Below are positions 1 to 64,000 of a stretch of 64,000 nt of DNA, in pieces. The stretch covers positions 1,312,001 to 1,376,000 of the forward strand of contig CAVWCF010000001.1 of the NCBI GenBank assembly GCA_963753435.1. Reading direction: 5' to 3'. Each line of letters begins with the position of its first letter. Position 1 is the first letter of the stretch. The DNA is from an uncultured Actinomycetota bacterium (GTDB lineage Bacteria; Actinomycetota; Actinomycetes; CAVWCF01). A program made the translations under genes and the position numbers. The notes beneath the pieces are model-generated. The model made no database searches and was not told the origin of the DNA. It saw nothing but the letters and a program-made list of their open reading frames with translations.

Positions 1-109
1 CCACGTCGTTGCCGGCTTTGCGGGTCTGCACGATTCGCCGCGCCACTCGCTTGATGCCCTCGGCGTCGCCGACGGATGAGCCGCCGTACTTCTGCACGAT
101 CAGGGACAC
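1..109 (-). CDS. ask: aspartate kinase, N-terminal fragment (runs off window)
   Basis: Reverse strand reads [38 protein letters not shown], the conserved aspartokinase N-terminus; GGAG RBS upstream; usual neighbour of recR in actinobacteria. Confidence 0.93.
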
Positions 110-215
110 CGGTTACTCCAGCCGAACTCTTGGGAAGTGGGAGCGGAGGCGCCATCGTACCGGCGGCCAGGGCGGGTCCCCGAACTCACCGTGGCGGGCG
201 GATCAGACCCCCAGG

Positions 216-779
216 TCAGGCTTCCGGGCTGAGCAGGGCGTCAGCCTCGGCTGCCTGGGTTTCGATCGCATCCGCGTCCAGTCGCTGGTGCGCCAACACC
301 GACAGCAGCGACCGGTGGGCGCACAGCGCGTGGTCACCCCAGTTGGACAAGTAGGAGAACTGCCACCACCACAGCGCTTCCAACGGACGGTCGGCCTGGT
401 AGTGGCGCAGGCCGTGAGCCAGGTCGACGGCGATGTCGGCCACGTCGTCGGACACCCGGCCAATGACCGGCTTGTCCGGGAGGAGCGGATCGACCACGTA
501 GGCGTACTCGTCAAGACCTTCGAGCAGGGCGGCCAGCCGATCCCGGAGCGGGTCCGCGTCGGGGTCGCGCCCAGCGTCGGCTTCGAACCGCTCCGGCGGG
601 ATCACATCGTCGATCGCCCCGAGCATGGCGCCCACGCCCAACGCCTGCGCGACGTGAACCAGCAACTCCGCCACCGCCGTCTGCGGTGAGGCGCCGGTGG
701 ACACCTGCTCGACGCCGGCCAGGAAAGCCCCGGCATGAATCGCCGCATCTGCGGCCAGCGCCTGTAGGTCCTCAGACAT
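216..779 (-). CDS. DUF5063-type protein
   Basis: ATG at 779; motif [15 protein letters not shown]; lies between recR and ask. Confidence 0.8.
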
Positions 780-1371
780 CGAGCAACCGCCTCCCCTCAA
801 ACGCCCGACCGAGGGTGACCTCATCGGCGTACTCCAGGTCACCGCCTACCGGAAGTCCGGATGCCAACCTCGTCACCTGCATGCCCATGGGCCGCAGCAG
901 TCGCGCCAGGTAGGTGGCGGTGGCCTCGCCCTCAAGATTCGGGTCGGTCGCCAGGATCACCTCGGTGATGGCGCCGTCGGCCAACCGCTGCATCAGTTCC
1001 TTGATGCGCAAATCGTCCGGCCCGATGCCTTCGATCGGGGAGATCGCCCCGCCCAGCACGTGGTAGCGCCCCCGGAACTCGCGGGTGCGCTCGATGGCGA
1101 CCACGTCCTTGGGTTCCTCCACCACGCAGATCACCGTCGGGTCGCGGCGCTCATCGCGGCACACCCGACAACGCTCCTCCTCGGCGACGTTTCCGCACTC
1201 GGTGCAGAACCGCACGGTGTCCTTGACTTGGACCAGCACCTCCGCCAGGCGCTTCACGTCGTCACCGTCGGCGGCCAACAGGTGGAAGGCGATCCGCTGT
1301 GCCCCCTTCGGCCCGATGCCGGGGAGTCGACCCAATTCGTCGATCAGGTCTTGAACGACGCCTTCGTACAT
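772..1371 (-). CDS. recR: recombination mediator RecR
   Basis: [14 protein letters not shown] HhH, C4 zinc finger, Toprim [32 protein letters not shown]. Confidence 0.98.
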
Positions 1372-1390
1372 GACCGGCCCTCAGCCGCAC

Positions 1391-3205
1391 TCAGTCCGGG
1401 ACCCGGGTGGCGCCCAGCGCCCGCAGCAGGTCCTCGGGGTTGCTTGGCTCGTCGGCGTCGACCGAATCCTCTTCGTCCGCTGCACCACCACCTGCATCGC
1501 TGACGGCGGCAGAGTCATGGGCTGGATCACGAGAACCATCTTGCCCCGCCGGTACCGCAATGACCTGCACATCCAGGTCGGCCACGTCGATGAGTGCCTG
1601 GCGCACGTGTTCGCCGTAGCCGGAGTCGTTGAAACCCTTCACATCGCCGGCTCGCTGCAACTCGACAGACAGGACCCCATCACTGAGGTCGGCTAGGCGG
1701 GACTTCTCGTACAGCAACAGCCAGGCCGTTCGCTTGCGGTGCTTGAGCGCCTCCATGACATCCGCCCAAAGGACGCGGATGCGGTGCAGGGGGGAACTCG
1801 CATCGGCGGCCTCGGCCGACTGCGCCGCAGCAGGTTGGGCCTCGGCGGGTCCCGTTTCGGCGGATTCGGTCCCGGCGGATCCGGTCCCGGCGGATTCGGT
1901 CCCAGTGGGTCCGGACGCAGCGGGCTGCGTCGCCACCGCGGGGGGCGAACTAGCCGCCGCGCGCTTCCTTGGTGCGGGCTTGTCCGCACCCGCAGCCGCA
2001 GCGACGGTGGCGGCAGGCGCGGCCGCCACCGCATTGGGAATCCCGCCGGCCAACAACCGTTCCAACTTTGCCAAGCGGGCGGTCTGGCCCAGATCGGAGT
2101 CGTCGGCCGCCGACAGCATCAGGCGGGCCACCAGGATCTCCAGCAGCAGCCGGGGCGCGGTCGCACCCTTGATCTCGTTGAGAGCAGCTGCGGTCACATC
2201 CGCCGAGTGCGTGAGCTCGGCGAAACTCAACGCCTGCGATTGCCTTGCCAGGACGTCCATCTGGTCGGCCGGGTGGTGCATCAACCCCTGCTCGAGGGCG
2301 TCGGGCACCTGAGCAAGGATCAGCAGGTCCCGCCAACGCTCCAGCAGGTCACCGGCGAATCGGCGCGGATCCACCCCGGAGTCGATGACCCGGTCGACCA
2401 CTGAGAACAGGGCCGCGCCATCGCCTGCGGCGACTGCATCCACGGTGGCGTCCAGCAGCGCTGCTGGGGTGAACCCCAGCAGCGTGACCGCCCGCGCATA
2501 GGTCAGGCCCTCCGGGCCGGCGGCGGCCATCAACTGGTCGAGGACGGACAGGCTGTCGCGCACCGAACCGGCGCCGGCGCGCACCACCAGGGGCAGCACT
2601 CCCTTTTCGGCAGCGACGCCCTCGGACCGGCACAGCGATTCCAGATGTGTCTGCAGCACGCCGGGCGGAACGAGCCGGAAGGGGTAGTGATGCGTTCGGG
2701 AGCGGATGGTGCCGATGATCTTCTCCGGCTCCGTCGTCGCGAAGACGAATTTCAGGTACGGCGGCGGCTCTTCGATGATCTTCAGTAGGGCATTGGCGGC
2801 CCCCGGACCCAACTGATGGGCCTCATCGATGATGTACACGCGATAGCGCGACTGCACCGGCGCGTAGATGGCCCGTTCCCGCAGGTCGCGAGCGTCGTCG
2901 ACCAGGCCGTGCGTGGCGGCGTCCAGTTCGGTCACGTCGATGCTGCCCGGCCCGTTGGGCGCCAAGGCAACGCAGGAGTCGCATTTGCCGCAGGGGTCCG
3001 GTGTGGGTCCCTGTTCGCAGTTCAGCGACCTGGCCAGGATGCGCGCCGATGAGGTCTTGCCACAGCCACGCGGGCCGCTGAACAGGTAAGCGTGGTGGAC
3101 CCGGTCGGCGCGTAGCGCCTGCTGCAACGGCTCGGTGACGTGTTCCTGGCCCACCACCTCGGCGAACGAGGCGGGCCGGTACTTGCGATATAGCGCCAAC
3201 GACAC
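1391..3205 (-). CDS. dnaX: DNA polymerase III subunit gamma/tau
   Basis: GTG-SLALYRKYRP start, Walker A GPRGCGKTS, zinc motif, IIDEAHQL; Ala/Pro-rich linker. Confidence 0.97.
   Translation of the reverse strand: MSLALYRKYRPASFAEVVGQEHVTEPLQQALRADRVHHAYLFSGPRGCGKTSSARILARSLNCEQGPTPDPCGKCDSCVALAPNGPGSIDVTELDAATHGLVDDARDLRERAIYAPVQSRYRVYIIDEAHQLGPGAANALLKIIEEPPPYLKFVFATTEPEKIIGTIRSRTHHYPFRLVPPGVLQTHLESLCRSEGVAAEKGVLPLVVRAGAGSVRDSLSVLDQLMAAAGPEGLTYARAVTLLGFTPAALLDATVDAVAAGDGAALFSVVDRVIDSGVDPRRFAGDLLERWRDLLILAQVPDALEQGLMHHPADQMDVLARQSQALSFAELTHSADVTAAALNEIKGATAPRLLLEILVARLMLSAADDSDLGQTARLAKLERLLAGGIPNAVAAAPAATVAAAAGADKPAPRKRAAASSPPAVATQPAASGPTGTESAGTGSAGTESAETGPAEAQPAAAQSAEAADASSPLHRIRVLWADVMEALKHRKRTAWLLLYEKSRLADLSDGVLSVELQRAGDVKGFNDSGYGEHVRQALIDVADLDVQVIAVPAGQDGSRDPAHDSAAVSDAGGGAADEEDSVDADEPSNPEDLLRALGATRVPD
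1859..1903. repeat. in-frame 15-bp tandem repeat x3 in dnaX linker
   Basis: GGCGGATYCGGTCCC three times, encoding GTESA-GTGSA-GTESA. Confidence 0.85.
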
Positions 3206-3237
3206 CTGAGTCACCCTAGACGTCGGTGCGGACATGA

Positions 3238-3330
3238 AGGGACCCCCCGCGCACCCGGCAGAGCCCACTGACCCTTGCTGCCTTCCGGCCCTGGGGGATT
3301 GGGCGGGGTGCCGCCGCACGGGGGGTCGGT
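3238..3330 (-). ncRNA. ffs: signal recognition particle RNA (4.5S)
   Basis: Reverse strand has CCAGGGCCGGAAGGCAGCAAGGG (helix 8 with GGAA loop) in a long hairpin closed by GACCCCCCG/CGGGGGGTC; directly upstream of dnaX; ends approximate. Confidence 0.95.
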
Positions 3331-3399
3331 GTCGCACTCTACGCCCGGCCGGGCCACGGCGATTTCGGGAGCGACCCGGCCGCCGGTACCCTCCGGCGC

Positions 3400-3487
3400 G
3401 GAGGATTCGCATAGTGGCCTAGTGCGCACGCTTGGAAAGCGTGTTGGGGGCAACCCCTCGCGGGTTCGAATCCCGCATCCTCCGCCA
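3400..3487 (+). tRNA. tRNA-Ser(GGA)
   Basis: GGAGGAT acceptor, CACGC-TTGGAAA-GCGTG anticodon arm, long variable arm, GGTTCGAATCC, encoded CCA. Confidence 0.97.
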
Positions 3488-3566
3488 TCTCACCTGCGGC
3501 GGGTCTGCTTGGTGCAGCGCCCCGCATCGGATGAACTGTGGTGGCCGCCGACGAGGAGACACCCAC

Positions 3567-4100
3567 GTGAGTTCGCTGCAACCAACCAGCACCGGCCGAT
3601 CCGGGTTCGGCTGGCCGGTGCTGGCAATAGCTGTGGTGCTGGCCCTGGCCGCCGGGGCGATCTTCGGCTGGTGGCTGTCCGGACGCGACATCGGCGGCTC
3701 GGCCGAACCGGTGCCGACTGCGACCCCGTGCCCAACACCGAGCCCGCTGCCGGCGCCGGCGACGGTCACGGTGAACGTCTACAACGCCACCGCCAAGGGC
3801 GGCCTGGCCAAGAGCGCGTCCGAACAACTGGCCGAACGCGGCTTCGCAATCGGCGACGTCGACAACGACCCGCTCGACGCCGCGGTCACCGGGGTGGCCG
3901 TGGTCCGGCACGGCCCCGACGGCGAGCGCTCAGCGGCACTGGTTGCGGCCAACGTCGCCGGCAGCGCCACGCTGCAAGCGGATACCCGCACTGACGCCAC
4001 CGTTGATCTGGTGCTCGGTGACCAGTTCACCGCGCTGGCAACCCCCGCGGATACCCAGACGGCTGTCGATGCCGCCAACGCGGCACCGGATACGTGCTGA
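3567..4100 (+). CDS. membrane-anchored LytR C-terminal domain protein
   Basis: GAGGAG RBS, one TM helix, VNVYNAT..GLAK..LAERGF and VDLVLGDQF motifs. Confidence 0.85.
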   Translation: MSSLQPTSTGRSGFGWPVLAIAVVLALAAGAIFGWWLSGRDIGGSAEPVPTATPCPTPSPLPAPATVTVNVYNATAKGGLAKSASEQLAERGFAIGDVDNDPLDAAVTGVAVVRHGPDGERSAALVAANVAGSATLQADTRTDATVDLVLGDQFTALATPADTQTAVDAANAAPDTC

Positions 4101-4103
4101 AGG

Positions 4104-4685
4104 TTGTCCCGAGCCGGCCGAATCGCCCTCTGGTCGATCGCAGCACTTGCGGTGGCCGTGCTGGCTTTCGGGCTGTGGGTCCTTGCCGTATTCAACGGTG
4201 GTCTTGACGACGTCTTGGACTTCTCCAAGCCGTCTGAAACCGATGAAGCAGTGCAAGAAGCCAGGGCGGAAGCGGCAAGCCAGGCAGTGGCCCAGGCTGA
4301 ATCGGTGGCGACGCTCGCAGTGACGGCCTTCGGCGGCGAAACCGCGGCCGCGGCGGCGGGGCCGATCCAGGAATGCGAGGTAGGCGAGAACTCCTACCTC
4401 CGGGACGACCCGTACGACCTGCTCTGCTTCGACGACGCGGCAGTCGCCATCGGCAACGCCACCGTCACCGCGGCCAGCGCCGCCCGATTCGATGCTGCGC
4501 TCGAGGACGACGGCTGGAGCCCCGGTCTGTCGCTGTCCCGCGTCGCGGTCGACTACCCCGACCGGGACGACCCGCCGGCGGCGGACTACTACCGCTCCGC
4601 CGAGCGCCTGACGGTCGATCCCGTCGTGTTCGGCGCACCCGCCGATCTGCTGGTAACGGTCACCGTCGAGACCGCCGTCGACTGA
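4104..4685 (+). CDS. hypothetical membrane-anchored acidic protein
   Basis: N-terminal hydrophobic helix, coding-like codon bias, follows LytR_C gene by 3 nt. Confidence 0.65.
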   Translation: MSRAGRIALWSIAALAVAVLAFGLWVLAVFNGGLDDVLDFSKPSETDEAVQEARAEAASQAVAQAESVATLAVTAFGGETAAAAAGPIQECEVGENSYLRDDPYDLLCFDDAAVAIGNATVTAASAARFDAALEDDGWSPGLSLSRVAVDYPDRDDPPAADYYRSAERLTVDPVVFGAPADLLVTVTVETAVD

Positions 4686-4736
4686 GCGACTCAGCGACTC
4701 AGCGCCGACGGCAGAGAGTCGACCATGGTCCGAAAC

Positions 4737-4777
4737 GACGGACGACCGGCCCCGTGATCGGAGTCCGGTCGTCCGTC
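4737..4777. terminator. hairpin between convergent CDS and tRNA-Ser(CGA)
   Basis: GACGGACGACCGG...CCGGTCGTCCGTC 13-bp inverted repeat. Confidence 0.6.
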
Positions 4778-4799
4778 GATGCCGGCGGGCATCGCAGCG

Positions 4800-4886
4800 C
4801 GGTGGCGGTGGGATTTGAACCCACGGAGGGCGTGAACCCTCACACGCTTTCGAGGCGTGCTCCTTAGGCCGCTCGGACACGCCACC
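4800..4886 (-). tRNA. tRNA-Ser(CGA)
   Basis: Reverse strand GGTGGCG acceptor, CACGC-CTCGAAA-GCGTG, long variable arm, GGTTCAAATCC; no encoded CCA. Confidence 0.96.
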
Positions 4887-4930
4887 GCCGCGAAGGGTAC
4901 CCGAGCAATCTGCACGGTTTTCCGAGCCGA

Positions 4931-5398
4931 TCAGAGCCCGGCAGACCGCTGCGAGGCGAAGAAGTCGCGCAACAATTCGGAGCATTCCTCCGCACGAATG
5001 CCGCTGACGACCTCGGGCCGGTGATTCAACCTGCGATCCCGGACCACGTCCCACAACGTGCCGACCGCACCCATGTCTTCGTTCCAGCTGCCGAACACCA
5101 GCCGGGTCACCCGGGACAGCACCGCTGCACCTGCACACATGGTGCACGGCTCCAGGGTGACCACCAGCGTGCAACCGTCCAGTCGCCAGGTCCCCCGGAC
5201 AGCAGCGGCTGCGCGCAGAGCGAGCACTTCGGCGTGAGCCGTGGGGTCCTGGTCGGCCTCGCGGCGGTTGCGCCCGGTGGCGATGACCGCGCCGGCTTCG
5301 TCGACCACGACGGCACCGATAGGAACGTCAGCGGTGACAAGCGCCGCGCGAGCTTCAGCAAGCGCCGGGCCCATCCACTCGTCGTACTGCGCCCGCAC
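4931..5398 (-). CDS. tadA: tRNA adenosine(34) deaminase
   Basis: DVPIGAVVV, DPTAHAE, TLEPCTMC zinc-deaminase motifs; start approximate. Confidence 0.92.
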   Translation of the reverse strand: MRAQYDEWMGPALAEARAALVTADVPIGAVVVDEAGAVIATGRNRREADQDPTAHAEVLALRAAAAVRGTWRLDGCTLVVTLEPCTMCAGAAVLSRVTRLVFGSWNEDMGAVGTLWDVVRDRRLNHRPEVVSGIRAEECSELLRDFFASQRSAGL

Positions 5399-5399
5399 G

Positions 5400-5885
5400 T
5401 CAGTCGTCCTCGACGATCCGCTCCCATTCGGCGCTGAAGCCGAGACGCTGGGCAACCTGCTCTGCCAGTTCGTCGTTGAAGAGGTCCAAGTCCTCGCAGA
5501 TTGAAGCGAACTCGTCGGCAGCGAAGCCCACGTCGGCGAGCAGTTGCAGGTCGCCGACCGGCTGCACGCGCTCCAGGTCGTCATCGTCCGGTTCGGGAAG
5601 TGACAACCGGTCCAGAACATCCATCGCCAGCGGCCATTCCGTTGTCGCCGCGACGTCGTTGAGCATGAGTCGGGAGTGGTTGGCTTCCCGGCGCGCAATC
5701 AGGAGGTACTCATCAAGCACGCCGAGCAAACCGATGGCCACCCCGTCGACGGCCCAGGCCTGCAGCATCTCCTCAAGGCCTTCCAACGACGACCAGGCCC
5801 GCGGCGTGAGTTTCTCCAGGCGCCATCCGCCGTCCTCGCGGACGGCCACGACGGCGAAGTCGGGATCCACTACGTCGGCAACCAC
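5400..5885 (-). CDS. tRNA adenosine deaminase-associated protein
   Basis: Acidic protein with [13 protein letters not shown] and [12 protein letters not shown], directly upstream of tadA as in other actinobacteria. Confidence 0.8.
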
Positions 5886-5962
5886 GGTTGCATCGTGACA
5901 GAGCGACGGTCGGACGGTCAGCCGTTCCCCGCATCCGCACCGGGCCGCTACTCTCAATGGCC

Positions 5963-6601
5963 ATGCGCACACTGGTCGTCGACCACCCGCTGGTAGCTCA
6001 CAAGCTGACGACGCTGCGTGATTCGGCCACGGACAGCCCCACGTTTCGCCGGCTGGTGGACGAGCTGGTCACCCTGCTTGCCTACGAGGCCACGCGTGAC
6101 GTCCGCACGGCACCGGTACGAGTCGAGACACCGGTGGCACCGGCCGACGGGGTTCGGCTGGCTGCACCGAAACCGCTGGTCGTCCCGGTGTTGCGTGCCG
6201 GCCTTGGGATGCTGGACGGGATGACCCGGCTGATGCCCACCGCCGAGGTCGGATTCCTCGGCATGATCCGTGACGAGGAGACTCTGGAAGCGACCACGTA
6301 CGCGACCCGGTTGCCCGCGGATCTGTCCAGCCGGCAGTGCTACGTCCTGGACCCGATGCTGGCCACTGGGGGCACCCTCGCCGCCGCCATCCGCTACCTC
6401 ATCGAACGCGGCGCCGCCGACGTGACGGCCATTTGCCTGCTGGTCGCACCGGAGGGCATCGAAGCCTTGGAGCGGCAACTGTCACGGCTGGACGTGCCGA
6501 TCACGGTGGTGACCGCGGCGGTGGACGAACGCCTCAACGACAAGGGCTACATCGTCCCCGGGTTGGGCGACGCCGGGGACCGGCTGTACGGCGTGGTCTA
6601 G
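5963..6601 (+). CDS. upp: uracil phosphoribosyltransferase
   Basis: [36 protein letters not shown]. Confidence 0.98.
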
Positions 6602-6615
6602 AGCTCCCGTTCGGC

Positions 6616-7982
<1,367 letters not shown>

Positions 7983-7986
<4 letters not shown>

Positions 7987-8291
7987 CGATTCGCTCCGCT
8001 CGCATCTTCGCGTCGACGCGGCCGGAACAACTGCAGCATCCGCTCGGTGACGACGAATCCGCCGACCAGGTTGATGGTGGCCAGAACGACCGCCACCAAC
8101 GCCACCACGAGAACCCCGGTGGTGTCCGTCGTACCGGCGACCAGGATCGCGCCGACCAGGATCACACCGTGGATGGCGTTGGCGCCGGACATCAGCGGCG
8201 TATGCAGGGTTGAGGACACCTTGGAGATGACCTCGTAGCCGGTGAAGGCGCTGAGCACCAGGATGGTGATCAACGCCAGATCGGTGCTCAC
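7983..8291 (-). CDS. pntA: NAD(P) transhydrogenase alpha subunit, membrane part
   Basis: LHTPLMSGANAIHG and NLVGGFVVTERML. Confidence 0.93.
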
Positions 8292-9400
8292 AACAGCTCC
8301 TCCAAATCCGCGTGCCGCACCCGACCTGCGTGCGTGACCGAGACGGAGTCGACGATCTCGTCTTCGAAGTCCAGTTCCAGGCTGCCCTCGCGCACCAGCA
8401 ACAACAGCAAGTCCGCGACGTTTCGCGCGTAGAGCCGGGATGCATGGTCGGGCATCTGGGCGGGCACGTTGCGCCCGCCCCAGACCCGGGCCGGGCCGAT
8501 GGTCACGGTCTCACCGGCGACGCTGCCTTCGACGTTGCCGCCGGAGTCGGCGGCGAGATCGACGACCACCGCACCGGGTGGCATCAGTTCCAGCATCGCC
8601 CTGGTGACCAGCAGTGGCGCCGGCCGATTCGGCACCGCCGCCGTGGTGATCACCACGTCCGATGCGGCCACGTGCGGGGCCAGCGCCTGCTGCTGTGCGG
8701 CGGCGCGGTCCGCGGTCATCTCGCGCGCGTACCCGCCCGTGCCGGCGAGGCTGTCCAGACCCAGGTCCAGGAACGTCGCGCCCATGCTGCGCACCTCCTC
8801 GGCACTGGATGGGCGCACGTCGTAGGCGCGAACTCGGGACCCCAGCCGCTTGGCGGTGGCGATGGCCTGCAGCCCGGCGACCCCGGCGCCCAGAACCAGC
8901 ACACGCGCCGCCTGCATGGTCCCGGCCGCGGTCATCAGCAGCGGGAAGAACCTCGGCGACATCTCCGCGGCCACCAGTCCGGCGCGGTATCCGGCCACCA
9001 GGGCCTGGGAGGTGAGCGCATCCATGGACTGAGCGCGAGAGATTCGCGGCAACCGCTCCATCGCCATCAACGTGACCTGGGCCTCGCGGGCCGCGACCAC
9101 GGCGTCTACCGACCCGGGCAGGGGCAGGAAGGAGATCGCCACCGCGCCGGGCCGGAGCCGGGCGTAGTCCGCAGCCGCAAGCGGCCCAACCGACAGGACC
9201 GCATCGGCTTGCGTCAAGGCATCGGCATCAAGGTCCGCGCCGGCGGCCCGAAGCGACTCGTCGTCCTGGTAGGCGCCGACACCAGCACCCGGTTCGATAC
9301 AGACGGACAAGCCGGCCTCGGTAAGGCGGGCGACAGTGTCGGCCGTGGCCGCCACGCGTGGCTCCCCCGGCTGCGCTTCCCTCGGCACGGCCACTTTCAC
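8288..9400 (-). CDS. pntA: NAD(P) transhydrogenase alpha subunit, soluble domain I
   Basis: PRISRAQSMDALTSQA, GAGVAGLQAIATA, GGYAREMT. Confidence 0.95.
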   Translation of the reverse strand: MKVAVPREAQPGEPRVAATADTVARLTEAGLSVCIEPGAGVGAYQDDESLRAAGADLDADALTQADAVLSVGPLAAADYARLRPGAVAISFLPLPGSVDAVVAAREAQVTLMAMERLPRISRAQSMDALTSQALVAGYRAGLVAAEMSPRFFPLLMTAAGTMQAARVLVLGAGVAGLQAIATAKRLGSRVRAYDVRPSSAEEVRSMGATFLDLGLDSLAGTGGYAREMTADRAAAQQQALAPHVAASDVVITTAAVPNRPAPLLVTRAMLELMPPGAVVVDLAADSGGNVEGSVAGETVTIGPARVWGGRNVPAQMPDHASRLYARNVADLLLLLVREGSLELDFEDEIVDSVSVTHAGRVRHADLEELL

Positions 9401-9470
9401 AGGTGGGACGCTAACGGGGCCCGCGCGTGGGACGGCACACGGCCACGCGCGGCGGGCTACCGTGGCCGCG

Positions 9471-9932
9471 ATGAGCGCGCAACCAAGGAGGCGGGTCGTG
9501 GAACTCAGCCAGACCGCGCCGATCCCGGCGACCTTGATCTGGCGGCGAATCCCCGTCGTCGGGATCCTGGCGCTCGGCGCCAACCTGCTCCTGCTGGTTG
9601 CAGCCCAGGCGCTGGGTGCCGAGATCAGGCTGCCCACCGAAGCGGGCGCACCAGACGCCGCCAACCTGACCGACGACCAACTGTGGCTGCCCGTGACGAT
9701 CATCACCCTGGGGGCGATCATCGCCGCCGGGCTGCTGTTCAGCCTGCTCCTGCGGTTCGGGCCCTCCGGGGTCATGTGGTTCAACGTCAGCATCACCGTG
9801 CTGGCGCTGCTGTCGCTGGTCGCACCCCTCACCCTGCCGATCGGTTGGCTGGGGCGTTTGGCGCTGGCCGCCATGCACATCGTGGTCTGGGCCGGGCTCT
9901 TCTTCGGGCTCGGCCGCGCCGTGCTGCGCTGA
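9471..9932 (+). CDS. small multi-TM membrane protein (DUF6069-like)
   Basis: Four hydrophobic helices, LSLVAPL and LAAMHIVV C-terminal pattern. Confidence 0.6.
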   Translation: MSAQPRRRVVELSQTAPIPATLIWRRIPVVGILALGANLLLLVAAQALGAEIRLPTEAGAPDAANLTDDQLWLPVTIITLGAIIAAGLLFSLLLRFGPSGVMWFNVSITVLALLSLVAPLTLPIGWLGRLALAAMHIVVWAGLFFGLGRAVLR

Positions 9933-9938
9933 GCCGCG

Positions 9939-10727
9939 TCAGGCGCGCAACTGCCGCCGGTTGAAACCCCACACACCGATGAGCAGCAGCACCAGGGTTG
10001 CGGCTGCCAGCACTGCGATCCCCGTCCAGTCAAAGCCGTTGGCCAACGGGTCCTCGCCGAAGTACCAGCGCCAGGGGCTCAGTGGGCGCAACGGCTCCAA
10101 CCAGTCGATCGCCTTGCCCAGGCCGTCGACCAGGTAGCCCAGGAAGGCGACTGCCGAAGCACCGGCGATCCCAGCCGCCCTGGACCCAAGCACCGCGCCG
10201 ATGGTCTGGGCGCCGACCGCGAACAGGAACAGGAAGAACAGCATCTGCACGTGAATCGCCAGTTGGTCAGAGAACGGCAGGTCATAACCGACTGCGCTGT
10301 TGAGCAGCAATAGCGGGACCCAGGACACCAAGACCAGTCCGACGATCACGACCGCAACAGCCACCGCCTTCTGCACGAACAGTGAAGCCCGGGTGAGTGG
10401 CTGGGAAAGCAGCAGATCCAGCGTGTGGGCCTCCTCCTCCCCGGCGACGGTCGCGGCGCCGCGGCCGATTGCCAGCACCAGCAGAACTGCCGGAAGGAAG
10501 AAGGCGAACCACTGGCTGTTCAAGTAGCCAACCGGCGAGGTGATGTCGCTGGCGCCGAGGAGGGCCTGCAACTCCGGCGGCAGCGATTCGTAGTAGTCGT
10601 CCAGTCCGGGTTGGTCGGCCAGGGACGGGTAGAGCCCGTGAATCATCAACGCCAGCAGTATCAGCGCGATGGCCCACACCACGTTCGACCGCCAGCGCAG
10701 CCGCAGGTCCTGCCACGCCAGCGTCAT
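9939..10727 (-). CDS. ABC-2 type transporter permease
   Basis: Six TM segments, AGEEEAHTLDLLLSQP, LSPWRWY. Confidence 0.9.
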   Translation of the reverse strand: MTLAWQDLRLRWRSNVVWAIALILLALMIHGLYPSLADQPGLDDYYESLPPELQALLGASDITSPVGYLNSQWFAFFLPAVLLVLAIGRGAATVAGEEEAHTLDLLLSQPLTRASLFVQKAVAVAVVIVGLVLVSWVPLLLLNSAVGYDLPFSDQLAIHVQMLFFLFLFAVGAQTIGAVLGSRAAGIAGASAVAFLGYLVDGLGKAIDWLEPLRPLSPWRWYFGEDPLANGFDWTGIAVLAAATLVLLLIGVWGFNRRQLRA

Positions 10728-11635
10728 CGCACTGCGTCCCCGCTGTAGAAGGCCAGGAAGACGTCCTCCAGGTCCCCGGAGACCTCATCGAGGCCCTCCA
10801 CGGTGAACCCGCTGAGGGTCTTGATCAAACCGTCGACGCTTCCGGTTATCCGCAAGTAGATCGAAGTGCCGTCCACGCGCACCTCGCTGACGCCGGCGAC
10901 GTCGCCCAGCACTGCCGCGGCAGCGTCAACTTCCGCTGGCGTCAACCGGAACCGCAGCAGCCGGCTGGCCTGGTCGAGCAGACTCGTGACGGTGTCCACC
11001 GTCACGAGTTGTCCTTGACGCAGCACGCCCACCCGGTCAGCCAGATGCTCGACCTCATCAAGGACGTGGCTGGACAGCAGGACCGTGGCGCCTTCGGCCA
11101 CGCGTTCCCGCACCAATGCGCGGAACTCCCGCTGCAACAGCGGGTCCAGGCCACTGGTCGGCTCGTCCAGGACCAGCACGTCCGCGGGCGTGGCAAAGGC
11201 AAGCACCACACCCACCTTCTGTCGGTTGCCCTTGGACAGGTCGCCGACGCGCCTGGTCAGGTCCAGCGCGATGCGCTCGGCCAGCTGCTGGCCGCGGGCC
11301 AGGTCCACTCCCGAGCGGGCAAACGTGTACCGGCGTAGGGCCTCGAGTCCGGTCAAGCGCGGCGGCACCATGAAGTCGCCGGGCAGGTAGGCGCAACGTT
11401 GACGCACCGCGACGGAATCGCGCACCGAGTCGTGACCGAAGACGCTGATGGATCCCGAGGTGGGTCGGATGAAGTCCAGCAGGGTCCGCAGCAAGGTGGT
11501 CTTGCCCGCCCCGTTGGGTCCGAGGAGCCCGAACACCTCGCCGCGCTCCACCTCGACACTGAGGTCTTCGATCGCGCGCACCTTGCCGTAGTGCTTGGTG
11601 AGCCGATCGAAACCAATTGCCGCTGTCGACGTCAC
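10724..11635 (-). CDS. ABC transporter ATP-binding protein
   Basis: GPNGAGKTT, LSKGNRQK, LDEPTSGLDP. Confidence 0.95.
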   Translation of the reverse strand: MTSTAAIGFDRLTKHYGKVRAIEDLSVEVERGEVFGLLGPNGAGKTTLLRTLLDFIRPTSGSISVFGHDSVRDSVAVRQRCAYLPGDFMVPPRLTGLEALRRYTFARSGVDLARGQQLAERIALDLTRRVGDLSKGNRQKVGVVLAFATPADVLVLDEPTSGLDPLLQREFRALVRERVAEGATVLLSSHVLDEVEHLADRVGVLRQGQLVTVDTVTSLLDQASRLLRFRLTPAEVDAAAAVLGDVAGVSEVRVDGTSIYLRITGSVDGLIKTLSGFTVEGLDEVSGDLEDVFLAFYSGDAVR

Positions 11636-11658
11636 ATGAACACGCTAGCGAAAGCGGG

Positions 11659-13144
11659 CTAGAACCACTTCGTGTACGCCAAGGAACTTGGTGTCCGGAA
11701 GGCCTGCTCCGGGGGGACGCCGGCGAAGCGGCTGCCGATCGCTTCGGCCCAGGCCCTGGCCCGGTCCGTCAGAACGCGATCATCGGTCTGCATTCGGCCC
11801 CGCGTCACCAGGATGCCGATGTCCGCGCCGGGATAGCGGTACTCCCCGGAGCCGTAGACCTGCATGTAGAAGGCTTCGTCCTCGCCGCCGACGGCGTGCC
11901 AGTCATGCTCGTTGCGCAGGAATCGGACCGACTCCGTCATCGCTCATCCGCCACAGGCCCGACGGCGGGGCCTCGGTGATGAGTTCCACGTCGTCAGTCA
12001 CCTGCTTGAGGACCAACTGACTCCACGTGTCGAACTCCGCCCACCGGTCCTGCACGGCTTCGAGGTCTACCTCCCAGTCGACGTCGGAGAACTCCAGCAG
12101 GTGGAACAGGAAGAGCGGAACACCGCCGTAGAGAGTGGTGATCAGACTGGTTAGCGGCGAGGCGCCGGAGATGCGGGGGTTGATCTCGCCCAGGTAGACG
12201 GTCCCGTCCTCCGCGACCAAGTAGTCCATGCAGAAGACGCCGCGGTAGCCCTCCGCGTACAGCCGCGCGCCCAACCGCTGCGCCATCTTGCGGATGCGAC
12301 GACGAATCTTCTTGCTGAAGACGTAGGGCGAGATGTCGTTGCCGCACCACCCGCCGCGGTAGGGGGTCAGTTCAGCGAAGCCGGTGATGTCGGTCTGCAC
12401 TGGTCCCACCAGCGTGCCGTGCCTGGTGGCCACCGCCTCGACGGTCCCCGGTAGGTGCCGGACGAAGCGCATGACCTTGAGCGGCTCGCTGGTGAGCGCC
12501 TCCTCGTGCTTGCTGAAGTCCTCATCGGACCGGATGAAGAACGTGGTGCGGCCGGAGTCGCCGTACGGCGTCTGCACCACCAGATCGCGACCGAGACCGT
12601 GCTTCTTGGCCAGCTTGCGTAGTCGCTTGTAGGAGTCGACCTCGGCAAGAACGTTCGGCACGCTGGCCACTTTCGCCTGCTCCCCGAGCCGGGTCGTCTC
12701 CAGTTTGGAGTCGATGCGTTTGCGAAGTGCAAGCGGTGGCAGGGCGATCGAGAGACCGAGTTCTGCGGCCAGCGCCTCGGTTTCTTCGTCGAACATGACG
12801 AAGAGCGCCTGCCCCGGGCCGTGTGCATCGATGTAGTCGCGAACCTCCTTGTGGCCAAGCAGATAGGTGTTGACCGACTCGAACGACTCGAAGTCGCGCG
12901 GACCGGTGTGCGTCGGGCTGAATGAGTGCGGTTGCGCACCGGCGAAGCTGTCGAAGTAGGTCACGTACCGGAACCCGTGCACCCACTGGTCCATCCCCAG
13001 CAAGTTGTACGCGGTGGGCGAGATGAAGTAGATCGGCGTCTCGTTGTTCCGGAAGTAGCGATAGATGTCGGTCATACCGCGCAGTCGTACGGACCCCGCC
13101 GCCTTGCGGCCTTCAGTCCTCTGCCCGGACCGTCCGCTGCCCAC
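11659..13144 (-). pseudogene. ATP-grasp (biotin-carboxylase-like) ligase split by an apparent frameshift near 11932
   Basis: ORF 13144-11903 has QTPYGDSGRTT and YLGEINPRISGAS; the apparent C-terminus (SVRFLRNEHDWH..GADIGILVTRGRMQ) is in another frame (11940-11659); removing one base fuses them. Confidence 0.7.
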
Positions 13145-13194
13145 ACCGAGACGCTAGGAGTCTGCGGCCACCCTGGCTACAAGAATGCTGCTAT

Positions 13195-14265
13195 TCAGGC
13201 GATGAGCAACGGGCGATGGGTTGGTCCATGGCCGGTGTGGATGCGCGCTTCGGGAGGGACGTGGATCGGCATGCGCCGCACCCGAACCCCCTCAGCGAAG
13301 TCCCACAAGGACTGCTCCCAGGTCGTGCCCGGCCACGCGATCGTGGCCGTCAAGGACCGGGTGTCGTACACGCTGGTGTACACGGTGCCCCACGGCGAAT
13401 CGGCGGTGGACCGATACACCGGTGGGGTCAGCATCCGGTCCAGCAGTTCCTCGGCCGTTGGCCCCGAGGCAACTGACTCGTCCAGGAGGACTTCGCGCTC
13501 GACCGTCCCGCAGAACTCCTCGTACTCCGGCCACTCCGAGGACCCCTGCCGGTTGGCCGCGCTCAGCCGGTCGGACACGACCAGAGGCCGGTCCGGCGCG
13601 ATGAAGGCGACCGCTGCTGAGCCAGCCGCATCCAGCAGGGCCACGTTGTAGGGCATCCGCACCGGAACCCGATCCAGCACGGCCAAAGCCTCCGCCACAG
13701 TTGCGGTTACCTGCAGCAGGTAGCGCACGATGAGACCGATACCGAAGCCTGGACCGACCACCGGCCTGCCACCGAACGAGATCGCCACGGCCAAGCCGTG
13801 TTCGTTGATGCCGTCCAACGCGCCCCAGGTGCAGTCCGCCATCGCTACGGTGCGGACCCCACCCCAGGAGGCAGCCAGCAGGGTCGCGTCGCACATCGCC
13901 GGTGGATAGTCATAGTTGCGGAGCAGCATCGATGCGCCCGGCCAGGTGACCATCGAGCAAGCCGCAAAGAGCGGCGGTGGACACCAGTGCGACAGGAACC
14001 GCGCCTCCAGGTCGCCGCCGCCTACGGACTCGGTGAGCAGGTCGTAGGTGGCCAGCAACTCCGGCATGTGCACGGCTAGGGCATGGCGACCTTCGGCGTA
14101 CGTGGGTCGCGGCTCTTCGCCGTCGCGTAGGAACCAGTCCAGGTAGCTGGGCCAGGCGGCTGCGAACCCGGCTCGTAGCGCGTCGCTGGCACCGGCGCCG
14201 GTTTCCACGGCCCGGTAGGACACGTCCGAGACGACGACTTCCGCCTGGGCCTGGGTGTCCTCCAT
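13195..14265 (-). CDS. C45-family Ntn hydrolase/acyltransferase
   Basis: AACS autocleavage Cys, LLRNYDY, LDGINEHGLAV. Confidence 0.85.
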   Translation of the reverse strand: MEDTQAQAEVVVSDVSYRAVETGAGASDALRAGFAAAWPSYLDWFLRDGEEPRPTYAEGRHALAVHMPELLATYDLLTESVGGGDLEARFLSHWCPPPLFAACSMVTWPGASMLLRNYDYPPAMCDATLLAASWGGVRTVAMADCTWGALDGINEHGLAVAISFGGRPVVGPGFGIGLIVRYLLQVTATVAEALAVLDRVPVRMPYNVALLDAAGSAAVAFIAPDRPLVVSDRLSAANRQGSSEWPEYEEFCGTVEREVLLDESVASGPTAEELLDRMLTPPVYRSTADSPWGTVYTSVYDTRSLTATIAWPGTTWEQSLWDFAEGVRVRRMPIHVPPEARIHTGHGPTHRPLLIA

Positions 14266-14316
14266 CGCCGAAAGTATGGCTCAGCCGGACCAAACCAAGC
14301 GGAGCGCGCGCCTACG

Positions 14317-15765
14317 ATGCCCACGATGAACCTGCATGAGTACGCCGAATTCGACGCCATCGGGCTGGCGGAGCTGATCCGCCGCGGCGACGTCACGGCG
14401 GCGGACTTGGCCGAGCTGGCCCTGGCCGGTACCGAGGCGGTCAACCCAACGCTGAACGCGGTGGTGCAGACGTTCCCGGACCGAGTTGAGGGACTGCGGT
14501 TCGAGTACTCCCCGAGCGGGCCATTCGGCGGGGTGCCGACAATGCTGAAGGACCTGTTCCACGGCGAAGCCGGCTCAGCCTGCGGCAACGGCAGCCGGCT
14601 GGCCGACGGCTGGGTGGAACCGACGGACTCCGAGTTCCCGCTGCGGCTGCGGGCAGCAGGGCTGGTGAACCTAGGTCGGACCACCGTCCCGGAGTTCGGG
14701 ATCCTGGGCACCACCGAAACGTTGGCCCAAGGGGCCACGTGTACGCCGTGGAGCACCGCGCACATGTCCGGTGGCTCAAGTGGTGGCGCTGCTGCCGCGG
14801 TGGCCGCGGGAATCGTGCCGGTTGCCGCCGCCAGCGATGGTGGGGGTTCCATCCGCATCCCGGCATCGGCGTGCGGGGTGGTCGGGCTGAAGACGAGCCG
14901 CGGCCGGGTCCCGTGGGGTCCGCATATCTCCGAGGCGCTCATGGGCTGGGCCGTCCACTTCATGGTCAGCCGCACGGTCCGCGACACCGCCGCCTTGCTG
15001 GACGCCGTCCACGGCCCACTCGCCGGGGATCCGTTCGACATCGCTGCACCCGCGGGCGCCTACTTGCCCAGCCTCTATGAGCCCACCGGGCCGCTTCGGG
15101 TCGCCGTGTGCGCGGAGCCGTTCGCTGGCCGAGCCCCCGATCCACAGGTAGTGCAGGCCACCCGGGTCACCGCCGACGTACTCGCTGACCTAGGTCACCA
15201 GGTGGTCGAGGCGGTGCCGGCCTTCCCGTGGGAGCCCTTCCTGCAGACGATGACCGACACCTGGTCGGCCACCACGGCGCACACCGTCGACGGCTTTGCG
15301 GCCGCGTTAGGTCGGCCGGTGGACCTCAGCACAGTGGAGGCGCCAACACTGGAAATGGTCCACTACGGGCGATCGGTCACAGGGCAGCAACTGCTGGACG
15401 GAATCGGTGTCATCAACTCCGTCGCTCGAGTCATGGGCGAGTTCTTCGGCCGTTACGACGTGTTGCTGACGCCCACGCTCGGAGCGCTGCCGGCCCCCCT
15501 CGGCCAATACGACCCGCATGCTGCGCTGCCGCCGCGGGAACTGTTTGACTCGTGGTCACACCTGGAGTCGTTCCTGCCGGTCTTCAACGCGACTGGGCAG
15601 CCGGCGATCAGCCTGCCGTTGCACATGTCCGCGGAAGGACTTCCCATCGGGATGCAACTGGTGGGCCGATTCGGCGCGGAGGGCTTGCTGCTTCGAATCG
15701 CGGCGCAGTTGGAGCAGGCGCTGCCGTGGGCGAAACGACGCCCGCCGATCCACGTGACCGGCTGA
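14317..15765 (+). CDS. amidase signature family amidase
   Basis: GVPTMLKDL, GGSSGGAAAAVAAG, ASDGGGSIRIPASACG; start may be 14326. Confidence 0.95.
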   Translation: MPTMNLHEYAEFDAIGLAELIRRGDVTAADLAELALAGTEAVNPTLNAVVQTFPDRVEGLRFEYSPSGPFGGVPTMLKDLFHGEAGSACGNGSRLADGWVEPTDSEFPLRLRAAGLVNLGRTTVPEFGILGTTETLAQGATCTPWSTAHMSGGSSGGAAAAVAAGIVPVAAASDGGGSIRIPASACGVVGLKTSRGRVPWGPHISEALMGWAVHFMVSRTVRDTAALLDAVHGPLAGDPFDIAAPAGAYLPSLYEPTGPLRVAVCAEPFAGRAPDPQVVQATRVTADVLADLGHQVVEAVPAFPWEPFLQTMTDTWSATTAHTVDGFAAALGRPVDLSTVEAPTLEMVHYGRSVTGQQLLDGIGVINSVARVMGEFFGRYDVLLTPTLGALPAPLGQYDPHAALPPRELFDSWSHLESFLPVFNATGQPAISLPLHMSAEGLPIGMQLVGRFGAEGLLLRIAAQLEQALPWAKRRPPIHVTG

Positions 15766-15815
15766 ACGTCGACCCCGTCGGGACCGGCTCTCCGGATGGG
15801 TCGGCGTGCCGACTA

Positions 15816-16346
15816 TCAGCGGGAGTAGACCGGCGCGATAACCGCACGCGCGAGCGTGTGGAAGGTCAATTGAAAGCCGACCGCGGCGGCGCGCGCATCC
15901 CTGCCGACCCCCAGTGACTCACTGTCCACGGCGTGTACGGCGAACAGGTATCGGTGCGGGCGGTCGCCCGGCGGTGGGGCGCTGCCGCCGTATCCGCCGT
16001 TGCCGAAGTCGGTTGGGACGTGGAAGGCCCCGGCTGGCAGTCCACCGCCGTCAGCAGCACCGGCGCCGCGCGCCAGCTCGGTGACGGAAACCGGGATGTC
16101 GACTGCGAGCCAGTGCCACCAGCCGCAAGCCGTCGGCGCATCCGGGTCGAAGCAGGTCACCGTGAAGGACCTCGTCGCCGCCGGGAAGCCAGACCAGGCC
16201 AGATGCGGGGACTGGTTGCCACCGTCAAGGACGAACTCCTGGCCCAGTTGTGCGCCGTCGACAACGTCGTCGCTGACAACCGAGAAGGCGCCGACCGGAG
16301 GGAGCAGTTCGTAGGGGTTCGGTGCCACCGGTCGCTGCAGATTCAC
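15816..16346 (-). CDS. YbhB/YbcL (PEBP, Raf kinase inhibitor-like) protein
   Basis: TCFDPDAPT..WWHW, GSAPPPGDRPHRY; GGAGG RBS. Confidence 0.92.
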   Translation of the reverse strand: MNLQRPVAPNPYELLPPVGAFSVVSDDVVDGAQLGQEFVLDGGNQSPHLAWSGFPAATRSFTVTCFDPDAPTACGWWHWLAVDIPVSVTELARGAGAADGGGLPAGAFHVPTDFGNGGYGGSAPPPGDRPHRYLFAVHAVDSESLGVGRDARAAAVGFQLTFHTLARAVIAPVYSR

Positions 16347-16361
16347 CTAGGTCCTCCCGCA

Positions 16362-16568
16362 ATAGGTAGCGGGGCCCCTCCACGTATGAGGTGCAGGGGC
16401 CCCGCTGTGCCGGATCTCCGGCGGTGAGTTGGGCTTGCGCCCGCTCTTCCGCCCGAGGCCGCGGCCTCGGCTGACGCGAACCCTGCGGATAACCGTCCGG
16501 GTTTCCCCGGAGGTTCCCCCTCACCGTTCCGACCTAAGTCTTCTGGTGCGGTCCCGCCGTCAGGCGAT
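16362..16568 (-). ncRNA. candidate structured ncRNA A (family not recognised)
   Basis: Downstream of a promoter-like motif; nested helices CGGUGAG/CUCACCG and UCCGC/GCGGA, GAAA and GCAA tetraloop hairpins; ends in CUCAUAC-loop hairpin; paralog at 17860-18030. Confidence 0.7.
16368..16406. repeat. conserved-loop hairpin copy 1
   Basis: AGCGGGGCCCCTCCAC-GTATGAG-GTGCAGGGGCCCCGCT. Confidence 0.9.
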
Positions 16569-16572
16569 GGGA

Positions 16573-16605
16573 GATTTCTAGGGGCTACCGGTCGATGCAC
16601 GCAAG
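16573..16605 (-). promoter_or_regulatory. putative promoter of ncRNA A
   Basis: TTGCGT-N18-TAGAAATC on minus strand; same spacing as 18035-18067. Confidence 0.65.
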
Positions 16606-16636
16606 GGGTCCGGAACAAGAAATTCCGATGAATCTC

Positions 16637-16713
16637 GTATCCACACTCTTGTCCACACGGCGCCTCGCATGTGGCATTGGTTCCTCCACATCGAGCCCAC
16701 AGCGTCATCAACA
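16637..16713. promoter_or_regulatory. DnaA-box-like array A
   Basis: GTATCCACA 16637, TTGTCCACA 16649 (exact Streptomyces-type box), TCCTCCACA 16682, GAGCCCACA 16693, TCATCAACA 16705. Confidence 0.6.
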
Positions 16714-16807
16714 AGCGGGTCGTACTCGGTTCGGCGTCGATCGTGACGAGACGCAGGCACCGTGTGTCGCTGCCAGGTTGGTCAAGCCGGTGCGGGCATT
16801 CTGATCC

Positions 16808-16842
16808 CCAGGCCCCTCCAGGTATGAGCTGGAGGGGCCTGG
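16808..16842. repeat. conserved-loop hairpin copy 2 (solo)
   Basis: CCAGGCCCCTCCAG-GTATGAG-CTGGAGGGGCCTGG, perfect 14-bp stem. Confidence 0.9.
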
Positions 16843-16869
16843 CTAGTCCGCAACTCTTACCCTGCCGTT

Positions 16870-17829
16870 GTGAGCAATCTCGAGTCACGCCCGGCGGAGA
16901 CCGACTGCCACAGCGACGCGACCGGCGCTGCGGAGACTCTGGCTCCACGCGAGGTGCCGCTGGGTGGACCGCGAGCACTGACCGTTCGCCGCACCCTTCC
17001 CCACCGTGACCGTCGCATGGTCGGGGCTTGGTGCTTCGTGGACCACTACGGCCCGGACTCGGTACACGACGGTGGAATGTTCGTTCCCCCGCACCCGCAC
17101 ACGGGACTGCAGACCGTTTCGTGGTTGGTCTCCGGTGAGGTGCTGCACCACGACAGCCTTGGTTCCGAACAACTGATCCGACCAGGCCAGTTGAACCTGA
17201 TGACGGCCGGCCGTGGCATCGCACACGCCGAGGTGACACCGGCCGGTAGCACCGAGCAGTTGCACGGGGTGCAGTTGTGGGTGGCCCTACCCGGCACCGC
17301 CCGCGACACCGCCCCCGCCTTCGAGCACCACGCCGAACTGCCGACTGTGGGCCTGCCCGGGTGCGTGGCCACCGTCATTGCCGGCGATTTCGCTCGCGTG
17401 CAGTCGACGGCCACGACGTTCACCGACCTGCTGGGGGTGGAACTCGACCTCGCTGCCGGGGCTGACCTGGACGTCCCAGTTCGGCCCGAACACGAGCACG
17501 CTTTGCTCGCGCTGGATGAGGACGTGGCGATCGGAACGGCAACCGTGCCCCGCGGCGCCCTGCACTACCTACCCCCGGGGCCGGATGTGATTCGAGTGCG
17601 CAGCCGGACGGCATCCCGGGTGCTCCTGCTCGGCGGGCTTCCATTCGACGAGACCGTCGTCATGTGGTGGAACTTCCTCGGCACCGATCACGACTCGATC
17701 GCCGCTGCCCGTAAGGACTGGGAGGCAGCCAGCCCACGGTTCGGCGAGGTGCCGGGATACGACTCCCGGCTGGCTGCACCCGCGTTGCCGGGGACCCGGC
17801 TCAAGGCCAGGGGCCGAAAGCGGAACTAG
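16870..17829 (+). CDS. pirin family protein
   Basis: VGAWCFVDHYGP, PPHPHTGLQTVSW, MTAGRGIAHAE, LHGVQLWVALP. Confidence 0.95.
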   Translation: MSNLESRPAETDCHSDATGAAETLAPREVPLGGPRALTVRRTLPHRDRRMVGAWCFVDHYGPDSVHDGGMFVPPHPHTGLQTVSWLVSGEVLHHDSLGSEQLIRPGQLNLMTAGRGIAHAEVTPAGSTEQLHGVQLWVALPGTARDTAPAFEHHAELPTVGLPGCVATVIAGDFARVQSTATTFTDLLGVELDLAAGADLDVPVRPEHEHALLALDEDVAIGTATVPRGALHYLPPGPDVIRVRSRTASRVLLLGGLPFDETVVMWWNFLGTDHDSIAAARKDWEAASPRFGEVPGYDSRLAAPALPGTRLKARGRKRN

Positions 17830-17859
17830 ATAGGAAAAGCCCAATCACGCCCGCTCAAC

Positions 17860-18030
17860 AAAAGGTAAGGCCCCTCCAAGTATGAGTTGGAGGGGCCTTA
17901 CTTTCGCGGCTTGCGCCACTGCTTCCGCTTCCAATACCCCCTGGCCGGATCCCTCCGGGCCGAGGCCCTTCCGGTTCTTGCCAGTCCCTTCAGCCGAGGC
18001 CTTCGGGTTTGGTGCACCTTCCGAGGAAGT
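17860..18030 (-). ncRNA. candidate structured ncRNA B (paralog of A)
   Basis: 5' hairpin then GCACCA, CUGG/CCAG and CCGGA/UCCGG helices, GGC-GCAA-GCC hairpin, CUCAUAC-loop hairpin plus U-tract. Confidence 0.7.
17865..17901. terminator. conserved-loop hairpin copy 3, probable bidirectional terminator
   Basis: GTAAGGCCCCTCCAA-GTATGAG-TTGGAGGGGCCTTAC flanked by AAAAG and TTT. Confidence 0.85.
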
Positions 18031-18034
18031 AGCC

Positions 18035-18067
18035 GATTTCTATCCCCTGCGGCGGAGGTAGGGCAAG
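18035..18067 (-). promoter_or_regulatory. putative promoter of ncRNA B
   Basis: TTGCCC-N18-TAGAAATC on minus strand. Confidence 0.65.
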
Positions 18068-18098
18068 ACCTTTGGAGCAAGTTCTTGCTCCCGACGGG

Positions 18099-18163
18099 AA
18101 ATCCCCAATGTCATACACAGCAATCCAGGGCATATCCCCATCATGTCCACAGCTTGATGCACA
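18099..18163. promoter_or_regulatory. DnaA-box-like array B
   Basis: AAATCCCCA 18099, TCATACACA 18111, ATATCCCCA 18132, ATGTCCACA 18143, TGATGCACA 18155. Confidence 0.5.
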
Positions 18164-18205
18164 AGTCAGCGCTCAACCGGCCTGATCGCACTGATCGGAA
18201 CGCGA

Positions 18206-18242
18206 GGTGGGCCCGAACCAGCGTTAACTGGCTCGGGCCCAC
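18206..18242 (-). terminator. hairpin downstream of 100-aa gene
   Basis: GTGGGCCCGA..CCAG/CTGG..TCGGGCCCAC inverted repeat 17 nt after the stop. Confidence 0.6.
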
Positions 18243-18259
18243 TCGGAGTCTGCAGTCGA

Positions 18260-18562
18260 CTACTTGGTCTTGGTCACTGAGGTGAACGCCCCCGTGACTA
18301 GCGTGAAACCGTCCTTGGCGACCTTGACGCTGCCCGCCGCGATCGAGTCGATCGTGCCGGTGATTCCGGTTGCCATCTTCTGGGTGCCCTCCCGGACACC
18401 GTCGGTGGTCTCAGCGGAGACGCCCAGGCCCGACAGGACCGTGAACGGGATCTCCATAGCCGCCAGGCCGGTCTTCTCGACCGCCCCCATGCCCTGACGG
18501 AAGATTCCTAGGAACGCCTGGTCGGCGCTGGTGCTGCTCTTCTGCTTCGTGCTGGTGGCCAT
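18260..18562 (-). CDS. hypothetical 100-aa amphipathic protein
   Basis: Strong AAGGGAGGT RBS, ATG, biased codons, own terminator. Confidence 0.8.
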   Translation of the reverse strand: MATSTKQKSSTSADQAFLGIFRQGMGAVEKTGLAAMEIPFTVLSGLGVSAETTDGVREGTQKMATGITGTIDSIAAGSVKVAKDGFTLVTGAFTSVTKTK

Positions 18563-18639
18563 GACGCCACCTCCCTTTCTTTGCGGCGGCTTCGGGCCGC
18601 CGGTGGTGGTTCCTTGCAGTGCCTAGTGAACCACGTTGA

Positions 18640-18678
18640 GTGAACACTTGTCCACCATTTCGGTAAACAAATGTTCAC
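18640..18678. promoter_or_regulatory. tandem palindromic operator-like sites
   Basis: GTGAACA-CT-TGTCCAC and GTAAACA-AA-TGTTCAC with starts 23 bp apart. Confidence 0.5.
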
Positions 18679-18684
18679 TGGATT

Positions 18685-20124
18685 TCAGGAGCGAACCAGC
18701 CCTCTTGCGGACAGCGCAGCCAGCACGACGTCGCTCCAGTTCGACAGCGACGAGTCCGGCAGGAAGTGCTGCACAACCGTCTCTTCAGCGCGCTGCCCCA
18801 GTTGCCCGCTCAACGCCTCGTCCCGGAGCAGCCGACGAACGGCTTCGCCGAACTCGGGAAGGTCGGTCGGTTCGACCAGCAGTCCGTTGACGCCATCGGT
18901 GATCTGGTCCTGGATACCGCCTACGCGGCTACCAACCACGGCCTTGCCCTTGAACATGGCCTCGGCCACCGTGAGCCCGAATCCCTCCGCCAGGCTCTTC
19001 TGCACGACGACACTGGCGTGCCGCTGCAGCGCGTTCACAATGATTCCGTTCTCGTCCGCGTCAGCCATCGGCAGGCACACAAGCTGAACCCGGCTGCGAG
19101 CCGCATGCGGCAGGTTCATCCACTCCACCCGCACGGCGTCCAGCACCTGCGCTGCCTCCGGGTCGTCGGCGATGCTGGTGACAACGGGCCCGGCGAGGAC
19201 GAGGTGGGCGTCGGTGCCGTCCAACACGTGCTCGACGAAGCCGTGCATCACGCCGGACATGTCCTTCAGCGGATCCCAGCGGGAAATCTGGGTCACCAGC
19301 GGCTGACCTGGAGCCGGCGGCGGGCCGGAGCGGATGATGTCGGCGTAGTGCAGCACTCGGCCGGGGGTGCCGTCAGATCGGGTGAAGGAGACCGGGGTCG
19401 CTGGAGCGCCGTCGATGATGCCGACGTAACGCAGGACGTCCTCCGCCTCCGCTGGGCTGATCTGCCGGTTCTTCGGTGCCATCGGGTCGATGGCCGGGTG
19501 GATTACGTGGAGGCGATCCGCCGGAACCCAGTCCGGCACGTAAGCGTGCCGGGTGAACACATACGCGTCGATGTACGGCTCGAGGAACGGTCGCAAGAAC
19601 TCCCAGACCTCAGCGCTGTACTCGGTGCCGTTCTCGGTGCCGACGTGACAACGCCACACCAGTGGCACTCCCCAGTTCGCCATCAATGGGGCCAGCGCGG
19701 CCGGCTGTGGATCATGTAGCAGCACGACGTCACCGGCGACGACGTTGGCCGCCAGTTCCTCGGCATTGGCAGCGGCCACTGCCGCCAAGTGCTCGGCCTG
19801 CTCCGGACCAAGCGGACCCCCGTCGCCGGGGCGGCCGTGCAGACGGTGATGAATGCGCTTGGTGATCTCGAAGAACTCCGGGTCACCGTCCATGACGAAC
19901 CAACTGGCGTCGATGTCGACACCGCGGGTGTACGGGAGCAGCACATGCAGCATCTCCGCCACCCCGCCACCGTGGGCGGTGGAGCTGACGTTGACGATCC
20001 CGCGGCCGGCCAGCGCTTCGCGGACAGCGGTCGCGCTGCCCTCAACCAACTGTGACAACCGGCCGGACTCCACGACCCGGGCCAGGTCGCGAATAGACCG
20101 CGCCTGAACGTCGACCTTTTGCAT
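18685..20124 (-). CDS. TreT-like GT4 glycosyltransferase (trehalose synthase-like)
   Basis: VSSTAHGGGVAEML, QISRWDPLKD, QKSLAEGFGLTVAEAMFKGK. Confidence 0.85.
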   Translation of the reverse strand: MQKVDVQARSIRDLARVVESGRLSQLVEGSATAVREALAGRGIVNVSSTAHGGGVAEMLHVLLPYTRGVDIDASWFVMDGDPEFFEITKRIHHRLHGRPGDGGPLGPEQAEHLAAVAAANAEELAANVVAGDVVLLHDPQPAALAPLMANWGVPLVWRCHVGTENGTEYSAEVWEFLRPFLEPYIDAYVFTRHAYVPDWVPADRLHVIHPAIDPMAPKNRQISPAEAEDVLRYVGIIDGAPATPVSFTRSDGTPGRVLHYADIIRSGPPPAPGQPLVTQISRWDPLKDMSGVMHGFVEHVLDGTDAHLVLAGPVVTSIADDPEAAQVLDAVRVEWMNLPHAARSRVQLVCLPMADADENGIIVNALQRHASVVVQKSLAEGFGLTVAEAMFKGKAVVGSRVGGIQDQITDGVNGLLVEPTDLPEFGEAVRRLLRDEALSGQLGQRAEETVVQHFLPDSSLSNWSDVVLAALSARGLVRS

Positions 20125-20223
20125 GGTTCCCCCGTCTCACCTGTTCACTCGGAGCGGGAACAGCATGAACGATCCGCGATCTGGATTCGAGTGCCAACGG
20201 CCCCGGCCGTTGGGCCCGGTCTT

Positions 20224-20244
20224 ATCTTGACTCATTCCAGAATA
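20224..20244. promoter_or_regulatory. FurA operator/promoter
   Basis: ATCTTGACTCATTCCAGAATA resembles the mycobacterial furA autoregulatory site. Confidence 0.7.
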
Positions 20245-20255
20245 CAGTCCAAGGT

Positions 20256-22914
<2,659 letters not shown>

Positions 22915-22956
22915 GGGCACTTGCCGGTAGGCCGCCCAGGCGAAAGCCTGAGAACC

Positions 22957-24330
22957 GTGGTGAACCTGACGTTCCTGGGCGGCACCGGCACGGTGACGGG
23001 TAGCAAGTTCTTGCTGCAAACGCAGTCTTCGCGCGTCCTGGCTGAGGCCGGCCTGTTTCAAGGGCTGCGCGACCTGCGCCGTCGCAACTGGGCGCCGTTC
23101 GCAGTGCCACCGGAGAGCCTGGACGCGGTGACGCTCACGCACGCCCACCTGGACCATTGCGGCTACCTGCCGCGGCTGGCCCGCGACGGCTTCACCGGTC
23201 CAGCGCTGGCGTCGCGGTGGACAGCAGAGTTGGCGGCGATCGTTCTGCGCGACAGCGCGCATCTGCAGGAAGAAGACGCGAAGTACGCAGAGCGCAAGGG
23301 CTTCTCCAAGCACTCCCCGCCACTGCCGCTGTACGACTCAGGAGACGCCGAGCGCGCGATCGCCCTGTTGCGCTCGTTGCCGTTCGGGCAGCGAACTCAG
23401 ATCACCGACGACGTCTACGTGCGTATCGAGCCGGCCGGGCACATCCTCGGCTCAGCGATCCTGCAACTGGAGGCCGACGGGACCAGCGTCGTACTCAGCG
23501 GTGACCTCGGTCGCAACACACATCCGATTCTCAAGGCCCCCGCTCCGCCGCCGGACGCTGACTTCGTTCTCGTTGAGTCCACCTACGGCGACCGGGACCA
23601 TGAGGACCCCGGCGAGGTGCTGGCGGACGCGATCCGACGCACCGTCGCCCGCGGTGGATCGGTGGTGATCCCCGCATTCGCAGTGGACCGCACCGAGATC
23701 TTGCTCCACGAGTTGTCCCGGCTGCTTCGAACCGGTGCGATCCCCGACGTCCCCGTCTACGTCGACTCGCCGATGGCGTTGGCGGCCCTGCGGCTGTACC
23801 GGGAGGCGATCCGGGAAGGGTCTGAGGAGATCCGACCGGAGTTGCTCAACGGCAACGACCCGTTCGATCACGAGTACTTCAACGAGGCTCACACCGTTGA
23901 GGAGTCCAAGAAGCTCAACGACCCCGTCTCGCCGGTGATCATCGTCTCCGCATCCGGCATGGCGACCGGGGGCCGCGTCGTCCACCACCTGGCCAGCATG
24001 CTGCCGGACCCCAAACACACGGTCGTGCTGTCCGGCTTCCAGGCGGTGGGTACCCGCGGGCGCGACCTGCTCGAAGGCGCCCAACAGCTGAAGATGCACG
24101 GCCGCTACGTCCGGGTTCGGGCCGAGGTTGTGAAACTGCCCGGCTTCAGCGCGCACGCCGACGCCGACGAGCTCGTGCAGTGGTTGGCTCGAGCCGCACG
24201 CCCGCCGGAGACTTGCTACGTCGTCCATGGCGAGCAGGAAGCCTCGGCGTTACTGGCCGACCGCATCCGGGAGGAACTGGACTGGACGGTCGTGGCGCCG
24301 AGACCTGGCGAAGTCGTGCGTCTCTCCTAA
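22957..24330 (+). CDS. beta-CASP metallo-beta-lactamase-fold ribonuclease
   Basis: LTHAHLDHCG, AGHILGSA, ESTYGDR, SASGMATGGR, FSAHAD, VVHGE. Confidence 0.92.
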   Translation: MVNLTFLGGTGTVTGSKFLLQTQSSRVLAEAGLFQGLRDLRRRNWAPFAVPPESLDAVTLTHAHLDHCGYLPRLARDGFTGPALASRWTAELAAIVLRDSAHLQEEDAKYAERKGFSKHSPPLPLYDSGDAERAIALLRSLPFGQRTQITDDVYVRIEPAGHILGSAILQLEADGTSVVLSGDLGRNTHPILKAPAPPPDADFVLVESTYGDRDHEDPGEVLADAIRRTVARGGSVVIPAFAVDRTEILLHELSRLLRTGAIPDVPVYVDSPMALAALRLYREAIREGSEEIRPELLNGNDPFDHEYFNEAHTVEESKKLNDPVSPVIIVSASGMATGGRVVHHLASMLPDPKHTVVLSGFQAVGTRGRDLLEGAQQLKMHGRYVRVRAEVVKLPGFSAHADADELVQWLARAARPPETCYVVHGEQEASALLADRIREELDWTVVAPRPGEVVRLS

Positions 24331-24341
24331 GCCGGATCCTC

Positions 24342-24797
24342 CTAAGCCGGATGCGTCTTATCGGAGGGCCGGCCGATCTGCAGGAAACGATGTGCGCCAG
24401 CGGCCACCAAGGCGGCGAGACCGGCAGCCAGCAGGATGGCCATCGCCCACTGCGCATAGAGGAGTCGACCGGCGTCGGCAATTCCCGGCCCTTCGTCCCC
24501 GGCGTTGCGGGCGAGTACGAACAGTGGGGCGGCCAGGGCCAGCACCGCCCAGGCGCATACTCCGGCGACGTAGGTTGACCAGGAATCGGCAGAGTGGCTG
24601 TCGGACCGCAGCAGGCGCGACATCGACCAGCCGGCCAACAGCCCACAAATGACGAGCGCCAAACCAGCGGCACCCCAGAAGAGAGGTCGCTCAACCCCGC
24701 CCACGGTCCCCTCCGCCTGTAGCCACTCCAATACCCAGGCTGGTGTGGTGCCCAGGAGCACGACAGCAGTGCCAGCGAGTGCGACGCGCGCGGTCAT
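24342..24797 (-). CDS. hypothetical membrane protein
   Basis: Four hydrophobic segments; ATG overlaps the upstream stop. Confidence 0.6.
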   Translation of the reverse strand: MTARVALAGTAVVLLGTTPAWVLEWLQAEGTVGGVERPLFWGAAGLALVICGLLAGWSMSRLLRSDSHSADSWSTYVAGVCAWAVLALAAPLFVLARNAGDEGPGIADAGRLLYAQWAMAILLAAGLAALVAAGAHRFLQIGRPSDKTHPA

Positions 24798-25777
24798 GGC
24801 GCGCTCCCGGGCCAAGCCTTGTTGAGTTCGAATTGGTCGAAGACGCGGCCGCGATCGTCGATAGCTTGGGCGCGCAACTGGCCCGCCTCGACGTCGATCA
24901 GCATGAACTGCAGCGTTTCCTTTGCCATGGCGGTGAAGTCGCTGGCACCGACCCGGGAAATCTTGCAGCCACCGCCGGAGATCACATACACGACGCCCTG
25001 CTGCGGCTTGGTGCGTTCGTAGAAGTGGTCGTGGCCGGTAAGCACAAGGTCGACCCCGTACTCGACGAACAGCGGCTCCACCGCATTGCGGACCTGCAGC
25101 CAGGAACCGCGCTTGCCCGACGAGTAGGGCGGGTGATGCAGGGCGGCGACCTTCCAGGGCGCGTCGGAGGCGGCCAACTCCTGTTCCAACCAAGCCAGTT
25201 GTTCGGCGGCAGCGTTCCCGGTGATCAGTGGGGTGCTGGAGTCAAGGATGAAGAAGTCCACCGGACCGCGGCGCACCCGGTAGTAGCGGCCTTCCTCGCC
25301 GGCGAGCCGCAGGAGGTCGGCGATCTCGGCGTTCGCGTAGGCGCTGGGCTTCTCCTCGTACTCGTGATTGCCAACGGCAATCTCAAACCGCACGCCAGCG
25401 TCAAGCAGGGGTGCGTACGGGCGCTGGAAGACCGCTTCCCATCGATCGGCGATGCTGCCGTAATAGGAGACGTCCCCAACGTGGATAACCAACCCGTAAG
25501 GGGAGCGCTCATAGGCCTCGGCCATACGCGTGGCGATCGCCATCGCGTTACGACCGCCACTGCCGCTGTCGCCGAGCACGGCGAACCGAATGAACTGTTC
25601 GTCCTCCACCCAAGCCCGCGGCTGCAGGCGCAGGTTCGGCGGCTGCCCCGGGAAGAAGTCCTCGCGCCACCGGGCCCAGGGATAGACGAACGCGGCCAGC
25701 ACCGCGGTGCCGACCAGGGCACCGATCACGGAGATGGCGACCACCGCCGTCCGGCGGCGCGCCAGCCGCCCGGCCAC
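24794..25777 (-). CDS. exported metallophosphoesterase (purple acid phosphatase-like)
   Basis: GDSG, GDVSY, GNHE, HHPPY, GHDHFYER; N-terminal TM. Confidence 0.9.
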   Translation of the reverse strand: MAGRLARRRTAVVAISVIGALVGTAVLAAFVYPWARWREDFFPGQPPNLRLQPRAWVEDEQFIRFAVLGDSGSGGRNAMAIATRMAEAYERSPYGLVIHVGDVSYYGSIADRWEAVFQRPYAPLLDAGVRFEIAVGNHEYEEKPSAYANAEIADLLRLAGEEGRYYRVRRGPVDFFILDSSTPLITGNAAAEQLAWLEQELAASDAPWKVAALHHPPYSSGKRGSWLQVRNAVEPLFVEYGVDLVLTGHDHFYERTKPQQGVVYVISGGGCKISRVGASDFTAMAKETLQFMLIDVEAGQLRAQAIDDRGRVFDQFELNKAWPGSAP

Positions 25778-25894
25778 AACTTCACGCTAGGTCAGACCCG
25801 CTTCGCAAGAGCAGGGCCGGAAGGCCCCGCCGCGAGGTGTCGAGCCGCCGTAGGTTGGCCTCGTGGTCGAGTCAGCGCGGCCTTGGCCCGGTCG

Positions 25895-28234
25895 ATGAGC
25901 AGCCCGCCGGAGCCCAGCGCGCGTCAGTGGTGGGCCGAGCGCGGCGACGAGGTGCTGCTGGTCGTCTCGCTGGTCCTGCTTGCCGCTGGCGGTGTGGCCT
26001 TTGTAGCTGGAACCAGGTCGACCGCTGACGGCCTGTGGAATGCCGCCACCGCTCTTGGTCTGGTGCTTTCCGTTACTTGGACCGCCAGCGCGCTGCGCCA
26101 GCGGCGCCCGACCGTGGACGTCATCGCCGTCTTGGCGCTCGGAGGCGCACTGCTGGTGGACGAAGCGTTCGCCGGGGCAGTCATCACGGTGATGCTGACA
26201 ACCGGACAGGCGCTTGAGGCGCGGGCGGCCGCCCGGGCCCGGCGAGAACTCAGTTTGCTGGTGGAACGGGCCCCGCGTCGAGCCCGGCTCCGAGTGGAAA
26301 CCGGGGTGGTTGACGTCCCCGCTGAGGAGGTGGGCGTCGGCGACCGAGTGCTCGTCGGCAGCGGCGAAGTAGTCCCAGTCGACGGCCGGCTACAGGCCCC
26401 CGCGGTCCTGGACGAGTCCGCCCTGAGCGGCGAGCCACTTCCCGTGGAGCACCCGTTCGGCGACGAGATCCGCAGCGGCGTGGTCAACGCGGGTTCGCCA
26501 TTCGACCTTGTTGCCACCGCTTCAGCGGCCGAGTCCACCTACGCAGGTGTGGTCCGGCTGGTGGAGCAGGCCCAGGCCAGTTCTGCCCCCTTCGTTCGCA
26601 TGGCAGACCGCCTGGCCGTGCTGTTCGTTCCACTAACCCTGCTGCTCGCCGGAGCAGCGTGGGCGGGCAGCGGCGACGCGGTGCGAGCGGTGGCGGTGCT
26701 GGTGGTTGCCACCCCCTGCCCGCTGCTGCTGGCCGCACCGATCGCGATCATGTCGGGGCTTTCCCGCGCTGCCAGATCGGGTGTGGTCGTCAAAGGCGGT
26801 GCGGTGCTCGAGCGGCTCGCTGCAGGTGAAGTCATGCTCTTCGACAAGACCGGAACACTCACTCACGGTCGGCCAACTGTTCGCGACGTGGTGATGGCCG
26901 ATGGCGGGATCGACCCCGATCAGGTCGTGCAGTTGGCGGCCAGCCTTGACCAGGTTTCGCCGCACGTGCTCGCGACGGCCATCGTGACGGAGGCAGCCCA
27001 GCGGGGTCTGTCGCTGCGAATGCCTGACTCAGTGCAAGAAGTCGCCGGCTACGGCCTTTCGGGGCGCGTCGGTGAGCACGAGGTCAAAGTCGGAAAGTTG
27101 TCCTGGGTCGTTGGCGACGCACACCCGCCCTGGGTGCGGCAAGCCAGACGGAGGGCGGCGCTGGATGGATCGCTGATCGTGTTCGTCGCAATCGACGACA
27201 GACCCGCGGCAGCATTCCTCCTGGAGGACGTGATTCGCCCCGATGCCCCGCGAATGGTGCGCTCCCTACGGAAAGCAGGCATCCGACGCGTAGTCCTTGT
27301 GACAGGCGATCGCAGCGACATCGCCGACATGGTCGGTCGGGTGGTGGGAGTCGACACCGCGCTGGCCGACTGCGATCCCGCCGACAAGGTCGCCGCAGTG
27401 GCCGAGGAATCCGCGAAGGCCACCTCGGTCATGGTGGGCGATGGCGTGAACGACGCTCCCGCTCTGGCCACGGCCGACGTCGGTGTCGCGCTCGCCGCCC
27501 ACGGCTCAACCGCCTCGTCTGAGGCGGCCGACGTCGTACTGACCGTCGACAGAGTTGATGCCCTTGCCGAGGCGATGCTGGTCGCCCGTCGATCCCGGCG
27601 CATCGCCTGGCAGGCGGTCGGCGTCGGCATGGGCCTATCCCTGGTGGCGATGGGCGCCGCCGCCCTCGGCCTGCTCCCACCGGCGGCGGGTGCCGTGCTG
27701 CAGGAAGGCATCGACGTGCTTGCGATCGGTATCGCCTTGCGCAGCGTGCTCCCCGGTCGCAGCCACGTCCGGGCGCTGCCCCCGGCCGACGTCGAGACCG
27801 CTAATCGCCTGCGCGTTGAGCACGACTCGATGCAGGACCTGGTGGAAAAGGTCCGCACCGTCGCCGATGGCCTCGTGGAGACCGACTGCGATCTCGGCCC
27901 CGTCAAGGTTGTCGCCGAGCGCCTCGAACTCGAACTCCTGCCCCATGAGCGGGCGGAGGAGGAGCAACTGGTCCCTCTCGTCGCGCGAGCGCTGGGCAGT
28001 GAGGCAACTGCGGCACTCAGCCGTACCCACGCCGAGATCGAGCACCAGACCCGTCGATTGCAGCGCCTGCTGCACGAGTTGGAGGACGACGTCGCGCAGC
28101 CAGAGGATGTGACCGAACTGCGGCGGATGCTGTACGGGTTGTACGGGATCCTCCGCCTGCACAACGCCCAGGAAGAGGAGAGCGCCTTCAGCCTTGTTCC
28201 CCCGATGAGCACGAGCACGACTAGTCCGAAATAG
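25895..28234 (+). CDS. P1B-5-type heavy-metal ATPase with C-terminal hemerythrin domain
   Basis: ATPCP, DKTGTLT, GDGVNDAP, QEGID; C-terminal EHDS..HERAEE..THAEI..HNAQEE ligand pattern. Confidence 0.9.
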   Translation: MSSPPEPSARQWWAERGDEVLLVVSLVLLAAGGVAFVAGTRSTADGLWNAATALGLVLSVTWTASALRQRRPTVDVIAVLALGGALLVDEAFAGAVITVMLTTGQALEARAAARARRELSLLVERAPRRARLRVETGVVDVPAEEVGVGDRVLVGSGEVVPVDGRLQAPAVLDESALSGEPLPVEHPFGDEIRSGVVNAGSPFDLVATASAAESTYAGVVRLVEQAQASSAPFVRMADRLAVLFVPLTLLLAGAAWAGSGDAVRAVAVLVVATPCPLLLAAPIAIMSGLSRAARSGVVVKGGAVLERLAAGEVMLFDKTGTLTHGRPTVRDVVMADGGIDPDQVVQLAASLDQVSPHVLATAIVTEAAQRGLSLRMPDSVQEVAGYGLSGRVGEHEVKVGKLSWVVGDAHPPWVRQARRRAALDGSLIVFVAIDDRPAAAFLLEDVIRPDAPRMVRSLRKAGIRRVVLVTGDRSDIADMVGRVVGVDTALADCDPADKVAAVAEESAKATSVMVGDGVNDAPALATADVGVALAAHGSTASSEAADVVLTVDRVDALAEAMLVARRSRRIAWQAVGVGMGLSLVAMGAAALGLLPPAAGAVLQEGIDVLAIGIALRSVLPGRSHVRALPPADVETANRLRVEHDSMQDLVEKVRTVADGLVETDCDLGPVKVVAERLELELLPHERAEEEQLVPLVARALGSEATAALSRTHAEIEHQTRRLQRLLHELEDDVAQPEDVTELRRMLYGLYGILRLHNAQEEESAFSLVPPMSTSTTSPK

Positions 28235-28243
28235 GTTTGGCCA

Positions 28244-28972
28244 ATGATCGAGAACGCCGTCGCAGTCACTGGACTGTCCGTGGCGCGCGGCGGGCGCGAC
28301 GTCGTCTGCGATCTCAGTTTCAGCCTGGCTCCAGGCACCCTCACCGGTTTGCTCGGGCCCTCCGGGTCCGGCAAGACGACGCTCATGCGCGCCCTGGTTG
28401 GCGTGCAGGCAAACGTTCGCGGCGACGTCGAGGTACTCGGACTCCCGGCTGGAACCCCGGCGCTGCGCAATCGGGTCGGCTATGTCACTCAGGACGCGTC
28501 GGTCTATCTGGACCTGACGGTGCGGGAGAACCTGCGGTACTTCGCGGCATTGCTGGATGCGCCGGCGGCGCAGGCTGATGAACTCCTTGAGTCGGTTGAC
28601 CTGACCGAGCGGGCCGATCAGCTGGTTTCCACGCTCTCCGGCGGCGAGAAGTCACGGGTGTCCTTGGCCACCGCGCTGCTGAACGAACCGGCACTGCTGG
28701 TGCTGGACGAGCCGACCGTGGGTTTGGACCCGGTCCTGCGCCGCGACCTGTGGGACCTGTTCCGCCGCTACGCCGGTACCGGGGTGACCGTTCTCGTGTC
28801 CAGCCATGTGATGGACGAGGCAACCCGATGCGATCGTCTGCTGCTGATGCGCGAAGGGCAACTGATCGCCGATGGCACCGAGGCGGAGTTGCTGGCGGCG
28901 GCCGGTTGCCAGGACGTTGAGTCGGCGTTCCTCGCACTCGTCGAGGAACAACAAGGGGAGGCCGGGCGATGA
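28244..28972 (+). CDS. ABC transporter ATP-binding protein
   Basis: GPSGSGKTT, LSGGEK, LDEPTVGLDP. Confidence 0.95.
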   Translation: MIENAVAVTGLSVARGGRDVVCDLSFSLAPGTLTGLLGPSGSGKTTLMRALVGVQANVRGDVEVLGLPAGTPALRNRVGYVTQDASVYLDLTVRENLRYFAALLDAPAAQADELLESVDLTERADQLVSTLSGGEKSRVSLATALLNEPALLVLDEPTVGLDPVLRRDLWDLFRRYAGTGVTVLVSSHVMDEATRCDRLLLMREGQLIADGTEAELLAAAGCQDVESAFLALVEEQQGEAGR

Positions 28973-29706
28973 CCGGGCGCATCCTCTTCGCCACGACTTC
29001 ACGCGTGCTGAGGCAACTTCGTCACGATCCCCGCACGATCGCGCTGCTGTTGGTGGTGCCGTCCGTGCTCATGGGCCTGTTGGCCTGGATCCTGGTGGAC
29101 ACGCCAGGCGCCTACGACCGCTTCGGGCTCTCGCTCCTCGGTGTCTTCCCGCTAATCGTCATGTTCATGGTCACCGCGGTGGCCACCCTTCGGGAACGAA
29201 CCACCGGAACGATGGAGCGACTGCTGGCGACCCCGGCTGGCAAGGGCGACGTGGTCCTCGGCTACGGCCTCGCCTTCGGGCTCGCCGCCACCGTGCAAGC
29301 AGTCGTAGTCGCCGGCTTGTCCTTCGTCTTGTTCGGGCTGGACGCAGCCGGGCCGTTCTGGGCCGTGGTGCTGGTGGCCGTGAGCGTCGCTGTCCTAGGC
29401 ACCGCACTCGGACTCGGCGCCAGCTCGATGGCCGCGACGGAGTTCCAGGCTGCTCAGTTCATGCCCGCAATCATCCTGCCGCAGCTGCTGCTGTGCGGGC
29501 TGGTCGTTCCCCGTGACCAACTGCCCGCACCCCTGGAGGCGTTGTCCAACATCCTGCCGATGTCCTACGCCGTTGACGCGATGCAGGAACTGACGACTTC
29601 CGCTGAAGTGGGTTCGCAGGTGTGGACGGACCTGGCCGTCATCGCTGCATTCACCGCCGGCGCGCTGATCCTCGGGGCAACCACTTTGCGTCGCCGTACC
29701 GCCTGA
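28969..29706 (+). CDS. ABC-2 transporter permease
   Basis: QLRHDPRT, RERTTGTMERLL, six TMs. Confidence 0.92.
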   Translation: MTGRILFATTSRVLRQLRHDPRTIALLLVVPSVLMGLLAWILVDTPGAYDRFGLSLLGVFPLIVMFMVTAVATLRERTTGTMERLLATPAGKGDVVLGYGLAFGLAATVQAVVVAGLSFVLFGLDAAGPFWAVVLVAVSVAVLGTALGLGASSMAATEFQAAQFMPAIILPQLLLCGLVVPRDQLPAPLEALSNILPMSYAVDAMQELTTSAEVGSQVWTDLAVIAAFTAGALILGATTLRRRTA

Positions 29707-29734
29707 ATTCACCACCGGTGGGGACCTCGTGGAA

Positions 29735-30139
29735 TCAGTCAGTGCCCCGCAAGGCGCTGTCCTCCTGATTCCGGTCGCGCACCGGCGACCGCCAAGCCCA
29801 GACCATGAGCGGAATCTGCAGTGGTAGCCGTAGCCAGACCGCTGCGGTGGCGGCCGCGGATTCGTCCGCGGCGGTCACGTCGATGGCCATCTGCCAGTTC
29901 CCGACCCAGATGACCGCCAGCGTCGCGGTCGCCGCAGCCGGGGCCCAGCGGCGGCGAGCAAGCAGGCCCGCGGCGCAGACGAGTTCGGCGACTCCGCTGC
30001 CGATCACCCATGGGGTCGGGTCGCCGAGCGCCTCCGGGATCAGCGGCTCGAATACCGACGGGCGGACCAGGTGCACTGCACCGCTAAGAGTGAAGGCACC
30101 AGCAACTATGCGCGTGCCCCACGGCAGCCGAGGTGCCAT
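29735..30139 (-). CDS. DoxX-like membrane protein
   Basis: SGAVHLVRP..F..LIP, SGVAEL, RLPLQIPL. Confidence 0.75.
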   Translation of the reverse strand: MAPRLPWGTRIVAGAFTLSGAVHLVRPSVFEPLIPEALGDPTPWVIGSGVAELVCAAGLLARRRWAPAAATATLAVIWVGNWQMAIDVTAADESAAATAAVWLRLPLQIPLMVWAWRSPVRDRNQEDSALRGTD

Positions 30140-30291
30140 CACGCGCTGAACCCCGGCCACGTCACACCATCACCCTAGGCCTGCCTGGGAACTTCCTCCG
30201 GGGGACCTGGACAGCAACGTTCAGGACCTCCTTCTCTAGCCGCGATCCGGCGGCGCAAGTTGACTGGAACTCCCGGAAGGGGAGCGTCGCT

Positions 30292-32304
30292 ATGGCGAAC
30301 CTGAGTGGGCAGCCTCGCTATCAGCGAGAGCGGAACCACGGTCGCGTTGCCATCCGACGTACCCGTCCGTGGCAACGGCGAGTTGGCATGGCAACTCTTG
30401 TCGGCCTAGCGGCAATCGCAGTCCCAACGCTTCCAGTGGGTGCGTCGGATCTGTCCTCACCAGATGCCGCCGCCATCCAGCGCTACGCCGGGTCGGACAG
30501 GTACGAGACATCCGCGCTCATTAGCGCTGCCACATGGACCGGATCGGTGCCCATCGCCTACCTGGCCTCCGGTGCGGACTATCCCGATGCGTTGTCCGCC
30601 GGACCGGCGGCCGCCCATGACGGCGGACCGTTGCTGCTGACCCGGCCCACCCAACTGCCGAGCGCCGTCCGGGCGGAGTTGTTGCGGCTCGCGCCAGCGA
30701 AGGTGGTCATCGTCGGTGGTCCAGGGGCCATTTCTCCTTCGGTGTCGTCATCCGTCCGCGCACTCGTCCCGGAGGTCGTACGGATCGCCGGCGCTGACCG
30801 CTACGAAACCTCCGCGACGCTGGCGTCGGAGCGTTTCTCGGCTGGACTCAGTAAGGCGTACGTAGCCCGAGGCGATGACTTCGCCGATGCACTCAGCGTC
30901 GGCGCCGCTGCTGCCAACAGAGGCAGCCCGGTCCTACTCGTCGAACGCGGCTCGGTTCCCGCCCCGATTCGATCAGCGCTTGAATCCCTGGCTCCTGATC
31001 AAGTCGTCGTCAGCGGCGGCCCGGCGGTGATTACCGATGACGTGCTCCTGGCTCTGGAGGGCATAGCTGCCGATGTCACCCGCGTGTTCGGAATCGACCG
31101 CTATGAGACGGCTCGCGCCATTGCGGCGGCGACCTTCGATGACTCAGCGGTGGCCATCGTGGCGAACGGACTGAACTTCCCTGACGGGCTCAGCAGCATC
31201 CCGATGGCGGCCAGGCAGGGTGCTCCACTTCTGCTCACCCAGGCCCGCTGCGCCCCCGACCCAACGGTTCTAGCGGCCGAGGCCTTGGGAGTCAGTTTGG
31301 CCTTCGCCGTTGGTGGTCCAGCCGTTGTCTCCGCAACCGCCGCGACGCTCCTCCCGTGCCCTCCGCCAGCAGTGTCGGTCAATCTGCCCTCGTCCACCCA
31401 CCTGTCCGACCCCGGCTACGCACTGGTTGACGGTGTCGTGCAGCACCTGCCAATGATCATGCGGCCCCTGACCCGCCTCGCTGCGCCAGCTGGCGCAGCG
31501 GCTGGTGTTCGAGTCCTAGCGGTCGACCTTGCGGTTGAAGTCCCGCTGCGACATGCCTTCTCCCTGCTCGCCTGGTGCCATCCACGTACGACATATGCGC
31601 AAGATGCCCCTTCGACCGATCAGTTCGGCATGGCGTTGGTCATAGGGCAGAACCCCATACCGGGCTCGGATACTCAGGCGACGGTTTCGAGGCGGATCGT
31701 GGGGCGGATCCCCGTCGATATCCCCGCCGGTGAGGCGGTCTCCTGCGAAGTGCAGATAAGTCCACGGACCGAGGGATTCGAGGCATCGTGGATTCGAATC
31801 CGATCCGGTCAGGTGCGTCTGGCCCCGGAACCTGTCGTGACTACGGCAACCACCAGCGGCCCCACGGTCGTCGGTAGCGGCGCGGGCACAGTGCCCTTTG
31901 CCTATCTGGCCACGGCTGCCGTGGAAGGCGCATGGGCCAGCGAGATCCGCCGCGCCGACGCCGACGTCTCGCTGTCCAACTGCTACGCGGGGTACGGCGC
32001 ATGCGAGGTCGAGGGATTCCGCGATGCGACTGTCGATGCGTGGGTCGAACTCATCCGCCTACGGGGCGACGGAAGCACCTGCGGCGTCGCCCGGGGAGTA
32101 GTTACGCGCATCGTCATAACCCCAGCGGTCCACCATCTACGGGCGGTACTGCCTCCCGCTTTGGAACCGGCTGTGCAACCTTGTGGGGAGAAGGCGCTGT
32201 CCCGAATCGTCCTCGTGCACGTGGCGGGCAACTCAGTCAACGTCGAGGGAACGCTCTATGGGGGGACGGCCCCGCAGTCGGCGTCCTGGCTGCGCGCCAG
32301 TTAG
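30292..32304 (+). CDS. secreted protein with three cell-wall-binding-2 repeats and unknown C-terminal region
   Basis: Three GxDRYET..DALS/DGLS..PLLL repeats after a signal-like segment; start uncertain (30292 or 30388). Confidence 0.8.
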   Translation: MANLSGQPRYQRERNHGRVAIRRTRPWQRRVGMATLVGLAAIAVPTLPVGASDLSSPDAAAIQRYAGSDRYETSALISAATWTGSVPIAYLASGADYPDALSAGPAAAHDGGPLLLTRPTQLPSAVRAELLRLAPAKVVIVGGPGAISPSVSSSVRALVPEVVRIAGADRYETSATLASERFSAGLSKAYVARGDDFADALSVGAAAANRGSPVLLVERGSVPAPIRSALESLAPDQVVVSGGPAVITDDVLLALEGIAADVTRVFGIDRYETARAIAAATFDDSAVAIVANGLNFPDGLSSIPMAARQGAPLLLTQARCAPDPTVLAAEALGVSLAFAVGGPAVVSATAATLLPCPPPAVSVNLPSSTHLSDPGYALVDGVVQHLPMIMRPLTRLAAPAGAAAGVRVLAVDLAVEVPLRHAFSLLAWCHPRTTYAQDAPSTDQFGMALVIGQNPIPGSDTQATVSRRIVGRIPVDIPAGEAVSCEVQISPRTEGFEASWIRIRSGQVRLAPEPVVTTATTSGPTVVGSGAGTVPFAYLATAAVEGAWASEIRRADADVSLSNCYAGYGACEVEGFRDATVDAWVELIRLRGDGSTCGVARGVVTRIVITPAVHHLRAVLPPALEPAVQPCGEKALSRIVLVHVAGNSVNVEGTLYGGTAPQSASWLRAS

Positions 32305-32381
32305 TTCTCGCTGACCGCACGGTGGCCGCTCATGCGGCACTTGCAGCGACTCCTGATGGGCCCCGGTTGCGGACCAGCCGG

Positions 32382-32457
32382 TGGCGCGCCCGAAGGGATT
32401 CGAACCCCTAACCTTCTGATCCGTAGTCAGATGCTCTATCCGTTGAGCTACGGGCGC
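32382..32457 (-). tRNA. tRNA-Arg(ACG)
   Basis: GCGCCCG acceptor, TCTGA-CTACGGA-TCAGA, GGTTCGAATCC, CCA; 76 nt. Confidence 0.98.
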
Positions 32458-32538
32458 GTGCCCCGAAGGACCGCCAGAGTGTATCCGCGGACTCCGATCC
32501 ACCCCTAATCACGGGCGGGGCGGGCTAGCGTCCCATGA

Positions 32539-33273
32539 GTGGGTACGCCGGCGCTGGTCAAGCAACTGGACGCCCAGTTGCGGGAGCAGGCCGACCCCGA
32601 ACGGGCTGTCAACGAGAAGCGCTACCTCAAGTCCGAGATGACTCACTACGGCGTTCGGGTCCCGGAAATGCACCGCATCGCCCGCAAGGCCGGCCGCGGC
32701 CTGGACCGCTCTGTGCTGATCGGCACCGCTGGGCAACTTTGGGACCGGCCCAGCACACCAGTCTTCGAACGTCGGTTCCTGGCGGCAGACCTGCTAGCCG
32801 CCCGCACGGACCTGCTCGACGCCAATGACGCGGACCTGTGCGAGCGGATGCTCCGGCAGTCCCGCACGTGGGCCCTCGTGGACTTGATCGCGCCCAGGGT
32901 GGTGGGGCCGCTGGTTGAGCGCGACCCCGACGCCTGGCGATCCCGCCTAGCGAGCTGGCGTGACGACCCCGACTTCTGGCTGCGGCGGTCATCGCTGCTG
33001 GCGCTGTCGGTGCCACTGCGACGGGGAGAAGGCGACTTCGAGTGGTTCGCTGAATACGCAGACACCCTGCTGGAAGATAAGGAGTTCTTCGTCCGCAAGG
33101 CGATCGGCTGGGTGCTGCGCGACACCGCACGTCGCCGGCCGGACCTGGTCGCACAGTGGGTGCTGCCCCGGGCCCATCGCATGAACTCCGTCACCATCCG
33201 CGAGGCGGTCAAGCCGTTGGACCCCGCCGACCGCGAGCGCATCCTCGCCGCATGGAAGGACCCCGGCACGTGA
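32539..33273 (+). CDS. DNA alkylation repair protein (AlkD-like)
   Basis: YGVRVP, TWALVD, FWLRR, EFFVRKAIGWVLR. Confidence 0.88.
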   Translation: MGTPALVKQLDAQLREQADPERAVNEKRYLKSEMTHYGVRVPEMHRIARKAGRGLDRSVLIGTAGQLWDRPSTPVFERRFLAADLLAARTDLLDANDADLCERMLRQSRTWALVDLIAPRVVGPLVERDPDAWRSRLASWRDDPDFWLRRSSLLALSVPLRRGEGDFEWFAEYADTLLEDKEFFVRKAIGWVLRDTARRRPDLVAQWVLPRAHRMNSVTIREAVKPLDPADRERILAAWKDPGT

Positions 33274-33298
33274 TGGCCGGGGTCCGTGCATCCGAGAG

Positions 33299-33389
33299 CG
33301 GAGGCGGCGGGATTTGAACCCGCGAGAGGGGATGAACCCTCAACCCGCTTAGCAGGCGGGCGCCATAGACCGGACTAGGCGACGCCTCC
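33299..33389 (-). tRNA. tRNA-Ser(GCT)
   Basis: GGAGGCG acceptor, CCCGC-CTGCTAA-GCGGG, long variable arm, GGTTCAAATCC; no encoded CCA. Confidence 0.96.
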
Positions 33390-33449
33390 CCACGGCCTCG
33401 GCCGCGGTGCGCAGGGTACCCGTGGCGCCGAACCCGGCACAAAGTGCGA

Positions 33450-34679
33450 TCAGAAGGTGTGGCGCAGCGGATACCCGGAGTCGCCGGATCGCGTTGTGAC
33501 GGTCCCGAGTACCTGGTGCAACTGGATGCGGTTCAGGTCGAACCCGACGCGCGAGGCGGCCAGGTACAGCCGCCAGATGCGGGCCTTCGCCTCGCCGACC
33601 TCGGCCACGGCGTCGTCCCAACGCTGGTCCAGGTTGGCGCTCCAGTCCCGAAGCGTCATCGCGTAGTGCTGGCGCAGGTTCTCCTCGTGCTGGATCTCAA
33701 AGCCGCCGTTGTTCATTTCGTCGATGATGCGACCAGGACCTTCGAGTTCGCCGTCGGGGAAGATGTAGTGGTCGATGAACCCGCCCGCGCGGGCCCGTTG
33801 CTGGCCGTCGAACCGGGTGATGCAGTGGTTCAGCAGCCTGCCCCCGTCGCGCAGCCGGCTGCGCAGGAATCGGAAGTACGCCCCCAACTGCGCCTCGCCG
33901 ATGTGCTCGGTCAGGCCGATCGAACTCACCGCGTCGAAGCCCCGTTCCCGCACGTCGCGGTAGTCACCGAAGCGCACCTCCGCGCGGCCGGTGAGCCCGG
34001 CCTCGGCCACGGCCTTGGCTCCCCACTCGGCCTGCTTGCGCGACAGCGTCACCCCGACCGCGGTCACGCCGTACTCGCGCACCGCATGCAGGACCATCCC
34101 GCCCCAGCCGCAGCCCACGTCCAACAGCCGCATCCCAGGCTGCAGTCCGAGTTTGCGACAAACCAGGTCGAACTTGGCTGCCTGCGCCTCTTCCAAGCTC
34201 GCATCCTGCGTCGGGTACAGCGCGCAGGTGTAAGCCATCGACGGTCCGAGCACCATGCGGTAGAAGTCGTTGGACACGTCGTAGTGGTAACTGATCGCGG
34301 CGGCGTCGCGCTGCTTGGAGTGACGGCGTCCGCTCAAGTGCGCTTCCTGCGCCGGAACCGGCGGTCGACGCAGGTTGCTCAGACCTACCGATCGGAACAG
34401 TCGAACCTTCTCCACCCAGGAGACAGCCGCGAAATCATGCGAGGCGATAGCACGCAAGGCGGCGTATAGATCTCCCTCGATGTCCAGCTGCTCCGACACA
34501 TAGGCGCGGGCCATCCCCAGATCGTTCGGCGCAGTAACCAAGTACTGCAGCGCCTGCGGTGAGCGCACGTGCAGCGTTGCCGCCGCGGTTATCGGCCCGG
34601 TGCTGCTGCCGTCGTACGCCTTGACCGCAACTGGTGACTCGTCCCCCAGCACGGCCTCGAAGATGTCTGCAACCGCCAT
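33450..34679 (-). CDS. cyclopropane-fatty-acyl synthase-like SAM methyltransferase (10-methyl fatty acid pathway candidate)
   Basis: HYDVSNDFY, LLDVGCGWGG, YIFPDGEL; paired with FAD oxidoreductase as in mycobacterial Rv3719/Rv3720. Confidence 0.9.
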   Translation of the reverse strand: MAVADIFEAVLGDESPVAVKAYDGSSTGPITAAATLHVRSPQALQYLVTAPNDLGMARAYVSEQLDIEGDLYAALRAIASHDFAAVSWVEKVRLFRSVGLSNLRRPPVPAQEAHLSGRRHSKQRDAAAISYHYDVSNDFYRMVLGPSMAYTCALYPTQDASLEEAQAAKFDLVCRKLGLQPGMRLLDVGCGWGGMVLHAVREYGVTAVGVTLSRKQAEWGAKAVAEAGLTGRAEVRFGDYRDVRERGFDAVSSIGLTEHIGEAQLGAYFRFLRSRLRDGGRLLNHCITRFDGQQRARAGGFIDHYIFPDGELEGPGRIIDEMNNGGFEIQHEENLRQHYAMTLRDWSANLDQRWDDAVAEVGEAKARIWRLYLAASRVGFDLNRIQLHQVLGTVTTRSGDSGYPLRHTF

Positions 34680-34683
34680 TGCG

Positions 34684-36069
34684 TCAACCCCTCCCAACCG
34701 TCTTTGCATACAGGTCCAGCAGGCGCGAGTCCGGGTCGTATTCCTTCTTCAACCGCCGGTACGCCTCGCCGTTGTAGATGCGCCAGAAGTCGTCCTCGTC
34801 GTAGAACGCATCCGAGTACAGGGACTTGCGGCCGCCGAGCCGGTCCACTTCCGCCTCGATGGCCCGATTGATCGCATCTGGCGCTTGGTCGTCGGCTCGT
34901 TCCACGCTGGACCAGAACCCGACGTTGACGTACGTGGTCGCCGGGTCGAACTGGTACAGGTCCCACCTGGCATTGGGATCGCGCTGCCGCATCGGACACA
35001 GCCAGATCGGCAGGATCCCGACCCGATCGTGGAAGAAGGCGAGGAACTCCGGCAGGGCACTCACCGGGACTTCGACGTCCTGAATGACGGTCTCCCGCTC
35101 CGGTTTGCCACGCAATCGATCGATGCGTGCGAAGAACCCATTTCGGCGTTCCCAGCCGACCGCCCGGAAGTACACGTCCGAACGCAGGTACCGGCTCGGG
35201 ATCAGGCGCCGCACCGTCGGCTGCTGCACTCCCAGTGCTCGGGAGCACCAGAACCAGTCGGTGTCCCAACGCCAGAGGTAGTCCCGAACCGTCAGGTAGT
35301 CACTGCGGCGGGTCTGCTGAGATCGGTAGTAGATCTGCTGACCGGTGTAGTCCGACGTGTACGGAGCTTCATCGACGAACGATCCGAACGTCACCACGAT
35401 GTCGTCTTCGCCGTAGACCGCGCCGTCGAGGAAGTCCACGGCCGAGCCCTCGTACTGACCGCTGTCGACCACCGCAGCCAACAGGTCTGCGGCAGCTTCG
35501 GCTGTCGGCACCCGCACATGACGCAGCGCCACATACGGACGAACCGGCTGCAGTTCGATGCGTAGCCGGAGGGCATAGCCGAGGGAGCCGTAGGAGTTGG
35601 GGAAGCCATGGAACAGGTCGGCATGGCCCCCGTCGGGAGTAACGGTGATCACGTCGCCGGCGCCGGTGAGGACATCCATCTCCAGAACGGACTCGTGCGG
35701 GCAGCCGTTACGGAAGGAGGTGGACTCCACTCCGAGGCCAGTCACCGCGCCCCCGAGGGTGATCGTCTTCAGCTCGGGCACCACCAGCGGCATCAGCCCG
35801 TGCGGCAACGTTGCATCGACCAGTTCCTCGTAGGTGGTCATGCCGAGCACGTCCGCGGTGGCCGCTTCGACGTCAACGTGCAGCACCCCGGCGAATCCGG
35901 AGACGTCCAACGCCACGCCCGCAGCGGGCTGACGAACACGGAAGAGGTTTGAGGTGTTCTTCGCGAGGCGAACCGGACGGTCGGCGGGCAAACGTCGGTA
36001 CTGCCCCTGCAGGTTGTCCAACAGGGACTGGTAGTGGTTGCGCGCCGATTCCGGCAGTTGCACACCCAT
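34684..36069 (-). CDS. FAD-binding oxidoreductase (partner of the methyltransferase)
   Basis: VVPELKTITLGGAVTGLGVESTSF, PNSYGSLGYA, WRWDTDWFWCS. Confidence 0.9.
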   Translation of the reverse strand: MGVQLPESARNHYQSLLDNLQGQYRRLPADRPVRLAKNTSNLFRVRQPAAGVALDVSGFAGVLHVDVEAATADVLGMTTYEELVDATLPHGLMPLVVPELKTITLGGAVTGLGVESTSFRNGCPHESVLEMDVLTGAGDVITVTPDGGHADLFHGFPNSYGSLGYALRLRIELQPVRPYVALRHVRVPTAEAAADLLAAVVDSGQYEGSAVDFLDGAVYGEDDIVVTFGSFVDEAPYTSDYTGQQIYYRSQQTRRSDYLTVRDYLWRWDTDWFWCSRALGVQQPTVRRLIPSRYLRSDVYFRAVGWERRNGFFARIDRLRGKPERETVIQDVEVPVSALPEFLAFFHDRVGILPIWLCPMRQRDPNARWDLYQFDPATTYVNVGFWSSVERADDQAPDAINRAIEAEVDRLGGRKSLYSDAFYDEDDFWRIYNGEAYRRLKKEYDPDSRLLDLYAKTVGRG

Positions 36070-36109
36070 CGGTTCAGGGTAGCCAGCCGGATCGTGGCAG
36101 GCTGGCGTC

Positions 36110-36820
36110 GTGACAGAACCGGGACCGATTGCCCTGGTTGGTTCGGGCGAGTACCTGCCGGTCATGCTGGACGTGGAGCGCAGCCTGATCGCCGGCAGAC
36201 CCCAGCGCTACGTGCAACTGGCCACCGCGGCTGCCCCCGAGGGTGAGGCGTCGCTGCGGCGCTGGCACCGCCTCGGCGAAGAACAGGCCCACCGCTTGGG
36301 TGTTGAGCAGGTGGTGGTCGACGTCCGTAGCCGCGCCGACGCCGACGATCCGTCACATGCCGCCGCCATCGCCGGGGCCGGCCTGATCTACCTGTCCGGT
36401 GGCGACCCCGGGTTCCTGGGGCGCACGCTGCGGGGAACTCTCGTCTGGGACGCCATCGTCGACGAGTGGCGCAGCGGCGCAGCGTTGGCCGGCTGCAGCG
36501 CCGGTGCGATGGCCATGACTTCGTGGGTGCCGACGCCCATGCACCCACGCTCCGGTGTCGGCGACGGGACCGGCCTGTTGTCCCACCTGCGGGTACTACC
36601 GCACTTCGATCAGATGACCCGCTTCATGCCCAAGTCGGTGGTGCAACTCCTGATGACGCCTCCGGACGAAGGGTGGCTGGTCGGTGTGGACGAGAACACC
36701 GCCCTAGTCGGCGGACTGGAGGACTGGGAAGTGGCTGGGTCCGGGCAGGTGTGGCGCTTCGGCCCCGAAGGCCGAACAGCGCACTCCGCCGGCGAGCGGG
36801 TGTCGACGCCGATCAGCTAG
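36110..36820 (+). CDS. peptidase S51 (peptidase E/cyanophycinase-like)
   Basis: YLSGGDP, AGCSAGAM, VLPHFD, GVDENTA. Confidence 0.85.
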   Translation: MTEPGPIALVGSGEYLPVMLDVERSLIAGRPQRYVQLATAAAPEGEASLRRWHRLGEEQAHRLGVEQVVVDVRSRADADDPSHAAAIAGAGLIYLSGGDPGFLGRTLRGTLVWDAIVDEWRSGAALAGCSAGAMAMTSWVPTPMHPRSGVGDGTGLLSHLRVLPHFDQMTRFMPKSVVQLLMTPPDEGWLVGVDENTALVGGLEDWEVAGSGQVWRFGPEGRTAHSAGERVSTPIS

Positions 36821-36841
36821 CCAGTCCGCCGGGTGAGCGCT

Positions 36842-37825
36842 CTAGGCGTTCTCATCCCCAGCGAAGACATCCAGCAGCAGGGCGGTCGCGTCCACCACGC
36901 CTTCGGGTACGACATCCGTGACAATCCCGCCGAGTTCAGCCAGACCCGGTTCGCCCTGCACCGCAGCCGCACTGGACAACGGGAATGACGCCCCCGGCCA
37001 GTTATGTCCGATGCCGGTGACGGAGTACAGCGTCACCCGGGTGTCCCCGGCGCAGCCGGGCCAGGTCAGTTGCACGGCTGTGCCCGACAACTGCTCAAGG
37101 GTGTAGTCCGCGTCGCACTTGGACCGCTTGGCCCATTGGGTCATGTCGTCCAGCACGTCGCCCAGGTAGTAGCCGGCGACTTCTTCATCGAAGCCCGGCG
37201 GCGGTGCGAACGGCACCAGTGCGTCGTCGTTGTCGTGGAACGCCACAACCGACAGTGGCGGTCCATCACATGGACGCACCAGATTCACCCCCGACACCGG
37301 CGCGACACCAGCGAACCGCGGCAGAGCGCACGTCAACCACATGGCGAAGCCGGCGCCATTGTCGAATCCGGTTGCGTACAGACCGTCCGGTGCCACGCAC
37401 ACACGGCGGCCGATGTCGTACAGGATCGACTCCACGAAACGCACATCGTCGGCCCCGGGAACGCCGGGAATGGCCCAGGCGCCATTGGCCGGTTCCGGCT
37501 GGATAACCACGAAACCGCGGTCGAGGGCCTTGGCCGAGACCCGGGTGAACTCATCCATCTCCGATTGCCCCACCTCGGGGCCGTTGAAGACGAGCAGCGC
37601 CGGTGAACGTGTCGTGGAGCTGACCAGGCTAGGAATGGACAACCGGTAGGCACGGCTTTGGCCGTCCACGTCGATCTGCACGGTCTGCACGCCTGGCTGT
37701 GGCGGCACCGAGTCCCCGGTGCAGGCCGGTGGCAAAGCGGTCGAGGTCGACGTGGTGCAGCCGGCCGCCAGTAGTGCCCCAGCCGCCAGGCCGATCACCC
37801 CGGCGATCCCCCGACGCGAAAACAT
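36842..37825 (-). CDS. esterase-fold lipoprotein (LpqC/LpqP-like) with altered nucleophile elbow
   Basis: SRRG..LAAGC signal/lipobox; DDVRFV, YATGFDNGA, GVAPVSG, GHNWPG. Confidence 0.75.
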   Translation of the reverse strand: MFSRRGIAGVIGLAAGALLAAGCTTSTSTALPPACTGDSVPPQPGVQTVQIDVDGQSRAYRLSIPSLVSSTTRSPALLVFNGPEVGQSEMDEFTRVSAKALDRGFVVIQPEPANGAWAIPGVPGADDVRFVESILYDIGRRVCVAPDGLYATGFDNGAGFAMWLTCALPRFAGVAPVSGVNLVRPCDGPPLSVVAFHDNDDALVPFAPPPGFDEEVAGYYLGDVLDDMTQWAKRSKCDADYTLEQLSGTAVQLTWPGCAGDTRVTLYSVTGIGHNWPGASFPLSSAAAVQGEPGLAELGGIVTDVVPEGVVDATALLLDVFAGDENA

Positions 37826-37827
37826 CC

Positions 37828-38499
37828 TTACCCGGCACCCCGATTGCGCCACCAGTCGATGACCGCGTCAGCGTCCAGCACCTCGCCGTACTTGGCTTGG
37901 ATGTCGAAGAGATTCGCCTCATGCGGCTCCGGTCGCCGGTCGCCCACGCCATCGCGGGCGACCACGGTGACGAAGCCGTGCTGACAACCGTCCACTGCCG
38001 TGGCGCGGACGCAGCCGCTGGTGGATACCCCGGTGAGAACCAGGCTGTCGACACCGGCAGCGGTCAAGGTCGCAGCCAACGAAGTGCCGAAGAAACTGGA
38101 TGCGTACTGCTTGGTGATGACGATCTCGTCGGCGGCCGGCTTGAGCGGTTCGGCTATCTGTGTGAGCGGGCCGTCACCGGCGAAGACCGCCAGCGCCGGC
38201 ACCTTCCGGTAGAACACGCCACCGTCGACCCCGCCGGCCTGATACGCAACAACGGTCCAGATGACCGGGATGGACTGCTGTCGCGCTTCGTCGACCAGGC
38301 GCCCGATGGTCGCCACGACGTTCGGCATCGACTCGCCCGCATATAGCGGTGAGCCGGGTTCGGTGTAGGCCCCAACCATGTCGATGACCACCAGGGCCGG
38401 GCGGTTCCCCAGCGCCAGGGCCCCGTCGAAGGCGCCCGCGTAGTTATCTCGCAGGTCCGCGGAACCCGCTGCATGCGTGCCCGCAGAGTTGGCCGTCAT
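37828..38499 (-). CDS. isochorismatase-family cysteine hydrolase (maleamate amidohydrolase-like)
   Basis: ALVVIDM, KQYASSFFGT, GVSTSGCVRATAVD. Confidence 0.88.
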   Translation of the reverse strand: MTANSAGTHAAGSADLRDNYAGAFDGALALGNRPALVVIDMVGAYTEPGSPLYAGESMPNVVATIGRLVDEARQQSIPVIWTVVAYQAGGVDGGVFYRKVPALAVFAGDGPLTQIAEPLKPAADEIVITKQYASSFFGTSLAATLTAAGVDSLVLTGVSTSGCVRATAVDGCQHGFVTVVARDGVGDRRPEPHEANLFDIQAKYGEVLDADAVIDWWRNRGAG

Positions 38500-38552
38500 G
38501 CGGCCGCAGCCTACTCTCGGCCCGTGAGATCCCCCCTCCCACGGTCTGCTTC

Positions 38553-39302
38553 GTGAGTGGCCGTACTCCGGGAGCGGAGAGCGGACGCAAGTTGCTGTCG
38601 GTGCTCCTGGCGTTCGATGAGCAGCGCCCCACTTGGACCGTCGGGCTGTTGTCGGAGCACCTGGCCTTGCCGCTGTCGACGACCTACCGCTATATCGCGT
38701 TGCTTCGCGAACAGGGCCTGCTGGACGCGTCCGGAGACGGCACGTATCGGGTCACGCACCGCGTCGCGTCGCTGGCTCGGGCCGCCGAAGCCGCGCGCGA
38801 AAGCATGGTCGAGTTGGCCCGACCGATCCTGGAAAGCACCCGCGACGCGGTCGACGAGACCGTCGTGCTGGTGACCCGCGGCGGCACCTACGCGTACTGC
38901 GTTGACCGGGCCGAATCGCGGCAGCCGGTGCGGCTGCAGTTCTCTGCGGGGCAGGCAATGCCACTGCATTCCGGTAGTGCGTCGCGGGTCCTGCTGGCAG
39001 CCATGCCGCGCGGGGAACGAAGCGAGTACCTGCGCGGGGTGCTGCCCACCCTGCCGGTCGAGCGGGCGGGCAACCTCGCCGACGACGCCCTGGACCGCGT
39101 CTCGGCCGCCGGATGGACAGAGTCGTTCGAGGAAGTCGACGACGGCATCTGGGGTGCGGCCGCCGCCGTGCGAGCCGAGGGCGACGTGATCGCCGCACTC
39201 GGTGCGGCCGGCCCCATCTACCGACTGTCGCCAGGCGACCGCAAACGCATCGTCACCGCGGTGCGGTCGGCCGCCGCGCAGTTGTCCGCTGCGCTGGGCT
39301 AG
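38553..39302 (+). CDS. IclR-family regulator
   Basis: HTH LPLSTTYRY, PLHSGSASRVLLA, EEVDDGIWGAAAAV. Confidence 0.9.
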   Translation: MSGRTPGAESGRKLLSVLLAFDEQRPTWTVGLLSEHLALPLSTTYRYIALLREQGLLDASGDGTYRVTHRVASLARAAEAARESMVELARPILESTRDAVDETVVLVTRGGTYAYCVDRAESRQPVRLQFSAGQAMPLHSGSASRVLLAAMPRGERSEYLRGVLPTLPVERAGNLADDALDRVSAAGWTESFEEVDDGIWGAAAAVRAEGDVIAALGAAGPIYRLSPGDRKRIVTAVRSAAAQLSAALG

Positions 39303-39305
39303 CGA

Positions 39306-40526
39306 TCAGCCGATCTCGGCTCGAACCCGCTCAATGCTCGGGATCGCCGAGGTCATCATCGACGCCGCCCGCAGGTACTCCCGGCAAGCCTCGTCGTCAT
39401 CCTGCAAGGAGCGCAGGAAGGCGTTGCGCTCCTGCCGGGCCGCCTCGTCCTGCTCCTGCATCTCCTTGAAGTTCTTCTTGGTGGTGGCCTGCACGTAGCC
39501 GTGGCAGATCTCACTGCGAACCCGGCCGAAGACCTCGCTGGCGTGCTCAGCGTCAACACCGCGCAATTGCACGGCCTCGATGGCGTCGGTGGCCGACCAC
39601 GCATCATGGATTCCGGAGTTCATGCCCATGCCGCCGAGCGGGTTGTTCATGTGCGCGGAGTCACCGGCAAGCAGCACCCGGTTGTGGCTGAAGTCCTTGG
39701 CGACGCGCTGGTTCACTCGATACAACGAGTGCTGGATGACTGGGAAATCGATCGGTCCCGCCCCGGCGTCGGCTAGCACTCCGTTGAGCCGCTGCTGGAT
39801 TCGCTCCGGCGAGGTGGCCACTTCGTCCGGTTCGTCGGCCGGGATCGGCATCAGCACGCGCCAATGGTCCGGCGTCTTCAGCAGGACGCACCATTCGACC
39901 GGGTCGGTGATGTAGGCGACCTCCACCAGGTCCGGGATGGCGTCGCGGAACTCGTAAGTCGTGGACATGACCAGGAACCGCTCAGGGAACGTGTCGCCGG
40001 GGAACTCAAAGCCGAAGCTCTGCCGAACCATCGAGTTGGCACCGTCGCACCCGATCAGCCAGTCGCACTCCACCCGCGTCCCGTCGTCCAGGATCGCCAC
40101 CGCGTAGTCGCCGTGATCCTCTGCACTGGCCACGCGCGTCCCGAAAACGATCTCGGCGTGGTCCATCTGGTCCAGGTACGGCTTGATGATGCGGGTGAGC
40201 TTGGACTGCTCCAACTGCAGGCGATACGGGTACTTGGTTTCGTCCGCGAGCAGGCTGAGATCGAGTTGGGCAATGACGCCACCCTTGCGATCCCGCTGCT
40301 GAAAGAGCGGGACCTGTAGTCCCTGCTCGAGCATCTCCTCGACGATGCCGAGCGTCTCGAGCAGTTCGAGGCTCGGGATGTGGAACGTCGACGCCTTGGA
40401 GTCGGTCGACAAGTCGTCGCCCATCTCGTAGACCCGCACCGCGATGCCGGCCTTGGCCAGCTTCAGCGCAGCAACCATGCCAACCGGACCGGCGCCGGCG
40501 ATCACAACGGGAAGACGCTCGCTCAT
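39306..40526 (-). CDS. FAD-dependent monooxygenase (aromatic hydroxylase-like)
   Basis: GAGPVG, GCDGANS, LAGDSAHMNNPLGGMGMNSGIHDA. Confidence 0.92.
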   Translation of the reverse strand: MSERLPVVIAGAGPVGMVAALKLAKAGIAVRVYEMGDDLSTDSKASTFHIPSLELLETLGIVEEMLEQGLQVPLFQQRDRKGGVIAQLDLSLLADETKYPYRLQLEQSKLTRIIKPYLDQMDHAEIVFGTRVASAEDHGDYAVAILDDGTRVECDWLIGCDGANSMVRQSFGFEFPGDTFPERFLVMSTTYEFRDAIPDLVEVAYITDPVEWCVLLKTPDHWRVLMPIPADEPDEVATSPERIQQRLNGVLADAGAGPIDFPVIQHSLYRVNQRVAKDFSHNRVLLAGDSAHMNNPLGGMGMNSGIHDAWSATDAIEAVQLRGVDAEHASEVFGRVRSEICHGYVQATTKKNFKEMQEQDEAARQERNAFLRSLQDDDEACREYLRAASMMTSAIPSIERVRAEIG

Positions 40527-40641
40527 CTCTTCTCCATATTATGAGAATGGGGATTCCGTAAGGTGGGAGGAGTCTGGGCCAAGCCTCGGCCCAGGTCAAC
40601 ACCCGCCCCCCAAGTCGGGTCCAACGTCCCGACCAGCACTG

Positions 40642-41265
40642 TCAGTCGTCGACACGGCGGACCAGCCAGGCACCCACACCGGCCTGGTCCCACCGGTACT
40701 GCGACAGCAACCCGTCGGCGTCAACGGTGAACTCAGCGCCGGATTCATACGAGCCACCGACGACCCGGTGCGTGCTGGAGCCGCCGGTTTCGTCCACCAG
40801 CTCGGCGGTGCGTACGTCCACGACCGGTGCCAGCAGGTCCATCGGGTCAGCTCCCGGCCGGATGTCCGGCACGCACACGGGCGCGCCTTCGGGACCGGCC
40901 GCACCAAGAGCACGCACTACCGGGCCGGCGTAGATACGCAGCAACGGCAGCAGGAGCGCCGGACCGGAGACTTCGTCCTCGTAGGCGTGACCGTCGACGG
41001 TGCGCAACACCCGGATGCGGTCATCGGCCCGGCGGTACTCCGCAGTCACAGTCACGTTCGGCATCGTCAGGGCAATCGAGGCGGCCGCGAGGGCGGAGTC
41101 GAAGTCATCCAGATAGACCGCCGTCACAGCCAGGTCCACACCGAAGTCCGGTGCCTGCCGCCGGGAGGTCACCAGCGATCCGTCGACCGCGAACGTCTCC
41201 GTCAGCGGCTGCTGCTCACCGCCGAGGAAGTACTCAAACCGACCGGTCCGCTTCACGGCGCGCAT
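40642..41265 (-). CDS. hypothetical protein
   Basis: Coding-like ORF overlapping the end of the nfnB-like gene; start approximate. Confidence 0.6.
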   Translation of the reverse strand: MRAVKRTGRFEYFLGGEQQPLTETFAVDGSLVTSRRQAPDFGVDLAVTAVYLDDFDSALAAASIALTMPNVTVTAEYRRADDRIRVLRTVDGHAYEDEVSGPALLLPLLRIYAGPVVRALGAAGPEGAPVCVPDIRPGADPMDLLAPVVDVRTAELVDETGGSSTHRVVGGSYESGAEFTVDADGLLSQYRWDQAGVGAWLVRRVDD

Positions 41266-42712
41266 CGTCGCATGCGCCCAAGTACCCATCGATCGCGGCG
41301 GCTATTCGCTTACCGTCGCCCATCGCCAGAATGACGGTGGCCGCGCCACGGACGATGTCGCCGCCGGCGAACACCCCCGGCATGGACGACTCCCCCTCTT
41401 CGTTGACGACGATGTAGCCGCGGGAGTCGAGTTCCAGGTCCGGTGCGGTTGCGGTCAACAGCGGGTTTGCCCTCGTCCCGATGGCCATGATGACGTTGTC
41501 GCATTCCACCGTGAACTCCGAATCGGGGATCGGCTCGGGACGCCGCCGGCCGGATTCGTCCGGCTCCCCCAGTTGCATCCGCACACACCGCAGCCCGCGC
41601 ACCCAACCGTCGTCATCGCCGAGCACCGCCACCGGCGAAGTCAGGAAGTCGAACTCCACGCCCTCGGCCTCGGCATGCCCAACCTCCTCCGCCCGGGCGG
41701 GCAGTTCGGCGGCGGACCGTCGATAGACGATCCGCGCGTGCTCGGCACCCAGGCGTCGGGCTGTGCGGACCGCGTCCATGGCCACGTTGCCGCCGCCGAC
41801 GACGGCGACGCTGTGCCCGTGCAGCACGGGGGTGTCGGAGTCCGGCCGCCAGGCGCCCATCAGGTTGACCCGGGTCAGGTACTCGTTCGCGGAGAAGACC
41901 CCCTTCAGGTTCTCTCCGGGGATGTCCATGAACACCGGTAGTCCCGCCCCAACTGCCACGAACACTGCGTCGAACTGCTCACGCAACTGCGGCAGTGTGT
42001 AGGTGCGGCCGATGATCGCGTTGCACTCAATGGTCACGCCCTGGCGCTCGAGCCGCTGCACCTCCCGGCGGACGATCTCCTTGGGCAGCCGAAACTCCGG
42101 GATGCCGTAAAGAAGCACGCCGCCGGGTTCGTGGAAAGCCTCGTACACGGTGACCGCGTGACCGAGTTTGGCCAGTTCGCCGGCAGCCGTGAGCCCAGCA
42201 GGCCCCGACCCGATGACCGCGACGCTACGCCCGGTCGGCGCGGCCGACTCGGGAATCAGATCCAAGTTCTCCGCAGCCCAGTCGGCGACGTAGCGCTCCA
42301 AGTAGCCGATACCGACCGGGGTGCCGTCCACCCCCAACATGCGCGTGCCGCGCGGGCACTCCCCTTCGCACTGCGTCTCCTGCGGACACACCCGCCCAGT
42401 GACGCCCGGCAGCGCGTTGCACTCCAGCAGCACGCGGGCGGCCGACTCCAGATCCCCGGCGACGACGTGACCGATGAACTCGGGCACGTTTACACCGACC
42501 GGGCACCCCTCCATGCAGTGCGGCTTACGGCAACCGAGGCACCGGCGCGCTTCCAGCACGGCGATGTCTCCGGGCAGCCCCAGGTTCACCTCGGCGAAGG
42601 TGTGTGCGCGTTCGGCCGCATCGCGCTCGGGCATGGACTGCCGGGCGATCTGCAGCCGCTGTTTGTTGTTGAGCGGCCCGTCAGGGATCTGCTGGGCGTC
42701 CAGGTGTGGCAT
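41234..42712 (-). CDS. GltD-like large subunit (NfnB/SudA-like)
   Basis: RCLGC..C..GCPV, GRVCPQETQCE, GSGPAGL, YGIPEFRLPK, GGGNVAMD, GGDIVRGAATVILAMG. Confidence 0.9.
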   Translation of the reverse strand: MPHLDAQQIPDGPLNNKQRLQIARQSMPERDAAERAHTFAEVNLGLPGDIAVLEARRCLGCRKPHCMEGCPVGVNVPEFIGHVVAGDLESAARVLLECNALPGVTGRVCPQETQCEGECPRGTRMLGVDGTPVGIGYLERYVADWAAENLDLIPESAAPTGRSVAVIGSGPAGLTAAGELAKLGHAVTVYEAFHEPGGVLLYGIPEFRLPKEIVRREVQRLERQGVTIECNAIIGRTYTLPQLREQFDAVFVAVGAGLPVFMDIPGENLKGVFSANEYLTRVNLMGAWRPDSDTPVLHGHSVAVVGGGNVAMDAVRTARRLGAEHARIVYRRSAAELPARAEEVGHAEAEGVEFDFLTSPVAVLGDDDGWVRGLRCVRMQLGEPDESGRRRPEPIPDSEFTVECDNVIMAIGTRANPLLTATAPDLELDSRGYIVVNEEGESSMPGVFAGGDIVRGAATVILAMGDGKRIAAAIDGYLGACDDARREADRSV

Positions 42713-43545
42713 CACACCTCCACCTGGCAGGCTCGACGTCGCATGGCTTCGGCTTCGAAGTGCGCGTAGGTCGTGAGGCGATCGGCCAAAGAGTCGAAGT
42801 CGACCACGTGACCATCGAACTCCGGACCGTCCACACAGGCGTACTGGGCCTGCCCGTCGATGCTCACCCGGCATCCGCCGCACATCCCGGTCCCGTCGAG
42901 CATGATCGAGTTCAGCGACACGACAGTGTCTATCTGCATCGGGCGGGTCAGCTCCGCGCAGGCGCGCATCATCGGCACCGGCCCGACCGCGTAGACGCGG
43001 TTCACGGATTCGGTTGCCATGACGTCAGCCAACGCATCGGTCACCAGACCCTTGCGTCCGGCGCTGCCGTCCTCGGTGCAGACCACGACGTCGCCGATCT
43101 CGGACAACTCGTCGGTCAGGATCAAACCGCCTGCTGTCCGGGCGCCGACTATGGAAGTCACTGCCACACCACTGTCCGCCAGCGCACTGGCGATGGGCCA
43201 GGTGACCGCGGTCCCCACGCCCCCGCCGACGCAAACGGCACGTCCGGCCGCGAGCAGATCCGTTGGCCGTCCGAGCGGACCGGCGACATCCCTGATGTCA
43301 TCGCCCACTTCGAGATCGCAAAGGTCGGCCGTGCTCTTGCCGACGGCTTGAATGATCAGCGTGATCGTCCCGGCGTCCGGATCCGCCGCGGCGATGGTCA
43401 ACGGGATGCGCTCCGCACCGTCGCCCAGGCGAACGATCACGAATTGGCCCGGTCGGCGTACCTGCGCGATGCGCGGGGCTTCAACGTCGAAACGGGTCAC
43501 CGTTTCCGACAGCGGGTCCTTGGCTCGAATCAGCGCCACTGGCAC
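42712..43545 (-). CDS. ferredoxin-NADP reductase-like small subunit (NfnA/SudB-like)
   Basis: PGQFVIV..ERIPLTI, GGGVG, MLDGTGMCGGCRV..ACVDGPEFD (Asp/3Cys 2Fe-2S motif). Confidence 0.9.
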   Translation of the reverse strand: MPVALIRAKDPLSETVTRFDVEAPRIAQVRRPGQFVIVRLGDGAERIPLTIAAADPDAGTITLIIQAVGKSTADLCDLEVGDDIRDVAGPLGRPTDLLAAGRAVCVGGGVGTAVTWPIASALADSGVAVTSIVGARTAGGLILTDELSEIGDVVVCTEDGSAGRKGLVTDALADVMATESVNRVYAVGPVPMMRACAELTRPMQIDTVVSLNSIMLDGTGMCGGCRVSIDGQAQYACVDGPEFDGHVVDFDSLADRLTTYAHFEAEAMRRRACQVEV

Positions 43546-43647
43546 CTCCGGCTCCAGGAAGTGCCTTCAGTCTTGTCGAAGCAACGCAGACCCGGCAGGG
43601 CCCGAGGTCCCCGCGACGGCCAGCCCTTCTCCGCGTGGGCGCCTTTG

Positions 43648-45021
43648 TCAGCGAGGCGAGCGCTTGCTCGACCCCTGGCTGCTGCCCCGGCCGCGCCCAC
43701 TTCTGCCGGCACCCCGATCGGAGTGCGCACCGTGCCGCTGCTGCGGACGACGCGACCGGCCACGAGCCGGCCTGGCAGCGGCGGGTTGAGCCGGGCCCGA
43801 GTGGCTCACGACGGGCTCCACGTGCGGTGCTCGCGGGCCGCGCAGCTCTTCAATGACCGAGTGTCCCTCGGAGACGTTCGTCCGCGTCGGGTTGATGCCT
43901 GCGCGCTTGGACAGGCCCCGGACGCTGCCGTGCTGGTCAGGCGTGGCCAGGGTGATGACGGTGCCACCGGAACCGGCGCGGGCGGTACGCCCCGACCGGT
44001 GCAGGTAGGTCTTGTGATCGGCGGGCGGGTCGACGTGCACCACTAGGCCGATGTCATCGACGTGGATGCCGCGGGCGGCGATGTCGGTGGCGACCAGAAC
44101 CCGAACCTGCCCGTTTGAGAACGCGGCGAGGTTGCGCTCGCGCTGCTTCTGGCTCAGGTTGCCGTGCAGGTCCACTGCCGGGATGCCGGCCTTGGTCAGG
44201 TTCGACGCCATCCGCTTGGCCATGTGCTTGGTGCGGGTGAAGAACAGGGTGCGCCCATGACCGGCGGCAAGGTCATGCACGATCGCGGTCTTGTCGTTGT
44301 GCGCCACGGCGAACACGTGGTGCTCCATCGGCGTTGAATCCACCGAGACCGGCGGGTCGACCTCAACCACCAGCGGATCGCGCGTGTACCGGCGAACCAG
44401 AACGTCGATGTCCTTGTCCAGGGTGGCGGAGAAGAACAGACGCTGGCCCGTCTTGGGCGTGGCGTCCAGCAACCGCTTCACCGGGGGCAGGAAGCCGAGG
44501 TCGGCCATGTGATCGGCCTCGTCCAGGACCGCGACCTCGACCGCGTCGAGGTTGCAGTTACCGGACTTGATGAGGTCCTCAAGGCGACCCGGGGTCGCAA
44601 TCAGTACGTCGACGCCCTTGCGCAGCGCGCTGAGTTGCGGCCCATAGCCAACGCCGCCGAAAACGGTGGTGACCGTCATTCCGGCTGCGCGCGCCAGCGG
44701 TGCGAACGTCTCAGCGACCTGACGTGCCAACTCACGGGTCGGCACCAGCACCAGCGCCCGGGGCCGAAGCACCTGGCGCCGCTTTCCGGAGGCGTCCAGT
44801 GCCATCACGGTCGGCACCGCGAACGCCACGGTCTTGCCGGAACCGGTACGGCCCCGGCCAAGGACGTCGCGTCCGTTGATGGCAGCCGGGATGGCAGCGG
44901 TCTGAATCGGGAACGGATCGGTGATGCCCTGCTTGGCAAGGGCGTTGATCAAGTGGTCGGGGAGCCCGAGCGCGGCGAATCCGGGCGCAGACGTGCGGGA
45001 CTGTTCGGTGTGCGTGTTCAT
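43648..45021 (-). CDS. DEAD-box RNA helicase
   Basis: PFPIQ, TGSGKT, PTRELA, DEAD, SAT, ARGIH, HRSGRTAR; basic tail. Confidence 0.96.
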   Translation of the reverse strand: MNTHTEQSRTSAPGFAALGLPDHLINALAKQGITDPFPIQTAAIPAAINGRDVLGRGRTGSGKTVAFAVPTVMALDASGKRRQVLRPRALVLVPTRELARQVAETFAPLARAAGMTVTTVFGGVGYGPQLSALRKGVDVLIATPGRLEDLIKSGNCNLDAVEVAVLDEADHMADLGFLPPVKRLLDATPKTGQRLFFSATLDKDIDVLVRRYTRDPLVVEVDPPVSVDSTPMEHHVFAVAHNDKTAIVHDLAAGHGRTLFFTRTKHMAKRMASNLTKAGIPAVDLHGNLSQKQRERNLAAFSNGQVRVLVATDIAARGIHVDDIGLVVHVDPPADHKTYLHRSGRTARAGSGGTVITLATPDQHGSVRGLSKRAGINPTRTNVSEGHSVIEELRGPRAPHVEPVVSHSGPAQPAAARPARGRSRRPQQRHGAHSDRGAGRSGRGRGSSQGSSKRSPR

Positions 45022-45175
45022 TGCTTCCTCAAACTGAAGGTGGGCGGCCGCGGGTGCGGGATACCCAAGCGTCAGCGGGGAATCAGCGCGCCGAATCGGC
45101 GCTCGCAAGTCGACCCGGAATTCGCCCGGCGGGCGCGTTCCGTGCCGGAATCGTCTCACGGATGCGCTGCAGAAC

Positions 45176-46051
45176 CTATTCGCGACTTCGCCCGGGTGCC
45201 ACGGCTTGCAGCACCGCCTCGCTGCCGGCGTACACACCGTCGGCCCGGGGCCAGTGCACGAGCAGGTCGGTGAAGCCAAGTTCGGCGGCGCGCCCGGCGC
45301 AGTCCTCGAAGAAGTCCACCGAAGACAACGCGGCTCTGCCGTTCGAATCGACCATCAGGTATCGGTCCACCGAATCTGCGTTGCGGCCGGCGGCAGCAAG
45401 GGTTTCGGTGAACCGCTGACTCAGTTCAGCCACGCCGTCCCACCACGCCGTCAATCCGTCGGCACCCTCGGTCGTTCCGGTGGTGACCCACCCCTGCCCG
45501 AACCTGGCGGCCAGGCGCATCAGGCGCGGGCCGTTGGCGGCGACTACGAATGGCGGTCGGGGCTGCTGCACCGATGCCGGGATCATCCTCGCGTCCACCG
45601 CCTTGAAGTAGTCCCCGTCGTAGTCGGTACGCGGCCGGGTGAGCAGGGCGTCAAGCAGTTCGACGAACTCCGCGAACCGGTCGGCCCGCTGCGACGGCGG
45701 CAACACTTCGCCGCCGAGGACGGTCGCGTCGAAACCCACGCCGCCGGCCCCCATGCCCACCAGGAGTCGACCGCCGCTGACGTCGTCGAGCGTCATCAGG
45801 TCCTTGGCCAGCGGCACCGGATGCCGGTAGTTGGGGGAGGTGACCATCGTGCCGAGGCGGATGCGGTCGGTTACCCCGGCGGCGGCTGTGAGTGTTGTTA
45901 GGGCGCCGAACCAGGGACCGTCGGCCAACGTGCGCCAGGACAGGTGGTCGTACGTCCAGGCGTGCGCGAAGCCGTACTCCTCAGCCGCCACCCAAAGCGG
46001 CCGTGCTTGTGCCCAGCGGTACTCCGGAAGGATCACGATGCCGAGCCGCAT
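45176..46051 (-). CDS. LLM-class flavin-dependent oxidoreductase
   Basis: HAWTYDHL, RLGTMVTSPNYRHP, DDVSGGR. Confidence 0.9.
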   Translation of the reverse strand: MRLGIVILPEYRWAQARPLWVAAEEYGFAHAWTYDHLSWRTLADGPWFGALTTLTAAAGVTDRIRLGTMVTSPNYRHPVPLAKDLMTLDDVSGGRLLVGMGAGGVGFDATVLGGEVLPPSQRADRFAEFVELLDALLTRPRTDYDGDYFKAVDARMIPASVQQPRPPFVVAANGPRLMRLAARFGQGWVTTGTTEGADGLTAWWDGVAELSQRFTETLAAAGRNADSVDRYLMVDSNGRAALSSVDFFEDCAGRAAELGFTDLLVHWPRADGVYAGSEAVLQAVAPGRSRE

Positions 46052-46093
46052 GGACACGTCGTCATCCTGGCACCGCTAGGCCAGACTCAAGTC

Positions 46094-47488
46094 GTGGACT
46101 TGACGCGACCCTGGCGGGAGTACCCGAGTGCGGCGGAGCTGTCGGCGCGCACGCCCCCTGCACGGGATCGAGTGGTGGACCTCGTTCGCGCGTTCTCGCT
46201 GGTGGTGGTCGTCTTCGGCCATTCCTTCATGGCTCAGGTCGCCTTCGTCGACGGCGGCCTGGAGTTGGGCAACACCTTGGCGCAAACACGGTGGCTGCAG
46301 CCGGCCACGTGGGTGCTGCAGGTGATGCCGCTGTTCTTCGCAGCAGGCGCCTGGGCCAACGCGCTCAGCTACCGCAAGGCCACGGCCTACCCGCAGTGGC
46401 TGAACTCCCGGGTGCGCCGGCTAGTCCGCCCGGTCATCGCCTACACCGGGTTCTGGATCATCGCCTCGCCGCTGCTGCTGGCCTGGAACTACGACGTCGC
46501 CCTCGCGCTGCTGCGGATCTCCACGCAGTTGCTGTGGTTCCTGGGGGCATATCTCCTGGTGACCGCCCTGACGCCGGTACTGATGCGGCTGGCGACCCGA
46601 CCGGTACTGGCCTGTGTCGGCTGGCTGTCGGGTGCATTGCTGGTGGACGTAATCCGGCTGGCCGGAGGTCCCGGTGCCGTCGGCCTGGCCAACTTCGTTG
46701 TTGTCTGGGCACTGGCGGGCCAAGCCGGATTGTGGGCCTTCTCGGCGCGGCACCGGCCGAGCGTTCCCGCGGCGCTGGCCCTGGCCGCGGCCGGCATCGG
46801 CACCAACGCCCTGCTGGTCGGGCTCGGTCCGTGGCCGCTGAGCCTGGTGGGCCTGTCCACGGACGAGATCTCCAACATGGCGCCGCCGTCGGTGGTCCTG
46901 GCGATCCACTGCATCGTCCTGGCGAGCCTCGTCGTCGTCGCCTACTCCTGGCTGACCCGGGTCAGCCAACGGGAGTGGGTGTGGCGACCGACGACGGTCG
47001 TGAACGCCGCCGCGATGACGGTCTACCTGTGGCATCTGGCGGCCATGATCCTGGCGCTGTCCGTACTCGCCGCTGCCGGACAGGACCTGCCCGGCTTCTC
47101 CGGCGGTTCCTGGCTGTGGCCGCGACTGGGGTTCTGGCTGCTCTTCGCCACTTTCACATTCGGGCTGGTCTGGTTGATGCGGCCGTTCGAGCACATCCCG
47201 CTGCCCTGGTGGGACGCCCCGCCCAAATTGCACCCCCTGCAGTCCTGGCCGTACCGGCTGCGCAGTTCGGTCTCGGTGTTGGGCGTCGTCCTGGTCGCGG
47301 TCGGGCTGCTGGCGCTGTCGGTGACCGGACTGGTCGGCTTCCCCTTCGGGGTGACGTCGTCCTACGCCGGGTTCGAGTTCACCCCGGGTCTCAGCATCCT
47401 GGTCGCGCTGGTCGGCATCGGCCTGATCCGTGCCGGCGCCGTGGGCGTGGATCGCTCCGGCTCATCCATCGCCGCCCACTTCGAGTAG
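46094..47488 (+). CDS. membrane acyltransferase (acyltransferase-3-like)
   Basis: RDRVVDLVRA..VVFGH, QVMPLFF, LWFLGAY, SNMAPP, MTVYLWH. Confidence 0.85.
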   Translation: MDLTRPWREYPSAAELSARTPPARDRVVDLVRAFSLVVVVFGHSFMAQVAFVDGGLELGNTLAQTRWLQPATWVLQVMPLFFAAGAWANALSYRKATAYPQWLNSRVRRLVRPVIAYTGFWIIASPLLLAWNYDVALALLRISTQLLWFLGAYLLVTALTPVLMRLATRPVLACVGWLSGALLVDVIRLAGGPGAVGLANFVVVWALAGQAGLWAFSARHRPSVPAALALAAAGIGTNALLVGLGPWPLSLVGLSTDEISNMAPPSVVLAIHCIVLASLVVVAYSWLTRVSQREWVWRPTTVVNAAAMTVYLWHLAAMILALSVLAAAGQDLPGFSGGSWLWPRLGFWLLFATFTFGLVWLMRPFEHIPLPWWDAPPKLHPLQSWPYRLRSSVSVLGVVLVAVGLLALSVTGLVGFPFGVTSSYAGFEFTPGLSILVALVGIGLIRAGAVGVDRSGSSIAAHFE

Positions 47489-47632
47489 AGCGAACCGCAC
47501 TCAGCTGGATCGGCCTTTTCCATCGAAGACTAGGGACCTAAGTCACGTTTACCGAATCTCGGGAACGCGACCTCATGCGGTGCCGTCTCCTAATTGTCCG
47601 ACCAATGCACAGATCAGGAGGATCTGAACCTA

Positions 47633-48463
47633 ATGAAGAAGACTTGGATGGCAGGCATCGCAACCGCAGTCGCCGCCGGTGCGATCGCCGTTCCCACCGT
47701 GGCCGGCGCAGCCGAGGGCTACGAGACCAACAACGGGCTTCGCTTCAGCAACCTGACCACCTACTGCGCCGAGGTGCAGATCAAGACCGCCGGCCTGGAC
47801 CGTGGTGCCGTCGCGATCGTTGTTGACGAGTACACCGCCAACGCCGATGTCACCGACCCCAAGGGCTTCAGCGCCTTCAAGAAGTCCAAGCCCACGGCCA
47901 ACGCTGATACCGGGACCATCACGGTCAGCCAGCTCGTCGCTCGCGATGCCGCGGGCAACCCGACGCAGGTGCTGTGCAAGACGAAGGCGTTCGACGGCCT
48001 CGAGGCCGCGTTCGGCCCGGAGATCTTCGACCCGGAGACCCCAGCAATGCCCGCCAACGCCGTGACCGAGTCGGTCTTGCGCGAGGCGCTCGTCACCACC
48101 GACCCCGCGGAGCGCGCGAAGGTGGCCAAGCGGCTAGACACCACCATCGTTGACCCGACCACCTACCAGTTGGGCGGCAACGGCTGGGCCGTGCTGAACT
48201 TCGAGACCATCAAGGCCGACGCCGGTCTGACGCACCTGCGCACCAACGCGCTGTCGACGTCCGCCGACCCGGCAGCCACTCTGCCGAACCCGGTTGTGGA
48301 CGCGCTGAACGCCCAGTTCGGCCGCTTCATGCCGGCACCGCTGCCCTACGGGACCACCCAGGGCGACCTGATCCGGGCCGGACTGCTGGACGCCGGAATC
48401 CTGGGCACGCTGTACACCACGACCCCGACGGTGAACGCGGTCGCGGACGCGCTGACTGCCTGA
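47633..48463 (+). CDS. secreted hypothetical protein
   Basis: AGGAGG RBS, MKK + hydrophobic + AxA signal peptide, strong codon bias, terminator. Confidence 0.85.
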   Translation: MKKTWMAGIATAVAAGAIAVPTVAGAAEGYETNNGLRFSNLTTYCAEVQIKTAGLDRGAVAIVVDEYTANADVTDPKGFSAFKKSKPTANADTGTITVSQLVARDAAGNPTQVLCKTKAFDGLEAAFGPEIFDPETPAMPANAVTESVLREALVTTDPAERAKVAKRLDTTIVDPTTYQLGGNGWAVLNFETIKADAGLTHLRTNALSTSADPAATLPNPVVDALNAQFGRFMPAPLPYGTTQGDLIRAGLLDAGILGTLYTTTPTVNAVADALTA

Positions 48464-48481
48464 TCTACGCAGCCAACTCAA

Positions 48482-48520
48482 GGGCCACGCGGTCTCCACT
48501 CGGGGACCGCGTGGTTCTTT
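48482..48520 (+). terminator. intrinsic terminator
   Basis: CCACGCGGTCTCC/GGGGACCGCGTGG hairpin followed by TTCTTT. Confidence 0.75.
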
Positions 48521-48620
48521 GCTTCGAACGGTTGCCCCGCACCTGCACCTGTGCGCTTGCGCGGCCTGGGCTAGGTTCCGCCAGCCGTCGTGCATCAGCA
48601 CACTGAGGTAAGGAGTCCGC

Positions 48621-49460
48621 GTGCGTTACTTCGTTCTCGGCGCCGGGTTGACCGGTCAAGCAGTCGCCCGCGAATTGCGCTCTGCCGGGCATCACGTCAT
48701 CGGCAGCACCACGACCCCAGCCAAGGTCGAACCGCTGCAGGAGCATTTCGACGAAGTGCGGGTGCTGCGCGGCTCTGATCGCGAGGCCATTACGGAGGTC
48801 CTAGGTGGCGTCGACGGCGTAGTGATCTCAGCCGGCCCGCCAGCCCTGTTCGACGAGGCCGAACGCGAACGCATTTACCGCGCGGTGTTGGTGGACACTG
48901 CCGAATCCATCGTCGCCGGAGTACGAGCCTCGGGGATGTCCGGCCCGGTGGTCGCCATGTCCTCGATCTCGGTCTACGGCGACGCCCAGAACGACCGGGA
49001 CGAGATCACCGAGGATGGGCCGCTGGCCGAGCCGACCCTCGCCAGCCCCCGCAACTTCCAATTGATGGAACGCACATATCTCGACGGTCTACCCGAGCAG
49101 GCGTGCATCTTCCGCTGCGTCGAGATCTACGGCGCCGACGACCCGCCCGCTGAGGTGCAGCTGAAGATGGTCGTTGACAACCTGGGCGGCCGGTTGCCGT
49201 TCGCGGCCGATGCGTTGCTGTACCGGACCGAGGTTCGTGAGGTCGCCAAAGCCTTGGCGCACGCGCTGGAGCATCGGATGTCCGGCGTCTACAACCTCGC
49301 AGCCCAGGAAGTGCCCGAGACGATCCAGGCCAAGTGCGACGGCATTGCCGCTGAGCAGGGCTGGCCGCCGTTCGAGTACCTGGCCGAACTGGCGAACCCG
49401 ACCAAGCCGCTGTCGGTCGAGCGGCTGACCCAGGCCGGCTTCGCGTTCAGCGGCAACTGA
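48621..49460 (+). CDS. NAD-dependent epimerase/dehydratase-like protein
   Basis: VLGAGLTG, SSISVYG, EIYG, GVYNL. Confidence 0.8.
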   Translation: MRYFVLGAGLTGQAVARELRSAGHHVIGSTTTPAKVEPLQEHFDEVRVLRGSDREAITEVLGGVDGVVISAGPPALFDEAERERIYRAVLVDTAESIVAGVRASGMSGPVVAMSSISVYGDAQNDRDEITEDGPLAEPTLASPRNFQLMERTYLDGLPEQACIFRCVEIYGADDPPAEVQLKMVVDNLGGRLPFAADALLYRTEVREVAKALAHALEHRMSGVYNLAAQEVPETIQAKCDGIAAEQGWPPFEYLAELANPTKPLSVERLTQAGFAFSGN

Positions 49461-49516
49461 GCGGAGGGCGTGGGATTCGAACCCACGAGGAGCGTGAACT
49501 CCTAGCGGTTTTCAAG
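49459..49516 (-). repeat. 58-bp duplicate of tRNA-Ser(TGA) 3' half (att site)
   Basis: Identical to 53063-53120; identity ends exactly at the anticodon loop boundary. Confidence 0.93.
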
Positions 49517-49860
49517 TTCGCCGGTTGCCCTGCTAGGTAGTCCAAGCCCATGTCATTGAGCCAGTACAGGGTGGTAGTGGGCCGATCCCACAGGCTGCCT
49601 GTCCTGATGCGAGTCGTCTCGCCGCGTGGTTTCGTGACGATTTCGTGAAGCGGGCTTGAGCCTGATTCCCGTCGATGCCGACGACTCACCGCGTCATCAC
49701 TCTGGGCTAGCGCACAGCACCCAAACCGGCCCCTTCGAGTCCAACCGCTCTCGTGCAGGGCGGGCCTTGCGACCCTGACTGCGGGTGGATCGCCGCTTCT
49801 AGTCTGGGGGTGTCGCACCGGTACCGCTGATGGCGGGACTGCGGGGCCCAGGCGAGGTGA

Positions 49861-50625
49861 TTGCTCGTGTCCTCATCCTCATCGGTGTCCGTCGATGCCC
49901 GGCTGGGCGCCGTCGGCTCGCGGATCGACCTTGATGACGTCCACCGGGCGTATCAGGTGGGCGCGACGCAGGTGGTCGCGCTGGACGACATCAACCTGCA
50001 CGTCGATGAGGCCGCGTTCGTCGTGGTGCTCGGTGCGTCGGGATCGGGCAAGACGACGCTGCTGAACATGATCGGGGCTCTCGACACGCCGACCAGTGGG
50101 ACCGTCGGGATCAACGGCGAGGACATCACCCACGCCTCCCGGGAGCAGCGCCGCAAGATCCGCCGAGGCACGGTCAGTTTCATCTTCCAGAGTTTCAACC
50201 TCTTCCCCGCGCTCACTGCGCTGGAGAACGTCCAGTTCGGCGCCGACGCGGCGGGCCGGGACGACTCCTCCGCCGTGGCGGAGGAGACCCTGGCCGATGT
50301 CGGCCTGGCCGAACGGAGTCGCCACTTCCCCCATCAGCTGTCCGGCGGAGAGCAGCAGCGTGTGGCGATCGCCCGGGCCCTGGCCACCGGCAACCCGATC
50401 CTGCTGGCCGACGAACCGACCGGTGAACTGGACTTCCACACCGGCGTACAGATCCTTGAACTGCTCCGCGAGCAGGCAGTGGCGGGCAAGACGGTCCTCG
50501 TCGTGACGCACAACCGCGAGATCTCCCGCGTCGCCGATCGGGTGATCGAGTTGAGCAGCGGGACGATTGTGGGCGACGGACCGCCGGCTGGTGGCCGGGC
50601 GGACATCTCGGACCTGCGCTGGTAG
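49861..50625 (+). CDS. MacB/LolD-type ABC ATP-binding protein
   Basis: GASGSGKTT, FQSFNL, LSGGEQQRVAIARA, ADEPTGELD; start may be 49867. Confidence 0.93.
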   Translation: MLVSSSSSVSVDARLGAVGSRIDLDDVHRAYQVGATQVVALDDINLHVDEAAFVVVLGASGSGKTTLLNMIGALDTPTSGTVGINGEDITHASREQRRKIRRGTVSFIFQSFNLFPALTALENVQFGADAAGRDDSSAVAEETLADVGLAERSRHFPHQLSGGEQQRVAIARALATGNPILLADEPTGELDFHTGVQILELLREQAVAGKTVLVVTHNREISRVADRVIELSSGTIVGDGPPAGGRADISDLRW

Positions 50626-50628
50626 CCC

Positions 50629-53043
50629 ATGGGCGGCCTTTGGACACGGTGGATCGCCCGGGACCTGCGACGGCGGTGGCTCCTGGTTCTTGCGATCGCC
50701 TTGGTGGTCGCATTGGGCACCGGCACCTACGCGGCCCTCATTGGGACCAGCACCTGGCGGACGCAGTCCAACGACGCGAGCTTTGAGGCGCTGGCCTTCC
50801 ATGACGTGCGGGTCTCGCTCACGACCGGAGCCACAGTTCAGGAGGGCAGGCTCGCCGGTTTGCTGAGCGACCTACCGTCGGCGGCAGCGGTCACCGCCGC
50901 CGAGGAGCGTCTCGCCGTGCCGACCCTGGTGGAGGTTGGTGAGTCGCTGGTGTCCGGGCGCCTGGTGGGGTCCGGGTCCGGGGCGCAGCCGCTGACCGTC
51001 AACCGTGTTCACATTGAGGCGGGGAACGCACCTGTCGCCGGACAGCCTGCCGGGATCCTGGAGTACAAGTTCGCGAGCGCCGTCGACGCGCCCGCCTCCG
51101 GAACGGTCCGGCTGAGCGGTGGTGCGCCGCTGGCCTACACCGGCCTCGGCTACCCGCCCGACGACTTCATCGTCTCCGGCGGCGGTGCCGGCTTCTTCCT
51201 CGCAGACAGCGGCTTCGCCTCGGTGTACACCTCGCTGCCGCTGTCCCAGCAGATCAGTGGCGCGGCCGCCCAGGTCAACGAAGTGGTTGTCAGGCTGGCG
51301 CCTGATGCCCAGCCCGCCGTGATAGCGGAGGAACTGACCGCCGCCTTGGCGGCTGCCGAACCGCCGATCAGCGCGACCGTGACCGTCGGGACCGAGGAGA
51401 TCTCTTACCGCGTGCTCTACGAGGACATCGAGCAGGACGAGGAGTTCTGGACGATCATCGCGATGCTCATGCTGATCGGAGCCACTTTCGCCGCGCTGAA
51501 TCTGATTGGCCGAGTGGTGGAGGGCGAGCGTCGCGAGATCGGCGTCGGCATGGCCCTGGGAAAGCCGACCTGGACCCTGGCGGTCCGTCCGATGCTGCTG
51601 GGCCTGGAGATCGCCGTGGTCGGCGTAGTGCTTGGCCTGCTGATCGGCTGGCTTCTGACCATTCCGTTGGAGAGTCTGTTCACGTCCCTGCTGCCGCTGC
51701 CGGTGTGGGAGACGCCGCTCGTTCTGGCTCCATTCTTCCGTGCCGCGGCCTTCGGCGTGCTCCTTCCGATGGCTGCGGTGACCTGGCCAGTGTGGCGGGC
51801 CGTGCGGGTTGAGCCGGTCGACGCCATTCGGGTCGGCCACCTCGCGGCCCACGGCGCCGGCTGGTCCGGGCTGCTGCGACGGATCCCAATGCCGGGCCGT
51901 TCCTACTGGGAGATGCCGCTGCGCAACCTGCTCCGCACCCCCCGCCGCACCGTGCTCACTGCACTCGGGGTGGCCATGGCCATCACCGTGACCATCACCG
52001 TCAGCGGGTTGATCGACTCCTTCAGCGCCACGATCGACGAGGCGGAAGCAGAGATGACGACCACCTCGCCCGATCGGTTGTCGGTCCGGCTGGACAGCTA
52101 CCGGCCGCTCAACGACCCGGTCTTCGCCGAGGTGTCGGCCCTGCCAGGGGTCGCCGAGGTGATCCCCGGGCTGGTGGTCGGGGCACGAGGGGCCAACGGC
52201 GACAGTGGGGACGTCGACCTCCTCGTGGAGGTCCTCGACCCGGCGACAGCGCCCTGGCAGCCCACCGTGATCGAAGGCGCCACCGGCGACGGGCTACTGC
52301 TGACCGAACCTGCACTGCGGGACCTGGGTGCCGCGGTCGGCGACGAGGTGACCCTGACCCATCCGGTCGTGACGGCGACCGGCGTCGCCCTCACCGACAG
52401 CCGGCTCCCCGTGGCAGGGGTCCACCCCTATCCACTGCGCCCCGTCACCTACCTTGATCCCGCCTCGGCGGTGGTCTTCGGCTTGAGCGGTGCGGCCAAC
52501 CAGTTGACGGTGCTACCCGAGGGCGACGCGAACCCCGACGACGTGAGGCGGGCCCTGTTCGGTGTCCCAGCAGTCGCCGGGGTCACTTCGCCTACCGGCC
52601 TGGCCGATGCCTTCCGTCAGGCGGTCGACGATTTCGTCGGAATCCTCGCCGTGGTCGCCCTGGTGACCATTGCCCTGGTCCTGCTGATCGCGTTCAACTC
52701 GGCCAGCATCTCCGCCGACGAGCGCCGCCGCGAGCACGCAACGATGTTCGCGTACGGCCTGCGCAGCCGGACGGTCCTCGGTATGACGATCACGGAGAGC
52801 GCGCTGCTCGGCGTTCTCGGGACGGCGTTCGGCATCGCTTTGGGGTCCGTCGTGCTCCGCTGGATGATCCTGTCGCAACTGCCTGACACCCTGCCCGAGA
52901 TCGGCCTCACGGTGGACTTGACTCGGGCCTCGATCGTGCAGGCGGCCGCGCTCGGCATCATCGCGCTCTCAGTGGCACCGCTCTTCACCGCTGGCCGGCT
53001 ACGTCACATGGACATACCGGGAACCCTGCGGGTCGTGGAATGA
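50629..53043 (+). CDS. FtsX/MacB-like double-domain permease
   Basis: Two TM-extracellular-3TM modules with ERREIGV and ERRREHA. Confidence 0.88.
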   Translation: MGGLWTRWIARDLRRRWLLVLAIALVVALGTGTYAALIGTSTWRTQSNDASFEALAFHDVRVSLTTGATVQEGRLAGLLSDLPSAAAVTAAEERLAVPTLVEVGESLVSGRLVGSGSGAQPLTVNRVHIEAGNAPVAGQPAGILEYKFASAVDAPASGTVRLSGGAPLAYTGLGYPPDDFIVSGGGAGFFLADSGFASVYTSLPLSQQISGAAAQVNEVVVRLAPDAQPAVIAEELTAALAAAEPPISATVTVGTEEISYRVLYEDIEQDEEFWTIIAMLMLIGATFAALNLIGRVVEGERREIGVGMALGKPTWTLAVRPMLLGLEIAVVGVVLGLLIGWLLTIPLESLFTSLLPLPVWETPLVLAPFFRAAAFGVLLPMAAVTWPVWRAVRVEPVDAIRVGHLAAHGAGWSGLLRRIPMPGRSYWEMPLRNLLRTPRRTVLTALGVAMAITVTITVSGLIDSFSATIDEAEAEMTTTSPDRLSVRLDSYRPLNDPVFAEVSALPGVAEVIPGLVVGARGANGDSGDVDLLVEVLDPATAPWQPTVIEGATGDGLLLTEPALRDLGAAVGDEVTLTHPVVTATGVALTDSRLPVAGVHPYPLRPVTYLDPASAVVFGLSGAANQLTVLPEGDANPDDVRRALFGVPAVAGVTSPTGLADAFRQAVDDFVGILAVVALVTIALVLLIAFNSASISADERRREHATMFAYGLRSRTVLGMTITESALLGVLGTAFGIALGSVVLRWMILSQLPDTLPEIGLTVDLTRASIVQAAALGIIALSVAPLFTAGRLRHMDIPGTLRVVE

Positions 53044-53065
53044 GCGGAGGGCGTGAACTCACGAG

Positions 53066-53152
53066 CGGAGGGCGTGGGATTCGAACCCACGAGGAGCGTG
53101 AACTCCTAGCGGTTTTCAAGACCGCCGCCATCGGCCACTAGGCGAGCCCTCC
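53066..53152 (-). tRNA. tRNA-Ser(TGA)
   Basis: GGAGGGC acceptor, GCGGT-CTTGAAA-ACCGC, long variable arm, GGTTCGAATCC; no encoded CCA. Confidence 0.96.
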
Positions 53153-53214
53153 CGGCTCGACAAGGGTAGGCGCTGCGCCGAGCGGTCGATGCGGCGTCAT
53201 GTCAGGGTGTCGAC

Positions 53215-53640
53215 ATGACGCATGACACCCATCATCGCCAGGTCCACATCGAGCGCACCGCACCCAAGCGGCTGACTGCCGTCAATGCCCGCGGCGGTCG
53301 GCTGGAAATGGGCACCGGGGACGACGCCGACTTCAGCCCGACCGAGCTGCTGCTGGCGGCACTGGGTGGCTGCACCGCCATCGATGTCGACGTGGTCACC
53401 AGTCGTCGCGCCGAACCGGAGGAGTTCAGCGTCCAGGTCGACGCGGAGAAGATCCGCGACGACGACGGCAACCGGCTGACTGATCTCGCGATCACGTTTC
53501 GCATCCGATTCCCTGAGGGCGAGGCCGGCGACGCGGCCCGCGAGGTCCTACCCGAGGCAGTGCGCAAGTCGCACGACCGCTGGTGCACCGTCGGTCGGAC
53601 CGTGACCGTGGGTACGCCGAGCACCGTCACGATCGAGTGA
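53215..53640 (+). CDS. OsmC family protein
   Basis: SPTELLLAALGGCT and WCTVGRT. Confidence 0.88.
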   Translation: MTHDTHHRQVHIERTAPKRLTAVNARGGRLEMGTGDDADFSPTELLLAALGGCTAIDVDVVTSRRAEPEEFSVQVDAEKIRDDDGNRLTDLAITFRIRFPEGEAGDAAREVLPEAVRKSHDRWCTVGRTVTVGTPSTVTIE

Positions 53641-53665
53641 CCGCGACGGCTGAGAGGATGACGCC

Positions 53666-53980
53666 GTGAAAGGCGCGCTGCTCCGCTACCGAGTGATGTC
53701 CTACGTCACCGGCGTAGTGCTGGCGCTGGGCACGATCGCCGCGTTGCTGAAGTACGCCGGCGGCCCGGAGTTGCCCGGATACAGCGCGTTGTGGATCGGC
53801 CACGGCTGGCTCTACATGATCTACCTGGTCACCGTTCTGGACCTTGGTATTCGCGCCCGATTCGGGTTGGCCAAGATCGTCGGCGTCTGTCTGGCCGGGA
53901 CGATCCCGTTCGCCGCGTTCTTCGTTGAACCCCGCATCCACCGCTCGGTGGAACGGCTCAGCAACGACCTATTGGCCTGA
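53666..53980 (+). CDS. DUF3817-like membrane protein
   Basis: RYRVMSYVTG, HGWLYMIY, LAGTIPF. Confidence 0.8.
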   Translation: MKGALLRYRVMSYVTGVVLALGTIAALLKYAGGPELPGYSALWIGHGWLYMIYLVTVLDLGIRARFGLAKIVGVCLAGTIPFAAFFVEPRIHRSVERLSNDLLA

Positions 53981-53989
53981 ATGGCGCAT

Positions 53990-54715
53990 TCACGTTGGTG
54001 GCCCTGTTGGGGTTGAGTGGGCGTGCGTGCCGATCGCGCGGATGGTCAGGAAGCCGGCGACCGCGGCGACCACCCACCACTGGATCGCGTAGCCCAACGA
54101 CCGCCACGACGTGCGCACCACGGGCGCCGTCTGCGGTGACGGCAACGGCTCCACGCCTTGAGGCGTCGGCGTCTGCTCCGCCAACTGCAGCACCGCGTTG
54201 ACGAGCCGATAGTCGACCTCGCTCACCAAGGGCACCGGGCTCAACGCCGGCAACTCGGTGGGTGTGAGCCCGGCTAGATCGGCCGGGTCCAGCGGTTCAG
54301 CCGCGATCAGCCAGCCGAGCACCTCGACTTCGCCGCCGTTCGGCGGCGGTGCCGCCGATCCGGTGGGCACTGTTCCCCGGGCGACCAGGACCGCGTCTCC
54401 GGTAGCGAACAACAACGGCGTCATCACTACGTCCGTAGCTGGAACCAAGCCCGGGTCGACGACGATGCGCTGCTGCGTCTCGTCGAAGCGGCCGATCACC
54501 CGGACCGCGCGCGGCGGCTCCCCAACGCGCACGATGCGGTCCTCGCCGATGGCGTCCGCAAGGTCCACGGCCTCGTCCAGACCGACCTGCGGCGGCGGTA
54601 GTTCCGTGCGCGCCCGGTCCCACTGCCAGGCACCAAGACCGACGAAGAACACCATCGTCACCAGTGCCACCAGGATCAGTGCAATCCACCGGGGCGAAAG
54701 CAGGAACCGGTACAC
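53990..54715 (-). CDS. SURF1 family protein
   Basis: LGAWQWDR, VLVARG, GYAIQWW. Confidence 0.82.
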   Translation of the reverse strand: MYRFLLSPRWIALILVALVTMVFFVGLGAWQWDRARTELPPPQVGLDEAVDLADAIGEDRIVRVGEPPRAVRVIGRFDETQQRIVVDPGLVPATDVVMTPLLFATGDAVLVARGTVPTGSAAPPPNGGEVEVLGWLIAAEPLDPADLAGLTPTELPALSPVPLVSEVDYRLVNAVLQLAEQTPTPQGVEPLPSPQTAPVVRTSWRSLGYAIQWWVVAAVAGFLTIRAIGTHAHSTPTGPPT

Positions 54716-54725
54716 CGGGAAATCG

Positions 54726-55805
54726 TCAGGCCCGCGGCCGGCGCAATCCGGCGGCGCCCTTGGCCCCCCTGGCGATCACCAACTGGTCGCCACGCTCCAG
54801 CTCGGCGACCACCGGCTCGTCGTAGCGACGCTTCACGCCATCGCGGATGACGGCGATTACCGGTTCGTTCACTTCCCGCGGGGACTTGCCGACCTCGTCG
54901 GGGGTGATGGGCCGCTGCGCCAGTTCCAGCCCCGAGCCGGCCGACAGCAGATCCTCGATGACCTCGCCGACCAGTGGGGCGTTTGCTGCCAGACCCATGA
55001 TCCGGCCAGCGGCCTCTGAGGACGTGATCACGTTGTCGGCGCCGGACTCCCGGGCCAGGTCAACGTTGGAGTCCTCCCGGACCGACGTCACGATCAGGGC
55101 GGTCGGGTTGAGCCGACGAGCGTTCAGCGTGGCCAGGATCGCGGTGGCGTCGTCCTTGACCGCGATGATGAACCTGCGCGCCCGGAGCGCCTCGGCCTGC
55201 CGCAGGATGTCCGCGTCGGCACCGGAGCCGGTGATGGCGGTGTAACCGTCGGCCTTGGCCCGGCTGAGTTCCTCCTCGCCGGACTCGATCACCACGATGT
55301 CCTTGCTCGGCACGCCGGAGTCGATCAGCGACTGCACAGCCGCGCGACCCTTGACGCCGTACCCGATGACGATGTTGTGGGCGATCACGCTCTTCCTCCA
55401 ACGATCTCTTCGGTACCCGGCCCGCGCGTCCTTGGTGAGCAACTCAACTGTCGTCCCGACCAGGGTGAACAGGAACAGGACGCGCAGCGGCGTCACCAGG
55501 AAGACGTTCGACAGCCGGGCCAGGTCCGACACCGGCGAGACGTCCCCGTACCCGGTTGTCGACAGCGTGACGGTCGAGTAATACAGCGCGTCCAGATACG
55601 AGACTTCGCCGTCGGCGGTATCGGTGTAACCATCCCGGTCCAGCCAGACCAGCACCGACAGCAGCACCAGCAGGAACACCGCGAACCCGACGCGGACGGC
55701 AACCTTCCGGAGTGCCGGCACCTCGCGCTCGGGCAGAATGACTTCGCCGTACGCGTACTCCGCACGCGGGCCGTCGGCCACGGCGCTGGGTCTTGCCTCG
55801 CTCAC
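54726..55805 (-). CDS. potassium channel with RCK/TrkA-N domain
   Basis: STTGYGD filter, VIGYGVKG. Confidence 0.92.
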   Translation of the reverse strand: MSEARPSAVADGPRAEYAYGEVILPEREVPALRKVAVRVGFAVFLLVLLSVLVWLDRDGYTDTADGEVSYLDALYYSTVTLSTTGYGDVSPVSDLARLSNVFLVTPLRVLFLFTLVGTTVELLTKDARAGYRRDRWRKSVIAHNIVIGYGVKGRAAVQSLIDSGVPSKDIVVIESGEEELSRAKADGYTAITGSGADADILRQAEALRARRFIIAVKDDATAILATLNARRLNPTALIVTSVREDSNVDLARESGADNVITSSEAAGRIMGLAANAPLVGEVIEDLLSAGSGLELAQRPITPDEVGKSPREVNEPVIAVIRDGVKRRYDEPVVAELERGDQLVIARGAKGAAGLRRPRA

Positions 55806-55815
55806 GAGCCGAACC

Positions 55816-56577
55816 CTACGGCGGCTTCGGCGCCCAATCCGGCAGGCGCTGCTCACGGAACGCGGCTATCCCTTCGGCCGCCTCCGCGGACGCGAACCGT
55901 TCCGCCGACACCTCCGCCGCCCAGGCGGCTGCGGACTCACCCGACTCCGGCCCCCGCCGCAGCACCTCCTTGGTGGCCGCCAGCGCTTGCGGACCGCCGC
56001 GGCGGATCGACGCCACCCAGGCGTCCACCTGCTCATCCAATGCGGCAATGTCGTCGGCGGACCGGGTGAGCAGACCCGCAGCTGCCATGAACTCCGCGTC
56101 CACGCGCTCGCCGGTGAGCATCAACTCCGCGGCCTGCCGCGTTCGCATCACCCGCAGGCAATGCCCGGCGATCACGGCCGGGGTCACCCCCAAACGCACT
56201 TCGGCGAAGGCAAACCTCGCGGTGCGCGGCGCGATGGCCAGGTCGCAGGCGGCTATCAGTCCCAGGCCACCGCCGTAAGCGTCACCGTTGACCCGCGCGA
56301 TCGTTGGTACGGGCAGCGCCGCGAGGGCGCCCAGCAGCCCACCCAACTGTTGCGGCGCGTCTTCGTCGAAGCCGCTGAGGTCGGCGCCGGCGCAGAACAC
56401 CGGACCGGCCGCCGTCAGCACGACGACTCGCACCGACCCGTCAGCGGCCACGCCGGTGAGCGCTGAGCCCAGCCCGGACATCAGCTCGCGGCTCAGGCGG
56501 TTGCGGTGCTTGGGGTCGGCGAGGGTGATCGTGGCCCGGCCGTCAGCCACGGTGACGGTGACCAGGTCGGAGCTCAC
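55816..56577 (-). CDS. enoyl-CoA hydratase family protein
   Basis: FCAGADL, AYGGGLGLIAACD, FAEVRLG. Confidence 0.92.
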   Translation of the reverse strand: MSSDLVTVTVADGRATITLADPKHRNRLSRELMSGLGSALTGVAADGSVRVVVLTAAGPVFCAGADLSGFDEDAPQQLGGLLGALAALPVPTIARVNGDAYGGGLGLIAACDLAIAPRTARFAFAEVRLGVTPAVIAGHCLRVMRTRQAAELMLTGERVDAEFMAAAGLLTRSADDIAALDEQVDAWVASIRRGGPQALAATKEVLRRGPESGESAAAWAAEVSAERFASAEAAEGIAAFREQRLPDWAPKPP

Positions 56578-56636
56578 CCGCCCACCTTGCCGTAGCCGGT
56601 GCCGTCCGCGCAGGCGCTCGCTCTACGCTCGCGCAG

Positions 56637-57617
56637 GTGCGCGCAATAGTCATCACGGAACCGGGCGACCCTTCGGTGCTGTCCTGGGAAGAGGTCATCG
56701 ACCCCGTACCCGCTGCCGGTGAGGTGCTGGTGCGGGTAGCCGCCAGCGCCGTCAACCGGGCCGACGTCCTGCAACGCAAGGGCTACTACCCCCCGCCGCC
56801 GGGCGCCTCGCCGCTGCCGGGCCTGGAGTGCTCCGGAACCGTCGCCGCGTTGGGGCCTGGCGTCACCGATTGGACGGTCGGCGACGAGGTGTGCGCGATC
56901 GTGTCCGGCGGTGGCTATGCCGAATTGGTGGCGGTGCCCGCCGGCCAACTCATGCCCGTGCCGCCCGGCATCGACCTGGTTACCGCCGCCGCAATACCGG
57001 AGGTCGCGGCCACCGTCTGGTCGAACGTGTTCATGCTCGCCGGACTGCGGCCCGGCGAGACGCTGCTGTTGCATGGCGGCTCCTCCGGAATCGGCACATT
57101 CGGGATCCAGTTGGCAAAGGCGCTAGGCGCCCGCGTCGCCGTCACCGCCGGGACCGACCAGAAACTGCAGCGCTGCGCGGAACTAGGCGCGGAGGTGCTG
57201 ATCAACTATCGGGAGCAGGACTTCGTCGCCGAGGTGCTGGCTGCCACCGAAGGTGCCGGTGCGGACGTGATCCTGGACAACATGGGGGCCAAGTACCTGG
57301 CCCGCAACGTCGAGGTGTTGGCCGTGAACGGCCGCCTGGTCATCATCGGCATGCAAGGCGGCACCACCGCCGAACTGGACATCGCGAGGCTGCTGAACAA
57401 GCGGGCTGCGGTGCTGGCTACCTCACTGCGGCAACGCAGCGAGGCGGAGAAGGCCGCGATTGTTGCGTCCACCGTCGAACACGTTTGGCCGCTGCTGGCT
57501 GACGGCACGATTCACCCGGTCGTGGATCGCGTCCTGCCCATGAGCGACGCGGCGGCGGCGCACGCGCTGATGGAGTCCTCAGAGCACGTCGGCAAGATCC
57601 TGCTCAAGACGCCGTGA
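56637..57617 (+). CDS. NAD(P)H-quinone oxidoreductase (PIG3 type)
   Basis: VNRADVLQRKG.YPPP, GLECSG, HGGSSGIG, HVGKILL. Confidence 0.92.
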   Translation: MRAIVITEPGDPSVLSWEEVIDPVPAAGEVLVRVAASAVNRADVLQRKGYYPPPPGASPLPGLECSGTVAALGPGVTDWTVGDEVCAIVSGGGYAELVAVPAGQLMPVPPGIDLVTAAAIPEVAATVWSNVFMLAGLRPGETLLLHGGSSGIGTFGIQLAKALGARVAVTAGTDQKLQRCAELGAEVLINYREQDFVAEVLAATEGAGADVILDNMGAKYLARNVEVLAVNGRLVIIGMQGGTTAELDIARLLNKRAAVLATSLRQRSEAEKAAIVASTVEHVWPLLADGTIHPVVDRVLPMSDAAAAHALMESSEHVGKILLKTP

Positions 57618-58764
57618 CCGGGCGCAGCCGAGTCGGCACCAGTCGACTGGTCAGCGGACCCAGGATCGCCAGGATCAGGACGTAGGCGGTCGCCAACGGC
57701 GCCAGCTCGTTGTTCACGCCGGCCGCGATGCCCGCGATCACCAGCGAGAACTCGCCCCGGGCCACGAGCGCGGTGCCGGCCCGCAAGCGGCCGCGGGTCG
57801 CCGCACCTTCGCGGGCAGCGGCGTTGGCGCCCGACCACACCTTTGTCACTGCGGTGACGACGGCCAGCAACAGCGCGGCCGGCAGAACTGGTGGTAGGTC
57901 GCTCAGGTCCACGTTGAGCCCGATGCTGACGAAGAAGAGCGCGGCGAACACGTCCCGCAACGGTGCGATGAGCTCTCGGGCCCGCCGCGCCTCCTGTCCG
58001 ACCAAGGCCAGGCCGACCAGGAACGCGCCAACGGCGGCCGAAGCGTCCACGAACTCCGCAAGGCCGGCGACCAGCAGGGTGAGACCCAGGACGCGCAGGA
58101 GCAGATGCTCGTCACGCTGGGAGGAGACCGCCCGGGCGACCCGCTCGCCCTGCCGTGCCGACAGCCAAAGCGCGGCGGCGACCACGGCGACAGCCAGCGC
58201 CACCCCAAGCAGCGCCCGGGGCCACTCGCCACCGCTGGCCAGCACCGCCAGCACCGGCAGGTAGATCGCCATGGCGATGTCTTCCAGCACCAGCACGCTC
58301 AGCACTGCCGGTGTCTCCCGGTTGGCCAGTCGACCCAGGTCGGAAAGCAGCTGCGCCACGATCCCTGATGACGAAATCCAGGTAACCCCGGCCAGAGCGA
58401 AACTGCCCACGAAGCCGAAACCCAACAACCAGCCGATGACGAAACCCGGTGTTGCGTTGGCCAGCAGGTCGATGAAGCCGGAAGGCAAATGCCGACGCAT
58501 GGCCGAGGAGAACTCCGCGGCGGTGAACTCCAGGCCCAGGCTGAGCAGGAGCAGCACCACGCCCAGGACCGCCGCCACCTCTATGAATCCGGCCGCCGGG
58601 TCGGTGTCGAACCACGGAGTGGCGCCCAGCCCCAGCCCGGCCAGCAGATACAGCGGGATCCCCGGAAGGGAGAGGCGACTGGCGAGCACCCCAAGTAGAC
58701 CCAGCCCGAGGAGTACGGCGCCGAGTTCCAGCAGTGCCGAGGCGCTATCGCCTCCGGCGGCCAT
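57604..58764 (-). CDS. CPA2 cation/proton antiporter (KhtU-like)
   Basis: LGLEF, ISSSGI, LVLEDI, RGEFSLVIA. Confidence 0.9.
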   Translation of the reverse strand: MAAGGDSASALLELGAVLLGLGLLGVLASRLSLPGIPLYLLAGLGLGATPWFDTDPAAGFIEVAAVLGVVLLLLSLGLEFTAAEFSSAMRRHLPSGFIDLLANATPGFVIGWLLGFGFVGSFALAGVTWISSSGIVAQLLSDLGRLANRETPAVLSVLVLEDIAMAIYLPVLAVLASGGEWPRALLGVALAVAVVAAALWLSARQGERVARAVSSQRDEHLLLRVLGLTLLVAGLAEFVDASAAVGAFLVGLALVGQEARRARELIAPLRDVFAALFFVSIGLNVDLSDLPPVLPAALLLAVVTAVTKVWSGANAAAREGAATRGRLRAGTALVARGEFSLVIAGIAAGVNNELAPLATAYVLILAILGPLTSRLVPTRLRPVTAS

Positions 58765-58774
58765 GACGAACAGG

Positions 58775-59254
58775 TCAGGCCCCCAGAATCCGCTCGACGC
58801 CGTGGATGCCCTCATGGGTCCCGATCACCACGAGCACGTCCCCGGCCCGCAGTGGCTCCGCCGGACTCGGCGACGCAACCACGTCGTCGCCGCGCACGAT
58901 GGCAACAACGCTTGCCCCGGTGAGGGTGCGCGCCCTCGTGTCCCCAAGGGTCTTGCCGTCGTACTCCGAGCCCGGACCAATAGCCACCTGGCCCGCCGAC
59001 AGCCCAGGCACCTCTTTGGTGAGGTCCGCGAACCGTTCAGCGATGCGCGGGGCGCCGAGGATCTCGGCCACGGCCTCAGCCTCGTGCGGGGTCAGGCTGA
59101 TGAGTTCGCGGCACTCGTCGGGATCGCCGGACTCGTACAGCGCCAGATCTATCTCGCCGCTTCGACGCGCGACCATGGCCATCCGCTGCCCGGCAGCGGT
59201 GGTGAACTCGTAGCGCAGCCCGACGCCGGGCAGCAGCACTTCGGTGACGTCCAT
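58775..59254 (-). CDS. antiporter regulatory subunit (KhtT-like, RCK_C)
   Basis: LPGVGLRYEF, TGASVVAIVR, GDVLVVIG. Confidence 0.9.
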   Translation of the reverse strand: MDVTEVLLPGVGLRYEFTTAAGQRMAMVARRSGEIDLALYESGDPDECRELISLTPHEAEAVAEILGAPRIAERFADLTKEVPGLSAGQVAIGPGSEYDGKTLGDTRARTLTGASVVAIVRGDDVVASPSPAEPLRAGDVLVVIGTHEGIHGVERILGA

Positions 59255-59294
59255 ACCCGCATCCTGCCGCGAACGTTGGCCGGCGGCAGCAGCG

Positions 59295-60251
59295 CTACTC
59301 CTCGTCGCCGAAGACGCTGAACACCGCGAGGGCATGCATTCCCACGGATTCGTACAGCCGGACCGCGCCGGTCGGGTTGGCCGCGTCCACGGTCAACTGC
59401 AGTTGGCCGTAGCCGGCATCGGCCGCGTCGTGCATGGCCCGGTGCAGAAGCGCCTTGGCCAACCCCCGGCCACGGTGCTGCGGCACCGTCGCCAGCGTGT
59501 ACACGAAACCGGCATTCAGCTCAGCCATGCGGTGACCACCGATCATGGTTGCCGCGATCTGCGCGTCGTTGGTCTCAACCAGCCACCACAAGCCGGGGTC
59601 GTGGCCGGCCACACCTTGCAGGTCGCTTAGCCAGACCTCGTAGGCACGCGGATGCGAGCGCCAGTGGTCGGCAAAGCCCGCCTCGGTGGCCGCATGAAAC
59701 GCCCGCAGCTCCGCGTCCGTCGCCGCTGCCCGCCGCAGCCGGTACCCGTCCGGCAGTGACACCGAGGGCAGAACCGGCGGCAGGTTCATCCCCATCCGCC
59801 AGAACATGCGGACCCGGCGCAGCCCAGCGGCCTCGTAGTGGCTGATGCTGCGGGCATCGTGTTGGTGCACGCCAGCTGTGAGCGGCAGACGCAGTCCGCT
59901 GATTTGCCGCGCCGCCGCCACCGCCTGTAGGCCCCGGGTCAGTAGCCACGTGATCACATCTTCGGCGACTTCGGGATGCGGGTAGACGTCGATCTCCGCC
60001 TCGTCGGTTGCGGTGTCGACGTAGACCAATGCGGCGGCGCGCAACTGCCCGGCGGGGTCGTGCACCAGCCAGGCCCGGGAAACCAGGTCGACCGTGCGCT
60101 CCTGCAGCAGCGCCTCGATCTGCCCCAAGGTCACATCCGGCGCAGCCAGAAACTGCGCGTCGTGAGCCAGCACCAAGTCGGTGATGGCGGGTGCATCGGA
60201 CAGTTGCGGGTGCCGCCAGGAGTAGCCCAGGGGCAGCGTCGGATCGGTCAC
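59295..60251 (-). CDS. tandem GNAT acetyltransferase
   Basis: HRGRGLAKALL, NPTGAVRLYESVG. Confidence 0.85.
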   Translation of the reverse strand: MTDPTLPLGYSWRHPQLSDAPAITDLVLAHDAQFLAAPDVTLGQIEALLQERTVDLVSRAWLVHDPAGQLRAAALVYVDTATDEAEIDVYPHPEVAEDVITWLLTRGLQAVAAARQISGLRLPLTAGVHQHDARSISHYEAAGLRRVRMFWRMGMNLPPVLPSVSLPDGYRLRRAAATDAELRAFHAATEAGFADHWRSHPRAYEVWLSDLQGVAGHDPGLWWLVETNDAQIAATMIGGHRMAELNAGFVYTLATVPQHRGRGLAKALLHRAMHDAADAGYGQLQLTVDAANPTGAVRLYESVGMHALAVFSVFGDEE

Positions 60252-60313
60252 GCAGCGGAGCCTGGCGCAGGGGTGGCGTCGCGGTCCAACCCGACCTGCG
60301 TGAAGATGGCGGG

Positions 60314-60826
60314 ATGACACAGCAACCGCCATTTCAGCCAGGCACCGACGCGATCGTCGTCGTCGGCCCGGACAGCGGGCCAGTGGGCGAGGAGCAGGCG
60401 GGTACACAGCTGACCGACTTGGTTGAGCAGCCGGCCAAGGTCATGCGCGTCGGCAGCATGATCAAGCAGTTGCTGGAGGAGGTGCGCAACGCCCCGCTGG
60501 ATGAGGCGGGCCGCCGTCGCCTGCGCGACATCCACCACCGCAGCATCGCCGAACTGGAGGACGGACTGGCTCCCGAACTCGTGGCCGAGTTGGACCGACT
60601 GTCACTGCCGTTCGGCGATGACGAGGTACCCACCGAGGCCGAACTGCGCATCGCGCAAGCGCAACTGGTCGGTTGGCTGGAGGGCCTGTTCCACGGCATC
60701 CAGACCGCGCTCTTCGCCCAGCAGATGGCCGCCCGCGCCCAGTTCGAGGAGATGCGCCGCCGGGCACTGCCGGCCGGCGAAGGCGAGCAGCCGGAGCAAC
60801 CGGGAATTCACGGCAACTACCTGTGA
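60314..60826 (+). CDS. bpa: bacterial proteasome activator Bpa/PafE
   Basis: VEQPAKVMRVGSMIKQLLEEV, ELRIAQAQLVGWLEGLFHGIQ, C-terminal GNYL. Confidence 0.93.
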   Translation: MTQQPPFQPGTDAIVVVGPDSGPVGEEQAGTQLTDLVEQPAKVMRVGSMIKQLLEEVRNAPLDEAGRRRLRDIHHRSIAELEDGLAPELVAELDRLSLPFGDDEVPTEAELRIAQAQLVGWLEGLFHGIQTALFAQQMAARAQFEEMRRRALPAGEGEQPEQPGIHGNYL

Positions 60827-61515
60827 GTACCTGGTGGGTCGTGCAGCACGTCCCCTACGAGGCGCCCGGGCTCATCGCTGACGTCGTCGCGGGCGGCGGT
60901 GACGAACTGCGGCTGTGGCCGACGTGGGCGGGTCAGACACCCACCGTCGCCGACTGGGATGCGCAGGCGCCGGACGCCTTCGTGGTCATGGGCGGGCCGA
61001 TGAGCGCCGGGGACGACGACGAATACCCCAACCTCGCCATCGAGCGGGACCTGTTGCGCCGGGGCGTGGCCGAACAGGTGCCGGTGCTCGGGATCTGTCT
61101 GGGTGCGCAACTGCTCGCTGCGGCCACCGGCGCGGAGGTTTACCGCGGCCCCACCGACGAGCTCGGGCCGGGCTCGGTGACGTTGACCGAGGCCGGGATC
61201 AGCGACCCAGTGCTGGCTGCAGCCAGCCTGGCCGAGGTTCCGGTGATGCACTGGCACCACGACACGTTCGACCTACCGGACGGCGCGGTGCACCTTGCCC
61301 GGTCGTCGCAATACGAGAACCAGGCGTTCCGCGTCGGGTCGTCCGCCTACGGCCTGCAGTTCCACGTGGAGGCGTCACCGGCGTGGGCCGAGGCGGTTAG
61401 CCCGAAACTGCCCCCCGGCATCGCCCTTACCGCTGGGGACGTCGATCGCATCTCGGGGCCGGGCCGACTCATCCTTGCGGCATTCGCGCAACTGGTCCGG
61501 ACTGAGCCGCGCTGA
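60823..61515 (+). CDS. class I glutamine amidotransferase-like protein
   Basis: MGGPMS, LGICLGAQL, HWHHD, LQFHVE. Confidence 0.9.
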   Translation: MSTWWVVQHVPYEAPGLIADVVAGGGDELRLWPTWAGQTPTVADWDAQAPDAFVVMGGPMSAGDDDEYPNLAIERDLLRRGVAEQVPVLGICLGAQLLAAATGAEVYRGPTDELGPGSVTLTEAGISDPVLAAASLAEVPVMHWHHDTFDLPDGAVHLARSSQYENQAFRVGSSAYGLQFHVEASPAWAEAVSPKLPPGIALTAGDVDRISGPGRLILAAFAQLVRTEPR

Positions 61516-61996
61516 TTCGCACCGCGAGGTACGGGGAGAACCAGCCTCGGTACTTCGCCTGCAGATTCGGATCGCGCCAGTCGTTGCCCGTAACGAGCCC
61601 TCGACAGGTGCTCGCGCCGCACCCGCAGGCGAATTCGTCGTAGTCGGTGCCGTCGCACATGGCGTAGTCGAAAGTGATCTCCTCGCCGACGGCGATGTCA
61701 CGCATCGCGACCACGACCACGCCGCCGCGCAGCCCGCAGTTGGGTTCGCAGGAGTGGTTCACCATGTCACCGGGCTCGGGCTGCTCGGCCGACAACATGA
61801 ACAGGTTGTCATCGATCTGAATGGATCTGCCTTGTCGCTCCTCCGGGAGGGTCCGGAATACGTCACCGCCGACGACGTGCCCACCGAAGGCAGCGACCGT
61901 CGTACCCGCGGGGATCGACGTCTGGGCGAAGGATCCCCAGCCCTTGTCGCCACTGGGGCTCGCCTGGCACAGCGGACTCAACCAGTTCAGGTCCAT
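61469..61996 (-). CDS. SET-domain protein (putative lysine methyltransferase)
   Basis: KGWGSFA, NHSCEPN, GEEITFDY, post-SET CGCGASTCRG. Confidence 0.9.
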   Translation of the reverse strand: MDLNWLSPLCQASPSGDKGWGSFAQTSIPAGTTVAAFGGHVVGGDVFRTLPEERQGRSIQIDDNLFMLSAEQPEPGDMVNHSCEPNCGLRGGVVVVAMRDIAVGEEITFDYAMCDGTDYDEFACGCGASTCRGLVTGNDWRDPNLQAKYRGWFSPYLAVRISAAQSGPVARMPQG

Positions 61997-62796
61997 CAGT
62001 TCTCCATCACCGAAAGCAGCTCCTCCAGTTGGGCTGCGACACCATCTTCAGTCACCGGGGCAACGGTCGCGTCGGCGACCCGTTGCGCGGCCAGGTGGCC
62101 ATCGGCCATGGCGTAGGAGCGGCCGGCCCAGGCCAGCATCTCTACGTCGTTGAGCCCGTCGCCGAAGGCGACCACTTCGGCTGCGTCTATCCCCCACTCG
62201 TCGGCCACGACTTGCAGGGTGTGGGCCTTGGTGACGCCGGGGGCGGAGACCTCGATCAGCCCCTCGTTGTCACCGACCGAGTGCGTCACCTGTGCCAATC
62301 CGGCCAGCACCGGCTCCACCAACGCGTGCATCTCGTCACCGGTCAGGTCATCGCGCACCAGGAGTTTGCCGATCGGTACTGAGAGCAACTCCTCGATCGG
62401 CGCCACCCGGGTATCCGGCGGCGGCGGCCAGTACGGGCGGTAGTCCGGCGCGTGCGCGTACTCCTCACCCGTCTCGATCGCGAAGGCGGCACGCGGCAGC
62501 ACCGAACGGACCCGCTCCACCGATTCGGTGGCGGCAGCAACCGACAACGGGAACCTCTCGGTGATCCGCTCGGCGTGCAGGTCGTAGACGAAAGCCCCGT
62601 TGCCGCAGACAGCAGTACCGCGATGCCCGGTGGCCTCGACGACCGGGTGCATCCAGCGCGGCGGGCGACCGGTCACGATTACCAGACGCAAGCCCGCCGC
62701 CTCCACGGCGCGCAGCGCGGCCACCATCCGCGGCGACATCGACCCGTCGGGACGCACGACGGTGCCGTCGAGATCCGTCGCGATCAGACGAATCAC
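61996..62796 (-). CDS. Cof-type HAD-IIB hydrolase
   Basis: [27 protein letters not shown]. Confidence 0.93.
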
Positions 62797-64000
62797 TGGC
62801 TCGTTGGCTCCAGCAGGTCGCGCCCCAGCAGCGGCTGCAACGCAGCTGGGACCCGGACCGAGCCGTCGGCGTTCTGGTGGTTCTCCAACAACGCCACGAT
62901 CGTGCGGGGTATGGCCACGAGCGTGCCATTCAGCGTCGCGACCGGGCGGGTCCCCGACTCCTCGCGCATGCGCACCCGCAGCCGCCGGGCCTGGAACTCG
63001 GTGCAGTCCGATGTGGACGTCACCTCCCGGTATTTGCCCTGGGTCGGGATCCAGGCCTCGCAGTCGAACTTGCGTCGCGCCGATGCGCCCAGGTCTCCGG
63101 TGGCAACGTCGATGACCCGATAGGGCAGTTCGAGCGCATCCAGGAACTGCTGTTCCCAGGCGAGCAACCGTTGGTGCTCGCTGTCGGTGTCGTCGGGATG
63201 GCAGAAGCTGAACATCTCGACCTTGTCGAACCAGTGAACTCGGAAGATGCCCCGGGTGTCCTTGCCGTGGCTTCCGGCTTCACGCCGAAAGCAGGGTGAG
63301 AACCCGGCGTAGCGCAGCGGAAGCCGCTCAGCGTCGAGGATCTCGTCCATGTGGTACGCCGCAAGTGGCACCTCGGCGGTTCCGACCAGGTACAGGTCAT
63401 CGTCCGGCAGCGCGTACACGTTCTCCGCGGCCTGGCCGAGGAAACCGGTCCCCTCCATGGCCGCCGAGCGAACCAATGCCGGTGGGATGACCGGCACGAG
63501 ACCGGCCGCGGCGGCCTGCTGCATGGCCAGATTCACCAACGCCAACTCCAGCTGGGCGCCGACACCGGTCAGGTAGTAGAAGCGTGACCCCGACACCTTG
63601 GCGCCGCGCTCGATGTCGATGGCGCCGAGCAGCCGGCCCAGGTCGACGTGGTCGCGGGGAGCGAAACCCTCGGCCTCGAAGTCGCGGATGCGGCCGTGTT
63701 CGCCCAGCACGACGAAGTCCTCTTCGCCGCCGCGAGGCGCATCCGGGTGCACGAGGTTGGACGGCACCAACGCCAGCTCGTCGAACTGGACGGTTGCCGC
63801 CTCGCGTTCGGCCTCGGCCTGCTTGACCTGATCGGCGAGGGACTTCGCGGTATCCAACAGGGCTTGCTTGTCCGCACCGGATGCCTGCGCGACCTGCTTG
63901 CCGATGCTCTTCTGCTGGCTGCGCAGTTCATCGAACCGGGTGCCCGCCGCCCTGCGGGTCACATCCGCGGCGATCAGCGCATCAACGACGCCTGGGTCCT
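62793..64000 (-). CDS. serS: seryl-tRNA synthetase (5' end outside window)
   Basis: [58 protein letters not shown]. Confidence 0.98.

Follow-up and report, generated by a model that had tools for sequence, protein, structure and literature searches.

The intergenic spaces on either side of a pirin gene in an uncultured Actinomycetota bacterium contain what look like two copies of the same minus-strand unit, and this locus raises the question of what the units encode and what controls them. The window analysed here is a stretch of 64,000 nucleotides from this genome, and the coordinates given below are those of the window unless a contig is named. The initial annotation of the locus described a family of independently transcribed, structured small RNAs, for which it considered a role as a protein sponge or as a regulator linked to the cell cycle. 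The best reading, to which we give about even confidence and which rests on sequence comparison, is that the units belong to a DnaA-activated, protein-binding structured RNA gene family of Actinomycetes.

Layout of the units around the pirin gene

The paralogous units are real, and there is more to the observation than was first noted. Unit A, on the minus strand, starts with a phased DnaA-box-like array (16637..16713) whose boxes start at 16713, 16701, 16690, 16657 and 16645, the one at 16657 being a full match to the consensus. The array is followed by a predicted promoter (16574..16636) that fits the family profile, with an A/T-rich stretch, a -35 TTG at 16604 and a -10 TAGAAA(T) at 16580. 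The body of RNA A (16407..16568; predicted start 16568) has a multibranch core with GAAA and GCAA tetraloops, and it ends in a 3' hairpin (16368..16406) with the loop CUCAUAC and a weak U tail. The ybhB/PEBP gene (15816..16346, minus strand), which is a local neighbour only, starts 22 nt beyond this hairpin on the same strand. Unit B, also on the minus strand, consists of a phased array (18099..18163; boxes starting at 18163, 18151, 18140, 18119 and 18107) with boxes more degenerate than those of array A, a predicted promoter (18036..18098; -35 TTG at 18066 and -10 TAGAAA(T) at 18042), an RNA body (17905..18030; predicted start 18030) with a purine-rich, weakly folded core, and a 3' hairpin (17858..17904) with the loop CUCAUAC and a U tract after it. 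Counted with up to two mismatches, the boxes lie at -41, -53, -86, -97 and -109 relative to the -35 TTG in array A and at -41, -53, -74, -85 and -97 in array B.

The pirin gene (16870..17829, plus strand; Pirin and Pirin_C) is located between the hairpin of B, which may also terminate pirin transcription from the opposite side, and a bare third copy of the family hairpin (hairpin M, 16808..16842, minus strand) from which an upstream promoter and body are absent. The earlier two-unit picture holds for A and B but undercounts the hairpins, since a further copy (16811-16839, within hairpin M) separates the start of pirin from array A. A pattern search of the 2.17-Mb genome gives three hairpin copies in all, which are those in the window at the 3' ends of A and B and as hairpin M. 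Tandem copies occur in some other genomes (G007 and G053), as do bare hairpins, and from these tandem arrays hairpin M is likely a relic of a middle unit whose place is now taken by pirin.

The sequence elements that were described first are all located in the sequence. CTTGC-N20-TAGAAATC is found at 16605-16573 and 18067-18035, which are its only two matches in the 2.17-Mb genome, an A is present at both likely start sites (16568 and 18030), and GCACCA, GGCGCAAGCC, CCGGA..UCCGG, GGCCUCGG and the named helices can each be traced. The upstream array was also correctly noted, and its nature is now specified as a phased array of DnaA-box-like sequences. The core words shared by A and B fared less well as signals, since GCACCA..GGCGCAAGCC occurs at or below the control level across 301 genomes. 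Local alignment of the two cores gives a score of 26 versus 21.5 +/- 3.4 for shuffled sequences (P 0.11), which is no similarity above shuffles, and a BLAST search of 61 relatives with unit A returns short chance matches and one hairpin, and nothing else. As whole units, A and B fold more stably than shuffles (z -5.4 and -3.9, respectively). With the terminator removed, the stability persists for core A (z -3.35) and is lost for core B (z 0.07). Scores against the family model are 56.3 bits for A, 58.1 bits for B and 51.7 bits for hairpin M, with the match of A and of B deriving mostly from the hairpin. A and B are divergent members of the family.

A structured RNA gene family in Actinomycetes

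Scans of A and B against Rfam 15 yield no match at the gathering threshold, an E-value scan yields six chance matches (best E 1.3), and no Rfam match lies over the RNA in 12 homolog loci. The initial annotation had set the units apart from SRP RNA, tmRNA, RNase P, 6C and Ms1, and the searches agree: SRP RNA is at window positions 3235-3330, tmRNA is on contig C2, RNase P is not found at A or B, and RF01066 (6C) is unmatched at A and B, its single match in the genome lying elsewhere and below the cut-off. RF02566 (Ms1) is unmatched in the genome, where a separate Ms1-syntenic candidate exists; the model is narrow, matching a Mycobacterium-type genome and missing four of five genomes there. The claim of a structured RNA gene family with its own promoter and terminator, absent from Rfam, is thus supported, and covarying homologs are found. 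No published description of the family was found in the largely open-access literature covered.

The hairpin pattern is present in 93 of 301 Actinomycetes genomes, compared with one of 301 for a reversed-pattern control, and carrier genomes have one to four family copies. The strict pattern misses the variant stem of two genomes from the same family as the present one (G001 and G002). Complete or near-complete genomes from other families carry the RNA gene, and among the matches listed all 80 named ones are from Actinomycetota. A model search of other classes of the phylum with strict filters finds the family in none of 90 genomes besides the bacterium's own. Searches of Streptomyces-type and Mycobacterium-type genomes did not find the family, and this absence may be why it has gone unnoticed so far.

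Typical members of the family covary. In an alignment of 74 distinct members, which was fitted to the model and consists of hairpin-selected sequences whose relatedness inflates covariation, 64 of 68 pairs have two-sided changes, 86.8% of cells are paired versus 75.2% in shuffled and 35-47% in slid alignments, and the top mutual-information pairs coincide with helices. G-U outnumbers A-C in the paired columns (527 versus 151) and a T-rich tail is found on the sense side in 77% versus 13% of cases (n=295), both of which indicate an RNA on the predicted strand. The consensus fold consists of a three-way junction, a second hairpin and the terminator, and the helices of the three-way junction and the internal loop are kept through compensatory change. 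GNRA sequences make up 77% of the hairpin loops (3.6% in shuffles), and the number of GNRA hairpins grows with core length (rho 0.49, 207 cores) in RNAs that vary from about 150 to 630 nt and also in sequence. A check for small ORFs finds that 133 of the 207 cores lack a closed ORF of 10 codons. A and B are likely divergent copies of a chromosomal, non-coding RNA gene family that is present in many actinobacterial lineages.

Contigs from six RNA and two DNA sequencing runs are unstranded and shallow, and the six RNA libraries do not show the expected discrete minus-strand RNAs or an abundant transcript. Contigs over A have a depth of 2-5 and overrun the predicted start or end, and no piece enters the body of B beyond its hairpin, which is uninformative either way.

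Phased DnaA-type boxes and a proposed role for the RNA

A shared promoter is located upstream of 124 of the 148 hairpins for which upstream sequence is available and on the opposite side of none of 147; the promoter pattern is absent from the other 24 hairpins. Besides the promoter, the shared upstream layout includes an A-tract and TGTGGAYA boxes that are in helical phase, with spacings of 11-12 bp. T at -7, which occurs in over 90% of the Actinobacteria promoters described in PMC10232725, is found in 0 of 215 family promoters. Searching for the promoter first leads to the same downstream stem in 12 of 14 fetched loci with at least two boxes, the remaining two having a shorter stem variant or reaching the contig end. 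The wider promoter-first tally (85 of 201) is left out of the counts, since many of its matches are a recurring coding stretch and not promoters. Among further loci selected by the hairpin, six of seven are without a promoter bearing at least two boxes.

Boxes in the sense orientation are found at 109 of 120 promoters, compared with 15 of 120 for the reverse orientation and a background of 6 of 444. Their positions peak at -41, -52, -63, -73, -83, -94, -105 and -116, the gaps are 11 bp (75 cases) or 12 bp (72 cases), and an array has up to eight boxes in phase. In 144 of 163 cases the proximal box lies 64-66 or 75-77 nt from the -10 element. E. coli DnaA prefers box pairs that are 2-3 bp apart, and such pairs are described upstream of DnaA-regulated promoters (PMC11317965). 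The family boxes are of the oriC type, and their pairs match this spacing.

A matrix built from the family boxes places the dnaA promoter, the dnaA-dnaN gap, crgA and the site upstream of dnaB among the top 11 clusters of the bacterium's own genome, and these are four of the five DnaA-bound sites given for mycobacteria in Table S9 of PMC7738170. The box consensus is the same as that of the boxes at the oriC, dnaA, dnaB, crgA and nrdR sites of this genome. Array A is the sixth-ranked cluster in the genome with the matrix trained on other loci, and array B is outside the 16 top clusters. The matrix is not specific, as indicated by two lower-ranked clusters in coding DNA. The cell-cycle link that was raised as a possibility is likely, judging by these DnaA-type boxes. 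What is established here is the family itself, a covarying fold on the predicted strand, a fixed geometry of boxes and promoter with 11-12 bp pairs, the missing T at -7, a directional U tail, and a free gene context.

We propose that DnaA would occupy the phased boxes in front of a weak family promoter and would activate rather than repress it. Activation is preferred because the boxes keep a constant distance upstream of the A-tract and the -35 element and in no case extend into the core promoter. The product would be a stable non-coding RNA that ends at the hairpin, and its repeated GNRA hairpins may form a multivalent protein-binding scaffold or sponge. Rather than pairing with mRNA, the RNA would use its shape to act in trans on a protein, candidates for which are RNA polymerase, DnaA itself, and other replication or growth factors. 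A multivalent scaffold of this type would tie up its partner in step with DnaA activity, and RNA output would follow the replication state of the cell. A bolder version can be offered only tentatively: the family would be the actinobacterial branch of a so far unrecognised class of DnaA-activated structured RNAs, in which the array replaces the activator at a stable-RNA-type promoter and a modular RNA of GNRA hairpins exerts feedback on initiation by binding a protein of replication or transcription.

DnaA titration and nucleotide-exchange sites are known from datA, DARS, and the box clusters of Bacillus and Streptomyces. It is conceivable, if unlikely, that the DNA is the working part here too, as a site of this type that is tuned by outward transcription and yields the RNA as an inert, stable by-product. 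The up to eight in-phase boxes and the variable length and sequence of the RNA body would suit such a role, and DnaA sites as sinks are discussed in PMC7738170. In the five genomes with the family and dnaA on one contig, the distances between them are 91, 208, 383 and 395 kb and 1.3 Mb, so that four of the five loci are 0.1-0.4 Mb from dnaA, but the locus at 1.3 Mb belongs to a complete genome. The fixed distance of the proximal box from the -10 element, which suits promoter activation, and the compensatory changes in the helices of the three-way junction and internal loop also argue against a DNA site. With such distances the loci are not adjacent to dnaA, and a replication origin was rejected on this ground.

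Alternatively, the RNA could be a DnaA-controlled base-pairing sRNA whose seed is the 7-nt 3' loop or some other exposed stretch, or it could mimic the anticodon loop of tRNA-Met, either of which we consider rather improbable. Most lineages have CUCAUAC or CUCAUGC as the loop on a covarying stem, A-to-G changes in the loop would be tolerable as G-U pairs, and with CAU it fits YUNNNRN, the anticodon-loop pattern. Promoter-selected members, however, carry CUCGUAA, CCCUUAC, CCCUUAU, UGCCUAG or a loop of 9 nt on this stem, which means that a fixed seed is not conserved and the anticodon is not either. An exact complement of the loop was not found in the rRNA operon, and the cores are about 69% paired. 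An anti-Shine-Dalgarno role of CCUCC was rejected since the inner stem varies.

The RNA gene could also be real and its boxes read by another factor, such as an OmpR-type regulator (for example, MtrA) or MraZ, or DnaA could act as a repressor. In favour of the first of these, OmpR-type regulators bind 11-bp direct repeats. This explanation is quite improbable given that the family consensus is that of the DnaA-type boxes of the same genome and that the boxes remain upstream of the -35 element. The GTGG repeats of the mraZ promoter differ from the family box, which they do not match, and they lie over the core promoter with an exact 10-bp period, whereas the RNA arrays have gaps of 11-12 bp and lie upstream of -35.

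It is very improbable that the units control the gene that follows them in cis, as leaders or attenuators, or that they are what remains of a small mobile or REP-like element. The short distance of A from ybhB and its weak U tail are what a leader would predict, but of 87 next downstream genes across the family, 37 lie on the same strand and 50 on the opposite one, and these genes have unrelated functions with none in common, for which reason a riboswitch or leader was rejected. The suggested association with ybhB (or pirin) does not extend to the family, whose 589 neighbouring ORFs fall into 307 clusters; in G001 and G002 ybhB was not found with the query applied, a search that had no positive control. 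Variable neighbours, tandem copies and bare hairpins would fit a mobile element, but no recurrent transposase is found among the 26 commonest neighbour clusters, and REP, TRIT or MITE repeats would be expected in tens to hundreds of copies rather than the three of this genome and one to four of others. Collections of viruses, phages and plasmids contain no match to the strict hairpin pattern, a relaxed pattern matches only four viral contigs with family-model scores of 0-30 bits, and the queries used for the RNA gave no match on plasmids or phages. Finally, a CsrB/RsmZ-type sponge for a GGA-binding, CsrA-like protein, which the initial annotation suggested from the seven GGA triplets before each terminator and which a modular hairpin RNA of variable length might recall, is largely refuted, as the count is correct but at the level of shuffles (P 0.14 for A and 0.12 for B; 1.16-fold in the family), the loops are GNRA and not ANGGA, and CsrA was not found in this 98%-complete genome by a search that was positive in 3 of 14 genomes.

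Comparison with known systems

The DnaA-activated RNA gene family proposed here appears to be new, as judged from its architecture and from failed membership tests. Ms1, scr3559 and CoRP are free-standing structured RNAs of actinobacteria, 200-500 nt in length, that are described as binding RNA polymerase (PMC9130861, PMC11077062), and the family resembles them as a free-standing structured RNA that is proposed to bind a protein. Ms1 is tied to a HAD-hydrolase gene, whereas the hairpin family has no fixed neighbour. HAD-IB hydrolase genes are located outside the window at C1:1283081 and 1204058, and the Ms1 candidate of this genome lies between the first of these and a Fic-like gene. A search of an Ms1-positive family did not find the hairpin, the loop motif is not in the supplement of the Ms1 paper, which gives coordinates alone, and DnaA is absent as a word from the RIP-seq paper on Ms1/CoRP-type RNAs. 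6S RNA would be expected to form a single long rod with a central bubble, unlike the consensus fold of the family.

RVnc0040 of mycobacteria is presumably the same RNA as MTS2975, with which the flanking genes are consistent. A DnaA site at Rv3843c-RVnc0040 adjoins this sRNA (PMC7738170, Table S9; PMC3207917), which is reported to be lower in stationary phase and is given as missing from M. avium in PMC3774663. This locus resembles the family in having a mapped actinobacterial DnaA site of the same box type next to a small RNA. In 17 Mycobacteriaceae genomes, however, the boxes at the syntenic DUF4328 loci are 9 and 12 bp apart and face a rhodanese-like operon, and none of the 17 has the family promoter or a match to the family model; as far as these sequences indicate, the relationship is one of analogy and not homology.

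CcnA of Caulobacter is an RNA of about 180 nt with its own promoter that lies in the origin, is controlled by CtrA, and pairs with mRNA leaders (PMC8959179). The family would share with CcnA its own promoter and a link to a master regulator of the cell cycle, both of which are predicted, but it differs in lying 0.09-1.3 Mb from dnaA, in its upstream DnaA-type boxes, and in lacking a constant seed. TRIT, a sequence-conserved terminator hairpin, is described as having 147 copies at gene ends and as being limited to Mycobacterium (PMC3152330). The family hairpin, in contrast, has one to four copies and mostly terminates one RNA family.

In the sponge RNAs CsrB, RsmY and RsmZ, hairpin modules recur in numbers that depend on length. 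The family is similar in that its hairpin modules scale with length, and it differs in its GNRA loops and in the lack of CsrA in the genome studied here. The layout of the box array resembles that of Fis sites at rRNA promoters, and sda of B. subtilis has a DnaA-regulated promoter with paired upstream boxes. To our knowledge, DnaA acts outside the origin on protein genes and at silent titration sites, whereas the family has a non-coding gene behind as many as eight phased boxes. If the proposed reading is correct, DnaA would have a new type of output, namely a non-coding RNA gene behind a rigid, phased array of its boxes, which is present in about a third of the sampled Actinomycetes genomes in up to four copies, and whether the RNA couples replication initiation to other processes could be tested directly. 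If the RNA also feeds back on initiation, it would constitute an RNA-based arm of bacterial replication control.

RNA genes related to units A and B

Units A (body 16407..16568, minus strand) and B (17905..18030, minus strand), which flank the pirin gene (16870..17829, plus strand), belong to a widespread, uncatalogued family of RNA genes with a distinctive DnaA-type promoter, whose members are very probably real RNA genes. A 21-letter pattern for the 3' hairpin has at least 122 matches among the collected genomes and at least 120 in metagenomes. All 80 of the genome matches listed are titled Actinomycetota, including Streptosporangiaceae, Frankiaceae, Jatrophihabitantaceae, Jiangellaceae, Propionibacteriaceae, Geodermatophilaceae and Ornithinibacter. 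A relaxed pattern occurs in 93 of 301 genomes of the class Actinomycetes at one to four copies each (reversed control, 1/301), with tallies per family from 12/12 and 13/14 down to 0/15, and its stems covary perfectly apart from two non-pairing chance matches. The covariance model, built from 65 typical members, has matches in 39 of 101 class genomes and in none of 90 other genomes sampled phylum-wide. Genome G036, marked as unpublished, counts in the tallies as a single genome and nothing more. No true match was obtained in the searched genomes of families marked by scr5239 and by Ms1 above cut-off, which are presumably Streptomyces and Mycobacterium types. Rfam returned no match for A and B or for 12 homolog loci, and no description of the family was found in the literature searched.

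The promoter and the hairpin predict each other. Among 239 unique hairpin matches, 148 had 330 nt of upstream sequence; the promoter is present upstream in 124 of these (24 do not have the pattern) and on the far side in 0 of 147. A promoter with two boxes was absent from six of seven further hairpin-selected loci. When the promoter was searched first, the same stem lay downstream in 12 of 14 loci with at least two boxes, the others having a shorter variant (1) or a contig end (1), and the hairpins so found carry new loops.

Typical members are about 190 nt. At the 5' end a long stem opens into a three-way junction that bears two GNRA hairpins; then come another long hairpin, likewise capped by a GNRA loop, and the 3' hairpin. 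An alignment of 74 distinct members, made to fit a model that already contained 36 of the pairs and including relatives that are not independent, has 86.8% of its cells paired, against 75.2 when shuffled and 35-47% when slid; two-sided changes occur in 64 of the 68 pairs. The excess of G-U over A-C in paired columns (527 vs 151) and the T-rich tail, found on the sense side in 77% against 13% (n=295), fit an RNA on the predicted strand ending in a terminator. Across 207 cores, length ranges from 93 to 634 nt (median 153), loops are GNRA in 77% (3.6% in shuffles), and the number of GNRA hairpins rises with core length.

Arrangement varies among loci. Two or three complete units stand in tandem in L311 (genome G007), L314 (G053) and L321 (G082), every unit having a separate box array and promoter and an RNA body of 245-345 nt. 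Genomes of one family, f16 (L312, L354, others), have very long members of ~580 nt or more with the loop CUCAUGC, and a second, bare hairpin at another site. Upstream of dapA-rnj genes, L040, L078, L083, L100 and L195 hold a full RNA gene; in L043, L054, L076 and L211 there is a bare hairpin only, the RNA body apparently having been replaced, beside a divergent FecCD-type transporter whose leader resembles, by eye, a cobalamin riboswitch. Another observation is a 71-nt element with a GCAA hairpin at its end, possibly associated with insertion sequences, which has three copies in genome G220 (L026) and is present in two related genomes (L031, G049).

Units A and B in the window

All motifs reported in the initial annotation are present where it placed them. 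The promoter-like string has only two occurrences in the genome (2.17 Mb, 98% complete). The 3' hairpin has three, clustered within 1.5 kb: one behind A, one behind B, and a bare copy (16811-16839) just before the pirin start. Both units are more stable than shuffles (z -5.4 and -3.9); minus the terminator, A still is (z -3.35) and B is not (z 0.07). The alignment of the two cores is no better than chance (P 0.11), and GCACCA..GGCGCAAGCC, which the two units share, is at control level over 301 genomes. A and B are outliers among members: they score 56 and 58 bits against 52 for the bare hairpin, so that membership rests on array, promoter and hairpin. They are divergent tandem copies, with the bare hairpin a likely relic of a third.

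The stretch is represented to a small extent in six RNA runs. Contigs lie over A in four (depth 2-5.5) and extend beyond its predicted start or end; coverage of pirin is just as thin. None of these unstranded contigs, from a rare organism and with possible DNA carry-over, reaches the body of B. One unstranded piece stops at 16366, where the foot of hairpin A lies. Nearby, a 100-aa ORF (18260-18562, minus strand) has no Pfam match and its own hairpin terminator, and RNA-library contigs cover ~18232-18606 at a depth of up to 9 in two runs.

Promoter, box array and proposed mode of action

Boxes of consensus TGTGGA(T/C)A lie at -41, -52, -63, -73, -83, -94, -105 and -116 (gaps 11 or 12), upstream of an A-rich stretch 10-30 nt before the -35, in nearly uniform orientation (109/120 sense, 15/120 reverse; background 6/444); those of A and B match this phase. 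In E. coli, DnaA has a preference for paired boxes separated by 2-3 bp (PMC11317965), the same gaps as in the family. With a matrix trained on the boxes, the 11 best clusters in the genome include the dnaA promoter, the dnaA-dnaN gap, the crgA 3' site, the dnaB upstream site and unit A; two of the 11 fall within coding DNA, and B ranks below the first 16. Mycobacterial DnaA binds oriC, rpmH-dnaA, dnaB, Rv0010c-Rv0011c and Rv3843c-RVnc0040 (PMC7738170). DnaA very probably binds the arrays. The loci do not count as replication origins: in the five genomes that have both on one contig, they lie 91 kb to 1.3 Mb from dnaA. Other DnaA-box clusters lie upstream of an M48-peptidase-like gene (C5:198970, the highest score in the genome), nrdR (C1:539630) and yidC (C1:1422413), names read from translations.

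The -35 and -10 elements are offset by 23 or 24 nt. T at -7, present in >90% of actinobacterial promoters (PMC10232725), is found in 0 of 215 family promoters (A 177, C 38, in that register), which points to a weak, probably activator-dependent promoter, or to one used by another sigma factor. Going beyond the family, its fold and its geometry, which the analysis establishes, DnaA would bind the array and activate this weak promoter across the A-tract, and the RNA would accumulate with DnaA activity and act by shape. Fis, which activates at rRNA promoters, is an analogue for action across the A-tract. The chain as a whole has about an even chance of being right.

It is unlikely that the arrays are instead a DNA sink and the RNA a by-product. 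A pairing sRNA is somewhat less probable again. That the body is ~69% paired and variable, that modules grow in number and that even the 3' loop differs between lineages speaks for a protein partner rather than mRNA pairing. That another regulator reads the boxes, or that they serve repression, is improbable. A leader or mobile relic has very little probability; neighbours vary (589 ORFs in 307 clusters), and the next gene is on the same strand in 37 cases and the opposite strand in 50. The CsrA sponge suggested by seven GGA triplets per unit is scarcely credible, as no CsrA was found in the genome and composition predicts that number.

Relation to known systems

A and B are not members of 6S, 6C, SRP or tmRNA, nor of TRIT (PMC3152330) or CcnA (PMC8959179). 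They are not Ms1 either, for which the genome has a separate candidate at the HAD-hydrolase site; the initial annotation had likewise not recognised SRP, tmRNA, 6C or Ms1 in them. Ms1 is syntenic with a HAD-hydrolase gene (PMC9130861). In G000, the genome of the window (C1 ~1,282,900-1,284,250), a ~300-nt gap (L360:2330-2660, plus strand) downstream of a HAD-IB hydrolase gene and before a Fic-like gene matches that synteny, and a C-rich double hairpin resembling 6C RNA lies upstream (L360:1320-1400, minus strand). Rfam searches of this genome reported neither, the likeness being one of synteny and known motifs.

The mraZ operator differs from the family arrays. Among experimental findings the closest parallel is a DnaA site in mycobacteria that adjoins MTS2975, an RNA verified by Northern blot and lower in stationary phase (PMC3207917). 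Seventeen syntenic loci of that region have different box spacing, no family promoter and no model match. In Mycobacteriaceae (L415-L432), a conserved box cluster upstream of rhodanese-like/DUF4328 genes probably corresponds to the mapped DnaA site of the Rv3843c region; 14 of the 17 loci have a pair of boxes spaced by 9 bp, and in 10 of the 17 a third box follows after 12 bp. The family may act in the manner of Ms1 or CoRP (PMC11077062) while belonging to neither.

Follow-up and report, generated by a model that had tools for sequence, protein, structure and literature searches.

The window, that is, the whole 64,000-nucleotide stretch of DNA from an uncultured Actinomycetota bacterium that was analysed, contains a pirin gene flanked by two of three similar hairpins and a YbhB/YbcL-family gene next to the third (Table 1). 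Two of the hairpins end predicted non-coding RNAs on the minus strand, behind predicted promoters (P1) and DnaA-type boxes, and the remaining one lies at a predicted promoter on the plus strand (P2) that has a WhiA-type box.

Table 1. Genes and predicted elements around the three hairpins (positions in the window).
Feature	Position	Strand	Remarks
YbhB/YbcL-family gene	15816-16346	-	Directly downstream of hairpin 1; PF01161, TIGR00481
RNA unit 1	16362-16568	-	Predicted ~205-nt structured non-coding RNA; ends in hairpin 1; ends inferred from promoter and hairpin
Hairpin 1	16368-16406	-	Loop CUCAUAC; 3' end of unit 1; class A copy, without GACAC
Promoter P1 of unit 1	16575-16604	-	Predicted; TTGCGT, 18 nt, TAGAAA(T)
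Four DnaA-type boxes 5' of unit 1	16637-16713		One perfect TTGTCCACA at 16649-16657
Antisense promoter P2	16764-16802	+	Predicted; GTGTC (WhiA-type GACAC on the other strand) at -45 to -41; -10 hexamer CATTCT
Hairpin 2	16808-16842	+	Class B copy without an RNA body; the P2 RNA is predicted to start here, with loop GUAUGAG; matched only at model positions 142-199
Pirin gene	16870-17829	+	Between hairpins 2 and 3; PF02678 and PF05726
RNA unit 3	17858-18030	-	Predicted ~172-nt structured non-coding RNA; ends in hairpin 3 and a U tail
Hairpin 3	17865-17901	-	Loop CUCAUAC; 3' end of unit 3; class A copy
Promoter P1 of unit 3	18037-18066	-	Predicted; TTGCCC, 18 nt, TAGAAA(T)
Four weaker DnaA-type boxes 5' of unit 3	18111-18163		1-2 mismatches

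The initial annotation had reported three hairpins with a common stem and the loop GTATGAG, and all three were found again at the same positions. The search pattern proposed there has three exact matches within the window, compared to none in each of 100 dinucleotide shuffles, and both the loop-closing pairs (C-G, G-C and A-T) and the outer stems, which are unlike among the three hairpins yet still paired, agree with that description. The stem, which had been called shared, needs one correction: in hairpin 1 an internal mismatch (C·C on the plus strand, G·G on the minus strand) keeps the right arm from being an exact complement to GGCCCCTCCA. The heptamer GTATGAG/CTCATAC occurs 51 times in the 2.17-Mb genome, and the long stem accompanies it only in these three hairpins. 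A REP/BIME repeat was rejected on copy number: instead of a high-copy element spread over the genome, there are three copies, all inside 1.5 kb, and one to four hairpins per parsed homologue genome. The hairpins also belong to the RNA units, as had been supposed, in that hairpins 1 and 3 end folded units matched by the covariance model R1 at 16360-16580 (unit 1; 66 bits, fold z -5.4) and at 17856-18042 (unit 3; 70 bits, fold z -3.8, with a terminator-like call). Hairpin 2 has no RNA body and matches only the end of the model.

An exact scan with one arm and the loop found at least 122 loci among genome records whose names mark them as actinomycete bins; the names among the matches listed include Streptosporangiaceae, Jatrophihabitantaceae, Frankiaceae, Propionibacteriaceae, Jiangellaceae, Nocardioidaceae and Ornithinibacter. 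One short matching contig is labelled Limnocylindria. A pattern with an unconstrained loop matched 73 of 301 Actinomycetes genomes and the covariance model matched 59 of 150, some of them weakly, so the family spans roughly a quarter to two fifths of the sampled Actinomycetes genomes. None of 276 genomes from other classes matched the loop-based pattern, and several well-sampled families of the class had no match to the covariance model (0/9 in family f28 and 0/8 in family f47); when genomes from match-less families were re-tested, two of five gave matches, which were marginal and partial. Searches of Rfam 15 with gathering and E-value thresholds returned nothing relevant at the locus, ARAGORN made no call there, and no description of the family was found in the literature accessible to the searches.

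Along the CUCAUAC strand of the family, TGTGGA(C/T)AA-like boxes form a cluster that is followed by an A-rich tract, the promoter TTG(T/C)GC-18 nt-TAGAAAT, a folded body and the hairpin. The P1-type promoter motif is conserved in 103 homologous units; the T that is normally present at -7 is missing from its -10 element, and a scan with the sigma-70 consensus called no promoter at either site, since both promoters depart from that consensus. The common body measures ~170 nt to the loop. In it, a long stem encloses a junction from which two GNRA-capped arms extend; another long arm, with a GCAA cap, comes next, and then the terminal hairpin and a U-rich tail. In family f16 the body grows by extra arms to ~860 nt, and the RNAs range overall from ~150 to 860 nt. 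Two-sided changes were found in 24 of the 35 consensus pairs, which none of 500 shuffles reached and which slid controls fell far below, in a test on 50 of the 70 common-size units where kin sequences can beat shuffles and where the stem core was fixed by the search pattern. Tetraloops of the GNRA type (GCAA, GCGA, GAAA and GAGA) make up 234 of 274 on the CUCAUAC strand compared to 1 of 211 on the opposite strand. No conserved reading frame was found in the units: their lengths modulo 3 are distributed 39/29/35, the longest closed ORF is shorter than 10 codons in 43 of 103 units, and their alignment is full of non-triplet gaps. A type I toxin-antitoxin system was rejected because the sense RNA has no conserved small ORF. 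Taken together, fold, covariation and strand bias indicate that the family very probably consists of genuine RNA genes, and judged from these sequence comparisons the three hairpins are genuine, under constraint and part of an uncatalogued RNA family. The genes next to its copies vary widely.

The family was compared with known regulatory RNAs. Ms1/scr3559 (RF02566) is likewise a stand-alone structured RNA of Actinomycetes, but it was rejected since RF02566 has no match at the locus and both fold and length differ. Ms1 synteny is marked by a HAD hydrolase neighbour, according to PMC9130861. In the window's genome, the HAD/CpaE genes at 1.282-1.284 Mb lie ~45 kb from the hairpin locus at 1.328-1.330 Mb, and the HAD locus has a candidate RNA of its own. 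The common form resembles 6S RNA (RF00013) in its length of ~170-200 nt; 6S RNA was rejected since RF00013 has no match in the genome and since a chain of GNRA arms, with RNAs of up to ~860 nt, differs from a rod with a central bubble. Sponge RNAs of the CsrB/RsmY type share the repeated short hairpins whose number varies by lineage, but the loops of the family are GNRA and not GGA. Caulobacter CcnA is reportedly a cell-cycle non-coding RNA and is similar in being tied to cell-cycle regulators; it differs in coming from an unrelated lineage, and no mRNA target was found for the family.

Upstream of the family's RNAs, DnaA-type boxes are strongly enriched: with at most one mismatch, 135 boxes were found in 74 upstream regions, compared to 1.8 in shuffles. 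The boxes, which are TGTGGA(C/T)AA-like, fit the DnaA-box consensus, and the same kind of box is present around dnaA-dnaN of the window's genome. A link of the family to the D78 DnaA-box cluster and scr3974 of Streptomyces is conceivable, but the covariance model had no match in the family presumed to be Streptomyces (0 of 9 genomes, and 0 of 1 on re-testing).

In the window, only hairpin 2 carries a P2-type promoter. Among homologues, 50 of 139 hairpins have GACAC 49-55 nt beyond the loop, compared to a background of 0.0009 per position. Between GACAC and the hairpin the opposite strand has a YANNNT hexamer; of 53 sites, 91% have A at -11 and 68% have T at -7. The hexamer was found 33-35 nt from GACAC at 68 of 103 sites compared to 24 of 201 hairpins without GACAC, and it shifts along with a displaced GACAC in 12 of 31 cases. 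Nothing is conserved on the side of GACAC that faces away from the hairpin, and a same-strand promoter downstream of GACAC was rejected because no signal was found. A U-tract that could end the antisense RNA is in slight excess only (2.15 compared to 1.49 A in 6 nt). The WhiA motif is given as GACAC, extended GACACGCC, in PMC3781837 and PMC13473873; PMC10243135 places WhiA and WhiB binding 5' of the -35 element with variable orientation and spacing, and in Streptomyces the orientation of the WhiA motif is not tied to function, according to PMC3781837. The motif is short, and the window's genome encodes WhiA. The spacing of the box and hexamer makes it likely that P2 is a genuine antisense promoter. 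Its predicted start site, at 16809-16810, is the base of hairpin 2, so that the P2 RNA would begin with the complementary hairpin, whose loop is GUAUGAG.

Where genomes have several copies of the hairpin, GACAC is usually confined to one of them. Exactly one GACAC copy was found in 15 of 18 multi-copy genomes, two in one and none by the strict motif in two, and GACAC was present in 28 of the 39 genomes with a single fetched copy; these counts cover fetched copies, beyond which further copies may exist, and the window's genome entered them with one duplicate row. In ten genomes reached via body-less copies, GACAC at 49-55 nt was found in 9 of the 10 body-less copies and in none of the 27 parsed full paralogues, 26 of which retain CUCAUAC despite diverged bodies and stems. 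Body-less GACAC copies occur in the window, in genomes G007 and G103, in Streptosporangiaceae bins and in family f16, each time with different neighbour genes, and several copies with P2 only still have an RNA body. At the 13 loop-proximal pairs, P1-only copies had 44 G·U to 1 A·C wobbles (n = 137), P2-only (GACAC) copies had 3 G·U to 10 A·C (n = 40), and in two-promoter copies 927 of 936 pairs were Watson-Crick; this tally leaves out 83 unclassified hairpins, and kinship inflates its counts, with ~5 independent class B A·C events by hand count. The stem wobbles sort by class, and where the sense strand has an A·C the antisense strand has a G·U. Each class therefore appears to be under selection for folding on its own strand, and copies with two promoters for folding on both strands.

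The loop had been described as invariant. It is constrained, in that CUCAUAC was found at 42 of the 75 sites among those listed in genomes of the class and in 82 of 115 metagenome hairpins sorted by eye; invariance does not extend to whole lineages, some of which have the loops CUCGUAA, UGCCUAG, CGCCUAG or CUCUUGG. The other sites in the class had CUCAUGC (19), UGCCUAG (6), CUCGUAA (4), CUCUUGG (2) or unrelated-looking loops (2), and the other metagenome hairpins comprised CUCAUGC (11), further family variants (~10) and unrelated-looking terminators (~12). In the sequences compared, the loop is common to the copies within a genome and differs between lineages. Both paralogue classes of family f16 have CUCAUGC in 7 of 7 genomes examined, each class with its own stem type, and in G309, of the same family, both classes have CUCAUAC. 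One deviant paralogue, with CUCAUGC, was found in genome G604 and can still pair via G·U. The idea that variant loops all start with CU, or form a C-N-U anticodon series, fell when promoter orientation gave UGCCUAG and rarer variants broke the pattern.

In one lineage (7 sequences) the exact complement of the loop lies at the tip of a neighbouring arm, and none of 282 CUCAUAC hairpins has the full loop complement upstream. A full duplex of antisense hairpin 2 with hairpin 1 or 3 was computed at a net -6 to +5 kcal/mol, and because it gains so little energy the loop contact would be a kiss and not a full exchange. The YUNR U-turn motif is found in the five lineage-level loops (as CUCA, CUCG, CUAG or UUGG); GUAUGAG does not have it, nor do some rare variants, CCCAUAC among them. 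Whether such pairing is what conserves the loop is, in our view, a question on which the two answers weigh the same. A second constraint on the loop probably exists, because single-copy genes with both promoters are complementary whatever their loop, yet they mostly have CUCAUAC.

These observations suggest a sense-antisense RNA pair joined by the hairpin, in which the RNA from behind the DnaA boxes would meet an antisense hairpin RNA from the WhiA-box promoter by loop-loop pairing; from sequence, we judge that this could be right or wrong with equal ease. Copies 1 and 3 would end folded non-coding RNAs of ~170-205 nt made from promoters behind the DnaA-type boxes, copy 2 would start an antisense RNA from the promoter with the WhiA-type box, and CUCAUAC and GUAUGAG would pair loop to loop, by which the antisense RNA would neutralise the structured RNA. 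We infer activity of P1 and P2, binding of DnaA and WhiA to these promoters and kissing of the loops. Ancestrally, the two promoters would have faced each other at a single locus; a pirin-like gene may then have landed behind the hairpin, or the RNA gene may have been duplicated, and the hairpin would have been kept twice, in one place to finish the long RNA and in the other to begin the antisense RNA, which would give the arrangement seen in the window. The long RNA might be a protein-binding scaffold with freely expanding GNRA-capped arms that acts during the replication phase and is removed when the cell divides. That its job is that of a multivalent protein scaffold is a guess, made because the GNRA arms are expandable, and it is the least supported part of the proposal. 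In its most complete form the proposal is possible but less likely than not: a chromosomal RNA switch in which DnaA turns on the scaffold RNA, a WhiA/WhiB-driven hairpin RNA of ~40 nt kisses the terminal loop in trans and silences it, and one antisense mini-gene polices the diverged paralogues. If true, this would be chromosomal kissing-loop control with a non-coding RNA as the target and with sense and antisense at separate loci, and it would provide a direct RNA link between DnaA and WhiA, which regulate replication and division.

Plasmid antisense pairs such as ColE1 RNAI/RNAII and R1 CopA/CopT meet via loop-loop kissing. The system in the window is similar to them in its convergent promoters and in hairpin loops that are complementary, one partner having a loop of the YUNR type, and in being linked to replication control, all of which are predicted here. 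In contrast to them it is chromosomal, with no plasmid or phage match, its target would be a non-coding RNA and not a primer or rep leader, the antisense RNA would start at the 3' hairpin of its target, the functions would be split onto paralogues, and there is a WhiA-type box. By analogy, it would work like the plasmid kissing-loop systems without being a member of them.

A different reading, which we consider rather unlikely, is that a protein, either RNA-binding or a nuclease, reads the loop and stem on the sense RNA, an anticodon decoy being a special case. The main weakness of the pairing proposal is that the loop is conserved in most single-copy genes, where pairing would not require it, and this leaves room for a loop-reading protein. 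The retention of CUCAUAC across many families, single-copy genes included, agrees with this reading, as do CAU in ~96 of ~103 family-like metagenome hairpins (hand count) and a core stem that hardly varies, though the search pattern fixed this stem. A protein reading the sense RNA leaves unexplained, however, why body-less copies sit at a promoter start and why their wobbles are of the antisense type.

The initial annotation had also raised the possibility of a DNA hairpin recognised by a recombinase. The hairpin would then be the site of a site-specific recombinase (inverted arms with a 7-bp overlap) at which genes such as pirin were inserted, thereby duplicating it. Single genes do lie between direct hairpin copies in the window and in genomes G606, G103 and G007, mismatches at the closing pair are commoner in body-less copies (6/13 compared to 7/185), and loops are identical within genomes while the neighbour genes vary widely. 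We nevertheless regard a recombinase site as quite unlikely, given that the tolerance of G·U is strand-specific, which is a property of RNA, and that every copy in the window has its own self-paired outer stem. A search for an integrase attachment site or cassette array found no recombinase or integrase family in 55 downstream ORFs within 1.5 kb, where one transposase domain is present, and no match among viral contigs, phages and plasmids.

The loop could alternatively be the seed through which a small RNA binds mRNAs, perhaps at start regions with GUAUGAG as initially suggested, with P2 being incidental. The loop fits the YUNR U-turn motif, and a few of the 51 GTATGAG matches in the genome are at start codons. 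A seed of this kind does not explain the GACAC copies, though, and the AUG idea found little to sustain it, with no covarying target in the dnaA region of six genomes or in cis in 13 units and with complements of several variant loops that contain no AUG. We consider an mRNA seed very unlikely, and the complementary GUAUGAG loop probably matters as the loop of the hairpin 2 antisense RNA.

Another reading takes the DnaA-box cluster as the functional part, a titration site like datA, with the RNA and hairpin mainly controlling transcription through it. The cluster has ~2-6 boxes per unit, which lie 65-140 bp 5' of the -10 element and do not overlap it. Titration, however, needs neither a multi-arm RNA that covaries nor a fixed loop, nor P2 copies that lack a body, and boxes are absent from some full units, while the distance of the family locus to dnaA varies from ~90 kb to >1 Mb, all of which makes this explanation highly doubtful. 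Mimicry of the Met-tRNA anticodon, the leading idea of the initial annotation, is scarcely credible given that ARAGORN and Rfam found no tRNA fold and the consensus fold has no cloverleaf, that the three CAU tRNAs of the genome all have CUCAUAA on unrelated stems compared to CUCAUAC in the hairpins, and that the CAU triplet, though kept in most homologues, is replaced in whole lineages, with CGU, CCU, CUU, CAA or GAU at the anticodon position.

Metatranscriptome contigs are compatible with transcription of the units. A small share of the region is represented in 17 metatranscriptome runs, and contigs of eight were examined. No contig covered the body of unit 3 in the eight runs, and the depth over unit 1 was not high: contigs from five of the eight cover part of unit 1 at a depth of 2.5-11, similar to that of the neighbouring genes, in data that are unstranded, give neither transcript ends nor levels and may include DNA. 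One contig stops at 16366, the base of hairpin 1, and another crosses hairpin 1.

In family f16 (L155, L159, L160, L163, L164, L166, L191 and L275), numerous near-identical repeats of a single hairpin capped by GCGA or GCAA expand the RNA to a length of 485-865 nt. An 85-nt short tandem duplication of the 3′ end of the RNA and tandem arrays of 3-4 copies were found (locus L053, genomes G007 and G053). At L289, L298, L330, L353, L357 (two copies) and L391, an altered GCAA-capped arm tip contains the exact 7-nt complement of the terminal loop CUCAUGC of the same RNA. This arm tip and the terminal loop may form an intramolecular kissing loop.

The promoter P1 carries a conserved -10 element, TAGAAA followed by T, in which the T normally present at -7 is missing; about 100 promoters, from the window and from homologous units, have this form.

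Positions of features
Feature	Location	Strand	Remark
P1 -10 element TAGAAA	window 16575-16580	minus	conserved in homologues
P1 -10 element TAGAAA	window 18037-18042	minus	conserved in homologues
100-aa ORF	window 18260-18562	minus	contigs from RNA runs over it
Tandem duplication/arrays of the RNA	L053 1503-1606		
Tandem duplication/arrays of the RNA	G007 C1 1,889,459-1,891,672		
Tandem duplication/arrays of the RNA	G053 C51		
Gene-free stretch	G000 C1 ~1,283,910-1,284,190		outside the window

In L006, L015, L016, L027, L029, L034 and L064, another conserved element lies ~100-230 nt past the hairpin and precedes dapA or a cobalamin riboswitch. It is ~45-60 nt long and has both a C-rich loop and a separate -10-like hexamer. 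An Rfam search of L027 and L029 gave no match for this element. When L015 and L016 are compared with L029, L034, L045 and L067, the segment that contains the hairpin copy without an RNA body and its GACAC box has the opposite orientation with respect to the flanking sequence, in which dapA lies to one side and a periplasmic-binding-protein gene to the other.

In the window's own genome (G000), a gene-free stretch lies directly downstream of a HAD-IB hydrolase gene, as in Ms1 synteny, and GACACGCC precedes a likely promoter within it. The Rfam Ms1 model gave no score for this stretch, which probably encodes the Ms1-like RNA of this organism.

The 100-aa ORF in the window belongs to no family in Pfam or NCBIfam, and contigs from six of the eight RNA runs cover it.
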